Source: Octopus sinensis (lineage: Eukaryota). Taken from it: a stretch of DNA of 64,000 nucleotides. The stretch spans positions 68,014,001 to 68,078,000 of the forward strand of contig NC_042999.1 of assembly GCF_006345805.1 (NCBI RefSeq), given 5' to 3'. A program made the translations under genes and the position numbers. Under the pieces are notes generated by a model that saw only the letters and a program-made list of their open reading frames with translations, had not been told where the DNA came from and did not search any database. Shown here one piece after another: positions 1 through 64,000 of this stretch (position 1 is the first letter of the stretch; every line of letters starts with the position of its first letter).

Positions 1-17
1 AGCTTAAAGGTACGAAA

Positions 18-73
18 GAAATACCGCTAAGCATTTCGCTTGGCATTCTAACGCTTCTGCCGGTTCGTTGCTT
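18..73 (-). mobile_element. SINE-A (tRNA-headed, Meta/MESC-like core) head fragment
   Basis: gaaataccgctaagcatttcg...ctaacgcttctgcc is the reverse complement of the head of the full copies at 7926 and 49063. Confidence 0.75.
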
Positions 74-763
74 TAATAATGATAATACAAACAATACAAA
101 TAATATTAACATGGATGATCATGGCTATATATCATGGCTGATCAAGTGACGTAGCAAGCGTTCTTAACATCCGGGAAGATCAAAGACATTTTTGGCGCCC
201 CTCTTTAATTATCAAACATGCCCTTCGTACCTGCGACCGAAAGCGAGTGCTCGCCCTCACTACGCTTTTGTTCTTTCTCTGGATTGGTCTTGGTATGTTA
301 AGCAACATCATCATCATCAACAACAACAACAACACCAACAACAACAACAACAGGAAATACAAGTTTTGAGTTTTCAAAAATTGCCAATTATCGTAGCTGC
401 TTTTTAACTTTAGGTAAACTCTGTTTGAAAAAAAGATTTATGCATGATGAGTCATTCCAGTTATACCTATCCCATCTCTTTATATATATATAATTATTTG
501 AGGGAATATTAATCCAAACTTACAGGGAAAAAAAAATTCAATTAGTAATACTAAATCAAATTTCACACAATATAATATATATATATATATATAAAAATGA
601 GAAAAAAACACCTTTTATCAATTCAAAATGAACAATTAAATTACACCATCTACAAAAATACATAAAATAGAAATGTTAAAATTAAAATAACAATAAAATA
701 TCAATAATTAAGTAAATTGCAAAAAAAAACATAAGAACGTTTATAATTGGTAGAATAATTGGT

Positions 764-1040
764 ATACTCTTTACTCTTTTACTCTTTTATTTGTTTCAGT
801 CATTTGACTGTGGCCATGCTGGAGCACCGCCTTTAGTCGAGCAAATCGACCCCAGGACTTATTCTTTGTAAGCCTAGTACTTATTCTATCGGTCTTTTTT
901 GCCGAACCGCTAAGTTGCGGGGACGTAAACACACCAGCATCGGTTGTTAGGCGATGTTGGGGGGACAAACACAGACACACAAAGATATACACACATATAT
1001 ATATACATATATACGACGGGCTTCTTTCAGTTTCCGTCTA
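764..1040 (-). mobile_element. SINE-B (tRNA-headed, CORE-like) 3' portion
   Basis: Matches 15440-15851 in reverse: (tactctt)n tail, catgctggagcaccgcc, gaaccgctaagtt. Truncated at a (TA)n tract. Confidence 0.9.
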
Positions 1041-1041
<1 letters not shown>

Positions 1042-1093
<52 letters not shown>

Positions 1094-1455
1094 CATGCAT
1101 ACGTATATATGTATGTATGTATATAAATATATGTCGGGTTTCATTGGCTAAAGTGTGTTTCCATGTCTACATCGATGGGGTGTCATTTGATACAATATGC
1201 CTGGTATTTCTTGCAGGTCGAGCAACCGCTTAGAGACGCCTTCGTTTTGTAGGGCAGCAGGTTGGTGGCTGGGTGGTAAACTGTTAACTTACTAACGTAC
1301 TATGATAGTAATGTAGTAGTTACTATGTAACTAGTTTAGATGTAAGGTCAAATGTCAATATGGGGAAAGCGAAAACAAATGTCACGATTTCATACACACA
1401 AATAGGTCGTTCTCATATATATATATATATACATACACATACATATATATATATG

Positions 1456-1532
<77 letters not shown>

Positions 1533-1569
1533 TATATATAAGATATAGATAGATATACATATATGTATG

Positions 1570-1602
<33 letters not shown>

Positions 1603-1780
1603 ATATATATATATATATATATATTTCTATATAATTCATATATCTATAGATAGATAGATAGATAGATAGACAGATATACATATATATGCATGTATGTATA
1701 TATACATACATGCATATATACATATATATATATGTATATGTATGTATGTATACACATATATACACATATATATATAGGTT
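1042..1780. repeat. Compound (TA)n/(GATA)n/(TACA)n microsatellites with a short unique interval
   Basis: Directly visible tracts at 1042-1130 and 1415-1780. Confidence 0.95.
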
Positions 1781-1889
1781 AGTCTGGGTAATTGATGTGG
1801 CACACAGATCAGTGGAACAAAGAGGTGAAGCTGAAGAGATATACATGAACGGCAGACAAGAATGAAATATGTTTGTTCTGTCAAACACC

Positions 1890-2490
1890 ATTATCATCAT
1901 CATCATCATCAACAACAATAACAACAGCATCAGCAACAACAACAGCAACAACAACACTAAGCGAACCTGTTTGTGCTGGTGAACGAAACACCACGTTCCG
2001 CTATTTCAACATCATCATCAATCAACTTCCTCCTCTTCCCCATCCCCCACCTTCATCATCATCATCATCAACATCAATGGCATCATTGCTGTCGTCATCA
2101 TCATCATCATCATCATCAACTCCCAAATGACTAGCAAGCACCAACACCACTGCCGCCACTATCACCACTACGTCCATCATCAACGCCACTTCCACCACCA
2201 CCACCACCACCATCACCAAAACCACCACCACCATCATTATCACCACCACCACCACCACTACCACCACCACCACCACCACCACCATCACCACCACCATCAC
2301 CACCACCGCCACCGCCACTACCACCACCACTACTATCATACCATGACTCTCATTTTCGTCCCTATAATCATCATTACCACCATCACCGCCGTCGACACCA
2401 CCTTCGTTACTATGATCATCATCAACCATACCATCCACGCCATCTTCCCCACGGCCATCATCATCATCATCCTTATCATTACCACTACAC
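1890..2490. repeat. Trinucleotide (CAT)/(CAA)/(CAC) low-complexity block
   Basis: Directly visible; explains the poly-H/S/T/V ORFs. Confidence 0.9.
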
Positions 2491-2714
2491 CCACTCATGT
2501 TTTTTGGGGTTTTTTCCTAAAATAGATTTTTGAAACAAATTGCAATAAAGATCAACTTCGTAGACTGCGAATCCTTTTTAAAAAAATTCCCCCAGGTTAG
2601 GAGTGGAGAAATTAAGGGGTTATAACCTTCCCCTTGCATCCTGAGTGAATGTTGATGAGAATTCCAGTCTGAAGATTTATACACATCGCACTTCTATTCT
2701 GTGCAGCTTCACAC

Positions 2715-2915
2715 AGAAAGGCCCCTACGTGGACGTTCGGCTGCTTGAAAAAGGAACCTAAATATCTTCATAACACTCTTTACCGTCTTTAAAAAATGAC
2801 GCACTGAATAGTGCCTTGTATGCGTAATAGACAGGAAGGTCGTGGATGGAATAGTTTTGATCATAGTTAGCTTAACCAGAGCTAGTCGGGGTCTAAGCTA
2901 CTCCACAGTCCCCAA
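2715..2915 (+). mobile_element. Old dispersed ~230-bp repeat (here 'family O'), probably a retroposon tail
   Basis: Degenerate match to the motif order ...ctgctagaaatagcagccaaat...ccgtcttaaaaa...ggatggtca.ggctggaat.cc.ttgatcatag...ggggctaa. Other copies at ~1205-1240(-), 5335-5515(-), 9690-9850, 16745-16850, 17800-17990, 30090-30715, 31050-31140 and 31910-31990. Confidence 0.6.
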
Positions 2916-2997
2916 CAAAAGTAGCCTGAGCTTTTCAAGTAAACACGATTCTAAATGATTGAAGTAAGATTTCTATGGAAACTCCACATATAGGTAC

Positions 2998-3372
2998 AGG
3001 CGCAGGTGCAGGTGTAGCTATTTAGTAAGAAGCTTGCTTCCCAACCACATGGTACCAGGTTCAGTTCCACTGCGTGGCACCTTGGTCTCGGACCGACCAA
3101 AGCCTTGTAAGTGGATTTGGTAGACAGAAACTGAAAGCTTGTCGTATGTGTGTGTGTGTGTGTATGTTTGCCCGCCCGATATCGCTCAACAACCGATACT
3201 GGTATGTTTAAGTCCCTGCAACTTAGCCGTTTGGCAAATGAGACTGAGAGAATAAGTATTAGGCTTACAAAGAATAAGTTCTGGGGTCCATTTCTTCAAC
3301 TAAAACCCTTTAAGGCGATGTCCCAGCATGGCCGCAGTCAAACGACTAAAACAAGTAAAATAATAAAAAAAA
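2998..3372 (+). mobile_element. SINE-B, near full length
   Basis: Head ggcgcagg...gtaagaagcttgcttcccaaccacatgg...ggttcagttcc, short internal (TG)n, tail aaacaagtaaaa. Confidence 0.9.
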
Positions 3373-3582
3373 TACAATAAATACTAAACCATATATATTA
3401 TTACTATAGAAACACCAACCGGTATAAATATGGAAACGAACTTTAGGTTGGTTAAAATATGTTTTTGACATATTTTAATTTCTGAAGGCAAATTCGCTCC
3501 CAGTTACCGTAGAGAAAAAATTTTCACTTATTGCAAAAGGCGTAAAAATTCCATATTTGCTCAAGTATCTTCCTCTGGCGGA

Positions 3583-3625
3583 CTCCCAGGCGCGTTTCTG
3601 GTTCTTTAGCCTTCTTCAGTGGAAG
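3583..3625 (-). ncRNA. Minimal type-I hammerhead-ribozyme-like motif (Penelope pLTR style), cleavage triplet probably mutated
   Basis: Minus strand reads cttcca CTGAAGA a gg ctaaagaa cc a GAAA cgcg cc tgggag. Stem I cttcca/tgggag, palindromic stem III cgcg, triplet GCC instead of GUC. Confidence 0.65.
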
Positions 3626-4035
3626 ATAGTGAAGAGAGAAAACTTGAGCAAATTCTAAAGCCGTAGCTTTATCTTGAAACAACCGGTATCAAGGATTGAT
3701 CTGTGCTCGCAGGCCGTTTATAGTACTTTTATTCTTTGTCACTGCTTGACGTTGATACCAGAGTATGAAAACCTCAAATTTTATAACTATGGAAACCTAT
3801 ATACTAAATATGGAAGCGTTGATATTATAAATATGGAAACCCCAAATACTATAGATATGGAAACCGAAATACGATAAAAATAAAGGGCTTAATGCTATAA
3901 ATATGGTAACTCAAATACAATAAACATGTAAGTCTAAATTCAAAAAATGCGTAAACCTTAATACTATAACTGTAGAAATCCAATTTCTGTAACTATGGAA
4001 CCGTAAATATTATAAATATGGAAGCCTAAATACTA

Positions 4036-4291
4036 CAGGGTGTTCAAAAAGTCTCTCCGCAGTAAATACTTTATTGCAAAATATTTATAAGATGCTATAA
4101 GATTACAAAAGAATATATTTGACATTACAAGACTTTAAAATACTTTATAAGAGGTGTTGAAAGTGTCGTCCTTCCCTTTCAATACATAAGTTGACTCTTC
4201 TACACATGTTTTGAAATACATTTTGGACAGTCTAACGTGGTATGGACCGTGTGAAAAATATTCACTGCGGAGAAACGTTTTGAACATCCTG
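4036..4291 (-). mobile_element. Tc1/mariner-derived MITE
   Basis: TIRs cagggtgttcaaaaagtctctccgcagt / actgcggagaaacgttttgaacatcctg, TA on both sides. Internal minus-strand remnant VFQNMCRRVNLCIEREGRHFQHLL* resembles a transposase C-terminus. Confidence 0.85.
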
Positions 4292-4361
4292 TATAATTAT
4301 GCAACCTAAATACGATAAGTATGAAAGCCTAACAGCAATACATAAAGTAAAGAGTAATAAA

Positions 4362-4698
4362 AGGTAAAGACCCCCTTCGGTCATGAATGGCCATGGGATT
4401 ACACCTAGAAATTTCCCTCCGAGGTACAAGTCTGGGCAAGGATGTTTATGGAAGATTACCAGTCAGCCATGCATACCAGCCTTCCCTCTCCATGCCACCG
4501 ATGTTATCCAAAGGAAAGGCTGATACAGCTTGGCACCAGTGATGTCGCAACTTTTTTCCACTGCTAAGTGAACTGGTGCAACATGAAAAAGTAAAGTGTC
4601 TTGCTTAAGAATACAACACACGGCTCGGTCCGGGAATCGAACTCACAACCTCGCGATTGGGAACCCGGTTTGCTAACTACTGAGTTATGCGCCCTCAC
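4362..4698 (-). mobile_element. SINE-D (tRNA-headed)
   Basis: Minus strand B-box gagttcgattccc; body and tail homologous to the internally deleted copy at 51065-51308. Confidence 0.8.
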
Positions 4699-5539
4699 AA
4701 CCTAAATTCCCTCATCCTCGTTTATCACAGCTGTTTTGTTCCTAAACAACACTGTGTTAAATGAACCAATGATAAATGACGGGGAAACAATTATTTTGAT
4801 TCTGTCACCCCCAAGGTTGCACTGCAGCTTACACAATATCTCCAGATAGTTTTAAAGCACACATAATGATATTGATTCATGGCTGGCATAATATTCAGAC
4901 CAAAATTTAGTATGTTCAGTGAATAATAACAAGGATAACAGTGAAAAATATGTTGATACGTACGTGTGTGTTCGTCCAAATATTAAATACGTAGACTCGT
5001 AGCACAGTGACGTAGACACGGGCGATTGTGAATACATTATGGGCATCTGAGCATTGTATATGGTCGCTGGAGCACGATTTTGGAGTCTGAGCAGAATAGT
5101 TGACTGACCGATTTATCACAAATGAGTTCGTAATGCGTAACACGATTCACAATTGAGCGTGTTATCTTGGATCCGTGATGACTGAAGCAACGATGAACGA
5201 GGATAGATGTACTGTAAATATGGGAATGTGAATAATCATCCCCCCCCACCCATGCTTTAAAAAAAATACCATTATTCATGCTTCGTCAGTCTGGTACTTT
5301 CATTCACTCAAATTAATTTAATCGGCGGTTTTGATTGTTTAACCCTAAATCATCCCTGATCCAGCATACCTATGGTTAAAAGCGATCTTGCCATGGCCAT
5401 CCCGTATTAACTTTTATCAGAAACAATATGCACATAGTCAGACTAATTATCCAATGTGCCCTCTTCTCATGAAGACAATACAAAGATTTTATTATTTCTA
5501 GCAAGCAGAGCGCTCAAATTATTGTTGCAGTTGCTTATC

Positions 5540-5945
5540 TGCATTTTGGATGGATCAACGACATGGTCCTGATTTCCGGGTTCAGTCCCATTGGAAGCAC
5601 CTTGAGCAAAGTCTTCTACAGCCTCGGGCCGACCAAAGATTTGCGAGTGAAATTGATAGACGGAAACTGAAAGAAACCTGTCATATACAATGTGTGCGCA
5701 TGCGTGCGTGTGTATGCGTCTGTATGTGTGTGTGTGTCTTTGTGTCTGTGTTTATCCCCCCACCACCATCGCGTGACATGTTAATGTGTTTATGTCCCCT
5801 TAACTTAGCGGAATAAGTACTAGGCTTACAAAGAATAAGTCCTAGGGTCGGTTTGTTCGACTAAAAATTAAAGAAAACATCCTAGGCAGTGCTCCAGCAT
5901 GGACGCACTCAAATTACTGAAACAAGTAGAAGAATAAAAGAATTA
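5540..5945 (+). mobile_element. SINE-B, diverged
   Basis: gggttcagtccca...ccttgagcaa...gacggaaactgaaagaa...(TG)n...gtgctccagcatgg...aataaaagaa. Confidence 0.85.
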
Positions 5946-5999
5946 CTATCTCGAGCGCTAGGACTCTTTACTCTGTTTCTACGGCATATAAGTGACCGA

Positions 6000-6180
6000 G
6001 ATCAAAACATTTTTTCTGAACGGGATGCGGGCTGGTTACAGGGTTACTCATTTACAACTGGTAAACCTGGAGCAACGTAAAATAAATCGTTTTGCTTAAG
6101 AACACAACGTGTTGCCCAAAACCACGATTGCAAGATCGTGAGTACAACACCCTAACCACTAAACAATGTACCATCACGAT
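6000..6180 (-). mobile_element. SINE-C (tRNA head + V-domain-like segment), diverged
   Basis: Reverse match to 47239-47440: ctggagcaacgtaaaa, ttttgcttaagaacacaac, ccctaaccactaa. Confidence 0.7.
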
Positions 6181-6223
6181 CATGATGAACCCCTTCATTA
6201 ATTCTCAATATCTGGCTCTTGGT

Positions 6224-6438
6224 AGGGCGGCGCGCTAGCAGAGTCATTAGCAAGCCGAACAAAATGCTTATCGGCGTTTCGTCCGTCTTTAAATTCTGAG
6301 TTCAAATTCCGCCGATGTGCTACTTTGCCGTTCATCCTTTCGGGGTTGATAAATTAAGTACCAGTTGAGCACTGGAGTTAATGTAATTGACTTAACCCTC
6401 CCCTAAGAAATCGCTGGACTTGTGCCAGAGTCTGGAAC
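6224..6438 (+). mobile_element. SINE-A, older tail variant, with target-site duplication
   Basis: B-box gagttcaaattcc, core ttcatcctttcggggttgataaattaagtacc. TSD caatatctggctc(t/c)tggt at 6206-6223 and 6439-6456. Confidence 0.92.
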
Positions 6439-6644
6439 CAATATCTGGCTCCTGGTTTTATAATTTAAAAGGCCGGCTTGCACAAAAAAACAATAGAAAG
6501 AAAAACAAAAAAAGACAAAGACTCATAAATAAAGCACTGTAATAGGAAAAAATGGGCATTAGTTGACGTAGGAAAGAAATGTGGGTTCGATTCCCACGCG
6601 TACTAATGTGCATTTTTTTTCCGTTATAGGTATATATATCTAAC

Positions 6645-6860
6645 ATTCTTTTCTACTCTAGGCACAAGGCCCGAAATTTTGGATGAGGGGGCCAGTCGAT
6701 TAGATCGACCCCATTACGCAACTGGTACTTAATTTATCGACCTCGAAAGGATGAAAGGCAAAGTCGACCTCAGCGGAATTTGAACTCAAAACGTAATGAC
6801 AGGCGAAAAACCGTCGAGCATTTCGCCCGGCATGCTAACGTTTCTGCCAGCTCGCCGCCT
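6645..6860 (-). mobile_element. SINE-A, tail type 1
   Basis: Full head-core-tail; tail (+ strand) ttctactctaggcacaaggcccgaaatttt; imperfect TSD tatata..ctaa.att. Confidence 0.92.
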
Positions 6861-7324
6861 TTATATATACCTAATATTAAACTATTTTCTAAGGTCAATA
6901 TATGGTGAAAGCATATAATTCTATTTACAAAATTGCACTTCCCACCGTTTCCTAATTCACGCAGAAGTCGCACGTTTACAAGAATTCAAAATTCTAGTAA
7001 ACTAGATGTTCTGCCGCTCCCTTCCTTTTCGTGGCATCGCGTCTCACCTTCACGTCTTCATACGCCGTAACTTTGCGACTAAAATTATTGCTCTTCAACT
7101 TGCTTTCTTGCATACCGTAAATTCCCAGTTTCGTGTTGAGGTAATTAAAGGTAGTCAGTAAAATACAAACATAACCCTTAAAAAGTACGTTAGGTGCTTA
7201 AACTTCGCATAGCAAAACTGTAATACAATCGCTTCAGGATGTATGTATCATCGTATTTATCATTCCATCTTACAAGGTGCCCGCTTCATTTTAACTGGTA
7301 GCGATGTACATGAATCTTTACATT

Positions 7325-7495
7325 AAGCACAGGTGTAGCTATGTGGTAAGATGTTTGCATTCCACCCATATGGTTCCTGGCTCGGTCCCAGTGTGTGGCA
7401 TCTTGGGCGAGTGTCTTTTGCTATAACCCCGGGCCAACCAAGTGGTACGGAGCCGACATAAAACATCAATGGAGGTTTATAAGCCTTGTAAATTC
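7325..7495 (+). mobile_element. SINE-B 5' portion
   Basis: gcacaggtgtagctatgtggtaag...cttgggcgagtgtctt...cgggccaaccaa. Confidence 0.75.
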
Positions 7496-7514
7496 ACTCT
7501 GACACTTCCTTCAG

Positions 7515-7690
7515 ACATAGCGTTGCGGACATAGGCGTTGGTTAATGCAGTGCAGTCGCCTAGACGTTCTGAGTTCAAACCCAGGCAAGGCGCTACGGTG
7601 AATCACAAGACACCTGAAGAAGGCTGGAGCGTACAAATCCAAAACATAGTGGGAAACAGCAATCATGATGAGGTCACCACTCCGACTAAT
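7515..7690 (+). mobile_element. SINE-like element: Pol III-type head followed by a decayed hammerhead-like motif
   Basis: B-box gagttcaaacc at 7571-7581; cac CTGAAGA a gg...cc aaaac ata gtg at 7611-7651. Confidence 0.5.
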
Positions 7691-7744
7691 GCATAATATA
7701 AATATTCCGCATCTTAGACACACAGGATCGTACGGTCTTAGTTG

Positions 7745-8185
7745 TCCTTGAATGTATCCACAATTTACAACTCGCAGATCTCTGAGACCTTTTGATCAGG
7801 GGATTGAAATGTCTTGACCCCTAAGCTGTTACAGTACTGGGTTTTTACTCTAGATGGAGAGGGAGAGATCTTTGTTACTATACAGTGATGTCCAGTTCTG
7901 TGGGTGGTATAGCTTTCAATCCCAAGAAGGCAGCGAGCTGGCAGAAACGTTAGCATGCTGGGTGAAATGCTTAGCGGCATTTCGTCTGCCGCTACGTTCT
8001 GAGTTCAAATTCCGCCGAGGTCGACTTTGCCTTTCATCCTTTCGGGGTCGATAAATTAAGTACCAGTTACGCACTGGGGTCGATGTAATCGACTTAATCC
8101 GTTTGTCTGTCCTTGTTTGTCCTCTCTGTGTTTTGCCCCTTGTGGGCAGTAAAGAAATAGGTATAGCTTTCAATCCCAAAGTTGA
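7745..8185 (-). pseudogene. CR1/L2-group LINE ORF2 C-terminal relic, split by a SINE-A insertion
   Basis: Minus translation NFGIESYTTHRTGHHCIVTKI...SRVKTQYCNSLG aligns with the plus-strand relic NFGI...RHCIV...SRVRTRYCNSLGFKGP at 8680-8810. Confidence 0.75.
7926..8159 (+). mobile_element. SINE-A, tail type 2, full length, perfect 20-bp TSD
   Basis: TSD ggtatagctttcaatcccaa at 7906-7925 and 8160-8179; A-box-like head, B-box gagttcaaattcc. Confidence 0.95.
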
Positions 8186-8299
8186 ATCGTAAAGATCTTT
8201 TACATATAAATATCACGGCATACGTTGTAATAGGTCAATTTTTTATGTGTTCTGGAATTGGATTGCCTCAAGTTCTGTGGTTAATTTCACTCTTTATGG

Positions 8300-8990
8300 T
8301 CACCATATCAAACACGGTGCGAGATCTGGGAATTGATATGAGGAACGACGCCGCGTTTTATGTACATATTACCAAGATGGTAGCAATGTGCAGGCGAATG
8401 ACCGGATGTATTGTGTGTACTTTCAAAACAAGGGACCTGAAAACTGTGCAGGTTCTATATCCTCAGGCATCTGGACTACTGCTCTCAACTATGGTCATTC
8501 CACAGTGTCAAATTAATGGCGGAACTCGAGGCAGTTCAGAGGTGCAACACCAGAAAAATTGTATCAATGAAACAGCTGAGCTACTGAGAGAGAATGAAAG
8601 AGCTACGACTATACTCTCTGAGGTGAAGGCGGGAGAAATATGCAGTGATATACATATGGAAGAACCTAGAGGAATCGGCACCAAACTTTGGAATCGGGAG
8701 CTGCAGCAGCCTCTGAAATGGACGTCACTGCATTGTAACAAATGTCCTACTCATCTCGTCTAGAGTGAGGACCAGGTACTGCAATAGCTTGGGATTCAAA
8801 GGCCCACAGCTATTTAATATATTGCCAAAAATCTGTGAGATCTACATTGAGTGGAGCGAGATGTTTTCCAGAAACAACTTGACCTCCTGCTGCATAAGGT
8901 CCCCGATGAGCTTACATGATGAAACTCTGAAAAAAAGCGCAGCAATATCGAACTCCTTCCTTCTCGAAATGCTAACCAATCACAGAAGAA
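8300..8990 (+). pseudogene. CR1/L2-group LINE ORF2 3' relic (RT thumb and C-terminus), frameshifted
   Basis: VRDLGIDM...HITKMVAMCRRMTG..VCTFKTRD, then in shifted frames HLDYCSQLWS, ELEAVQR, LRLYSL, YAVIYIWK, GPQLFNILP. Confidence 0.85.
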
Positions 8991-9067
8991 TGGTCATTGA
9001 AAGGTGAAAATATTGTTTGTGCCCTAGCATAGCCACAATCTTTGAGCTGAAACGCATAAAAGAATAG

Positions 9068-9105
<38 letters not shown>

Positions 9106-9431
9106 TAAATCAATGGATAAATATTTCGTTCACATAAAAAGCGATTTGCGAGAGAACTCAATCAATGAAAGTTAAAAGAATCAGATTTAGAGGTTTAGAG
9201 TCATAACATACAAAGATATATATATATATATATTACTAATACGAAGAGATATTGGAACATAAAATAAAATGTTGAAACGCTCACACTCGGGCGCGCACAC
9301 ATTGATGTATTTTATATTCATTTCAGTAAGTGCCTCTTTGTATTAACGGCTTTTATATATATATTTGTACGTATCACTCCAAATCTGATTGTTTTTACTT
9401 ACATATCCAATACAAATTCATTCATATACAT

Positions 9432-9470
<39 letters not shown>

Positions 9471-10760
9471 CACGCACACACACATACACACACACACACA
9501 CATACACACATATATATATAGAGAGAGAGAGAGGGGTGGCGAGATGCACACATAAATACATAAATTGTATTTGTGTGATGTTTAGAGCTAAGCCCTCACA
9601 ATGACGCTTTATATAAACTACATATCTCATAATTCACGTTCTGCAATAAACTAACTCCTCACCAATAATTCCTCCTTAGAACACGAGCCAACGAAAGAAC
9701 CCTTACATGATCGCCTGACATTCTAGAAACACCGACTAAATGTATCTCCCTTAGATGACACACTTGCACTTACAAATCGTTCATCCGAAAAAAGGTTGTA
9801 AATATTTTAATCGTAGTTTTGTTCGGACAAGACCGATACAAGGCTAAGCAACAGTCGCCAAAACTATAACCCTGATCAGCCTAAATATTTACATGTTATA
9901 TAAGAGACACCATGACGTCACACGTCTTTTGGCTCTCATTGAACTTAACCTTATAAGATTTCAAACGAAACACACCAAAAGGTAGCTACATACACCATGG
10001 ATTTATAAATATATAATTAACTTGCGTATACAAGTGTGTCCATACCCCGAATTTGTTTCCTTATAACTTTCAGAAAAATTGATATCTTTTTTAATAAAAT
10101 TTTCTACAAATGCCTTTCAGATGGTTTAAATTCTGGCTGTATCGGAATTTGTGGCGAAAAGATTTTCGGAAGGGGATGGAGATGTGTTTTGGATAATTCA
10201 GAGGAGTTGGCTTTGTGTCTTTATAACTTTTAGAAGTACTTTTTAATGAAATTTTCTACAGATACCTTTCAGACATAGTATATTACGATTATATTGGAAC
10301 TTAGTGTTTCAGCGAGGGCACACAAATACATGCGAACATATATTACATACATATCTACAACAGGAAACTTGAAATCTTGAAATGTTTGTATGTGCGCCCA
10401 CCAATTTCTCTTTTTTACATTAAATTCCGATGTAGTCATAATGAACACCATGTGAATGGTATTAATAAAAAAAATTTGATTTTAAAAATACCCATTTTTC
10501 TGAAAGTTATGACGAAACAAAAGCCGATTCGTGCTTATTTTACAAAACTTCTCTCCCTTTCCCCAGAAAAAAAAAATTCACTACAAATTCCGATATAAAT
10601 GGTATCTATACCATTTATAATGACGATTATACCATACGATATTTTGTTATCTGCTTCTATGCTTATAAATATTAATGCTGTTCTGTATGTAATACATTTT
10701 ATCTTGAAGCTATTGACTTTCAGTGGGTCATTATAATAATGAGCAACATGGTTAAAGAAT

Positions 10761-11149
10761 ATTCTTTTCTTTTCAACTCTAGGCACAAGGTCCGAAATTT
10801 TGCGGGAGGAGGCCAGTCGATTAGATCGACCCCAGTACGCAACTGGTACTTAATTTATCGACCCCGAAAGGATGAAATGCAAAGTCGAGCTCAGAACATA
10901 AACTCAGACGAAATACATATTTCTTTACTACCCACAAGGGGCTAAACACAGAAGGGATAAAGAAGGACAGACAAATGGATTAAGTCGATTACATCGACCC
11001 CAGTGCGTAACTGGTGCTTAATTTATCGGTCCCGAAAGGATGAAAGGCAAAGTCGACCTCAGCGGAATTTGAACTCAGAACGTAACGGCAGACGAAATAC
11101 GGCTACTTATTTCGCCGGGCGAGCTAACGTTTCTGCCACCTCGCCACCT
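10761..11149 (-). mobile_element. SINE-A heterodimer (tail-2 copy joined into a tail-1 copy)
   Basis: Two cores with different tails; junction cagacgaaatac|atatttcttt at 10916/10917. Confidence 0.9.
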
Positions 11150-11154
11150 GAGCA

Positions 11155-11668
11155 GTTAGGTTGCCAGATGTTAAGGGTGATGATGTCGTAGAAACTGTCT
11201 GACAGTCATGGCTTGGTTCTTCTGCTTACGTGGCAATGTGCAGATATATGGTCTTCCAGCAAGTACCTTCTTGACCCAGGACAGCACTACCTCCTTCAGG
11301 CACTTGATGTAGGCCTCCGTGTTGAGTGTGAGGCCGCGTGGGAAGATGAATGGAGGCATAACATCGCTATCACTAGTGATCACTCTAAACACCATGACGT
11401 TGACTGATTTTTACCCCTCACGGTACATGTCCTCAGATTGACACACAAACACTCTGAAATGTTCGTATTGGAGCTTCTGGCGAGAATGCCAAACAGTACA
11501 GCATGTCGTTTCCAAATTTCTGGCAGAGTGAATTGCGTCATGGTGGTGGTTTTCTCACAGACAGTACCCAACTGACCCTACCATACTGTGTAGTCGACAA
11601 AATCAAAAACAAACAATGCGCATGCGCGGAATTAAAAATATAAAAAGGCGACAATTTACCCACTGCAA
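11155..11668 (-). mobile_element. Internally deleted Tc1/mariner-superfamily (maT/DD37D-like) transposon
   Basis: N-terminus MTQFTLPEIWKRHAVL...; catalytic region MVFRVITSDSDVMPPFIFPRGLTLNTEAYIKCLKEVVLSWVKKVLAGRPY; TIR-like ggcgacaatttaccc near 11650. Confidence 0.8.
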
Positions 11669-11669
11669 C

Positions 11670-12420
11670 TTGTGTGGCGTACGTACACTTTGGTCTCTTA
11701 TATGTAAGTATATATTTTTCTAAATCTTGTACGATTCTATTTCTATCTATCAGCCCTTTCACGCTTATTCGTTCATTCCACTCTTCGTTCTTTCGTTCCC
11801 CCTCTCTCACATTTCTTTGCCTTCTCTTCTTGTTCACTTTCTCTCCACTTTTCACTTCACTGTGTCCCTGTCATTTTTTCTCGCCCCCCCCTTAATTCTT
11901 CTGTCACTCTGCCTCTACCTCTCTCTCTTCTCTTCCCACGTGACCGGCGTTCGGCCAAACCTCATCTTCCTTTCTTGGTCTGGCCGTTGTCCGTGCAACA
12001 TCGATATTCCTCCTTTTGCCTGTGAAATCTTGTATCCCTGTCGTAAGCCTTCATTTCCACACACGCCAGCTTAATTTAATTCGTCCTTAGTCGAAAGACA
12101 CCTGTTGTTATGTCCTGTTATTATTGTATTTGTGTAACATTGTCCGTTTTTTCCGTCCTTGTTTTTATATATATTCGCTGCTTTCTTCCAAGGAATCTAA
12201 TGCTCTTAGCTTAGTTTTTCCTTGGGGATGGCCAGATTGGAGCAATCTCGAGTATAATCAGCCGAAATTGCGAAGATAATCTGGAACTCGACTGAGCAAA
12301 GAAAGCTTCGAATGACCCGTCCTTGTTTTCTTTGTATCGTCTATCTGGGTGTTTTATCGTCCCAGTTTTGTATCACCTAACTGTCCAGATGTTTGCGTTC
12401 TTGTCCCATATTGTATTATA
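11670..12420 (+). mobile_element. Pyrimidine-rich interspersed repeat, possibly a Penelope pLTR-type element
   Basis: 12185-12330 is homologous to the reverse complement of 54200-54360 (taatgct.ttagctt...ccttgg...gactga..a...cgaatga.ccgt). Ends at a microsatellite. Confidence 0.5.
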
Positions 12421-12834
12421 CCCCCCCCACACACACACACACACACAAACAAACAATGATAAAAAGTCAAGGCATGACCGCAATCTACTGACTGAAACAA
12501 ATAAAAGTCATGTGTGTGTTAGTGTGTGCACTGCACAACTGTCTATGTATGTTTTATGCATGCAAAACTAGTCACAGGTATATGTATATATTCTGTAATA
12601 CAATTCAGTTTTAAAATACAACGCTAGTAATGCATTAGGGATGTATATGTGTGCGTGTATATGTATGCGAGTGCGCGTACGTATTTTCGTGTATGTGTAT
12701 GCGTGCGTGTGTGTGCGTGTGTGTGTTTGTTCTGTACAGTAGATAAACTTTTGCACCTCGTGAATGCCAATGTCATCAACAAAAACCTTCCATCTGTAAT
12801 TCACCTGCGTGTCTTAAAACGGAAAGACCAAAAT

Positions 12835-12936
12835 AACTACTACTACTACTACTACCACTAGTAGTAGTAGTAGTAGTAGATATTAATGACGATGATCGCG
12901 AAGATAGTAATAATAATAATAATAGTAATAATATTA

Positions 12937-12971
<35 letters not shown>

Positions 12972-12994
12972 TGATAATAATAATAATAATAATG

Positions 12995-13025
<31 letters not shown>

Positions 13026-13027
13026 TA

Positions 13028-13076
<49 letters not shown>

Positions 13077-13167
13077 TAATAATGATAATAATAATGATAA
13101 TAATAATAATAATGATAATAATAATAATAATAATAATAAATAATAATAATAGTAATAATATTAATAG

Positions 13168-13205
<38 letters not shown>

Positions 13206-13332
13206 TAATAATGATAATAATAAATAATGATAATAATAATAATAATAATAATAATGATAATAATAATAATAATGATAATAATAATAATAATAATAATATA
13301 ATAATAATAATAATGATAATATAATAATAATG

Positions 13333-13405
<73 letters not shown>

Positions 13406-13521
13406 TAATAAATAATGACCGGGCGCTCTGAGAAGTAAAACAAGAATAACGATAATAATGATGGTACTGATGATTTCTTTTATTAGCCATCAAGACGATG
13501 ATGACGATGGTGATGCTGGTG

Positions 13522-13555
<34 letters not shown>

Positions 13556-13700
13556 CGATGAAGATGACGATGATGATGACGATGAAGATGATGATGATGA
13601 TAGAGGTGGTAGTGGTGGTAGTGGTGGTGGTGGTGGTGGTGGTGGAGGTGGAGATTTCGGTGGTGATGATGATGGTGATGTTGATGAAGGTGATGATATC
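12835..13700. repeat. Long (TAA/TGA)n tract followed by (GAT)n/(GGT)n
   Basis: Directly visible. Confidence 0.97.
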
Positions 13701-14138
13701 TAAGCATAAGTAGAAGTGAAAGTTAAAACAACAACAAAAAAAGAGAGAGAGAGAGAGAGAAGGACGAAAACGTGATTGATAGCTCGTTGTTTAGCTGGCT
13801 GGCTGGTTTGGTGCTATATCTTCATGTCTTACAGTTAAAAGAAATCTGTGATGATAGCATCTCATTCTTGTATTATTTCGAAATGGATTCCTTGCTACAT
13901 ACAGCTGCCAAATCACATTTTCCTTGTTTCTCCTTTTCGGTATTTCCTCTCCGGCATTAACGTCTTTCTTTCTTTCTTTCTTCCTTTCGTTCTTCCCTTG
14001 ACTCTGTTCCTTTCACTGTTTCACCATTTCTTTCCTTCTTTTCTTTACTTCTTTTTTTCCTATCTTTCATTCATTTTTTTCTCTCAACACAATACTTCTT
14101 TTTTCATGTGTGTGTGTACGTATATATATGCATGTATG

Positions 14139-14185
<47 letters not shown>

Positions 14186-14195
14186 TATATGTATG

Positions 14196-14293
<98 letters not shown>

Positions 14294-14305
14294 TGTATAC
14301 ACCGG

Positions 14306-14526
14306 AGTAAACACATAAATGTGAAACAAGGTGGAAAAAAAGAGTACTCAAATACCAGTGGTAGAGTAATATGCTTTATTTAAAGCAGCAGAAAATTCAA
14401 CGAAACCTGTTACTCTGAGTTTCCCGTTGCCGTTCATCGGACAGAAGAAACTGTCCGATGAACGGCAACGGGAAACTCAGAGTAACAGGTTTTGTTGAAT
14501 TTTCTGCTGCTTTAAATAAAGTATAT
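14306..14526. mobile_element. Palindromic mini-element in (TA)n carrying inverted hammerhead-like motifs (Penelope pLTR derivative)
   Basis: Arms 14374-14444 and 14451-14521 (one mismatch), loop aagaaa. Each arm reads ctgt CCGATGA a cg gcaa cg g GAAA ctc a gag TA acag. Confidence 0.75.
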
Positions 14527-14567
14527 ATGTATATATATATATATATGTATATATGTATATATATATG

Positions 14568-14643
<76 letters not shown>

Positions 14644-14666
14644 TATATATATATATATATGTATAT

Positions 14667-14697
<31 letters not shown>

Positions 14698-15307
14698 GTG
14701 TATATATATATGTGTGTGTGTGTATATTTATATATATATATATATATGTGTATATATATGTATGTGTGCATAAGTGTGAATACGCATGTGTGTGTTGTGT
14801 ATGTGAGTGTGAGTGTGTATCTCTGCGTGTGTGTGTTTGTATCTCTGCGTGTGTGTGTGTGTATCTGTGCATGTATGTGTGTGTGTTTGTGTGTGTATGA
14901 ATGTGTATATGTGTTTCTGTTTATCAGAAACACATTTGAAGACAAATCTGTGCTAAAATTCAGTACTTCGCTCTTTTTTCTTTTTATTTATTTTTTTTTC
15001 CTTGTGTAAGGTTTAGTTTAAAACAATAACTTCCATTAATATTTCAAGAACTTCTCGTTCTTATATCTGAATAAAATGATGATAGTGATGCATTGTTGAT
15101 GCGTTTTGTAGTTAGCTGCAAAAGATCATGGAAATGATACCGTATGTGATAAAATCACGATCGTCGCATATAAACTTGTTTAACGGGGGACTCTTGGTAA
15201 CATTATTTCATAGTTTATTTCACTTGTGCCGTATTGATTTCTGGTTTGTATTTTGCCATTCATAAAGTTTCTATTGGCGATGGGCGATGTTATGCTATAA
15301 ATACATA

Positions 15308-15486
15308 TGGCGCATGAGTGGCTGTGTGGTAAGTAGCTTGCTTACTAACCATATGGTTCCGGATTCAGTCCCACTGCGTGGCACCTTGGGCAAGTGTCTT
15401 CTATTATAGCCTCGGGACGACCAAAGCCTCGTGGATTTGATAGACGGAAACTGAAAGAAGCTCGTGGTATATATGTACACATACAC

Positions 15487-15566
<80 letters not shown>

Positions 15567-15594
15567 ATATATATCTGTGTGTGTGTGTGTGTGT

Positions 15595-15626
<32 letters not shown>

Positions 15627-15851
15627 CGTATGTATATGTTTGTGTGTCTGTGTTTGTTCCCCCAACATCACTTGACAACCGATGCTGGTGTGTTTACGTC
15701 CCCGTAACTTAGCGGTTCGGCAAGAAAGACCAATAGAATAAGTACTAGACTTACGAAGAATAAGTCCTGGGGTCGATTTGCTCGACTAAAGGCGGTGCTC
15801 CAGCATGGCCACAGTCACATGACTGAAACAAGGAAAAAAGAGTAAAGAGTA
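15308..15851 (+). mobile_element. SINE-B, full length with expanded internal microsatellite
   Basis: Head ggcgcatgagtggctgtgtggtaag, CORE-like ccttgggcaagtgtctt, (TA)/(TG) tract 15468-15640, tail aagagtaaagagta. Confidence 0.95.
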
Positions 15852-16097
15852 TGTTAGAGAGATGATTATGTAAGTGTACACGTGCGTGTGTGTACCCATC
15901 TATGCGTGTATGATATAAAGTCGTATATCTTTACCTACTAAATGATATCATGTATTTGATATACATATACGAGACGTATATTGTTAGAGTGTAATTTCTT
16001 ATCCAATACCGTCTTTGTAACAAAATCGTTGGCTTAATTGTTTTTCAATCTCAAATACGTTCGGTTTTATGCAGTTCCGGTTTACAGTATTTCAGTT

Positions 16098-16635
16098 ACT
16101 ATCTTTTATTTTTTAACTGTTTCAGTTATTGGATTGCGGCCATGCTGGGGTACAGCGTTGAAGAATTTTAGTCAGATAAACCTTCCCTGGAACTTAGCTG
16201 TTTTTTTTTAATCTGGTACTTATTCTATTGGTTTCTTTTGGCGAACCGCTATAAACAATCTAACACCAGTTGGCAAGAGGTGGAGATGGGGTGACAAACA
16301 CAGACACAATAACACACATAGGCACACACATACGCATACAGACAGGCACACACACACAGACACTCACTCACACATATACACACATACATACATACATACA
16401 TACATACATACATACATACATACATACATACATACATACACACACACATACAAACATACACACATACATACCTATAGACAGACAGACATACATTAATGGG
16501 ATTCTATACAGTTTCCAGCCGCCAAATTCACTTACATGATAGTGGTCGTCCAGTACTATAGTAGAAGACACCGGGACTGAAACTGAAACCTCTTGGTTGC
16601 AAAGCGAGTTTCTTAACCTCGCAGCCATGCCTGCG
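16098..16635 (-). mobile_element. SINE-B, diverged, internal (TACA)n
   Basis: Both halves recognisable in reverse around the (CA)/(TACA) tract at 16300-16490. Confidence 0.85.
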
Positions 16636-16911
16636 ACTTGCCACACGATACGTAACATTAAAAAACATTTTTATCACCTTCAAATTCTTGATAATAATAT
16701 TATCATCAGCTGATTATAAACCACATCCAAAGTCGAAGATATCTCTATGAGGTCCTGAATTTGCTAGAAATATAAGCCTAATCCCCCTCAAACCACGCTC
16801 AACATTCTTTAAAATGGGAAGGGCACATTAAATAATCTGGTCTTAAAACCAGATGAGCACAGTAACTGATTGATCAATGTTGACCTGTATGTAAACAACA
16901 GTAACATCAGT

Positions 16912-17287
16912 GGAGGCGCAATGGCCCAATGGTTAGGGCAGCGGACTCGCGGTCGGAACATCGCGGTTTCGATTTCCAGTAACATCAGTTGTGTGTGTTT
17001 ATTGAGCGAAAACACCGAAAGCTCCACGAGGCTCCGGCAGGGGTGGTGGTGACCCCTGTTGTACTTTTCGCTCCAACTTTCTCTCACTCTTTCTTCCTGT
17101 TTCTGGTCCTCGACTTCCTACGCAACCGCTGAGCCTAGATGTGCATTCATCCATCCGTCGATGCTCTCGGTGTCGGGGGTTGACCTGCTTTCTCTTCTGT
17201 GGGTCTTACGAATAGCAAAGGACCACGTTTCGGACTTCTCCCACTCTGGGACGAAGACCGTTTCGCTCAACAAACAACAACAACAAT
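16912..17287 (+). mobile_element. SINE-E (tRNA-headed, distinct body, (CAA)n tail)
   Basis: ggaggcgcaatggcccaatggttagg A-box, ggtttcgatttcc B-box, ends aacaaacaacaacaacaa. Confidence 0.75.
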
Positions 17288-17296
17288 ATAGTAATA

Positions 17297-17645
17297 TTGG
17301 CACAAAACCAGCAAGCTCAGGGGAGGGAGAAAATCGATTACATCAACCCCAGTGCTCAACTAGTACTTATTTTTATCGATCCCAAAAGGATGAAAGGCAA
17401 AGTCGACCTTAGTAGCATTTGACTTCAGAACATAAAGACGGACAAAATGCTGCTCAGCATTTTGTCCGGCGCGTAAACGATTCTGCCGGCTTGCTGCCAT
17501 AGCAATAAAGTAATATCAATGGCGGTTCTTTCATCATTTCGAGTCGATATAATAAATACCAGTTGAGCACTGAGGTCGGTGGAATCGACTTACCCCCTCC
17601 TCCTCTCCCAAAATTGCTGGCCTGGTGTCGAAGTTTGAAATCAAA
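17297..17645. mobile_element. Two older SINE-A copies (minus 17297-17499; plus 3' half 17530-17645)
   Basis: Core aaaggatgaaaggcaaagtcgacc and its complement are both recognisable. Confidence 0.8.
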
Positions 17646-18684
17646 ATTACCGACGGTTCCTCTGTGAGCAGCCAAAGCCTATCGAATCATAGAGCATCGT
17701 CATAGGAAAGAATGAATACACTGGACAATGCAGTGCCAGGCAAAATGGTCATAACTGGAGCGCCTTTGGTAATGCGACTTAATAACAACGACAAAAGATG
17801 AAGCCTCTATCTAGGTATGCTTGATATGCTAGAAATAACCGCAAAGATTACATCGAATTACATCTTAAAGTCTTTAAAAAGGTGATGACGCATTCGACAT
17901 TGTACTCATATTTACACTATGTATGAAAATATGTTAGGAGTGTCATGGCTGGAATACCTTTGGTCGTAGTCTGCTCAGTATATAAACAACTACAATAGCA
18001 GCACACATGCTGGTGCGCCTTTATTAATTTTTAAAGAATATTCTTACATTATTTATTAATCATTTTCTTCTTTTTTTTTTACTTTATTACTAATAAATTA
18101 TGCCACGTTAGTGGTATAATTAATTTTATAAATAATCACGTTTTTGGCGGGATTTACTAAAATAACTAACTTATTTTTTACGTTATTAATCTTTTGATTG
18201 CAGCATAACAAAAGTCTCTTACATAAATTATGATGGAAGATTTTAATTCACGTACGAACATTTTAAAACATAAGGTTTTACATCAAAACAGTGAAAGGCG
18301 GTCTCAGTGGGGTTGGTGAAAAGCGAATTTAAGATGGAGTCTTTGTTTTGCTTTCTCTAATGGACATCCGGTAGTGAACACTAATCCTCATCGCACTGAA
18401 AATTGTGTGTGATTATGTGGTAAGAAGCTTGCGTCCCAACCACATGGCCCTGAGTTCAGTCCTACTGCGTAGCACCTTGGGCGAGTGTCTTCCACAGAGT
18501 GACTCAAGTTCCGAGAGTTTCGTGCGTTGGCACAGTGCCAACACACGACACTCTTGAACTCTGAGTCGCTTTCTTGCTTCTGCTAAATATTAATAAAAAA
18601 TATACTTATAGTCATATTTTGAGTTCTATTTTCCCTGTTTGTACTAACATACCCGTGTTTGTGTAAAACATATATATATATATG

Positions 18685-18806
18685 GACCCTAAGTAAGGCA
18701 TGTCTAAAATTTGAATGAAATTGGTTGTGTAATTCTCAAGTTTTAGGGATTCACACAGACACACACACACACACACATTCTCAGTTATATATATATATAT
18801 ATATAT

Positions 18807-18863
<57 letters not shown>

Positions 18864-19103
18864 TGAGAATGTGTGTGTGTGTGTCTGTCTCTCTGTCTGT
18901 CTGTGTGAATCCCTAAAACTTGACAATTACACAACCAATTTCATTCAAATTTTAGACATGCCTTACTTAGGGTCTATGTAGTGTCATGGGCAAAAAAATG
19001 TTTAACTTCTTGCCTAGGGCGAGCCCACAACAATATCATATCTTCTCTACTATTTCAGTATTACGTGTTAAAAGTGAAACAAAAACAGCTCTCTATTGTA
19101 TGT
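18685..19103. mobile_element. Helitron-like family C 5' ends in inverted (head-to-head) arrangement around (TA)n
   Basis: 18685-18786 is the reverse complement of 18861-18974. The plus copy matches 60560-60790, which starts a|TC-tatatatataaaactgagaatgtgtgt. Confidence 0.7.
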
Positions 19104-21660
19104 TAGCCACTACACACACTTTTTTCTCTCCTTGTTTTTTCTGTGTCCCTTTCTGTAGATAAGCGTAGGCTCGAAACGTAAAAGACTTTTTCTATTCCTG
19201 AGCGTTATACTAATACATCTGTTTGTTTTGTACACCACCTGTCTTCGTCTTTTGTTTTTTTCGTGAATTCTACCTATATATATCACACGCTCACGTGGTC
19301 TCACACGTTGATCCTATCTTTTCTTACCACTACGAACTTCTCCACTGGACTCTTTACCTACTCTTCATCTACCATTTACGGATGCTTATCCTCCGGCTGC
19401 ACCTCTCCTACACACGGATCACAGTGAACTCTACTCTTAATGAGAAATCCTTGCAATACACCACGACGTCTAAAAAACCTTTGAATTTTACGTAAAACTG
19501 TCATTTTTGTCATTACTTTATTTTCATATTTATTTTTATATTTTCTAAACTTTCCTGTATTTTTTGGTCTTTCCTTCTGTCGTCTCTTCCTTCTCTGGAT
19601 GTCCTTACTATGTTTTCTCTAGTTTGCACCCGTTATTTTGCCTCTCGCTCCCTTCGTTTCCTTTCTCTTCCCTCCTCATCTTCCCCCTTTCTCCTCACTT
19701 TCTATTTGTTCCATCCTCATCGCTTTTATTTTCTTTTATTTTCTTCTCCCACCTTGCATATATTTTCTTTTCTTCTTATTATTCTTTTATATATATTTTT
19801 TAATTTATTATTATCATTTTTTAAAAATTTTATTTTATTTTTATTTTTTTCTTCAAACGCTTGTGCTTCTTTCTCTCACACCTTTTGTATGTTCCTTTTA
19901 GACGTTTAATTGTCTTTATTTTTCTCTCTCCTTGTTATTCCACCATGCCGGACTATAAAGCCTACATCCTCACTCTTCACTATCGCCTAAAATAATACCT
20001 CTGCTTACTTCCTTCCCACTGCTTCCAGCCGTCCATTAACCTCTCTTTACTCATTAAAAAAAACCCGCTTCTCTAGCCACGTTTCATTTCTCAGCCGCTA
20101 CTTACATCACCACCTCATCCCTAAAGATTTCCGCCTCCATTTCCACCTCACTCTCCACTCTGCTTTATCCATCCTACCCATACTCCGTGCCACATCTTAC
20201 CGCCTTATGCGTGCCACCATTCGCTCCAATCTCTCTAAAATACATATCATCGACCGCCTTCTCCCTCCTGCTATTTCCACATTTTTCTCCTCTCTGCCGC
20301 CCTTCCATGCTCACAACACGTTGCGTTATATAATTCATTTAAATCATCTCTTTCATCAATTTCTTGCCAACACCAAACTTCGTAAACTCCACTCACTCCT
20401 CCATTCCATCACACCCGATGCCATTACCCCAACTCCCCCACTACCCTTCTCCCTCCCTGATAGGCTCCACCCACCCACACCCAACCCACTGTCCTTCCAA
20501 ACTCCCTCACACATCCCCACTTCCTACCCCCAGCCTTCCACCAGCCCTACCACCCTCCTACCTCCACCCCTTCTCCACTTCAGTCTGTTGTTACCATTCC
20601 CCCAGATCTTCCCCTCTCTGTGGCGTAGCGCTCCATCCTCAGTAGGGCGTCTGCGTTTCATCCCCCTCACTCCATTCTGTAAGGAATTTCAGATTCGTGC
20701 TAATATCCACAGCTTTGTGCGCCGCGTCAGGTTGTATGCGCTTTTCCGCGACACTCCACCTTTATCAAACGAGGAGGACTGCTTCAATGGCCTGGGCCGC
20801 CGACCATCCCAGTAGACGCCTGCTCCTGGCCACTTCCAAGCAGTGGAACTTTTTGCGGGTGCCTGTCAGCGCGCTTTGGTGCGGTTCAACTTCTCCAGGC
20901 GCCACCGTCGTCTCAACATCTCCCCAGCCGAACTCTCGGCTCTTCGTTCCCTCCGACGGCGCGCTGACATCATTATTAAACCGGCCGACAAGGGTGGAGC
21001 TGTGGTGGTATGGCGCGCAGACCTCTACAGGACCGAAGCTCTCCACCAACTCCTTGACACCTCCTTCTACTGCCCTCTGTCCTCTGACCCCACGCCCAGC
21101 TACCAACAGACGGTCTCCTCTACCATCTACGACCTCATCTCGTCCTCCCATCTCCCCCACACCGCATCCAACCTCATCGTCCAAACGCCCCGCAGCCCAC
21201 CATTTACTTCCTCCACAACATCCACAAACCCAACAACCCTGGCCGCCCCATCGTCTCCGACTGTAACTGCCCCGCCGAGCTTATCTCCAAATATCTCGAC
21301 CGTGTCCTTGCCCCCTAGTGGCTTCTCTTCCTTCTCACATCCATGACACCAACCATGCTCTTCGTCTTTTCAACTCTTTCTCCTTCACTCCTCTCTTTAT
21401 AATGGACATCCAGAGCCTCTACACTGTGATCCCTCACCACGAGGGGCTGCGTGCACTTAAGCACTTCCTGGACCTACGACCCAATCCCCAACTCGACACC
21501 TCCACACTCGTTCGTCAGGCCGAACTTGTCCTCTCACTCAACTGCTTCTCGTTCGCGGCCGAGTTCTACCAGCAGTTCTCGGGAGTGGCCATGGGAACGA
21601 GAATGGATCCCAACTATGCAAACCTATTCGTTGGCTATGTTGAGGCCCAAATATTCTCTA
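19104..21660 (+). mobile_element. Penelope-like retroelement, Neptune-type, 3'-truncated (pLTR-like head, pyrimidine-rich leader, disrupted RT ORF ~19945-21660)
   Basis: LSHVSFLSRYLHHHLIPKDFRL; IIIKPADKGGAVVVW; IHKPNNPGRPIVS; MDIQSLYTVIPH; FYQQFSGVAMGTRMDPNYANLFVG. Stop at 20813, frameshifts, ends in (TA)n before the DD motif. Confidence 0.92.
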
Positions 21661-21705
21661 GTATATATATATACACATACATATACAGAGACATTATATA
21701 TATAA

Positions 21706-21783
<78 letters not shown>

Positions 21784-21797
21784 TGTGTGTGTATATG

Positions 21798-21898
<101 letters not shown>

Positions 21899-21989
21899 CA
21901 TATACATATACACACACACACTCATATATATATATATATATTATATATATATATATTATATATATATATACACACACACACAGATAAGT

Positions 21990-22235
21990 ATGTGCGTATG
22001 TCTTTCTGTTTGTGCTTGTTCCTTATCGCCGCTTGACAACCGATGTTGGTGTATCTTCGCTCCGCATCAGTGACATAGCGGTTCGACAATGATACCGATA
22101 GAATAAGTACCAGACTTATATATAAAAAATGATAATAATAAGTACTGGGGTCGATTCATTTAACTAAACATTCTTCAAGGCGGTGCTCCAGCATGGCTCA
22201 GTCTGATAACGAAAACAAATAAAAAGTAAAAGATA
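21990..22235 (+). mobile_element. SINE-B 3' half
   Basis: cgcttgacaaccgatgttggtg...gataccgatagaataagtacc...aaggcggtgctccagcatgg. Confidence 0.85.
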
Positions 22236-22789
22236 GGAGATAACAAATCAATGATTGATCAATCTTTGATGTTCTATGGAACGCTTTCACGCATTCTTAT
22301 TTCTTAATTACATATTAAGCGATACGATGACACAATAATCATTCTTCGTACGGTCCAGCAGATTCGAGCGTGAATATGCTAATCGCTGCTGTATTTCATC
22401 ACTGGAGGACAACTTCTCCTTTCAGACCAATCTGTGTTCATAACGCACACTTGTGATTCGTGTAAAGGGAGTCTTGAACTCAACCAAATCTAACACGGAC
22501 TATTAACTCTAACAACAGTTTGTAGGTGTTGTTTATAACTTCAACAAATAAATTATTTGTTGTTACGTGCTTATATTTTCAAATCTATAACATAAATCGC
22601 CATGTGTATTGTGTCCGATGAACTTTGGCTGGTTATTTTCAGAATATGCTTGTATTAATATCTGAGAACTCCTTGTCTGAAATGTACGTCTTGGTATAAA
22701 ATATGTGGAAGTGTTGCGTTGGAGTGAAGTTACTGGGCCTAGTTTTTTGTATCTTCAAAATATATTCTATTAGTCAGGAAAGAACCTAT

Positions 22790-23550
22790 GGAGTAACGAG
22801 CGCGAGAACAACTGCAGCACATCAGGGCCACTGACACCAATGCATCTCGTATCGGGATTGCTGGGTGAACGGGGAGAAAGTGAAAGGCAGCAAGCAGTGG
22901 AGCACCAAAAACACAAAGCCCTTCATGGTAGGACAGGGTCGGAATCGGAAGCTCTACAATGCAATATAACACGAGCCTCAATGCTAGTACCTCCTCCTGC
23001 ATTAGATTCGATCTCTCATTCCTACTAGCAGATCTGTGACGATGAAGAAATTGGGTACCTAGATGAGGTGGGAGCAGGTGATGGAGTGCAATATCACGGG
23101 GAATGTCATCTGAAAGTGGAACACCCGCACAGAATCTAGTTCTTATTCCTAGGTGTCTACGATATCCTCTTCAGCCAGCTTATTTACATGACCCAGCCAC
23201 CTTATGATGTAAGATAGGGACTCTCGAGTATATTTTAAGCTGTTACTCCAAAGTACTGAGTAAAGGACCCCTTCGCTACAAACCCATTGGGATCGTGTAG
23301 ACCATCACTGACGAAAACAGTAAGGAGATTAGTGACAATAGAAATGTGGCATTACAGGAGCGACTGGATGAAGAACCATCAAGAACAATATAGAGTCTGT
23401 TGGGAAAACACCAAGATGGCTCTGCCAGCAAAGTGGTGATCGGTGGGGTTAATAGAATGCTTAATCAGTCTCGGCCAAGTTGCTGGATAAGGGTGTCTGT
23501 TTTTAGACCCGAAACAGCCAGTGATTCCGAGACACAACACTGACGGTGGA
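22790..23550 (+). pseudogene. HERO-like (RLE, R2-group) non-LTR retrotransposon 3' relic
   Basis: TGRK*KAA..AVE, KHKAL, HRI*FLFLGVYDIL, GTLEYILSCYSKVLSKG and a 3' UTR-like agggtgtctg...gacccgaaaca.cca.tga...cactga. All match recalled HERO motifs. Confidence 0.7.
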
Positions 23551-23583
23551 TCTATGTATTGTATTTGTAGATGTTCGCTAAGC

Positions 23584-23620
<37 letters not shown>

Positions 23621-23910
23621 TATAAACGAGTGTGTTTTTATGCATGTTTATATATGTGTGTACTTATATAATACATATATACATATATACATAAACATAT
23701 ACTTATATAGATATATACATAAACATATATGGTGTATAAAAATACAATGGTGAGGTAAAAAAAAATCAAACAGACAGGGTGTATCAGATTTACGTTAAGG
23801 AAAATAAGTCACTAATGTCTTCGAACGTATGCTTTCCTACAGAAACGATAGATGAGGAAAAAGAAAAGAAAAAGAAAAAGAAAAGAACATATAATATGTG
23901 TACACACAGA

Positions 23911-24351
23911 AGGCGGCGAACTGGCAGAAACGTTAGCACGCTAGGCGAGATGCTCAGCGGTATTTCGTTTGCCGTTACGTTCTGAGTTCAAATTCCGCCG
24001 TGGTTGACTTTGCCTTTCATCCTTTTGGGGTCGATAAATTAAGTACCAGTTACGCACTGGGGTCGATGTAATCGACTTAATCCCTTTGTCTGTCCTTATT
24101 TGTCCCCACTATGTTTAGTTCCTTGTGGGTAATAAAGAAAAAATAAATAAGAAACATTAGCACGCCGGGCGAAATACTTAGCGGTATTTCGCTTGTCTTT
24201 ACGTTCTGAGTTCAACTTCCGCTGAGGTCGATTTTGCATTTCATCATTTTGGGGTCGATAAATTAAATACCAGTTGCGTAATGGGGTCAATCGAATCGAC
24301 TGGCCCCCTCTCCCAAAAAAATTTCGGATCTTCTGCCTAAAATAGAAAAAT
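23911..24351 (+). mobile_element. SINE-A heterodimer (tail-2 copy followed by a 5'-clipped tail-1 copy)
   Basis: Junction ...aaataa|gaaacattagcacgccggg at ~24150. Confidence 0.9.
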
Positions 24352-24795
24352 TGTGCAACCACACACACACATATATGCACAAATAAATAAATGCAACCAA
24401 GTGGTTCTTAACTCGATTCCACTTCAGGGTACCTTGGGCGAGCGTCTTCTACAGCTGCCTCTTGTTGCTAGCTTAGGAGTTAGATTTCAGTATACTTTAT
24501 TCAGAAGACTGTCGTATATATGTATGTATCCGCTTGTCCGTACATCCATCCATACATACATGTCAGTAAATGCCTAAGTGGCAATCTGGATAAGTGGAAC
24601 AGTAAAAATATGCAAGACTTTTCTCAAGTTTAAAATGTGACATTGTTCTTGTTATCTAAGTTCCATTGATGGAGCTTTGTGTCTTTGTTAGCAACCAGCT
24701 CCTTCCTCAGAAGAAGAATCTGAATAGTTAAAAACAGAAGACATACATTCACACACACATAATACATACACACACACATACATACACATATACAC

Positions 24796-24861
<66 letters not shown>

Positions 24862-24864
24862 CTA

Positions 24865-25235
24865 ACGGCTAGAGCACACTGACCGAACGGTTAAAAAGCT
24901 TGCTTCCCAACCACGAGGTCCGGGTTCAATTCCGCTGAATGGAATCCTGGGCAACACCATTCTCTATACCTTCGATCCATATCTCGTGAGTGAAATTTGT
25001 TAGTCGGAAAATGTAGAGAAGACCATCAGGTAGATTGTACCAGTAATTCTAAAGGTACAGCCTTATCACTCTAACTGTGTTGCGTTCGGCCGTAGAACCC
25101 GATAGAATAAACACCAGGTTTAAGAAAGAAAAGTATCGGGTTGATTCATTCGACTAAAAATTCTTCAAGGCGGTGCCCCAGCATGACCGCAGTCTGATGA
25201 CTGAAACAAGTAAGAGATAACAGAAAAGATAAAGG
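24865..25235 (+). mobile_element. Degenerate SINE-B
   Basis: aagcttgcttcccaaccac...gggttcaattcc...cgatagaataa...aaggcggtgccccagcatg. Confidence 0.75.
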
Positions 25236-25472
25236 ATTAAAATCATGTTAGGTGTACACGTGTCTGCGGTAATACAGGAGCAAATAATTCAGTTGATGGA
25301 ATAACTGGCATCATCGTCGTCGACCGACGGAGATCCATCACGACCACTGATACCGCCGCCGCCTTTATATGCATGTCTGATAAAATAAATGTTTCATCTG
25401 ATGCTACGAAAAAAAATTAATAGCCTTGACAAAGAAACATATAACAAACTGAACTGTTGCCACTAATAACAC

Positions 25473-25522
<50 letters not shown>

Positions 25523-25702
25523 CACACACACACACACATATATGCATACATAGATACATATATACACACACACATATATATATATAATATGTATGTATGT
25601 ATATAATATACATATACATATATGTATGTATATATATACATTACATATATGTATATATATGTGTTATGGTATATATATATATACACGCACACGCCACATA
25701 TG

Positions 25703-25742
<40 letters not shown>

Positions 25743-25789
25743 AACCTTAAAAAGAGGAGAGTATAGGAATTGCTACTACAATTAATATA

Positions 25790-27330
25790 GATGAAAGCCT
25801 TGAATCTCTAGCCTTCCGAACATTACATATTACGCTTAACGACCACAAACCGAATTTTACTAGCAACCATAAATACCACTTAATTAACTCGGCAAAACCT
25901 GAATTAGGAGCACTTAGCAAGCAAAGGACGATTATTCTTAGAGTAAATATTATATCCTTCTCTTATTAAGCAGCAGTATGAATGTACAAAAATCGTTTTG
26001 CTGAATCTACAACCAGTAGAATTGTAGATTTACTCGACTTGGCGTTTCTGATTTTTATAATTTTATCACAAACCGCCTTCTTAAAGTTTTGGCCTTTGCA
26101 AAGAAGTCGTTAGCATATCCAATAGTTATATAATTATGTTTGCAGGAAAATCTCTCTTGTATTTTGATTATTCCACCGCGGTCAAGAAAAACGGAGTCGA
26201 ATTATGTGGTGTCTCTTTAGACGTATATGCATAGCTGTATGAAGTTTTAAGCTTTATATTGTAGTCATTTGTCAGAAAACATATACTTGAGGAAGAAAAG
26301 GAATTCGTAGAAACGATGGGTTGTCACCCAGACCAAGAGTGGACACGAGTTTGATAGGTTTAGGAAAGTGCTTATTAGATTTTAAAATGAAATATGCGTA
26401 CGTACTTTAGCTGATATTAACCTTACTGTTGTAAATTTTTTAGACATTAGGTAGCCTTTACCATAAGCCTAATTCACAATTTTGCTGTGTAACGTGTTCT
26501 AACCCAACATCAAGAGCTTTACGTGATTTAATCCATAGGATTGCTAAGTGGATATCATCATTATATTTAAATGAAACGAAGTTTCTCATGCATCTTAGTA
26601 ATGCAGTATGGCTGCTCGGAACAGCGGATTTTTAGAGGGAAATAAATTATCAACTTGTAACTAATGTTCCACGGTGCATATTTAAGAAACGGAAAATTAT
26701 TTATAACGCAATATTGTATATAATGTAAGTGTTAGAACCAACACAACCACAGAATTTCTTGATTTAATATCCCTCCAATGAACCTCAAATACATCTTTGA
26801 CAAACGTTTTCTCTAGTTAGCTGTGCTGCATGTAAAAAAAAAATCTTTGAAAGTTCTATAAGAAATGCTGAGCGACTTCTAATGCAATTAATTCAACTGT
26901 AACTGCACCATTCGTATTGAATGCCCGACTGAAGTCATTAAGAAGCTGTGCTTAGCTACACATGGACACTTTAAACAGAAACTATATTATGTGGTTAAAT
27001 ATACTTACCTGGTTAATGAAAGAATGCTCGTACTAATAAAAATGAAGTTTAGAGTTATATTCAACTATATCATTTTTATTAGTACGAGCATTCTTTCATT
27101 AACCAGGTAAGTATATTTAACCACATTATCGAAATACATTTGGATCTTGAAAAACATCCCTCATGCATTTAACATTACGTGGTCAGTACTGGAATTTATG
27201 TACAGTAGTTTTCGGTAAAGTGAGGAACTGCTATCTTGCCCTTAAATTTTGTATGTTTGAACTTTAGCTCTCAGTTTTTAGTAGCTTGAATTTTTTTCCT
27301 TTCTAAGCATTCAACCGCATAAAAATATCA
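25790..27330 (+). pseudogene. Penelope-like element, Naiad-type RT + GIY-YIG relic, heavily decayed
   Basis: Ordered motifs TLNDHKPNF..K.HLINSAKPELG.LSK, DFY, IMFAGKSLLYF..VKKNG, RNDGL, VVNFLDI, YHKPN, RKII, NCNC...ECP, TTLSKYIW.LK, ITWSVL. Confidence 0.8.
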
Positions 27331-28020
27331 CCATTTAGAAATTGTCGAACATCTACGTATCATGTGGTCGTTTCTTGCTATCCTCATTCTAGGAATTTCC
27401 CTATAAATGTTTGTGCATGTTAAATATGCACCTATAGATAAAAAGAGTAATACATACTCAATACTAAAGAGTAGGTGTTATTTATGGTTGTGTGTGTATG
27501 TGTCTATGTGTGTATGTGTGTGTGTGAGTGAAAAAATAAGAAAAAAGAATTGAAAATACGCGAAATTTATATATATATATATATATATAAAGCTACAAAG
27601 TTATGTTATCACATAAAAATATTTTCATATAAAAGTTTTACAGTAAAAATATCTGTATATGCCTTCACAAGGTGAGTTTTACACAGACGCACACATACTC
27701 GTAAAGAGACGTAATCACCTTTTACAGAAAAGTTTTCTAGTAAAAAAGTTTTCGTATATGTATAAAATAAGTTGTACTGAATATGTTTTAGTACATGCTT
27801 TAACCAAAGAAGTTTTTTCTGGAGGAGAAAAATTACATTTTACTAAGCAATTACGCTGTCATCAGCTTTCCAAGGTTTAATATATATTCTTCAATATACT
27901 TTTATCCCGTGTATATATCCATACATACATAAATACATACATGCATACATACATACATATGCATGAGAATACATACTTAAAGCAAAACGTACAAATTTGC
28001 ACACATACATACATACAAAC

Positions 28021-28135
28021 AAAAATACCCTGTTGTTGAAATTCCAATGAAAGAGCCTTGAATCTAGGTTAGAAACCGGCTCTTTCTCTATTGGCAACAA
28101 ATCTTGAAACACAACTGAACAATGACATACATACA
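28021..28135 (+). mobile_element. Short retroposon 3' tail embedded in (CATA)n
   Basis: Ends aaatcttgaaacacaactgaacaatga|catacatac. The same end occurs at 29145-29185 and a diverged one at 24640-24745. Confidence 0.65.
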
Positions 28136-28429
28136 TACATACAAATATTCATACATACATGCATATATATATATACATATACACACATACATGCACACAC
28201 ATTTATACTTACACACACACGCACACACGCACGCACGCACACACGCACACACACACACACACACACGCAAACATGCATCTTAGTATAGAAGCAAGAGAAA
28301 ATTAATACTCAGTATGATATAGTAGCATTCATTGTCATGTTATTTGAAGCTTAAGACCCACCTCAACGCTACTCTGAGTTTCTCGTTCTGGTACCTTGTA
28401 ATGTTCATGAAGGTGACTGTTATGAAATT

Positions 28430-29115
28430 TTATTTATATATATCAACAAGTCGTACACTGATATAATATGACCGAATTATTCAACCATCATACATATATC
28501 ATGACCGCTTCTTTGTTCTCGAGTGTAGCCATCGCCTGGCTCACTTCAGAATCGGTCTCATATGTGAGCAGTATGGATGTGGCTTTTCAGGTCAACAAGT
28601 AAGAAATCTGCATTATTTTGTACGAAAGTTGCATATATGATTGTTTCCAACAACATGAGCCACTCGTTGGTTATCAGGCACTTTCATGTGGCGTTTCAAA
28701 TCCCCTGCTGATAGGCAAAGCTTGCCGCATTCAGAGTATGTTTTTATAGTGTGTATGGCGTTATCCAAGTCAACTCTCATTACATGACCACTTTTTGCCA
28801 TTCAACTGAAGCAGACGATCTAGCGGATCGTCTGCTTCAGCTGCTAGAGCAGACGATTTGCTTGAGCAGATGATCTGCTAAAACAGACGCACGTCACCTC
28901 ACTTTGGTCACCCACATTTTCCCGAAATATCACATTCACACCATTTCTAGAATCCCTCTTCAGTTTCTCGTGATTTCTTCGAGCTATTTCGAATTTTTCT
29001 TTCCGGTCATATACTGTTTTCCTCCATCTGGCCCGGCCAGTTGCAATTTTTCCGCAATGTTAGCTTTCTTTCTTCAAATGTGTTATTACACAGTCCTTGA
29101 ATCTCATCTTAGGTT
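28430..29115 (-). pseudogene. RTE-clade LINE 3' relic with C-terminal zinc-finger-like motifs
   Basis: KPKMRFKDCV...IATGRARWRKTVY...FE..R.NHEKLKR, then SECGKLCLSAGDLKRHMKV and DLKSHIHTAH. Confidence 0.75.
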
Positions 29116-29216
29116 TATGAGGTGGACGCTTTCTGTTCCTCAGCTATTGGCGAGAAATCTTGAAACAAAACTGAACAATGACATACGTACATACATACGT
29201 ACGTACATACATACAT

Positions 29217-29905
29217 AGTCTTCCAAAGCCGTACAGTATTTCTCAGACAACACCTGCTAAACAACAGTAGCAAACAAAAATATATAAACTTAAAGCTGGA
29301 AAGTGAAGAGAACAACATGCTACTTGCCGGCTGTGAGCTTCCTCAAGAAGCACTCTCTTCTTGAAGACCTGCCATACAACCCCAAATCAACTGAACAAGC
29401 ATACTTCAAAACAGACCTGGATGCGAAATGTTCAGCGTATCAAAAAAAAAAAAAACTATGCATGGGTATGTTACCTGAAGACTTGAAGACGACAGTAATA
29501 TCGACTTGAAGTGCAGTCTGTCTAGGAATCGTGACCAATATATCAAATTGCACTTCGAAGTCTCTTCGTTTGCAATCGCTACAAAATACCTGATCAACAA
29601 AAGAGACAGTGAACCCTTTGAAACCCCAAGATGTAAGTAAAAATAGCGATTATGTCACATTTCTGTAGAATACATCACATGTGATTAGCAGCTGCCCAAA
29701 GATGCCATCAAAGTACTGCTTCTCTAAGCGACATGATGTTATCGCTAAAGTAATGTACAATGCCATTACGGAAAAAAAGAGTCCTGAAATGAATATAGAG
29801 AATCTTCCTGTTATTGAATGCATACATAGGTATCAACATATGGAAAAATGGTGGAACATTTCCGCCAAAACTTCTCGAATTGGTAGAAACAGTAGCCACA
29901 TTTTT
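29217..29905 (+). pseudogene. R4/Dong-like non-LTR relic (zinc-knuckle region)
   Basis: KTMHGY, HFE, IATKYL.NKR, HVISSCPKM.SKY...RHDVIAK.MYN, KWWNI. Begins directly after (TACA)n. Confidence 0.75.
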
Positions 29906-29984
29906 AAGGCTCAACAATCTCTCTCTCTTTCTCTCTCTCCTTCTCTCTTCCTCCTTCCTTTCTCTCTCTGCATCTGCCTGTCTG

Positions 29985-30049
<65 letters not shown>

Positions 30050-30089
30050 TTATAGTATTCTATTCTATCAATCTAAAAACATTAAGTCA

Positions 30090-30715
30090 GCTTGGAAGCC
30101 TGATAGCAGCATCCCAACCTGCTAGAACTAGCAGCCAAATATTTCTAGGGTTAAACAACACATATATGATATGAAGCCAACTTGGGAACCTTTTGGCAGT
30201 CACTCGAGCTGCAAGAAGAAGCAGCAAAATTTCTTTAATATCACCTCTAAGATTTTAAAGGTTGTCTTAAGGAAGTATCAAATAATGTGGTCAGAGGAAC
30301 GCTTCACCTGGGAAAGGACAAAATGACTGCAGCTGGAATGTCTTTTATCATAGATCATAAGTTTGATGGATAGGGGAAGACTAAGGACAAAAGAACATAT
30401 GGTATGGAACCAACTTAGAAACCTTTTGATTCTCACGTGTCCTGCTAGAAATAGCAATCAAATTTCCCTCTTTCTATATTGTCTTAAATAAAGGCAAGGG
30501 CACTTAAATAATGGAACCGAGATACACAATGCCTGGAAAAGACAAGGAAAAGACAATATGGTCACGGTTAGAATGCCTTCGATTATAGAATAAAGGTGTG
30601 CTCGATCAAGACTGATCTGGAGATAAATAATGTATATACGATAAGAAACAAATACGAAGGCTTCTTGGTTGTAACTCGATCAGTTACAAATACCAGCCAA
30701 ATTTCCCTCTCATCT
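30090..30715 (+). repeat. Tandem run of four degenerate family-O units
   Basis: Landmark ctgctagaa.tagcagccaaat-like at ~30119, 30210, 30442 and 30685. Confidence 0.6.
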
Positions 30716-31329
30716 CTCGTCCGTAACTCTTTGCCTGTCCGAAGCATGTCATACGTGTGTCCTAAACGTCCGTATTTGTTTTTAGACTTTTAGTTAGCCA
30801 TTGTTGCATGTTCTGAGTAATATAAAGATTTCCTTTCACAAGTCTTAAGTTACTCTGGTGAGCAAAAAGAAAAAAGAAAGAAAGAAAGAAAGAAAGACAG
30901 AAAGACAGAAAGAAAGAAAGAAAACGCGTATCATATATGATGCTTGGACATCCAGGGAAAAATGTCCTGAGTATCAGGGCAGACAAAAGGTTAAAGACTG
31001 GAGGGATATATTTGGTAATATAGCCCCAGATATGCCTGAAAAAAAAAGAAAACAAGATGACCATGACTTAGGTTGCCTTTGATTATAGATGATGGATCTT
31101 CTTGGTCAGAACTGACCGGGGGCTTCACAGCAACAACAATCTATTAGCCTACATCCATTACCTCTTTTTTCCCTCACCTCTTCACATTAACGAATCAAAT
31201 TACCAACGATATTTAATGAGTCCAATCCGTACATCAAAGAAACACAGACGTGTTGTAATAAAAACAGAAAGAGATGATGACTGCGAGGCTTTCGGTGGGG
31301 AAAGACAGATAATGGTAGAAGAGATAGAG

Positions 31330-31387
<58 letters not shown>

Positions 31388-31589
31388 TGTGAGCCAGAGA
31401 GGGAGACAGAGCCAGAGGGAGAGAGAGATAAGAGAAAGGAGAAAAGAGAAGGAGTGATTGTCTCTTTTCTGCTATTTATCTTTTGTAACCTTTACAGAGA
31501 ATAGTATTTGTAATGCTTCCTGATTTAGCGGCCTACCCTACTAACTTTTGATCTGCAAACGTGTGTGGAGGGGGTTATACAGTAAGCAG

Positions 31590-31820
31590 ACAGTCTCCAA
31601 CAATAACTAGATAGTTATGAGTTCCGTTTATTAATGAGCTTTTACTCACATATTTGGGACTGTTCAGCTGTTCTGTTGTTGCACACACATTAATTTTCTT
31701 CGAGCGTATCCAAAATGAGGCCATCCGTCTGATTGGCCAATTTTCCCTTCCCAACATTCTACCATAAGCATTGCTTCGCAGTTGTGCTACTGTTTCCTTT
31801 CTCTGCCTTTTGCAAACAGT
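31590..31820 (+). pseudogene. Very old CR1-group LINE fragment
   Basis: SHIWD...FERIQNEAIRLIG resembles the EYCSHIW...LDRIQ.RA.RLI motif. Confidence 0.45.
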
Positions 31821-32538
31821 TTCCTTCTGCTCCCTTGAACTAGCAAGCTGTGTAGTTATTTCACCCCCTACACTTCATATAACGACCACACCTTCCTCGA
31901 GGCAATGAGGAAGCCTCTTTGTAGTAACTTGATCTGCTAGAAATAGCAGTACGGTATCTTTCAAACCATGTCCTACTGTCTTAATTGAATATACTATTTA
32001 TAGCGGACTCAGTACTATGTCTGGTAATATCCTATCCAGCTTGGTGGATGACAGTAAATATATTTATGTGCGTATGTATGTATGTATGTATGTATGTATG
32101 TATGTATGTATGTATGTATGTATGTATGTATGTATGTATGTATGTATAATGATAAACCACGTGTATAACAACAAAAGCAGCAGACCTCAATATCATTGAA
32201 ATAGAGTACTAAGACGGCGAATCCATTTTGCATAAGTCACGCATTGTTTGCAACCACTGCTAGAAATTAATTTGACGTGTTAAGAAGTGAATATTGAATG
32301 TTATATCATTATATCATACTATAAATCTAAGTCTTTCACTGACACTGGGCGTATATAAATTGAATTAGATTAACTGTTTTGGGCAGATGTACAACAGCCA
32401 ATTGTAAATAATGTATCCCTGATAGATACTTTAATTAATTATTGATACACTACTAAATGAATAAATTAATTATTGATGTACTAATCACAAACACATACAT
32501 ATACACACATACACACACATGCATACAAACTTACACAA

Positions 32539-32577
<39 letters not shown>

Positions 32578-32590
32578 TGTGTGTGTAGGC

Positions 32591-32684
<94 letters not shown>

Positions 32685-32991
32685 TGATATTCTCATTCAG
32701 AAAACTTGGGTAACAGAAGAAGTTATGCCTCAAATCTTTCATTGATTTCCTAGAATTTAATAAAAAGATAGCGCCAGTAACCATCAAGAACAATAGAACA
32801 AACCAATTAAAGAGGATTACGTAAAATGTTGATTCTGAAGATCAAAATGAATTATAGATTCTTGTGGTGACCGTTTATCTAAAGAAGAACTTCTGTCAAT
32901 TCGCAAGACAAAATATCTAAATGAGTCTGGAGTCTGGTTAGAGTCAGTTACACTAGTACAAACATGTATATAATATATATATATATATATA

Positions 32992-33387
32992 TCTTTATAT
33001 ATAAAAGTGAAGTTGTGTGTCTGTCTCCTACGATTTAGATTCCTAACTACTCCCACATTTTGCGGTGCAGTTTAACCAAAACCGGGTATCTTATAGTCGT
33101 GATTCATATCGAGCCCTTCTGGGTATTAGCGCGCGTCTACGATGAGTCTACGATTAAAAAAAAAATTACCATAATTTTTTTCCATTTTAATGCATTTTAT
33201 TTCGCTATTATATAAGGGAAGTAACTCTCTAAAAATGTCTACGATGAGTCAACGATTTAAAAAAAATTTACCATCATTTTTTCCCATTTTTAATGCATTT
33301 TTTGCTATTTTTTGGCTATAACTCTCTAAAAATGCTTATATAGTTATTTCCCTTACAAACCCGAGCAACGCCGGGCGATACTGCTAG
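32992..33387 (+). mobile_element. Non-autonomous Helitron, family A (396 bp)
   Basis: Inserted at A|T, 5' TC, 3' CTAG, subterminal GC hairpin cccgagcaacgccggg, no TSD. Two further copies at 56089 and 57984. Confidence 0.9.
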
Positions 33388-34571
33388 TTCCATATATATA
33401 CATATATACGTACACATACATATATGCATACATACATACATACATGCATACATCACCAAAATTAAGGTAACAGCGGTCCACTGTATTGAGAATGACCCTA
33501 CCTGGGGGCTCAGTAGTAGTTCAAAAGAAAGGTGATTTGAACATGATAATTTCTTACCACGAACTGCTTCGAGAGAAAAGATTCAAGAACGAAGAGCAGC
33601 AGTTAATTTGCACAATGGAAGATCCGAAATGAGTCTGGAGACCCTAGTTTAGAGCCAGTAAACACCAGAAAGAATTCTTACAACATGAGTTCCTCAATAA
33701 CAGAATTAGCAAAATTAAGAATACTACGGCCCACGTTACTGAAAATGACTCTGCTTCAGAGTACAGCACTAGTAAAAGGATCTCTTCCAGACACGATACC
33801 TTGCTACTGTGATTTATTTCGTGACAAAAGGTTAAAGAAAACGCTGACAATATTAATGTATGTATTAAAACAGCGTGACGTGAGAAAGAAGCATAGCTTC
33901 AGATTTTCTTTCTTATATATTATCTTTTATTCACAACTGCTAAGGTAAGAGTTTGTAATTTCATGATAATTTTAGATTACAATTTACACAACGTATAACA
34001 TCACATTGTATGAGGTCTTCAAAATTATTAAAATCTTTGAGAGTACAACAGTAAGCCTCTGGATTTGTTCAGCATTTAGCCATGTTTATCATCTCCATCT
34101 CCGTTTGTAACACTGTTGAAAATTATATTTCAAGCACGTATCTGTTATGTAATTTATGTTATGTTATTAAGACCCCCATGCTGTTTCATTTGCTGCTGCC
34201 TTTTTGAGGAACATATCATGAGCGCAAACCGATCTATTGCTGTGCGTGTACGTGTGTGTAAACACACACATGTATATATAAGGGATGTGTGTGTGTGCGT
34301 AAGGTATGTTTTGTGGATGTCAACTTATTTCCAAGAACAACTATTCCTGGACATTGACAGAATTTTTTAGCTACAGTTTATCTGTGGCTGTAACTTTTGA
34401 GATGGTTCTTTTTTTTTTCCAGCCACTAACTTATAACTCATTCTGTGAATTGGATATTTCAGCTTATATGATGGGCCTTCTTCATTTGGGTGGCATGCTT
34501 TGAGACGACATTTTATCCACACATGCACGCCTCAGAATACCATACTTTGCCACATACATCATAGAGAACGT

Positions 34572-34753
34572 CAACCAGAGTATTATGTTGTTTGACAGAT
34601 TCATGAGTAACGTGTTTCCATTCATGGTTAATCAATACCGGTTTTGAAAGGCATAAAGGTTTGTGACCGTATACGCCTTTCAAAAGTGATATTGATTAGT
34701 TATGAGTGAAGACATGTTACTCACGAAGCTGTCAAACAATAATACCCTGATTG
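34572..34753. repeat. Imperfect ~180-bp palindrome (MITE-like foldback)
   Basis: ttgtttgacag..tcatgagtaac..taatcaata..ttttgaaaggc pairs with gcctttcaaaa..tattgatta..gttactcacga..ctgtcaaacaa. Confidence 0.75.
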
Positions 34754-35359
34754 CAAGCGTTGCATTTTAGGAAGTGTTTAAAGCCAATTTCTGAGAGTGA
34801 TGCGAGTCTTCATGTTTCATTGTACATTTTAAGTGGGCATAAGTTATGGACTTTGTCTCAGCCTCTTCAACACTATTGGCAATTAAACTTCTATACCGGT
34901 GCCTGTTTGGACGCTAGCGAATTGGCACAGTTGATTGGGAATTGTACTTGATTTGGCGATGGCTTTGTTTTTTTGCTTTTTTTTTTTTTTGGCGTCAGTA
35001 CTTTTTAGCACTGGAAGCAAACAGGTGCACACACGCACGCTTATCATCTAAAGAGTGGTAAAACACCAGAAAGAGATGGCATTCTGTCTGAATTGATAAA
35101 GGCAAAATTATAAAGAACACGTAAATTTGCTGATTAGCGTATTCCACCAAGTTTGGCAGGAGGGTATAATCCCACAAGAATGGAGAAACCATTCTTGCCT
35201 CTCTCTTCAAGAATGGATAAAAAATTAAACGTGTGTAACTACTGCGGATTATCTTCACACGTACACACACACTTTATACGGTCGAATGTTCAAGATGGCT
35301 GTTCGTCAATAAAGTACTCGATGCATTCAAAAACATACAAAAAATTTTTTATATAAACT

Positions 35360-35603
35360 GCATATGTGTGTGTATGTGTGTGTATACATACATACATACA
35401 TACATACATACATACATACATACATACATACATACATACATGTGTATGTGTGTGTGTGTGTGTGTGTATAAGTAAATGTATTTTACGTATTTGTATATGT
35501 ATATATGTGTGTATGTATATATGCACATTATATGTATATATTATACATATATATGTATTTTATTATTTTGTATATGTATAATATGTGTGTATGTATATAT
35601 ACA

Positions 35604-35661
<58 letters not shown>

Positions 35662-35736
35662 TATATATACATATATACATACACACATATATACATATAC
35701 AAATACATAAAATACATTTACTTATATACCCACAAC

Positions 35737-35772
<36 letters not shown>

Positions 35773-36021
35773 CATATATACACGTAAGTATGTATATATG
35801 TATTCAATATTGAACTTAGATTAGGTCAAGTGTCCTGTTTGTACATATAATCTGAGTTCAGACTAAGTCCGACCTCTTAAGGTCAGACTTGAGTGATCTG
35901 TTAAAAACTGAAAAGCTATTAATGTAAGACCCGATTTTAAGCGTATGTGTGTGGTGTGTGTTTTTTTGTGTAAACATTTATCCATCTATATGTATGTATA
36001 CATGTATATATATATTTATGT

Positions 36022-36105
<84 letters not shown>

Positions 36106-36165
36106 TATATATATATGTTATATATCTATATTTATGTACACATCTATATGTACACATTTTATGTA

Positions 36166-36213
<48 letters not shown>

Positions 36214-36364
36214 ATGAATATGTACATATACATAAATGTATGTGTATGTGTGGGGGGGTGCGTATGTATGTGTACGGATGCATATGTCTATATGTGTTTT
36301 ATAGGTGTATGTATGCGTTAATGTATTGTACGTATAGATAGATAGAGAGATACATAGATTGATT

Positions 36365-36447
<83 letters not shown>

Positions 36448-37179
36448 GTGTATGTATGTATATATGAATGTATGTGTGTGCGTGTATGAGCATGAATGTG
36501 GTGTATGCGTGTATATGTAGTCAAACATTTTTCTTTTATTTCTCTTCAGCTTGTAAATTGTTTCTAAATATAGTAATTACTTTAATCACAAGTTCTATTC
36601 AAACCATTATGGTATCTATTCAGTTATTTCACACGTTTCTTGTATTTTTTTTATCTGTAATTTATGTCATTCATATAAATGTGTGTGTGCATCTTTATAT
36701 ACATACATACATACATACAAACATACATACATACAGACAGACAGACAGAGACATATAAATATATATATATATACATATATGAATGTAAATTTATATATGT
36801 GTGTATAGTGAAAGAGAGAGAGAGAGAGACAGAGAGACACACAGACAGACAGACACACAAACAGACAAACAAACAGACAGACAGACGGACGGACGGACGG
36901 ACGGACAGAGAGACAGACAGACTGACAGACAGACAGACAGACAGATATATATATATATATATACTTGTGTGTGTGTGTGTGTGCGTGCGTGAGTGCGTGT
37001 ATATATATATATACATATATATATGTATATATATATTCATATATATATATATATATATATATAACATATATAGAGAGAGAGAGACAGAGAGAAAGAGAGA
37101 GAGAGACAGAGAGACACACAGACAGGCAGACAGACAAACAGACAGACAGACGGACGGACGGACGGACGGACGGACGGAC

Positions 37180-37234
<55 letters not shown>

Positions 37235-37241
37235 TAGATGA

Positions 37242-37297
<56 letters not shown>

Positions 37298-37599
37298 GCA
37301 TGCATGCACATTCATGCGAAGAAGCATGTGTGTTATATGATTGTGTATGTATTTGTTTATATATTATATACATATAACTAAAGTGTGTGTGTGTGTGTGT
37401 GTATGTGTGTGTGTGTGTGTGTGGTGTGTGTGCGTGTGTTGCTTTAAATTTATCTCAGTGATTCAATTCCATGAATCTCCAAATATACCCAAAAATGATT
37501 GCTTGTTTCTCAAATAAAGTGAAGTTTACTAATTTGTTAGTTAGTCTGTTGATCTTCCTACACAACTACAATTACAAATACTACTACTACTACTACTAC

Positions 37600-37648
<49 letters not shown>

Positions 37649-37869
37649 AATAAATGAAAAGATAAATAAAATTGAGAGAAAAATCAAAAATGACATTATT
37701 GATTGTCAATTTTATCTCACGTTCCATTCAATATTTTTTTTCTACTATGTGTGTGAGTATGTATGTGGTATAATGTATTAATTTGTTGTGATTATATACT
37801 GTATTCACTTATTTTATGTGTTTATATATATATATATATATATATATTATATGCACATATACGCGTCTT

Positions 37870-37908
<39 letters not shown>

Positions 37909-37964
37909 CATATACGCATATAAATTCATACACACGTATAGATACAGATACACACACACACACA

Positions 37965-38024
<60 letters not shown>

Positions 38025-38155
38025 ATATATACATATATACATATAGATATATAAACTATATATATATACACATATATATATATATATATACATACATATA
38101 TATATTTTAATATGTATGTGTGTAGGTTTATGTCTGTATGTGTGTGCGTGCGTGC

Positions 38156-38200
<45 letters not shown>
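35360..38200. repeat. Dense compound microsatellite field ((TACA), (TA), (GATA), (GACA), (GACG), (TG), (TAA))
   Basis: Directly visible, with short unique islands. Confidence 0.95.
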
Positions 38201-38205
<5 letters not shown>

Positions 38206-38315
38206 CGGTATAATTGTTTATTTAACGTTTATCAACAGTTTGTTTACTTTATCATGAGACAAATTTGACAAGGATTTGTGAAAGCAATTTGATACTTGGT
38301 TATTTGTTAGCTTTG

Positions 38316-38390
<75 letters not shown>

Positions 38391-38644
38391 TCATTATTAT
38401 TATTGTTGTTGTTGTTGTTGTTATTGTTATTGTTATTATTATTATTATATCAATTTTGGTGTATTTATTTATACTTTCTCCTCTCTTTCTCTCTATTTCT
38501 CTCTCTCTCGTTCCTTTTCTTTCTCTCTTCCTCTTTAAGATTGAAAACCAAACGTTACTTTAATCCAATATATTGGTTTTTTGAACGGCGTGTTGTTCAT
38601 GTAATATATCAGACGGAAATTGCCGAATAGAAAAGCTATTAGTC

Positions 38645-39435
38645 AAGCGCTGTTCGTACTGCGAGTCTGAATTCGCTGTACGTACTGCATTTTTGAATCC
38701 ATCGTATGTATTACGACTTTGAATCCACTGTAGTAGTTTGTTCCCTTACTAATTGAGTTGTCACGAGCTGCCTCGCTCAGTTGTCGCCAAGTGACTACTT
38801 CGTTAAGTCGTCAGCGGCTGAGGCCAACTGATTTTTGCTTGGGGTGTGCTTGCTTTTATAACTACCCAGAAGGATAGACATATCATTGAGAACAATAGAT
38901 TTAGTTGGTAGTCTTGCTATCTCTATTCTAGCTTTTGGTGAAGTAGAAAAGGTTAGAAAGGGTCAAGTGGTGAAGACGTTATTTCGGCCTAGCTAAAGGC
39001 ATCTGGAAAATCATTGTTCCACCGTGCGAAAAGTTCTGTTGCATGGTTAATTTAAATTTGGCTATGGTGGATCGAATCCACTTCATGCAAGCAAGATTCA
39101 CTACACACTGTATGTGCAGCGAATTTTAATCCACTGCAAGTACTACGAATTTGAATCTATTGTCCGACTTTCGATTCTGAATCCATTGTACGTACTTCGA
39201 GTTGGAATCCATTGTACGTACTCGTGTTTTAATCCTCTGTGCGAACTACGAGTTTCAGTCCATTGCACGTACTGCGAGTTTGAATCCACTGTACGTGCGG
39301 CGAATTTTAATCCACTGTACGTACTTCGGGTTTTAATCCTCTGTGCATACTAGGAGTTTGAATCCATTGTACATACTGCGAGTTAGAATCCACTGTACGT
39401 ACTGCGAGTTTTACGTACTGCGAGTACATACTGTA
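38645..39435. repeat. 26-bp minisatellite (gaatccactgtacgtactgcgagttt) split by a ~340-bp unique insert
   Basis: Units at 38645-38731 and 39075-39435. Confidence 0.85.
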
Positions 39436-40547
39436 AGCTTGAAACCGCTGCTGATTTCGTCTTCTCTTATCGCCTTCAATTATGATTCCATTCCGTTCTA
39501 TAGATTCTAAATCGATCACAGTAAATAGCAGGCACTTTATGTCTCCGTTAAAGCGTCACCCGGGGTGGACTGCCCCTCATCCTTCTCCTTGTGAGCTACT
39601 ACTTACATAAACATAAAATATTAATTGAATGATAAATCAATACACACAAGTACGTTATCATTTATTTTTTCAAGGTAAATGTTATTGTCTACCGTTTCCC
39701 TGTGTGTGTGTGAGAGAGAGAAAGACAGTGTGTGTGTGTGTGTGGTGTGTGTGTGTGTGTCTGTGAGAGTGAACGTGGGTGTGGGTGTGTGTGTATGTAT
39801 ATATGCGTTTGCGGAGGCGCGTGAGCATGTGTGTGTGTGTGCATGTGTGTGCGTGTGCGCGTGTGTCTGTGTGGGTGTGCATGTGTATATGTGTGTGTTC
39901 GTGTGTGCGTGTGTGTGAGCATGTGCGTGTGTGTATGTGTGTATGTGTGTGTGTGTTTGTGTACGTGTATGGGTATGTGTATGTGTGGGAGTGTGAGGGT
40001 ATGGGTGTGTATGTGTGTATGCGTATGTTGTGTGTGTATGTTTGTATGTGTGTATGTGTTTACGTTTGTGTGTATGTGTGTGTGTACGCGTGTATATGTA
40101 ACCGTTCGTGCTCTTTTCTTTCTCGATGTAAATCATCTGCCATTTTGTGCCTTGTCATTGTAATGTCCATCAGCTAATGCCTCTGTGACAAAGAAACATA
40201 TTGTGTCAGATAGGAAGCATCTTTATTCATAGCTATTTTGTATGCATTTTATCTATTCTCTCTCTGACCCCAATGTAACGGTCGGAAAGAATAGATAAAA
40301 CAGAGATTTAGCCTTGTTTATCACTGATTCATTCATCGCGGATCCTGGATAACGCGGTACGGTCAACAGCGAACTATTTTGCGCTTATCACGGACTGATC
40401 TGTAGTAACGCGGGTCGGCAATCAGTTGACGATTCTGGTTCTATCACAAGGACAATCCCAGTGACTACCCACAATACTCAAATACCTAAAATGTACTGGC
40501 TATCGCTTGGGAAGGGGTGTTGATTCATTTATCACTATTTTAAAAAA

Positions 40548-40770
40548 TTCTTTTTACTTGTTTTACTCATTTGACTGCGGCCATGCCGGAGCACCGCCTT
40601 GAAGAGTTTTAGTCGAAGAAATCGACCCCCACAACATACTTTTTGTAAGCCTAGTACTTATTTTATCGGATTTTTTGTCGAACTGCTAAGTTACGGGGTC
40701 ATGAACACACCTGCATCGGTTGTCAAGCGATGGTGATGGGGTACAAATACAAACACACACATAAATATAT
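40548..40770 (-). mobile_element. SINE-B 3' half
   Basis: catttgactgcggccatgccggagcaccgcc...gcatcggttgtcaagcg. Confidence 0.85.
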
Positions 40771-40787
40771 ACATACATACATATTTC

Positions 40788-40882
<95 letters not shown>

Positions 40883-40929
40883 TTAATAAACGCGCATGCA
40901 TGTGTACGAAGACGAAACGGAACGAAAAG

Positions 40930-41115
40930 GAGATGCTACGAGGTTAGGGATTGAAAGAATTTAATGGACAAGATCCTTTATGTTAGAAGTCAAGAAGAGT
41001 TAAGCATAAACGGGATTTCAGTGAGATGCTACGAAGTTAGGGATCGAATAAATTTAATGGATAAGACTTATCTGATGTTAGAAATCAAGAAGTGATAAAC
41101 AAACAGGATTTCAAT
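40930..41115. repeat. Diverged ~93-bp tandem duplication
   Basis: gagatgctacga.gttagggat...tgttagaa.tcaagaag...ggatttca occurs twice. Confidence 0.85.
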
Positions 41116-41815
41116 GATAGAATATTATTATTACAGCTTAAACAGCCGATGCTTCATAGAATATTGTGGTTCTTGAAAAATTTTCTTATAAACGAACTTA
41201 CTGGAGATGAGGTGAAAGACTGGATCAATAGAGAAAGAAAAAGCCCTCAGAGTGGTTTTGGTGTCTGATCTCACTTGATTCTACAAGACATAGGAGAAAT
41301 GATACGAAAGACGACACATCAAAGAGTCTGTGAAGATTTCCATTCCTGTAGATGAAACAATCATCAAGAGAAACTATTTTCTAATCTTGTTTAATTCCTT
41401 TTTTTTTTTTTGCCTTGTTTTATTTTGTTTTACTTTGTTTTCGTCCTTCTGCTTTATCGTAATTTTAGCCGTTTGAATAAAAACTTTTTTTCTTTTTTTG
41501 CTAAAGACTAGAAGAAGTGATATCTATGGAATATAATAAAACCAGAACGTATATATCTTCAGGCGAAAGAAGACAACATTGATATGTTAATTTGATTTAG
41601 TTTCCTTCCATTGCATTGCTGTTTTCCAATATTCTGTACCTGGGTTACATAGATTTCCACCCGGCCGAAAGAATCATCGTCTGCTTCAATCGGATGACTA
41701 ATGGATGCGTGTCACGAGAGTGAGGCTTCCTGAAAAATTGATCGCGCTTCTGTTTCACAAGAATCCAATGCACAGGCTTGCCAAAACCTAGAAGTAACTT
41801 CTCTCTCTCCCTCTT

Positions 41816-41856
<41 letters not shown>

Positions 41857-42025
41857 CACTCTCTCTCCTTCTCTCTTTCTTTTCTTGTCCTACACTCTCT
41901 TTCTTTCTCTTCCTCTCTCTCTTCCCCTCTCTTTCTCTTTCCTTTCTTTCATTTAACAATAGAAAATCGTCATTTATCGTTGTCATCATCGTCATCGCCA
42001 CCGTCGTCGCCATCATCATCAACAT

Positions 42026-42080
<55 letters not shown>

Positions 42081-42335
42081 GTCATCGTCCATCATCATCA
42101 TCATCGTCGTCGTCACCATCTTCAATCATTCAGCCGTCACCATCCTAGCTACCCTTCAACCCCGCCGCCACCATTACCCCCGACATCAACAGCAAACACA
42201 CGTAACACCAGTGTCACCACCAACACCACCAATGCCAACACCATCAATCAACAACAACAAAAGAACACCAACACCACCATACCATCGTCACCCCCACCAC
42301 CACCACCACAACCATCACACCAAGAACAAAATCCT

Positions 42336-42375
42336 ATGAAACACAATCAACATCAGCGTCACCATCACCATCATG
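42336..42375 (+). CDS. Weak candidate first coding exon (MKHNQHQRHHHHH-G, phase-1 donor), possibly with a long low-complexity 5' UTR
   Basis: ATG at 42336 in frame with the open reading 41778-42506, followed by catg|GTAAAT. Upstream 41150-41790 is unique, non-TE sequence. No downstream exon identified. Confidence 0.25.
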
Positions 42376-42533
42376 GTAAATGCATATTTATTGCTTGTTG
42401 CTTCGTCAGAAAAGTCAGTGTTTTGCAATTATGGCTGTGGTTTAGAACAGGAAATAAGGCAGAGCCGTCTTCAGACGTGGGAACGTACTCACACACACAC
42501 ATATGAACCTACACCAAAATATAAACCAAATAC

Positions 42534-43308
42534 CTATTTCTTTACAACCCACGAGGGGCGAAACATAGAGGGGACAAACAAGGACAGACAAACGGATTAA
42601 GTCGATTACATCGACCCCAGTGCGTAACTGGTGCTTAATTTATCGACCCCGAAAAGATGAAAGGCAAAGTCGACCTCACGCGGAATTTGAACTCAGACGT
42701 AACGGCGGACGAAATACCTATTTCTTACTACCCACGAGGGGCTAAACCAGAGAGGACAAACAAGGACAGACAAACGGATTTAGTCGATTACATCGACCCC
42801 AGTGCGTAACTGGTACTTAATTTATCGAACCCAAAAGATGAAAGGCAAAGTCGACCTCGGCGGATTTGGACTCAAACGTAACGGCAGACGAAATACCTGT
42901 TTCTTTACTACCCACGAGGGGCTAACACAGAGAGGACAAACAAGGACAGACGAACGGATTAAGTCGATTACACGACCCAGTGCGTAACTGGTACTTATTT
43001 AATCGACCCCGAAGGATAAAGGCAAAGTCGACCTCGGCGGAATTTGAACTCAGAACGTAACGGCAGACAAAATACCTATTTCTTTACTACCCATGAGGGA
43101 CTAAACACAGAGAGGACAAACAAGGACAGACAAACGGATTAAGTCGATCACATCGACCCCAGTGCGTAACTGGTACTTATTTAATCGACCCCGAAAGGAT
43201 GAAAGGGAAAGTCGACCTCGGCGGAGTTTGAACTCAGAACGTAATGGCAGACGAAATACGGCTACGCATTCCGCCCTGCGTGCCAACGATTCTGCCAGCT
43301 CGCCACCT
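42534..43308 (-). mobile_element. SINE-A tail-2 tetramer (one complete head + three headless units)
   Basis: Unit starts at 42534, 42718, 42897 and 43076; every junction reads aaatac|ct(a/g)tttc. Flanking imperfect TSD tataaaccaaatacc / tataaaacgaaatacc. Confidence 0.95.
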
Positions 43309-44000
43309 TATAAAACGAAATACCAGCGATGTAATGGAACAGGGTATATGGCGACCAGGTTAAAGATATACAAGGAAAGTCTTAGATGATTAATACGAGT
43401 TGTATGTAATATTCAATGTGAAATAAAGCAGAAATGAATATAACGGTGTGTGTGTATTGCACATATATGTGTATGCATTTGTGTGTGTATGTGTGCCTGT
43501 GTCTGGACGTTAGAACATTAGAACATTGCTATTGTTCCAGTTTCAAGATATTTACAGGAGAAATACTATTCCAGTTCATGTACACACACACACACACGCA
43601 CACGCAGAATCATGTGCATCAATGTATGCATGTATGTATGTGTATGTATGTATGTATGTGTGTATGTATATATGTATATGCATATATACATACATACATA
43701 TACATACATATATATTTATATGTTTATGAATATATGCACTCACACATACACGTACACACACACACGCACACACATATACCCATTCAATATATACATGTGT
43801 GTGCGTGTGTATATATGTACGAATGGAAACATATTTATATATGTAAGTATATATATATATATAATATATATATATATAATATGCATATGTCTATATATGT
43901 ATACATACATACATATGTATGTACATACATGTATATACATACATACGTAAGTGTGTGCGTGTGTGTGTGTGTGTGTTTTTGTTATATATTATATCAATAT

Positions 44001-44042
<42 letters not shown>

Positions 44043-44299
44043 TATAGATATATATATATAATATATAGGATGTTTGTCATGGCTGGCCACGATATTATTT
44101 CATTCTCAACACATTGTTGGATGACGTCAAAAGCCAGACATGAACATCTCACTAAACTAATGGTATTGCATGTATAAAAACGAATAATAATTGCCATCAG
44201 AAGTATTTAATAGCATTTATACGTCCAAATAACGTCTGCTCGGTTTTTCAGGGTGACTTGTAGAGACAATAAAAAAGAGTCGGAAATGAAAGAGAAACG

Positions 44300-44537
44300 A
44301 GTAGAATGTGTTTTGGCGCGGCAGTTTTGGCACAGCCGTTTTGGCGCAGCCGTTTTGGCGCAGCCGTTTTGGCGCAGCCGTTTTGGCGCAGCCGTTTTGG
44401 CGCAGCCGTTTTGGCGCAGCCGTTTTGGCGCAGCCGTTTTGGCGCAGCCGTTTTGGCGCAGCCGTTTTGGCGCAGCCGTTTTGGTGCAGCTGTTTTGGCA
44501 TCGTTGATTCGTCGTTGACTATTTCTCTTGTTCATTC

Positions 44538-44585
<48 letters not shown>

Positions 44586-44750
44586 ACTAATTTTCTTTCT
44601 AGTTATGTTTGTATGTAGTGTAATGTTTCTCTCTCTCTCATTCACTCTGTCTGTACTGAGTGCGTGAATGCGCGTGTATGTGCGTTTGCCTTCAGTGCCA
44701 AAACGAACAGTCGCCAAAACAGGTTGAATGTCCAGTCAGTCGTGCCACAT
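44300..44750 (-). mobile_element. Non-autonomous DNA element with inverted ttttggcg sub-repeats; one end expanded into a 14-bp array (gttttggcgcagcc, 44309-44500)
   Basis: Reverse complement aligns with 51570-52436 (ctgactgg..ttc..cctgttttggcgac; catacaaacataactaga; aatca.cga.gccaaaa). Confidence 0.7.
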
Positions 44751-45019
44751 CATCAGTGTCCGATTCTACGCAATTGTCTTCTCACTGAGTCGAGGCAAAA
44801 CTAAAAGCCATTCTTGAAGAAATCAATGACACAAATCTTAACTTGGATAGCAGCGGGATAGATGTTGTTTGTTTTGTTTGCTTTTCGTCTCTGTCTTCCT
44901 TTTATCATTTTTGCTTTTCTTAGTCAGAAGAGAAGTGAACGTGCACGGACTTGTGATTATTGAGTTGCACTGACGCTACACCAGTTCACTCAACAGTAAA
45001 TCAAGTCCAGTAACAGCTA

Positions 45020-45440
45020 ATGTTCATGGTGTTCAAGGTGTTTATGGCGTTCATGATGTTTATGGTGTTTATGGTGTTCGTGGTGTTCAAGGTGTTTATG
45101 GTGTTCATGGTGTTCAATGTGTTTATCGTGTTCAAGGTGTTTATGACGTTCATGGTGTTTATGGTGTTTATGGCGTTCAAGGTGTTTATGGTGTTCATGG
45201 TGTTTATGGCGTTCATGGTACTCATGGTGTCCAATGCGTTTATGGTGTTCAAGGTGTTTATGGTGTTCATGATGTTTATAGTGTTCATGGTGTTCGTGGC
45301 GTTCAAAGGGTTCAAGGTGTTTGTGGTGTTCAGGTGTTCATGGTGTTCATGGTGTTCATGGTGTTCATGGTGTTCATGGTGTTTATGGTGTCTATGATGT
45401 TCATGGTGTTCAATGCGTTTATGGTGTTCATTGTGTTCAA
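45020..45440. repeat. 9-bp minisatellite (atggtgttc / atggtgttt / aaggtgttt)
   Basis: Directly visible. Confidence 0.95.
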
Positions 45441-45528
45441 GACATACCATAAATGTAAGTGCTAAATCACGATGGAAGAGGCTATGGCCTTGGCATTTGA
45501 ACAACTTGCCTTGATTGACCGGTGTAAC

Positions 45529-45631
<103 letters not shown>

Positions 45632-45690
45632 ACTTACCTGGAAATGGATGTGTGGCGTTCAATCATATAATAATATAAATATTATGTATA

Positions 45691-45752
<62 letters not shown>

Positions 45753-45824
45753 ATATATATGCATATATACATACATTTATGTACATACATATATATGTTT
45801 GTATATATATGTATATATGGGTAC

Positions 45825-46037
45825 AAGGCGTCACAAAATATTAAGAACATGAAATACGAAAACAAACTTGGGTATACGAACAACGAGAGAAATAAATGGA
45901 AAACAAGACAAGTAACAACGACCCTTCATCAGTTGTCAGCTGTTCATCTTCTCCACATTTCGAGCCATTAACGACAATATGAGGCTTCGAAAACCAGTTG
46001 CTCCCGCGAACCAAAATATAATTGGGGATTTGCGGCA
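45825..46037 (-). mobile_element. Possible Penelope pLTR-like fragment abutting (TA)n
   Basis: Minus strand has cgaaatg...gacaaCTGATGAagggtcg followed by T-rich sequence ending in (TA)n. Weak. Confidence 0.35.
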
Positions 46038-46188
46038 CGGCGGGCTTCTTTCAGTTTCCGTCCACCAAACCCTTTCACGAGGTATTGATTGACCTGGGCC
46101 TATAGTAGAACGCACTTACCCAAGGTACCTTGCAGTGTAACTCAATCCAGAACCATGTGGCTGGGAAGCAAACTTCATAACCACGCCG
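46038..46188 (-). mobile_element. SINE-B 5' half
   Basis: cgggcttctttcagtttccgtc...ctatagtagaa..cacttacccaagg...gaaccatgtgg.tgggaagcaa. Confidence 0.8.
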
Positions 46189-46454
46189 ATATTAAATCTG
46201 TTAGCACGCTAGCTTAACTCTTTTTTTTTCCATACAGACGGTACCCCCGAGTAAAGTTTGTAATAATGTGTTTTAATCTCAATAGTGTCATTAATTTTCT
46301 TTGTCTTCCTCTATAGTCATTTAAATTCGTTTTAAGCTAATTGAATTACATTAAGGTATGTCATAGTATTGCGACGATATAACTACTGTCATTTATTTAC
46401 GACCAGTGCAAGGATATCAGACCTCTATATATGAAGAATAAATATATATGTATG

Positions 46455-46501
<47 letters not shown>

Positions 46502-46874
46502 TAATATATATATATATTATATATATATATATATAATATACATATATGTATATATGGTGTTGCGTGTGTGTGCGTGTGTGTGTGGTGGTGTAAACAGATA
46601 TACATACATATTGCGTACATACATTCATTCATTCATTCATTCATACATACATACGCGCTTACAAATACGTGCGTACACACGCACGTACACGCGTAACCCA
46701 GAAAGCAGGCATATCATATATACATACATACATACATACATACATACATACATAAACATACATACATGGAGAGGGAGGGATAGAAAGAAAGAAAGAAAGA
46801 AGGAAGAAGAAAAGAAAGAAAGAAGAAAGAAAGAAGAAAGAAAGAAAGAAGAAGAGAAAGAAAGAAAGAAGAAA

Positions 46875-46905
<31 letters not shown>

Positions 46906-47238
46906 GAAGAAAGTGGGAGAAGTGAGGCCACTTTGTCTTTATTATGTAGTCTCATGTTGGATAGTTAAACAAAGAATCAACCGAATTTGTTTCAATTACG
47001 CCATGTGAATTCATTAGTTATTGAATACTCCGTTTAATTGTCAAGGACGCTGATTTTAAACCTGTTGTTACTAAGGCCTTCAATAAACTGAATAAACCAA
47101 TTTGCACGCATGATGCATTCTTGTTGTCTTTCCAATTAATGTATTACTGGCGCGTTAGCAGCCCAGATGATTACTCATTTCTGGCGTACAGTGAGGCTGT
47201 ATATAAAGAGTTGTGTACGTTTGTCTATGCATACTATG

Positions 47239-47440
47239 TGGAGGCGCGTGGCTTAGTGGTTAGGGTGTCAGCATCATGATCGTAAGATTGGGGTTTCGAT
47301 TATTGGACCGGGCGACGCGCTGTGTTCTTGAGCAAAACACTTCATTTTACGTTGCTCCAGTCCACTCAGCTGGCAAAAATGAGTAACGCTGCGATGGACT
47401 GGCGTCCCGTCCAGCTCGGGAACACATATGCCATTGGAAC
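47239..47440 (+). mobile_element. SINE-C (tRNA head + V-SINE-like domain)
   Basis: A-box tggcttagtgg, B-box ggtttcgatt, ctgcgatggactggcgtcccgtccag resembling the V domain. Confidence 0.85.
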
Positions 47441-47575
47441 TTAACTATGGTCTATCTATAGCACTTATTCAGCATTAGCTGACACCTTTGGGTCTCACTG
47501 ACACCATTACCTCTCATAACCTATATATATATATATGAATGTATGAATGTAAGTACTATGTATGTATGTATGTAT

Positions 47576-47630
<55 letters not shown>

Positions 47631-47836
47631 CATTATTATTATTATATGTGTGTGTGTGTGTGTCTGTGTGTGTGTGTGTGTGTGCGTGTGCATGTACGTA
47701 TAAATCTTGCCTGTTAAGTGCTCTCACTGCTAATGCTAAGAGTTACATATCTTCAATAGGCCATTGATTTCTGAATATTTCTAAAGTTGTCTTTGTTATT
47801 ACGGCACAAAATTTTCCATACATAATATACATACAT

Positions 47837-47879
<43 letters not shown>

Positions 47880-47969
47880 TACATACATGTACATTTACAC
47901 CTACCTACATACATAAATACATACATTCAGAGAGACTGATACAGATTGACACACAAATTGATAGCTACC

Positions 47970-48380
<411 letters not shown>

Positions 48381-48539
48381 TTAATACATAACGTTACTTG
48401 TAACTACTTACACGAGATAATATGATTCAAAATATTACGTAATATTTAACTGCACGTTAAATAAATATAATTCCACCTAGTAAGTGGAATTTCGTATACT
48501 CCATATATGGTATTATATTACGTAATGCAGGGTATAATT

Positions 48540-48990
48540 GGAGGCGCGTGGCTTAGTTGTTAGAGTGCTACACTCATGATCATAAGATTGTGGTTTCGAT
48601 CCCTGGACCGGGCGTTGCGTAATTTTTTTTTAGCACAGCTCTTCATTTCACGTTGCTCCAGTCCACTCAGCTGGTGAAAATGAATAACCCTAGCACGGAC
48701 CGGCGCCCCGTTCAAGGGAAGAGTATACAAGGGAATGTCGAGAAGTTCCTGGTTTTAGGTGAAAGAAAGTACAGGAGGATCAGTTAACTATGATTTTATT
48801 CAACATATTCCCCTCTCTGATTTACACACTTATCGCAGCGGTGCTTCAGGTTTTTCTAAACCCTGTAAAAGAACTTGGAAGGTTAGGCCTCCAACCAGGC
48901 CTTTCGTGACACCCTTAAGGCCAGGAACTTTTCTGTACACCCCCGTATATTCCAGAGAAACCATGAAACCGGTTTCTTACGGAGTAATGC
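48540..48990 (+). mobile_element. SINE-C interrupted by a mariner MITE
   Basis: Matches the 47239 copy up to 48725 and resumes after 48947. Confidence 0.75.
48728..48945. mobile_element. Mariner-type MITE
   Basis: TA|caagggaatgtcgagaagttcctggtttta ... taaggccaggaacttttctgtacacccccg|TA (degenerate TIRs). Confidence 0.7.
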
Positions 48991-49062
48991 GAACTAAACA
49001 GTGCATGAAATTACTCCAATTAGGAGAAGCATGGCTTAGTGATTAGGATATTGTGTCCTTGA

Positions 49063-49293
49063 AAGGCGGCGAGCTGGCAGAAACGTTAGCACGCCGGACG
49101 AAATGCTTTGCGGTATTTTGTCTGGCGTTACGTTGTGAGTTCAAATTCCGCCGAGGTCGACTTTGCCTTTCATCTTTTCGGGGTCGATAAATTAAGTACC
49201 AGTTACGCACTGAGGTCGATGTAATCGACTTAATCCCTTTGTCTGTCCTTGTTTGTCCCCTCTATGTTTAACCCCTTGTGGGTAGTAAAGAAA
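49063..49293 (+). mobile_element. SINE-A tail 2, full length, inserted in an old SINE-C-like head
   Basis: Perfect TSD taggatattgtgtccttga at 49044-49062 and 49294-49312. Confidence 0.95.
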
Positions 49294-49679
49294 TAGGATA
49301 TTGTGTCCTTGACCTTGTGCAGGGCTCTTCATTTCAAATTGTTCTGATTTACTCAGCTGAAAATGAGCAATTTTCTCTCCCTCCAACTGTCACATACCTG
49401 ATCTAGGTGGTGTGTTGTGTTCTTGAGCAAAACACTTCGTCTAACGTTGCTCTGCGATCACTTCGACATCTGAGACATGGCACACACTGTGCACCTCTTC
49501 AGACAACGTCGATTTAAGGGAGAGAGTGAGCGAATGTGCGGCACGAACGTTTGATCATTATCAACAAATCATTTGTACAGGTCGTTCGGCAAAAAAACTG
49601 AACGCTCATACGTCGTCTTTGACGGGAGAGTCCATTGTTATTATAATTATAGGGCGGTTATAAGATTATTTTAAATTTT

Positions 49680-50070
49680 TAGCACAAGGCGCGCGGGAGG
49701 AGGTAAATCAAATACATCAATCCAAGTGATCAGCTGGTACTTATATTATTGACCCCGAAAGGAAGAAAGGCAAAGTGAACCACGGCTGAATTTGAACTCA
49801 GAACATAAAGATGGACGAAATGCCGTTAAGTATTTTGCCTGGCGTGCTAACGATTCTTTTCTACTATTGGCACAAGGCCCGAAATTTTGGGGGAGGGGGC
49901 CAGTCGAATAGCTCGACCCCAGTACGAAACTGGTACTTAGTTTATCGACTGCGAAAGGAAGAAAGGTAAAGTCGACCTCGGCGGAATTTGAACTCAGAGC
50001 GTAAACAGGGGGTGAAATACTGCTGAGCATTTTGCCCGGCGTGCTTAACGATTCTGCAAATTCGCTGCCT
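49680..50070 (-). mobile_element. SINE-A dimer (tail-1 copy joined into an older copy's head)
   Basis: Junction gctaacg-attct-tttctac at 49853-49857; attct is shared by tail and head. Confidence 0.88.
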
Positions 50071-50229
50071 TAACAACAACAATGGTTTCAATTTTTGGCC
50101 CAAGGCCGGTAATTTCAAGTGAGTGGGATAAGTCGATTACTTCGATCCTCGAGTTCAACTCATACTTATTTTATCTCTCGCAAAAGGATAGAAAGCTAAT
50201 ATCCTTCCCTTTTGTGTTGCAATTCCATA

Positions 50230-50884
50230 CAGTAAGCCCTAGCCATATCGCGATTCACCTATCGTGCACTAAGTAGATCGCGGTTCACCTATCGCGCACT
50301 CAGTACATCGCGGTTCACCTATCGCGCACTCAGTGCATCACGATTCACCTATCGCGCACTCAGTGCATCGCGATTCCCCTATCGCACTCTCAGTACATCG
50401 CGGTTCACCTATCGCGCACTCAGTCCATCGAGATTCACCTATTGCGCACTCAGTACATCACGGTTCACTCGTCGTGCACTCAGTACATCACGGTTCACCT
50501 GTCGTGCATTCAGTACATCGCGGTTCACCCATCGCGCTTTCAGTACATAGCAGTTCACCTACCGCGCACTCAGTACATCGCGGTTCACCTCTCGTGCACT
50601 CAGTACATTGCGATTCACCTACCGCGCACCCAGTACATTGCGGTTCACCTGTTGCGCACTCAGTACATCGCGGTTCACTTATCACGCACTCAGCACATAG
50701 CGGTTCACTTATCACGCACTCAGTACATCGCGCATTTTTCTGGCTAATATATGTAAATTCATATCGCGGACTCCCAAGTATATCCGGGTTTCTGCGGCCG
50801 AGAGATATTTCTATGGTTTTAGATTTTAATTATTTGTGTGGGAGGTTTTAGAACGTAACACCCGCGATAGACGAAGGATTACTG
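50230..50884. mobile_element. pogo/Tigger-like MITE containing a 30-bp minisatellite (cagtacatcgcggttcacctatcgcgcact, ~50245-50732)
   Basis: TA|cagtaagccctagccatatcgcg ... cgcgatagacgaaggattactg|TA. Confidence 0.8.
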
Positions 50885-51064
50885 TATACTACATGCTATA
50901 ATTCTATGTCATTTTGTTCTTTACATGATATATGCGCTTACTGAACGCTACATGCCCATTAAAGAGGAAAAACCTTATTAATAATAGCTCTGTTCTTTTC
51001 GTACCTGAGTATATAATCTGATCGTAATTTGTATCCAAATCTAATAATAACTCATCTTCTAATA

Positions 51065-51308
51065 AGGTGCATGGCTCAGTGGTTAGAGCGTTGAGCTCAC
51101 AATCATGAGATAGTGAGTTCGATTCCCAGACTCAGCTGTAGAAATGAGTTGCTACGTCACTGGTACCCAGCTATATAGGTGTATGCCTTTCCCTTGGATA
51201 ACATCAGTGACATGAAGGGAGGCCGTGACTGCTGGACTTATTGTCTCGGAAGAGAACTTTCATGGTGCAATCCCTTGGTCATTCCTGAACGAAGGGGTTC
51301 TTTACCCT
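51065..51308 (+). mobile_element. SINE-D, internally deleted
   Basis: tggctcagtggttagagc A-box, gagttcgattccc B-box; tail cgaaggggttctttacc matches 4362-4400 in reverse. Confidence 0.8.
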
Positions 51309-51569
51309 TAACTTTTTACTCTAATAATAATTCATATTCAGAAACAAAGAGAAAGCCAGGTTGATATATTATTTACAGAAACTTAGTGATGCTTGTGTGT
51401 TTATTGTTCATTAAAACCAATGCTGTGTGGTCTGGTGGTAAGAGTGTTCGACTTACCATCGTAAGTTCGAAGGTTCAATTTGTATACCCGGTAACATGTT
51501 GCGTCCATAAGCGGGGTACTTTGCTTCACGTTGCTCTCCTCTGAGTACAAACCGGGAGGAAGGAGTCCA

Positions 51570-52436
51570 TTGGGTGCAGCCGTTTTGCAGGCGGGGAATT
51601 TGGCGCAGCTGACTGGGTGTTCGGCCTGTTTTGGCGACAGTACTTTTTGGCGCGGGAGGAAAACACGCGCACGCGCGTGCAACCACATACACGCATATAC
51701 ACGCACATACATACAAAAGCATGCACACGCAAGAGAACATACACACATACATACACATACACATACACACACGCAAGCGCGCACATACATACACATGCAT
51801 GTGCGCAGAAATATACGCATACAGATTGAGAGAGTGAGAGAGAGAGGGGAGAGAGACATTATACATACAAACATAACTAGATTTTCACACACACATAGAG
51901 AGAGGGAGAGAGAAACAGAGAGAGGGAGGGGGAGGGAGAGAAAAGGAGAGGAGAGAGAAAGTTACAGAAATATTAAAATGAGCGAAACATTAAAACATCT
52001 CATCTCTCTATATATAAACAGCAAAATGTTTGTCTGTGTGTGTGTCCTTTATACAAATCCACAATTTTTCAGTTAGAGGGCTCGCACTTTCTATGGTCAT
52101 TCAAAACCGTCCAAGGGTGGTCGTGCACATCTTTACATTTCCCCAGTCACCCCGCAAAGCCATTAAAAGATCAATAGAAGTGACTTTTTTGTTAATTTTC
52201 TATCCAAAAACCCAATAAAAATGCCCGAAACTTTATACGCCAATTGAATGCCAGCTAGCTGTATGTGTTTGGTCGGAGATTTGGACAGTACTCGTGTGTA
52301 TGTGCGCAGGCACGCAGCTGTATATGCATGCACTAGCAGTATGACCCGGCGTTACCAGGTCATAGTGCTAGTCTCAAATAAGTCAGTGTCAAATCAGCGA
52401 CGCCAAAAAAGCAGCGCCGAAATATCTCATACACCT
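51570..52436 (+). mobile_element. Second copy of the ttttggcg-repeat DNA element, hosting a Helitron
   Basis: Left tttggcg repeats, right cgccaaaa repeats; homologous to 44300-44750. Confidence 0.65.
52003..52371 (+). mobile_element. Non-autonomous Helitron, family B
   Basis: a|TCtctctatatataaa ... gtgCTAG|t, palindromic 3' end 52332-52372. Second copy at 58381-58740. Confidence 0.88.
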
Positions 52437-52551
52437 AGCTGGGATTTGGTGCAAATGTGCCGATAGATCAAGGATCAAGGGCTCGAGAGAATATCGATGT
52501 CTACTCACGATTAAAAGCGGAACCTAAAACAAGTGACTAGGGTATGATACC

Positions 52552-52783
52552 TATTTCTTTACTACCCACAAGGGGCTAAACACAGAGGGGACAAACAAGG
52601 ATAGACAAACGGATTAAGTCGATTATATCGACCCCTGTGCGTAACTGGTACTTATTTAATCGACCCTGAAAGGATAAAAGGCAAAGTCGACCTCGGCGGA
52701 ATTTGAACTCAGAACGTAACGGCAGACGAAATACCGCTAAGCATTTCGCCCGGCGTGCTAACGTTTCTGCCAACTCACCGCCT
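52552..52783 (-). mobile_element. SINE-A tail 2, full length
   Basis: TSD ggt(a/g)tgatacc at 52541-52551 and 52784-52794. Confidence 0.95.
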
Positions 52784-53983
52784 GGTGTGATACCAGTTAC
52801 CCAAGACATACACGCTTGCGAGTGAGGGCTGGCACTACTGTATTGTATTGAAATTTATGTCAGATTTGTTGGTTCAGTACGACAGCACAGTCTGCAGCAG
52901 CAGCAGCAGCAACAACAACAACAACAACAACAACACAACAACAACAACAACAACAACAACAGCAACAACAACAACAACAACATCCATACGCTACTGTTAC
53001 ATTACATTCTATATATTACATACTTTTCTAATTCCATTACGTGCTGTTTCTAACTCCATACATCACATAATATAATTTCATAAACTACGTAATATATGGT
53101 TATAAGTACATGGAACATATTACGTGATGTACATCCATATATTACACAGTTATCGCTTGAACGTAACCATTACACACTTACACTCACCAATTTCCCCCGT
53201 ATAAATCTTTCATTCATTGTAATCACAAGTCTAATTGGTTAATATCTTCTGCATATAGTTTAGTTCGTTCATACGTGAGATGGTTATATTAATCTGAAGA
53301 ACAGCAGAATTATTCATCGTTTTCATACGAATTTGTTGAATTCTGGGAGCCAATCTTTCATTTTAGAGTTTGTCTATTATTGTTCGTCGCTCTCTTGTAT
53401 GAGTTTCGTTTCAGAGTTTAGCTACGATTGAATGTAACTTAAATGTATAAAACGAAATGCTGATTGCTACTGACGCCGTCGTCTGATATCGTTGCTGTCG
53501 TTGTCTTTATGTTCGATGTAATGGAAGGCCCGTGGTCTTGTGGTTAGAGTGTTTCGATTTCTAGACCGGCTTGTGAGTTGTGTTCCTGAGGTAAAACCCG
53601 AATCATTCGTAACCCTGTAACCTGAATGATTCTGCTGTTAAGGGGAAATGTTGTGATCTTGGCAACTTACATGCCATGGAAACCTGGCCACCGGCCCTAT
53701 GACTCCTAGGTCCAAGGGATTTACGTTATGTATTCGATGTCGTCGATGTTTTCGTCATCGGTGCCGCTGCCACTGGCACCAATTCTGCTGCTACTATTGT
53801 TTTTGTAACCGTTTAACTGCTGATGTTCATGTGGTTTTAGGCCCAGCAGTTTTCAGGTTCTCAAATTTACAAAGACCATGCTCCATCAAAATAATAATAA
53901 TAACAATAATTGTATTGAGTTGCCTGCCATCTTTTTTAAAGGAAAGTCACTCTAGAGTTGGCTCCCATGACAACAAAAACACA

Positions 53984-54022
<39 letters not shown>

Positions 54023-54154
54023 ACATAGTCACGCACACATACATATATACATACGTACGTACGTACATACATACATACATACATACATACATACATACAT
54101 ACATACATACATACATACATACATACATACATACATACATACATACATACTTAT

Positions 54155-54405
54155 GTAGCGGTACACAGAGTTGGAAATTGTGTTGGCCGAATACAGAATG
54201 CGGAAAAAAGGACAAACCAAGATACACGGATCATTCGCAGCCAATTGCCTCTTCAGTCAGAGTCCGGAATATACACGTAGTTTCGCCCACTTATCTCTGA
54301 TACTACTCGAAACCGGCTGGGCCAAGGACTCAAGCTAAAAGCATTAACCCCCTGGGCAAGACAAACGAGTGTACATACACAAAAACAAATAAGTAAACAA
54401 TAGAA
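54155..54405 (-). mobile_element. Second copy of the 12.2-kb pLTR-like repeat
   Basis: Homology to 12185-12330; abuts (TACA)n. Confidence 0.5.
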
Positions 54406-54409
54406 AGGG

Positions 54410-55969
54410 TTCCCTTGGAATATGCCTTTGCAATTCTGTATTCTGTCAATGATAATACAGTCACTCTTTATGTTTAATTTCAAGATGGTGACCCACGATG
54501 AAGTCAGATCAGCTATGGCTTTGACTATGTTCACTTGAACTTTAGCAAGTTGAAAGGCTTCTAACATCCATGAGTAGAGATCAGAGTCAAAGGCTTTCTT
54601 GTAGTCTAGCCACACTGAAACTAGGTTCCTCCTATGCTCTGGCACCTCTGACATCACGGTTTTGTTGATTAACAATTGCTCAGTACATTCCCAGACTCTC
54701 TTCTTCCCAGTTGCTTGTTCTGCTGTGATAATGTTATTGGTTTTACAATGGTCCTGGAAGAAGAGGTTTAAGCATGCTGTATATATCTTATACATTAAGT
54801 TCCGACATGCAATTGGCTGGTAGTTTTTTGCCATGTATGTGGTTCTGCATTTGCGGATCAATTTTGTCTCTGCCAGAGCTAATCAGTGTGGTATGTTTAT
54901 GTTCCGATTGAGAGCTTGCAGGAACAGATTGATTAGATATGATCGGTAGAATGTTAGCTTCTTATACCAATATCCAACAATCAAGTCTCTTCCATCATGA
55001 AGTTTCTGAATTACAGTTGCAAGAGTTTCGCCGTCAATGTTGTGTCTTGGGCGTAATGCAGGAGCAATAACTACTTCGTATATCTTCCTGCCACAGAGTA
55101 TCTTGCTTAATCTCCTTCACTTCACTTCACTCCAGATTTTCCTCCAGAAGGCGTCTGTGTCTTCTCGTGAAGGAGCTTCTGTGATGTTCACTGCTCCTCC
55201 TCTCATGTCTCTGTAAACAGCTGCCTGGTTGCGGTTAAATTTTCTGTTTATTGTTCTCTCGGTTATTCTCTTTTGATGTCGGAGTTTTTCACTGACAGCT
55301 TTTAGCTCCTGCTTGAGGGTAATCCGTTTGCAAATGAGTGTCCTCCTTTTGCTGTGTCCAAACATCATTTCTGTCTCCTTCTTTACTTTCTGTTGGTGAG
55401 ACGTGTAATGATTTGCTTGTTTGCATGTAATAAGTATAATTACATGACTGTTGGTCTTCCATAAACCAGTTATCTTTTTCTCTGTCTTCAAAATCCATGA
55501 AGTATCCAGAGCTTATAGACTGGCGTTAATCTCCCAGAATGTGGATTCACCACAATGCTGTAAATAATCACCTCCAATTTCGTTAACAGCTTTTAATACC
55601 GCATCAGGCGGTTTTTTTTACTTACTTTGGTAGAGAATACTTTCCCCTCAAGAAAGTACTTCAAAGCCAAAGTTATTTTTTCTCGGAAAATTTCAGTAAG
55701 GGTACATTTCACCAGTATATAATCCTGGCTACCACTATTACTATAATAATCGTTGTGGTTGTGCCTGCTATTTACAATAGTTGTAATAAGGGAGCAGTGG
55801 TCAGTTACCTGAGCCAGTAGTGAAGTTTGGCTGGCAGGCACCATGGAATATGTTGGAATGTCGCTAGCTGTGAAACCACGTTGTGGTCTTATATCATTCA
55901 CGGTTTCGATTTTGTTTATAGAGTTGAGAAGAATTTTCGATTTTTTAATAAAGTTACAGTTACTAACCT

Positions 55970-55970
<1 letters not shown>
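54410..55970 (-). pseudogene. R4/Dong-like non-LTR retrotransposon, 5' part and N-terminal RT, disrupted
   Basis: LKQELKAVSEKLR..INRKFNRNQAAVYR..FWRKIWS; NYQPIACRNLMYKIYT..EQATGKK..CTEQLLINK..WLDYKKAFDS..KGIFQG. 5' end abuts (TACA)n. Confidence 0.88.
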
Positions 55971-56001
<31 letters not shown>

Positions 56002-56088
56002 TGTATGTATGTATGTATGTATGTATGTATGTATGTATGTACGTACGTACGTATACATATATTATACTTGCATACCTATATGCATATA

Positions 56089-56474
56089 CTAGCAGTATCG
56101 CCCGGCGTTGCTCGGGTTTGTAAAGGAAATAACTATATAAGCATTTTTAGAGAGTTATAGCAAAAGAATAGCAAAAAAAAATGGAAAAAAATTAAGGTAA
56201 ATTTTTTTTTAAATCGTTGACACATCGTAGATATTTTTAGAGAGTTACTTCCCTTATATAATAGCGAAAAAATGCATTAAAATGGAAAAATATGATGGTA
56301 AATTTTTTTAAATCGTAGACTCATCGTAGACGCGCGCTAATACCCAGAAGGGCTCGATATGAATCACGACCATAAGATACCCGCTTTTGGTTTAACTGCA
56401 CCGCAAAATGTGGGAGTAGTTAGGAATCTAAATCGTAGGAGACAGACACACAACTTCACTTTTATATATAAAGA
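56089..56474 (-). mobile_element. Helitron family A (left arm of large inverted repeat)
   Basis: Reverse complement of 32992-33387 with TC/CTAG ends. Confidence 0.92.
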
Positions 56475-57233
56475 TATAAGCCACGTAGTTATATACACAT
56501 ACTTTGTTATATACACATTCTTAAAAGAAAATGTTATTTTGAACACAACATTTATAAAGAATAAAATATTTTTTGGTTTTTCTTTTAAACGGATGCATAC
56601 ATTTATTAATAACTATATATAAGTGTCGTCTGTTTATACATAAACACTGTTTCATACTGCAATTATATATACATATATCTATACATAATATTACATAATA
56701 AAATATATACAGAATACGTGTATATATTTATGTATGTATAAATATATACTGAAAGAAGCTCGGCTCGCCAATTAATACTACCAAAATTTCAACCCCAATT
56801 AAGCAAAATTTAGAGAAAACTCACATTGTGGTGTGTAAATCAAGTGCTTTTCTCAGTGTGGGCTACAGCACACGCACACACACACACACAAAAACGGAGC
56901 GATCTGCTTCACTCACGCTATCACCCTAATTTCTACTCCTTTCTCTTTGCAAGTGTGCAACGATTAAAGTGAAACTATTTCTATAAAACGAGAGAAGTGT
57001 ACCTTAAACCACTACTCAATAAAAAAACAGCAAACAGAAACAAATAAATACATAACGATTTACTCCTCACACAATTTCTTCAATTAGAGTTTACCTATGA
57101 TTTTTACAAGTACTTCCATTCGGTCATGCCATACAAAATTTCTTTCAATTTCACCCCCAATTAAGACAAAATTCGAGAAAACTCAATATTTTAACATTTC
57201 ACTCCGAAAGCATTGATGTACATGTGTGCGTGC

Positions 57234-57280
<47 letters not shown>

Positions 57281-57983
57281 ATGGGATGTGCGACACAGAA
57301 AGTGTGGTGTGTAAATGAAGTGCTTTTGTTAGTGTGTGTAAAGAGACAGAGAGAGTACACATACCTACGTACACCTAAAGCACGCACACACCCACACACA
57401 AGCGGAGCGCGAACTTCAAAAGAAATTCGCGCGCTATCTATCTGGTTTGCCATTCCTCACACACACGCATACACATACATATATGACAGTGACAAACACA
57501 AACGTTTCAAACAACTACATACAAACACGTGTGTGTTTGTTATTAGTAAAAAAGGCGCCAAACACAACTCACTTCTCATTCGAACACATTTGCAAAAACA
57601 CACCGACGGTCGGATTGCCATAACAATACAGAAAAGGTAAATTGGTTTTTAATTTACTTTCTGTCGTTAAATTTTGGTAGTATTAATTGGCGAGCCGAGC
57701 TTCTTTCAGTATATATTTATACATACATAAATATATACACGTATTCTGTATATATTTTATTATATAATATTATATATAGATATATGTATATATAATTGCA
57801 GTATGAAACAGTGTTTATGTATAAACAGACGACACTTATATATAGTTATTAATAAATGTATGCATCCGTTTAAAAGAAAAACCAAAAAATATTTTATTCT
57901 TTATAAATGTTGTGTTCAAAATAACATTTTCTTTTAAGAATGTGTATATAACAAAGTATGTGTATATAACTACGTGGCTTATA

Positions 57984-58379
57984 TCTTTATATATAAAAGT
58001 GAAGTTGTGTGTCTGTCTCCTACGATTTAGATTCCTAACTACTCCCACATTTTGCGGTGCAGTTTAACCAAAAGCGGGTATCTTATAGTCGTGATTCATA
58101 TCGAGCCCTTCTGGGTATTAGCGCGCGTCTACGATGAGTCTACGATTTAAAAAAAATTTACCATCATATTTTTCTATTTTAATGCATTTTTTCGCTATTA
58201 TATAAGGGAAGTAACTCTCTAAAAATATCTACGATGTGTCAACGATTTAAAAAAAAATTTACCTTAATTTTTTTCCATTTTTAATGCATTTTTTTGCTAT
58301 TTTTTGGCTATAACTCTCTAAAAATGCTTATATAGTTATTTCCTTTACAAATCCGAGCAACGCCGGGCGATACTGCTAG
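57984..58379 (+). mobile_element. Helitron family A (right arm)
   Basis: a|TCtttatatataaaagtgaag ... gcaacgccgggcgatactgCTAG|t. Confidence 0.92.
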
Positions 58380-58380
58380 T

Positions 58381-58739
58381 ATATATATAAACGGCAAAAT
58401 GTCTGTGTGTGTATCCTTTATTCAAATCCACAATTTTTCAGTTAGAGGACTCGCACTTTCTATGGTCATTCAAAACCGTCCAAGGGTGGTCGTGCACATC
58501 TTTACATTTCCCCAATCACCCCGCAAAGCCATTAAAAATATCAATTGAAGTAACATTTTTGTTAATTTTCTATCCAAAACCCAATTAAAATGCTCGAAAC
58601 TTGATACGCCAATTGAATGCCAGCTAGCTGTATGTGATTGGTCGGAGATTTGGATAGTACTTGCGTTTATGTGCGCACGCACGCAGCTGTATATGCATGC
58701 ACTAGCACTATGACCCGGCGTTGCCGGATCATAGTGCTA

Positions 58740-58740
<1 letters not shown>
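58381..58740 (+). mobile_element. Helitron family B, lacking its first few bases
   Basis: Matches 52010-52371; palindromic end 58701-58741. Confidence 0.88.
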
Positions 58741-58784
<44 letters not shown>

Positions 58785-58793
58785 GATAGATAA

Positions 58794-58863
<70 letters not shown>

Positions 58864-59329
58864 GAAGATATTGTTTAACTGATGAGGAATTGTGAAAACA
58901 CAGTGTGCAAATTGAGCTATCCATTAAGGTGCTAACTTGATTTATGACTGCTTTATAGGTCCAGTTGGGTGGTGAAGAAGCCTTGATGCTTTCTGTAGGG
59001 AATAGTTGATGGGCCGTGACCGGTCCGTAAAGAGACTCACTGCCTCTTTTTCTTTTTCTCTTTGGACATGTATGGCATGGAAAATTAGGTGTTGACATTG
59101 TTATTCGGCATACATAACATGTGTGTGTATGTGTGCGTGTGTGTATGTGTGCGTGTGTGTATGTGTGCGTGTGTGTATCTTTTAATCACACACACCTGTA
59201 TGCATGTATGCATATATGTATGTATGTGTGAATGTATGTGTATATATGTATATGTGTATGTATGTGTGTATGTATGTATGTATGTATGTATACAGCTGTA
59301 AGTATTTGTATATATACACACCCACATAT

Positions 59330-60190
59330 TGTGTTGAGTCAAAAGTTTTGTAATATTTTGCTAACCTATTTGTTTTATTCGTCAAGTCACAACAGAAACA
59401 GCCTAGCATTCAAAGTAGAGGCCATCGTGTTGCGCCGTCTGAAACCACCTTTCTACCAGTTTTTATTTATTTATTTATTTTTATACCACGCTGATGTCAG
59501 TTATTGCCCTTCGAAGAGAATAATAACTCCTTCATTGAAGCGTCCACCTCCACTTGGTTGATGAAGAGTTGCGAGTTCAGGAAGGGAACCATGGTTCGGA
59601 AAAGTAATAATCGAAGGGAGCTAGGTCCAGACTATATAGCGGTTGCGGCATCAGTTCGATTCCCTCACGTACCTTGAGTTTGTTCCGGGTCGTTCGAGCA
59701 GTATGAGGTCTAGTGTTGTCTTACTGCAGAAGAGCTCACTTTTCGTTAACAAATGCCGGGTATTTTTGCCGCAAAATGGCATACAACCGTGCCATGCTTT
59801 GCTTGCCTGATACTTTCTGAGTGCTACTCGCAGGATTTGCTTTTATAGCTTAGAATACGGCTTCGAAATCCATGGTTTCAGGTTTCCATGTTTGAGATTC
59901 TTCCGACTCGAGCAAAATTTCTCGTTTCATTTGATTTCTGTATCTAATCAACGTTTGCACAACAAATGTTTTTGCTTGCTTCCGTGGCGATGTGGTTCAG
60001 TTCAAACACGTAAAGTATAAGTTCCTGAATTATATTGCGTTGCACGTTCGTTTGCGCAGCTTTCAAAACACATACGGAGTGTAGTATTGTACACCATGTC
60101 TGCGCACCAATTACTGCGATACTACCAACCTCAACGGGTTCCTTCCGCGTCTTCAACTGCTTCAACCACGTGATGTACATAACGCAAATT
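59330..60190 (-). mobile_element. Decayed mariner transposon
   Basis: ELILYVFELNHIATEASKNICCA (HTH-like N-terminus); LLQ*DNTRPHTA...PQPLYSLDLAPFDYYF (HDNA / YSPDLAP motifs). Confidence 0.82.
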
Positions 60191-60559
60191 AGCACGAATG
60201 CAAATATTGCAAACGTTTTTACTCAGCTCAGTATATCATCATCGTATGGACGTTAACGGGCGATGATTATGCATACATACATACATACTGCTATACATAC
60301 ATGCATACATACATACATACATACATACATACATACATACATACATACATACATACATACATACATACATACATACATACATACATACATGCATGCATGC
60401 ATACATACATACATACATACATACTACATACATACATACATACATACATACACACACACACTCATACATATATACATATATATTTATATACAAGTGTATG
60501 TATGAGTATACTTGTGTGTGTAATGTGTATGAAAGTATTTATGTATCTATACATATATA

Positions 60560-60790
60560 TCTATATATATAAAACTGAGAATGTGTGTCTGTCTATCTGT
60601 CTCTCTGTGTGAATCCCTAAAACTTGAGAACTACACAACCAATTTTACACATGCCTTACTTAGGACCCGGGGAGTGTCATGGGTAAAAGAAATTTTTAAC
60701 TTCTTGCCTAGGGCGAGCCCACAGCAATATCACATCTCCACTATTTCAGTGTTAAAAGTGAAACAAAAGCATCTCTCTATTGTCTGTACA
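60560..60790 (+). mobile_element. Helitron-like family C 5' module
   Basis: a|TCtatatatataaaactgagaatgtgtgtctgtc; homologous to 18855-19103. No 3' CTAG end found in the window. Confidence 0.7.
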
Positions 60791-62775
60791 TGACTGGCTG
60801 GCCCAGTTTTGAATACCTGGCTGGCTCAGCCTTGGCTTGCTGGCTGGAAACTTGCCTAGGCTAGCTGGCTGGCCAGTCCTGGCTGCCTGACGGGCCCGGC
60901 CTTGGCTTGCTGGCTGGCTGGCTGGCCGGTTTGGGCTACCTGGCTGGCCCGGCCTTGGCTTGCTGGCTGGCCCGGCCTTGGCTTGCTGGCTGGCCTGGCA
61001 CTGGCTGGCTGGCTGGGCCGCTTTTGGATACCTGGCTGGCCCGGCCATTGTTGCTGGCTGAAACTGGCCAAGGCTGGCTGGCTGGACCTGTTTTGGATAC
61101 CTTGCAGGTCCCGGATTGGCTTGTTGGCTGGAAACATGCTTACGCTGGCTAGCTGGCCGGTTCTTGGCTGCCTGGCTGCCTGGCTGGCCCGGCCTTGGCT
61201 TGCTGGCTGGCCTGGACTTGGCTAGCTGGCTGGCTGGCCCGGCCTTGGCTTGCTAGCTCGAAACTAGACTAGGCTCTGGCTGGCCCTGTTTTTGATACCT
61301 GGCTTGGTTTGCTGGCTGGAAATTTGCCTAGGCTGGCTGGCTGGCCGGTTCTTGGCTGCCTGGCTGCCCCGTCCTTGGCTTGCTGGCTGGCGTGGCCTTG
61401 GCTTGCTGGCTGGACAGGTGTGGCTGCCAGGCTGGCCCGGCCTTGGCTTGCTGGCTGGAAACATAGCTAGGCTGGCTGGCTAGTCTTGTTTTGGATACCT
61501 GGCTGGTCCTGGACTTGGCTTGCAGCCTGGAAACTTGTCTAGGCTGGCTGGCTGGCCGGTTCTTCGCTGCCTGGCCGGTTCTTCGCTGCCTGGCTGGCCC
61601 GGCCTTGGCTTGCTGACTTGCCTGGCCTTGGCTAGCTGGCAGACCCGCTTTGGATAGCTGGCTGCACGGCCATGGCTTGCTGGCTGGAAACGGGCCTAGG
61701 CTGGCTGGCTGGCTGGCTGGCTGGCCCTGTTGGGACACCTGGCTGGTCCTGAGCTTGGTTTGCTTGCTGGAAACATGCCTAGGCTGGCTGGCTGGCAGGT
61801 TCTTGGCTACCTGGCTGGCCCGTCCTTGGCTTGCTGGCTGGCGTAACCTTGGCTAGCTGGCTGGCCCTATTTTGGATACCTGGCTGGTCTGGGCCTTGAC
61901 CTGCTGGCTGCAAACTCGCCTAGACTGCCTGGGTGGCCCGAATTTGAATACCTGGCTGGTCCTGGGCTTGGCTTACTGGCTGGTCGGTTCTTGGCTGACT
62001 TGGCTTCCTGCATGGCCTGGGCTTGGCTGGCTGGTTGGCACGGTTTGGATATCTTGCTGGCTCGATCTTAGCTTGCTGGTAGAAATCTATCCTAGGCTGG
62101 CTGGCCTGGCTAGCTGTCTGACCCGCTTTGGATTCCTGGCTGGCCCGGCCTTGGCTTGCTGGCTGACTAGCTGGCCGGGACTTGGCTGCCTAGTTGGTCA
62201 TGGGCTTGGTTTGCTGACTGGAAACTTGCCTAGGCTGGCTACCTGACTGGTCCGGACTTGGCTTGCTGGCTGGCCTGGACTTGGCTGGCTTACCCATCCG
62301 GTTTGGATACCTGGCTTGCCCGGTCTTTGCTTACTGGCAGGAAACTTGCCAAGCTTGGGTGGCTGGCTGGCTGGCCGGTTCTTGTCTGCCTGCTGGCCCG
62401 GCCTTGGCTTGCTGGCTGGCCTGGCATTGGCTGGCTGGCTTGGTTTGGATACCTGGCTTGCTGGCCTTGCCTTGCTTGCTGGAAACTGGCCTAGGCTGTC
62501 TGACTTGCCCAGTTTCAGATACCTGGCTGCTCCTGGACTTGGCTTGCTGGCTGGAAACTTGACTAGGAAGGCTGGCTAGCCGGTTTGGGCTGCATGGCTG
62601 GCCCAGCCTTGGCTTGCTGGCTGGAAACTGGCCTAGGCTGTCTGACTGCACATATTTGGACACCTGGCTTTCCTGGGCTCGGTTTGCTTGCTGGAAACTT
62701 GCCTGGAGGAGGGGGCTGTTCTTGGCCTGGCCTTGGTTGGCTAGCTGACTCGGTTTGGATACCTGGCTGGCTGGC
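60791..62775. repeat. GC-rich (GGCT)-based satellite with ~70/140-bp higher-order units
   Basis: Recurrent landmarks tttggatacctggctgg, cccggccttggcttgctgg and ggaaact.gcctagg. Confidence 0.9.
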
Positions 62776-63823
62776 TGGATAGATGGATGGATGTATGTAT
62801 GGATGGATTGATGGACGGATGAAATTCTCCTGAGTCACGATCATCGAGCTTCTGTTGTTAGGTTCGATGTGTATACGTGTGTGTGCATGTATATGTATGT
62901 ATGTATTTATGGATGTATGGATGGATGGATGTATGTATGTATGTATGAATGGATGGATGGATGAATGGATGGATGGAATTCTCCTGAGCGGCGATCATCG
63001 AGCTTCTGTTGTTAGGTTCGACGTGTATTCGTGTGTGTGCATGTATATGTATGTATGGATGGATGGAAGGATGGAGGGATGCATGGATGGATGGATGGAT
63101 GCATGGACGCATGAATGGATGGATGCATGGATGGATGGATGGGATGGATGAAATTCTCCTGAGCGGCAATCATCGAGCTTCTGTTGTTAGGTTCGGTGTG
63201 TATACGCGTGTGTGCATGTATATGTATGTATATAAATATGTATGTATGTATTTATGTATGTATGTATGTGTGCATGTTTGTATGTATGTATGTATGAATG
63301 GATGGATGGATCGATGGATCGATGAAATTCTCCAGGGCGGCGATCATCGAGCTTCACTTGTTAGGTTCGATGTGTATACGTATGTGTGCATATTTGTATG
63401 TATGTATGTATGTATGTATGTATGAATGGATGGATGGATGGATGGATGGATGGATGGACGAATACATGGATGGAAGGATGGAAGAATGGATGTGTGAATT
63501 CCTCCTGAGCGGTGATCATCGAGCCTCTGTTGTTAGGTTCGATGTGAATATGTGTGTGTGTGCATGTATCCAGGTTCTGTTGTTACGTTCGATGTGTATA
63601 CGTGTGTGTTCATGTATATGTATGTATGTATGTATGTATGGATGGATGGATGGATGGATGGAGGAAATTCTCCTGAGTGGCGATCATCGAGCTTCTGTTG
63701 TTAGGTTCGGTGTGTATACATGTGTATGCATCTGTATGTATATATGTATGTATGTATAGTTGTATGTATGTATGTATGCATGGTTGTATGTATGGATGGA
63801 TGGATGGATGGATGGATGGATGG
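62776..63823. repeat. ~155-175-bp satellite: conserved core + variable (TATG)n(GATG)n
   Basis: Core aattctcctgagcggcgatcatcgagcttctgttgttaggttcgatgtgtatacg at ~62822, 62977, 63151, 63325, 63497 and 63666, plus a partial at ~63575. Confidence 0.92.
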
Positions 63824-64000
63824 TGGAAACTGGCCTAGGCTGGCTAACTAGCTGGCCCTATTTTGGATACCTGACTGGCTGTCTAGCACGGTTAGGATAC
63901 CTGGCTGGCTGGAAACTGGCCTGGGGTTGCTGGCTGGCCCGGCCTTGGCTTGCTGGCTGGAAACTGGCCTAGGCTTCCTAGCTAGCCCGATTTTGGATAC
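63824..64000. repeat. (GGCT)-based satellite resumes, runs off the window end
   Basis: ggaaactggcctaggctggct...ttttggatac. Confidence 0.9.

Follow-up and report, generated by a model that had tools for sequence, protein, structure and literature searches.

The four-unit array and its SINE family

The window analysed here is a 64,000-nucleotide stretch of the Octopus sinensis genome (contig NC_042999.1, positions 68,014,001 to 68,078,000 of the forward strand) that contains an array of four SINE units (Table 1), which TRF reports with a period of 182, 4.0 copies and a score of 1185. Positions within the SINE are numbered (q) on a 233-nt column-majority reference made from 103 full copies. The preliminary description of this locus had seen head-to-tail units with a head on the first alone and one internal starting point for the others, and this was borne out, since units 2-4 each start at q50 (GGTATTT). 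It had also remarked that the genomic flank mimics the internal junction; the pre-insertion site of the array does equal the SINE q50 site at 10/10 bases, but the repeated flank is really a 15-bp target-site duplication that brackets the whole array. In the head of unit 1, at 43297-43287, is a word that we take to be A-box-like, an imperfect match to the consensus. The G45/C50 head variant (window 43265 and 43260), which is confined to T2 copies and occurs at many loci, abolishes the GGTA word.

Table 1. Positions of the array, its parts and two further composite insertions in the window
Feature	Position	Strand	Remarks
5' target-site duplication	43324-43310	-	GGTATTTCGTTTTAT; genomic look-alike of the SINE q50 site
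Whole array	42535-43309	-	four SINE units of 233, 179, 179 and 184 bp
Unit 1	43309-43077	-	full SINE, 233 bp; head, body and tail type T2; G45/C50 head variant
Head, q1-49	43261-43309	-	single occurrence in the array; contains the q17 AGAA site
q50-65	43245-43260	-	16-nt window; LINE-D insertion point in other copies of the SINE
Tail T2 of unit 1, q172-233	43077-43138	-	resembles L1/Tx1-type LINEs at their 3' ends; lacks poly(A), with fixed end AAAGAAATA
Unit 2	43076-42898	-	headless; starts at q50; 179 bp; several single-base gaps
Unit 3	42897-42719	-	headless; starts at q50; 179 bp; several single-base gaps
Unit 4	42718-42535	-	headless; starts at q50; 184 bp; adjoins the 3' target duplication
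3' target-site duplication	42534-42520	-	GGTATTTGGTTTATA
Second composite	23910-24301	+	joint of a T2 unit with a T3-tailed unit at q17
Third composite	10815-11149	-	joint of a T2 unit with a T3-tailed unit near q50

T3-tailed units also join heads near q17-21 through a common AGAAT, at about 49714-50072 of the window (minus strand) and at locus L086. Also found in the window were minisatellites of 26, 14, 9 and 30 bp (39106-39411, 44310-44499, 45021-45439 and 50247-50732) and a GC-rich final 4 kb (60001-64000).

The 233-nt unit is a SINE, being short, dispersed and of high copy number: exact T2 tail ends number at least 124,457 in the 2.72 Gb of genome searched (92,685 with T and 31,772 with C at q221). 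T2 is the young tail type, and T1, T3 and T3b are older. Target-site duplications of the TPRT type, beginning exactly at the fixed tail end, were found at 64/109 flank ends, 15 being the commonest length. The head and central part presumably resemble those of a tRNA-derived SINE of octopus that has a Meta-like core, and tRNA-derived SINEs named OK, OR1 and OR2 were reportedly described from octopus by Ohshima and Okada in 1994. ARAGORN predicted no tRNA gene and Rfam gave no tRNA match in the SINE region; strict A and B box patterns did not match the SINE, in which box-like words can be picked out only by eye. No ribozyme, such as each unit of a retrozyme would carry, and no other RNA family was matched in 42300-43500 at E values up to 10, folding of the tails gave no common strong structure, and the T2 majority sequence has no T run longer than 3. 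With tandem partial units and a longer terminal unit, the arrays have the form of SINE-derived satellites (sSat), with a homogeneity that is partial and rises with array length. In its available text, PMC13282606 places L1-Tx1 among the recently active octopus LINEs and leaves most SINE families unclassified, and a MetaSINE superfamily is treated in PMC4824008.

The division of the four units into two variants, two and two, is real, with T127/A130 carried by units 1-2. That the units are therefore not one clonal amplification, as had been proposed, holds only in part, since the q127 and q130 variants are common genome-wide (98/230 and 100/230) and all four units carry a rare C at q215 that was found in only 4/334 other tails. 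Substitutions between units amount to 5-9%, against 9.8% in random pairs, and alleles are nested in XXYY and XXXY patterns, those at 127/130 marking units 1-2 and that at 197 marking units 1-3. The array is partly clonal; because all four units have C215, independent insertions alone do not explain it. From the shared and nested alleles we infer that the founder landed on a genomic look-alike of q50, with growth via related templates or local unequal exchange. The single-base gaps of units 2-3 may be read errors. Independent contigs cross the tail-side flank (runs X1, X3 and X7) and the head-side flank (X3 and X7); none among the runs examined spans the entire array, the count of four units resting on the assembly, and run X14, which has no cover at 43329-43414, is uninformative either way. 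An assembly artefact is ruled out for the junction, which has 24,240 copies; the bridged flanks rule it out for the SINE's presence at this locus also.

Joints and serial insertion across the genome

The number of copies just given is that of exact genome-wide matches to a 24-mer across the tail-to-q50 joint, for which the reversed control had 0, and the joint is not chance. SINE-in-SINE joints cluster at two head sites, q50 (GGTA) and q17 (AGAA), so the single invariant junction of the preliminary description stands for the window array and becomes a pair of sites genome-wide. An unbiased sample of 1.06 Mb (the window and 100 stretches of 10 kb at even spacing) contained 71 T2 ends, of which 17 join q50 (three in the window array, one with mismatches) and four join q17 (one with a 7-nt spacer), while 50, or about 70%, lie outside both sites; tabulated in this way, the joints are not scattered. 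In the same sample, window array included, q50 sites make up 47 of the 5,565 GGTA words, yet they receive 14 of the 28 T2 ends followed by GGTA, so that the four-base motif alone does not explain q50 joints. T2 copies outside the head sites sit at looser genomic look-alikes (GGTA, AGAA, TATA) with duplications of about 15 bp. The bases following 117 other T2 ends from wider sampled material were GGTA in 34, TATA in 18 and AGAA in 16, genomic targets often having the motif that the preliminary description named as the priming site, and base +5 after GGT is often T at T2 targets. At some q50 joints (L005, L014, L016) a 6-nt repeat of the tail end precedes GGTA, which suggests priming slippage.

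The best single tail predictor of the sequence that follows is q221, with GGTA behind 56,499 of 92,685 T221 tails (61%) and 3,755 of 31,772 C221 tails (12%). C221 copies are older than T221 copies (0.043 vs 0.027) and favour q17/AGAA. None of the 130 q50 junctions listed begins with C, these having been ascertained mostly on G.

Serial insertion of the SINE into existing copies is shown by old heads with a duplicated target, by antisense insertions and by older last units, which bears out the earlier proposal that new copies stack into old ones at the GGTAT of the head. A pattern of old head, duplication and new head has 161 matches genome-wide, and the 30 read represent 26 distinct loci, 12 with an old head upstream, eight with a tail upstream and six with neither, several of the last showing a decayed head by eye. 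The tail-upstream cases are mostly insertions at an existing internal joint, so chains can grow there. At the antisense GGTA site, which has 440 matches, 19 of the 30 read have a split target upstream. The last unit is more diverged than the first in 19/23 T3-ended arrays and in 6/7 other-ended arrays, T2-ended arrays showing no age gradient (16 vs 13 of 33, p=0.14), and the T3 last units are non-clonal (mean pairwise divergence 0.154; 0.4% of pairs below 0.06). Seamless joints far outnumber non-seamless ones, and sense joints exceed antisense joints at least 55-fold.

The head of an array is usually the newcomer's and not the old copy's. Heads of old-ended arrays are young (divergence 0.043 vs 0.073 for T3 and 0.124 for T1), the G45 variant is present in 8/23 of them and in 0/81 solo T1/T3/T3b heads, and the T63/T65 alleles of the old unit are kept in only 3/11 arrays. 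These observations rule out that the old head is always kept, and with it most of the earlier idea that the old A-box is reused. Alleles common to first and last units at q58-66 are modestly enriched (23/77 vs 17% shuffled). Five-copy tandem runs of a 65-66-bp unit of head plus duplication alone were also seen (G000:C1:195358960-195359246 and G000:C7:15322789-15323080).

When adjacent units are compared for subfamily, T2 units are found joined to older T1/T3 units, as serial insertion predicts, but adjacent units also have rare alleles in common above the random level (dimers 5/20, trimers 14/26, longer arrays 14/32; random pairs 8.8%). Arrays in general are seeded by insertion and partly expanded by duplication, and unequal crossover, an alternative in the preliminary description, is thus retained for part of the expansion but not for the origin, given the fixed q50 and q17 joints. 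One duplication flanks the whole array in 15/30 non-T2-ended arrays, as it does in the window. Counts by array length are lower bounds, because missed tail ends split a few of the long arrays. Ten successive joints spaced about 185 bp apart, all with an identical C221 tail word (G000:C1:30020862-30022550), are probably a clonal expansion.

LINEs with ends inside the SINE

Tail-only matches to protein-coding repeats with similar 3' ends identified a partner clan of LINEs. LINE-D, with 478 first-look candidates of which the best 40 are at 99-100%, has its 3' end followed by SINE q50 in 30/30 loci read (one with a short extra duplication), the first bases of the SINE being GGTA in 20 and CGTA in 10. 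LINE-D ends differ by 0.03% and the SINE bodies behind them by 13%, so these insertions are independent hits; as the same base is hit in every copy checked, an enzyme of this family likely cuts there. In 23/23 full-length copies the SINE head, q1-65, lies directly upstream with the 5' junction at q65, and LINE-D thereby has the sequence-specific insertion that is a trait of the Tx1 clade. The q50 allele is equal on both sides of LINE-D in 23/23 copies while the 16-mer is identical in only 4/23, and three upstream variants recur at LINE-D 5' ends (9, 9 and 3), which together point to a short SINE-derived leader on LINE-D RNA that would be joined by homology. A variant with C50 is no refuge from LINE-D, which hits such heads, and C50 as an escape variant was dropped, the difference between solo copies (23:30) and array heads (13:39) being non-significant (p=0.064).

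The full LINE-D is about 5.35 kb and encodes an ORF1 with a zinc knuckle (CCHC). Three copies were translated, and one of them has an open ORF2 of 1134 aa, which is 73% identical to LINE-B. The 1132-aa ORF2 of LINE-B has the Pfam domains APE, RVT_1 and zf-RVT and a reverse transcriptase that is nearest to LINE-1 ORF2 (E 4e-46, against about 1e-24 for R2). A zinc-knuckle ORF1 and an ORF2 with APE and an L1-type reverse transcriptase make LINE-D and LINE-B L1/Tx1-type LINEs, Tx1 being a putative placement; no named Tx1 protein was among the homologue, cluster and atlas matches, and these supplied no clade name. The T2 tail matches the LINE-D 3' end at 37/48 columns and is similar to that of LINE-B too, without being identical. 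Dong/R4 and RTE elements were dropped as partners of T2 on finding the L1/Tx1-type tails, and a Penelope-like pseudo-LTR reading of family B was rejected since its repeats are stacked ORF1-only units.

Family E, an older relative with ORF1 only, has the SINE behind it in 11 of the 14 loci read (from 43 matches), ten times at q17-19; family E and LINE-D have the two non-SINE tails of the clan that end inside the SINE. Elements more distantly related to family E (L332-L334) have their ends at another common target, not at this SINE. A single ACATGGAGGAAA target holds head-to-tail stacks of LINE-B and several ORF1-only (half-LINE-like) families, with as many as four elements in a row; every element has a fixed 3' end that lacks poly(A) (L211-L230, for example L214:2607-9798). 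Other clan tails terminate in microsatellites, for instance (TATC)n, (CA)n, (TC)n and (ATT)n (L096:8650, L089, L048:7724, L140, L004, L172).

LINE-D has a GGCA tail and lands on q50, and LINE-B has a GGTAAT tail and lands on ACATG, a mismatch which indicates that the site follows the mobilising LINE family. The preliminary description had the RNA end of the T2 tail selecting the site, and the comparison does not support this as the main cause.

Mechanism and relation to known systems

The reading we favour, and hold to be probable from these sequence comparisons, is that an L1/Tx1-type LINE clan inserts at q50 and q17 of the SINE head, and that T2, with its similar tail, is mobilised by clan enzymes into its own copies, building chains. 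Clan endonucleases would nick just before q50 or q17, and T2 RNA would be recognised via its LINE-like tail, with reverse transcription beginning at the fixed tail end. The incoming cDNA may pair with the homologous head upstream, or two 65-bp heads may collapse later, leaving a single head that would usually be the newcomer's. Every joint would recreate the target site and allow the chain to grow, and longer chains, the window tetramer included, were likely extended by local duplication, unequal exchange or reuse of related templates. Several features tell against this reading. The clan search found no LINE with a T2-identical tail; LINE-D has a different tail end, is far younger and is stricter, and it hits C50 heads in 10/30 loci whereas 0/130 of the T2 q50 joints listed, ascertained mostly on G, have C. 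The many T2 ends outside both head sites, the missing age gradient of T2-ended arrays and the rare allele common to all four window units count against it as well. Because LINE-D is far younger than the T2 copies, most of these were likely mobilised by an older relative of it.

The insertion site is likely set by the LINE endonuclease and not by the end of the SINE RNA. The opposing idea, that the SINE RNA picks the site through read-through bases (GGTAT) after the tail that pair with the nicked target and prime, the preference being inherited in cis, draws on the predictive power of q221, on the fixed end without poly(A) and on the frequent T at +5. The greater age of C221 copies lets a change of partner over time explain the q221 link, and LINE-D with its GGCA tail is still at q50 while LINE-B, with GGTA in its tail, is at ACATG; we consider site choice by the SINE RNA unlikely. 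That the GGTA inside the tail pairs directly with the primer is rejected, as 0/38 flanks of GGCA tails start with GGCA, a count that weighs on the read-through version also. The link between q221 and target fits a change of partner LINE over time, and a cis effect via read-through pairing may aid precision. Copying of most joints en bloc from a few multimeric master loci, with Pol III reading straight through, would sit well with a T2 majority lacking T runs above 3, with single duplications around whole arrays and with the excess of sense joints, but it needs joints that pre-exist, and first and last units differ in age while T3 last units are non-clonal; en-bloc copying probably just adds copies, and as the main source of joints it is very unlikely.

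An origin purely at the DNA level, by unequal crossover, slippage or gene conversion as proposed for the squamate SINE-derived satellites, would account for the rare alleles of adjacent units and for C215 and the nested patterns in the window. Under crossover, however, nothing would place the joints at exactly q50 and q17, join T2 to old T1/T3-tailed copies, produce antisense insertions with duplications or bring LINEs to the same bases, and we find so pure a version highly improbable; DNA-level processes are likely a second step and not the origin of arrays. Rolling or iterative reverse transcription, with a circular or precisely cut RNA as template, could also yield the fixed joint and the partial clonality of some arrays in a single event, as could end-to-end template jumping. 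Copying of a circular RNA, which the preliminary description had entertained, is not needed, the region matches no ribozyme or RNA family, and mixed tail types and ages within one array and targets split at the DNA level leave such an event with almost no probability. A broader version of the favoured mechanism is a three-tier parasite loop, in which successive site-specific LINEs entered the SINE promoter region (q17, then q50) and used a SINE leader for 5' joining, the SINE captured a tail of the parasite clan and became self-polymerising and satellite-seeding, and C50 escaped the older mobiliser until LINE-D adapted; we put this forward tentatively, as a scenario more doubtful than not.

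R2 elements have co-transcripts with homologous 5' joining, and R1 and SART elements show read-through pairing. LINE-D is like R2 in that target-derived sequence at the RNA 5' end appears to make the 5' junction, and unlike R2 and R1/SART in clade and endonuclease, their target being rDNA or a telomere repeat. Co-transcription is also mentioned in PMC4494074. The closest known system is that of crocodilian Tx1-Mar and SINEU-3 targeting Mariner-N4: Tx1-Mar LINEs and SINEU-1/2/3 have common sites in Mariner-N4, and SINEU-3 tandems arose by sequential insertion (Kojima 2015, PMC4494074). Mariner-N4 has two hot spots, used by different LINE families, with a SINE preference of 13-23% vs 90% (PMC4494074). 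As the available text of that paper has it, both systems combine Tx1-type LINEs with SINEs likely moved by them, a fixed target inside a repeat, two hot spots, a weaker preference in the SINEs and tandems from sequential insertion. They differ in that the SINEU target is a DNA transposon and the octopus SINE targets its own head, in that SINEU has poly(A) and no common 3' end with a LINE is reported in that text whereas the octopus tail is common to the LINE clan, and in that SINEU-3 tandems are whole units sandwiching a duplication whereas octopus joints are headless and seamless. The narrow-target LINEs listed in the same text, Xenopus Tx1L (in Tx1D), Keno (U2) and Kibi and Koshi (microsatellites), are likewise L1-related with APE, and the octopus clan also has microsatellite- and repeat-ending members, but no SINE is among the targets listed there (PMC4494074).

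For SINE-derived satellites of squamates and Dip multimers of the jerboa, mainly unequal recombination has been invoked (Vassetzky et al. 2023, PMC10702118). Squamate sSat resemble the octopus arrays in their tandem partial SINE units, one longer terminal unit, 150-180-bp scale and greater uniformity with length, but no site-specific LINE figures in the available text, whereas octopus joints coincide with LINE insertions; Dip multimers differ in having full-length units (PMC10702118). The octopus arrays are spread over tens of thousands of loci. No SINE-specific LINE or self-targeting SINE was found in the literature searched, including the available text of PMC8967140, PMC4758252, PMC3531059 and PMC3747384; subscription papers, Repbase, Dfam and supplements may hold a record.

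The self-joining chains are real and genome-wide, and as judged from sequence they are best explained by a SINE-targeting LINE clan whose type of tail is carried by the SINE. LINE-D is very young, an open ORF2 of 1134 aa is present in at least one copy, and its 16-nt target occurs very many times, so that the specificity of the endonuclease, homology-based 5' joining and trans-mobilisation of the SINE lend themselves to direct assay. In such genomes a single repeat family may come to be annotated as many chimeric "families". Known targets of Tx1-type LINEs are RNA genes, microsatellites and DNA transposons, and a single base of a SINE would, on the literature searched, be a new one. How dispersed SINEs turn into tandem arrays, an issue that the squamate satellite paper does not settle in its available text (PMC10702118), would have a concrete and testable answer.

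Follow-up and report, generated by a model that had tools for sequence, protein, structure and literature searches.

We find a single-copy inverted duplication, to all appearances real, inside an ordinary Helitron in the window, i.e. the whole 64,000-nucleotide stretch of Octopus sinensis DNA that was analysed. An inverted-repeat search of the window places the arms at 56089–56789 (701 bp) and 57669–58379 (711 bp) with 879 bp between them, and the foldback noticed in the original prediction is therefore present in the assembly. The similarity of the arms is far above chance expectation. The window contains no N and sits on a 174-Mb contig of the 2.72-Gb genome.

The right-hand part is a resident copy of a long (1.7-kb) non-autonomous Helitron, termed C-A (56783..58379, plus strand), which is colinear with its family but lacks the 5' 137 bp. 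It belongs to the long subfamily, with the copies at L005 and L023 as its nearest relatives. Still on the plus strand, an unduplicated spacer of long-element body (879 bp, 56790..57668) is followed by the inner 315 bp of the right arm (57669..57983), which are also element body and carry G57741, and by the Helitron A module of 396 bp (57984..58379). The latter runs from TC to CTAG, shares T58344 with the left arm and has T58175 and T58352 as private alleles. The left arm contains the same two segments on the minus strand. Its A module (386 bp, 56089..56474) has its CTAG pointing outwards, 1-bp and 9-bp deletions, four private substitutions and the shared T at 56124. Its 315 bp of inverted long-element body (56475..56789) carry the shared private G at 56717 and arm-private substitutions at 56684 and 56694. 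The single-copy left flank (56056..56088, plus strand) ends in GCATATA, i.e. ...ATGCATATA, and its last five nucleotides, ATATA (56084–56088), are complementary to the TATAT just past the right CTAG and form the putative priming end.

Aligned pairwise, the arms differ by eight substitutions, one 1-bp indel and one 9-bp indel over 701 aligned bases. Two of the eight substitutions lie in the inner 315 bp, as expected from the roughly two mismatches seen initially. MAFFT gave 11 arm substitutions, a count inflated around the 9-bp gap, and the pairwise value is used here. Both outer boundaries coincide with CTAG ends, as first noticed, with CTAG followed by T on each side. Homology extending well beyond these ends had been named as a warning sign; it stops after 5 bp (TATAT), and the outer flanks of the left and right arms are unlike each other. 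Logan contigs from 4 of 24 runs, searched with 55650–57220, were swamped by family copies. With 72 bp spanning the central junction, the same number of runs gave 174 records, where the longest piece was at most 40 bp among the 32 matches listed and none of these bridged the junction; Logan contigs drop rare paths, and one of the four runs was devoid of any left-side cover at the junction. Loose contig ends near the junction in the four runs were normal family continuations only.

A genome search with the inner 317 bp returned many full-length matches at 95–100% identity. The inner segment lies upstream of Helitron A, in a single orientation, in 47 loci (28 from the search and 19 by position; a few may be haplotype duplicates), and in most of these the spacer lies upstream of the inner segment in turn. 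The family head begins TCTCTTATTATAAAAGG, beyond which the flanks diverge; it was located in 24 of the 25 copies examined, where it mostly reads TCTCTTATT. The copies measure 1434–1743 bp. Because spacer, inner part and A are colinear across the family copies, they together form one non-autonomous Helitron with Helitron A as its 3' module. Each arm does consist of Helitron A plus about 315 bp, as was originally described, but these 315 bp are not an inner flank: like the spacer, they are the body of the long Helitron. The argument that independent insertions would not have duplicated a flank therefore falls. In the window copy the first 137 bp are missing, and their position is taken by a second, inverted copy of the element's own last 711 bp. 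The 5'-TC of the A module is found at 57984, and the TC head of the long family is missing. The 35-nt central junction matches once in the genome, and a second inverted cap occurs in none of the other 47 copies (1.5–2.5 kb fetched per locus), which answers in the negative whether copies of the inner part and spacer always carry both caps. Nor did we find dispersed copies with long inverted repeats as termini, as in a foldback or TIR transposon or a MITE; the arrangement is single-copy and the family is asymmetric. Seven loci (L074, L075, L076, L080, L082, L086 and L088) contain about 1.05–1.1 kb of extra sequence between nt 205 and 206 of the inner segment, and this insert appears to mark a subfamily of the long element.

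Helitron A is also abundant on its own, a 31-mer from its 3' part having 14,800 exact matches genome-wide. Its CTAG end is followed by T in 75 of 77 distinct ends, and its last 45 nt fold weakly (−2.9 kcal/mol with DNA parameters). The flanks would fit insertion between A and T without a target duplication; a genome search with the pattern of the left flank hit a single place and gave no empty site. Frames matching PF14214 (RepHel) reach 1846 aa in this genome, and at five of ten fetched loci an A-like terminus lies downstream of a long RepHel frame, matching A at 30 of the last 35 nt in four loci and at 25 of the last 27 nt in one. These sequences indicate that the genome contains autonomous RepHel elements whose 3' ends are related to that of A; they are candidate movers of A. 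Four RepHel frames of 1720–1846 aa have no stops (C12599, C12605, C4:158760204 and C1:119634687) and possibly belong to intact autonomous Helitrons.

The common origin of the arms is apparent from the alleles that they share. The sequence around G57741 has two exact matches genome-wide, namely the two arms, compared with 34 matches for the version with A, and G is absent from all 43 aligned family copies. T58344 is found in 180 of the 14,800 exact matches (14,620 read otherwise) and in none of the 47 family copies. As these two alleles are spaced 603 bp apart, nearly the whole arm is co-derived, and both arms descend from one molecule. No donor carrying G57741 is found in the assembly outside the two arms, which favours the resident copy as the template. 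The shared variants pointed out initially are of unequal value. While gatgtgtc and ccttaatt are subfamily alleles, found in 38 of the 41 copies of the family, and both arms simply have the family majority base at aaaagcggg, aaaggaaat (T58344) is indeed rare; the private G57741 had gone unnamed. The view that the arms are not independent insertions thus holds, with private shared alleles rather than a duplicated flank as the reason. Since the split the right arm has acquired two substitutions and the left arm six substitutions and two indels, an asymmetry with p = 0.29. With a median of 4.1 private substitutions per 700 bp in the family, arm divergence cannot tell duplication at insertion from later duplication. 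The left-arm changes lean towards A>G in the element sense (three of the six private ones, each at the final A of TATA; p = 0.03, post hoc).

The central join (56783..56789, plus strand) is a 7-bp inverted microhomology, AAAATTT, corresponding to element nt 138–144, with AAATTTT at 57669–57675 as its partner; at the local composition the chance of such a match is about 8e-4. The left join reads ATATA/CTAG. It allows two readings, namely the junction left by a normal 3' insertion, or priming by the left flank, through 5 bp, on the TATAT past the right CTAG. TATAT follows 27 of 77 Helitron A ends, and the 5-bp match at the left join hence also fits ordinary insertion. ATATA is the commonest context before the family 5' end (17 of 45).

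On its right side the structure abuts Helitron B (58380..58740, plus strand), a member of an older family whose other copies are 86–95% identical. The A/B junction has 36 matches in the genome, after varied upstream elements. We considered that the long element and Helitron B might move as one unit and rejected this, the B copies of the window and of L002 being only 91% alike. Head-to-tail Helitron junctions are frequent genome-wide, with 311 tandems at A ends and 36 A/B junctions (window 58376–58395). In such tandems the downstream element often lacks its first two or more bases, as in CTAG/TCTTATT for TCTCTTATT and CTAG/TTATATAT for TCTTTATAT; the L002 tandem has no displaced TC upstream. 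Helitron B ends (58700–58740 and 52330–52372) form a near-perfect hairpin of about 41 nt with its stem running into the terminal CTAG, different from the usual short subterminal hairpin, and the last 50 nt fold strongly (−15.8 kcal/mol). In the L002 copy of Helitron B the second hairpin arm is deleted and the CTAG end is kept. To the left of the structure, fragmented minus-strand frames at 54253–55700 look by eye like a LINE reverse transcriptase; they give no Pfam match at 0.001. Rfam gives no matches in 55000–60000. A search for a host gene, of a kind that would miss short exons, covered 145 of the 152 filtered frames from 114 kb and gave only transposon domains, together with one weak C2H2 match about 70 kb away.

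For the origin of the structure we lean, at a little under even confidence, towards two successive template switches at the donor site while the element was being mobilised by peel-and-paste, with priming just past the 3' end. In the Helraiser model, as presented in the available part of PMC5876387, the plus strand is nicked at the 5' end and peeled away from a fork at the donor; both strands are cleaved at the 3' end in vitro (PMC4778049, in extract). Here, peeling by the transposase would start from a plus-strand nick at the 5' end of the element and proceed as far as its 3' end. The left flank (...ATATA), its 3'-OH now free, would then anneal to the TATAT past the CTAG on the displaced plus strand, and 711 nt would be copied backwards from the CTAG. 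Finally, the nascent end AAAATTT would rejoin the minus strand at element nt 138–144 and synthesis would resume. In a mirror version, the exposed minus strand would break near nt 144, snap back over the 879-nt loop and run to the 3' end; this version and the flank-priming version predict identical sequence. Such a switch would use single-stranded DNA already supplied by peeling, and would require neither an outside donor nor local hopping.

The inverted copy starts at the 3' terminus of the element, and the TATAT cluster used is the 3'-terminal one of 15–16 within 1.1–1.5 kb of the fold. This 1-in-15 coincidence lends modest support to a role for the transposase. The structure reads as a microhomology template-switch foldback, for which a tie to the Helitron fork is plausible. 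An inverted duplication made by strand switching in rolling-circle transposition, one of two alternatives initially proposed, is thus our best, though inferred, reading, and we place it at the donor site. Against the donor-site switch it must be said that there is one event only, and that the excess of changes in the left arm over the right arm is unexplained. Having a 3' end on either side and lacking an outer 5' end, the structure is predicted to be immobile as a unit; inside it, both A modules still have a TC start of their own.

A repair or replication foldback free of transposase would give the same product: a break near element nt 144, snap-back priming on the 7-bp stem, synthesis and joining to the left flank at TATAT, or, in a variant, annealing to what little was left of a solo A end. 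The homologue's allele could even have served as the template, and the event would then be younger than the arm divergence suggests. Both joins show microhomology, and yeast inversions are described, in the accessible portion of PMC7467729, as using stems down to 4 bp, loops of up to thousands of nucleotides and resolution through secondary homology. We nevertheless consider this route unlikely, though it is to be taken seriously, as it must land on the 3'-terminal TATAT cluster out of 15–16 and must expose about 0.9–1.6 kb of single-stranded DNA; the contribution of any earlier solo A is limited to its last 35 bp, because T58344 is shared by the arms. It is rather improbable that a second full copy was inserted head-to-head, through local re-insertion or independently with subsequent conversion, and that the resulting unstable palindrome then lost its centre by a deletion at the AAAATTT microhomology. 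This would explain the canonical left CTAG/T end directly, given the T after 75 of 77 ends, and opposite-orientation self-insertion with loss of the inner termini has been proposed for Fusarium Helitrons (PMC5148889, part of the text). Close head-to-head pairs do exist at L026, L050, L064 and L082. However, the pairs that were aligned (L050, L064 and L082) are only 83–86% alike and are hence independent variants; Helraiser showed no local hopping or clustering at donors in 701 re-insertions, according to the available text of PMC4778049; and, for an independent copy, conversion would have to have spanned 603 bp or more. As an observation in its own right, these pairs (L026:118-907, L082:2883-4038, L050 and L064) combine different Helitron variants 80–300 bp apart, which suggests a shared insertion preference beside Helitron 5' ends.

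The 1.1% difference between the arms could be allelic, as it would be had a chimeric read or a misjoining of two haplotypes at a repeat created the foldback. We regard such an assembly artefact as very unlikely: two joins are needed, one of them with just a 7-bp overlap, the two outer flanks differ, and the left arm retains the ancestral C at the position of 58352, 8 bp from the derived T at that of 58344, so that it is neither a copy of the assembled right arm nor polished to the family consensus. Hardly any weight is left for an RNA-templated origin, where a retroelement enzyme would copy one transcript from both cut ends, leaving two arms truncated at the 5' side with their 3' ends outward, and the left arm would stem from partly edited RNA. 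Changes of A>G make up three of six left-private and four of eight derived substitutions versus 27 of 212 for the family (both comparisons post hoc, with p = 0.03 and p = 0.012). Yet one of the 47 ordinary copies also has three A>G changes, the right copy has one among ten private changes, no donor with G57741 exists elsewhere, the sequence has no poly(A) tail, and the right join is the recurrent Helitron A/B junction (36 matches). The other initial proposal, a composite element that moves as a unit between two CTAG termini, accounts for the canonical CTAG/T at both outer ends and has to be given up almost entirely: the junction is single-copy, not one of 47 copies is two-capped, and an outer 5' TC is lacking, a terminus that Helraiser requires (PMC4778049, excerpted text).

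To judge from the sequences, this is a one-off rearrangement in this genome and no new mobile element. Frequent switches of this kind would be expected to leave solo A elements with outward-facing ends lying closer together than two complete copies allow. A search for outward-facing pairs of A ends with total lengths of 322–352 or 382–412 bp gave none among about 15,000 A ends, while a control search of the same form returned 311 head-to-tail matches. The two length windows cover 14% of the expected lengths, which under the assumption of uniform breakpoints caps the frequency at about 0.14% of solo copies. The absence of outward pairs in both length ranges indicates that such events are rare. 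A literature search over titles and abstract openings, with subscription journals mostly outside its range, gave no Helitron foldback with two 3' ends, and the available parts of PMC13286980, PMC13282606 and PMC13317346 contain nothing on such a structure.

If transcribed, the arms would form a stable duplex (computed energy −1128 kcal/mol), the potential ADAR or siRNA substrate of the original prediction. Close inverted pairs of Helitron A are common, three pairs less than 1.2 kb apart having been picked from the first 100 places of an exact-match search for Helitron A, and for this reason the site is predicted to be no different in kind as a potential source of dsRNA, only longer and more perfect. 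Other inverted repeats were seen at L069:275-1271 and L069:3507-3958, with 231-bp and 171-bp arms of 99% identity; these are probably young TIR elements.

Possibly, though with clear reservations on our part, the structure is a donor-site scar of peel-and-paste transposition, in which a fork opened by the transposase allowed the 3' end of the flank to switch onto the peeled strand at the 3' terminus. If this is true, Helitrons rearrange the sites that they leave and create there long, nearly perfect inverted repeats with Helitron ends as their borders; a survey of genomes for such scars could then supply in vivo evidence for the donor-fork model. The Helitron donor fork is deduced mainly from one reconstructed element in cultured cells, and a natural rearrangement with switch points at both element ends would be a genomic trace of it. 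It would also provide a route by which Helitrons could create long hairpin-forming DNA. The weight of one rare event is modest.

The elements involved resemble Helitrons of the Helibat/Helraiser type in their 5'-TC, their CTAG-3', the T after the 3' end and a GC-rich subterminal motif, as well as in their head-to-tail tandems and composites ending in the 3' terminus of the downstream element (PMC4778049, from the part available). The window copy departs from these in lacking a 5' terminus, in its extra inverted 3' terminus, in being single-copy and in its predicted immobility. Composite FoHelis likewise combine two opposed Helitron copies that have lost their inner termini; they are proposed to have one 5' and one 3' end and to be mobile, whereas the structure in the window has two outer 3' ends and co-derived arms (PMC5148889, in its accessible section). 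With yeast foldback inversions it shares an inverted duplication, a short fold stem, a long loop and a second join (PMC7467729, partial text). Those are either chromosome rearrangements recovered by selection or short insertions where breaks had been induced, while the case in the window is interstitial, measures only 711 bp and has a transposon terminus as its border. In four-point template switches (FoSTeS/MMBIR), a short segment gives way, through two microhomology switches, to the reverse complement of a sequence lying downstream. The window copy likewise combines two microhomology switches with a segment replaced by inverted downstream sequence. What sets it apart is where the switches fall, one at the 3' terminus of the Helitron and the other, by prediction, at its 5' terminus; this speaks for a fork that the transposase had opened.
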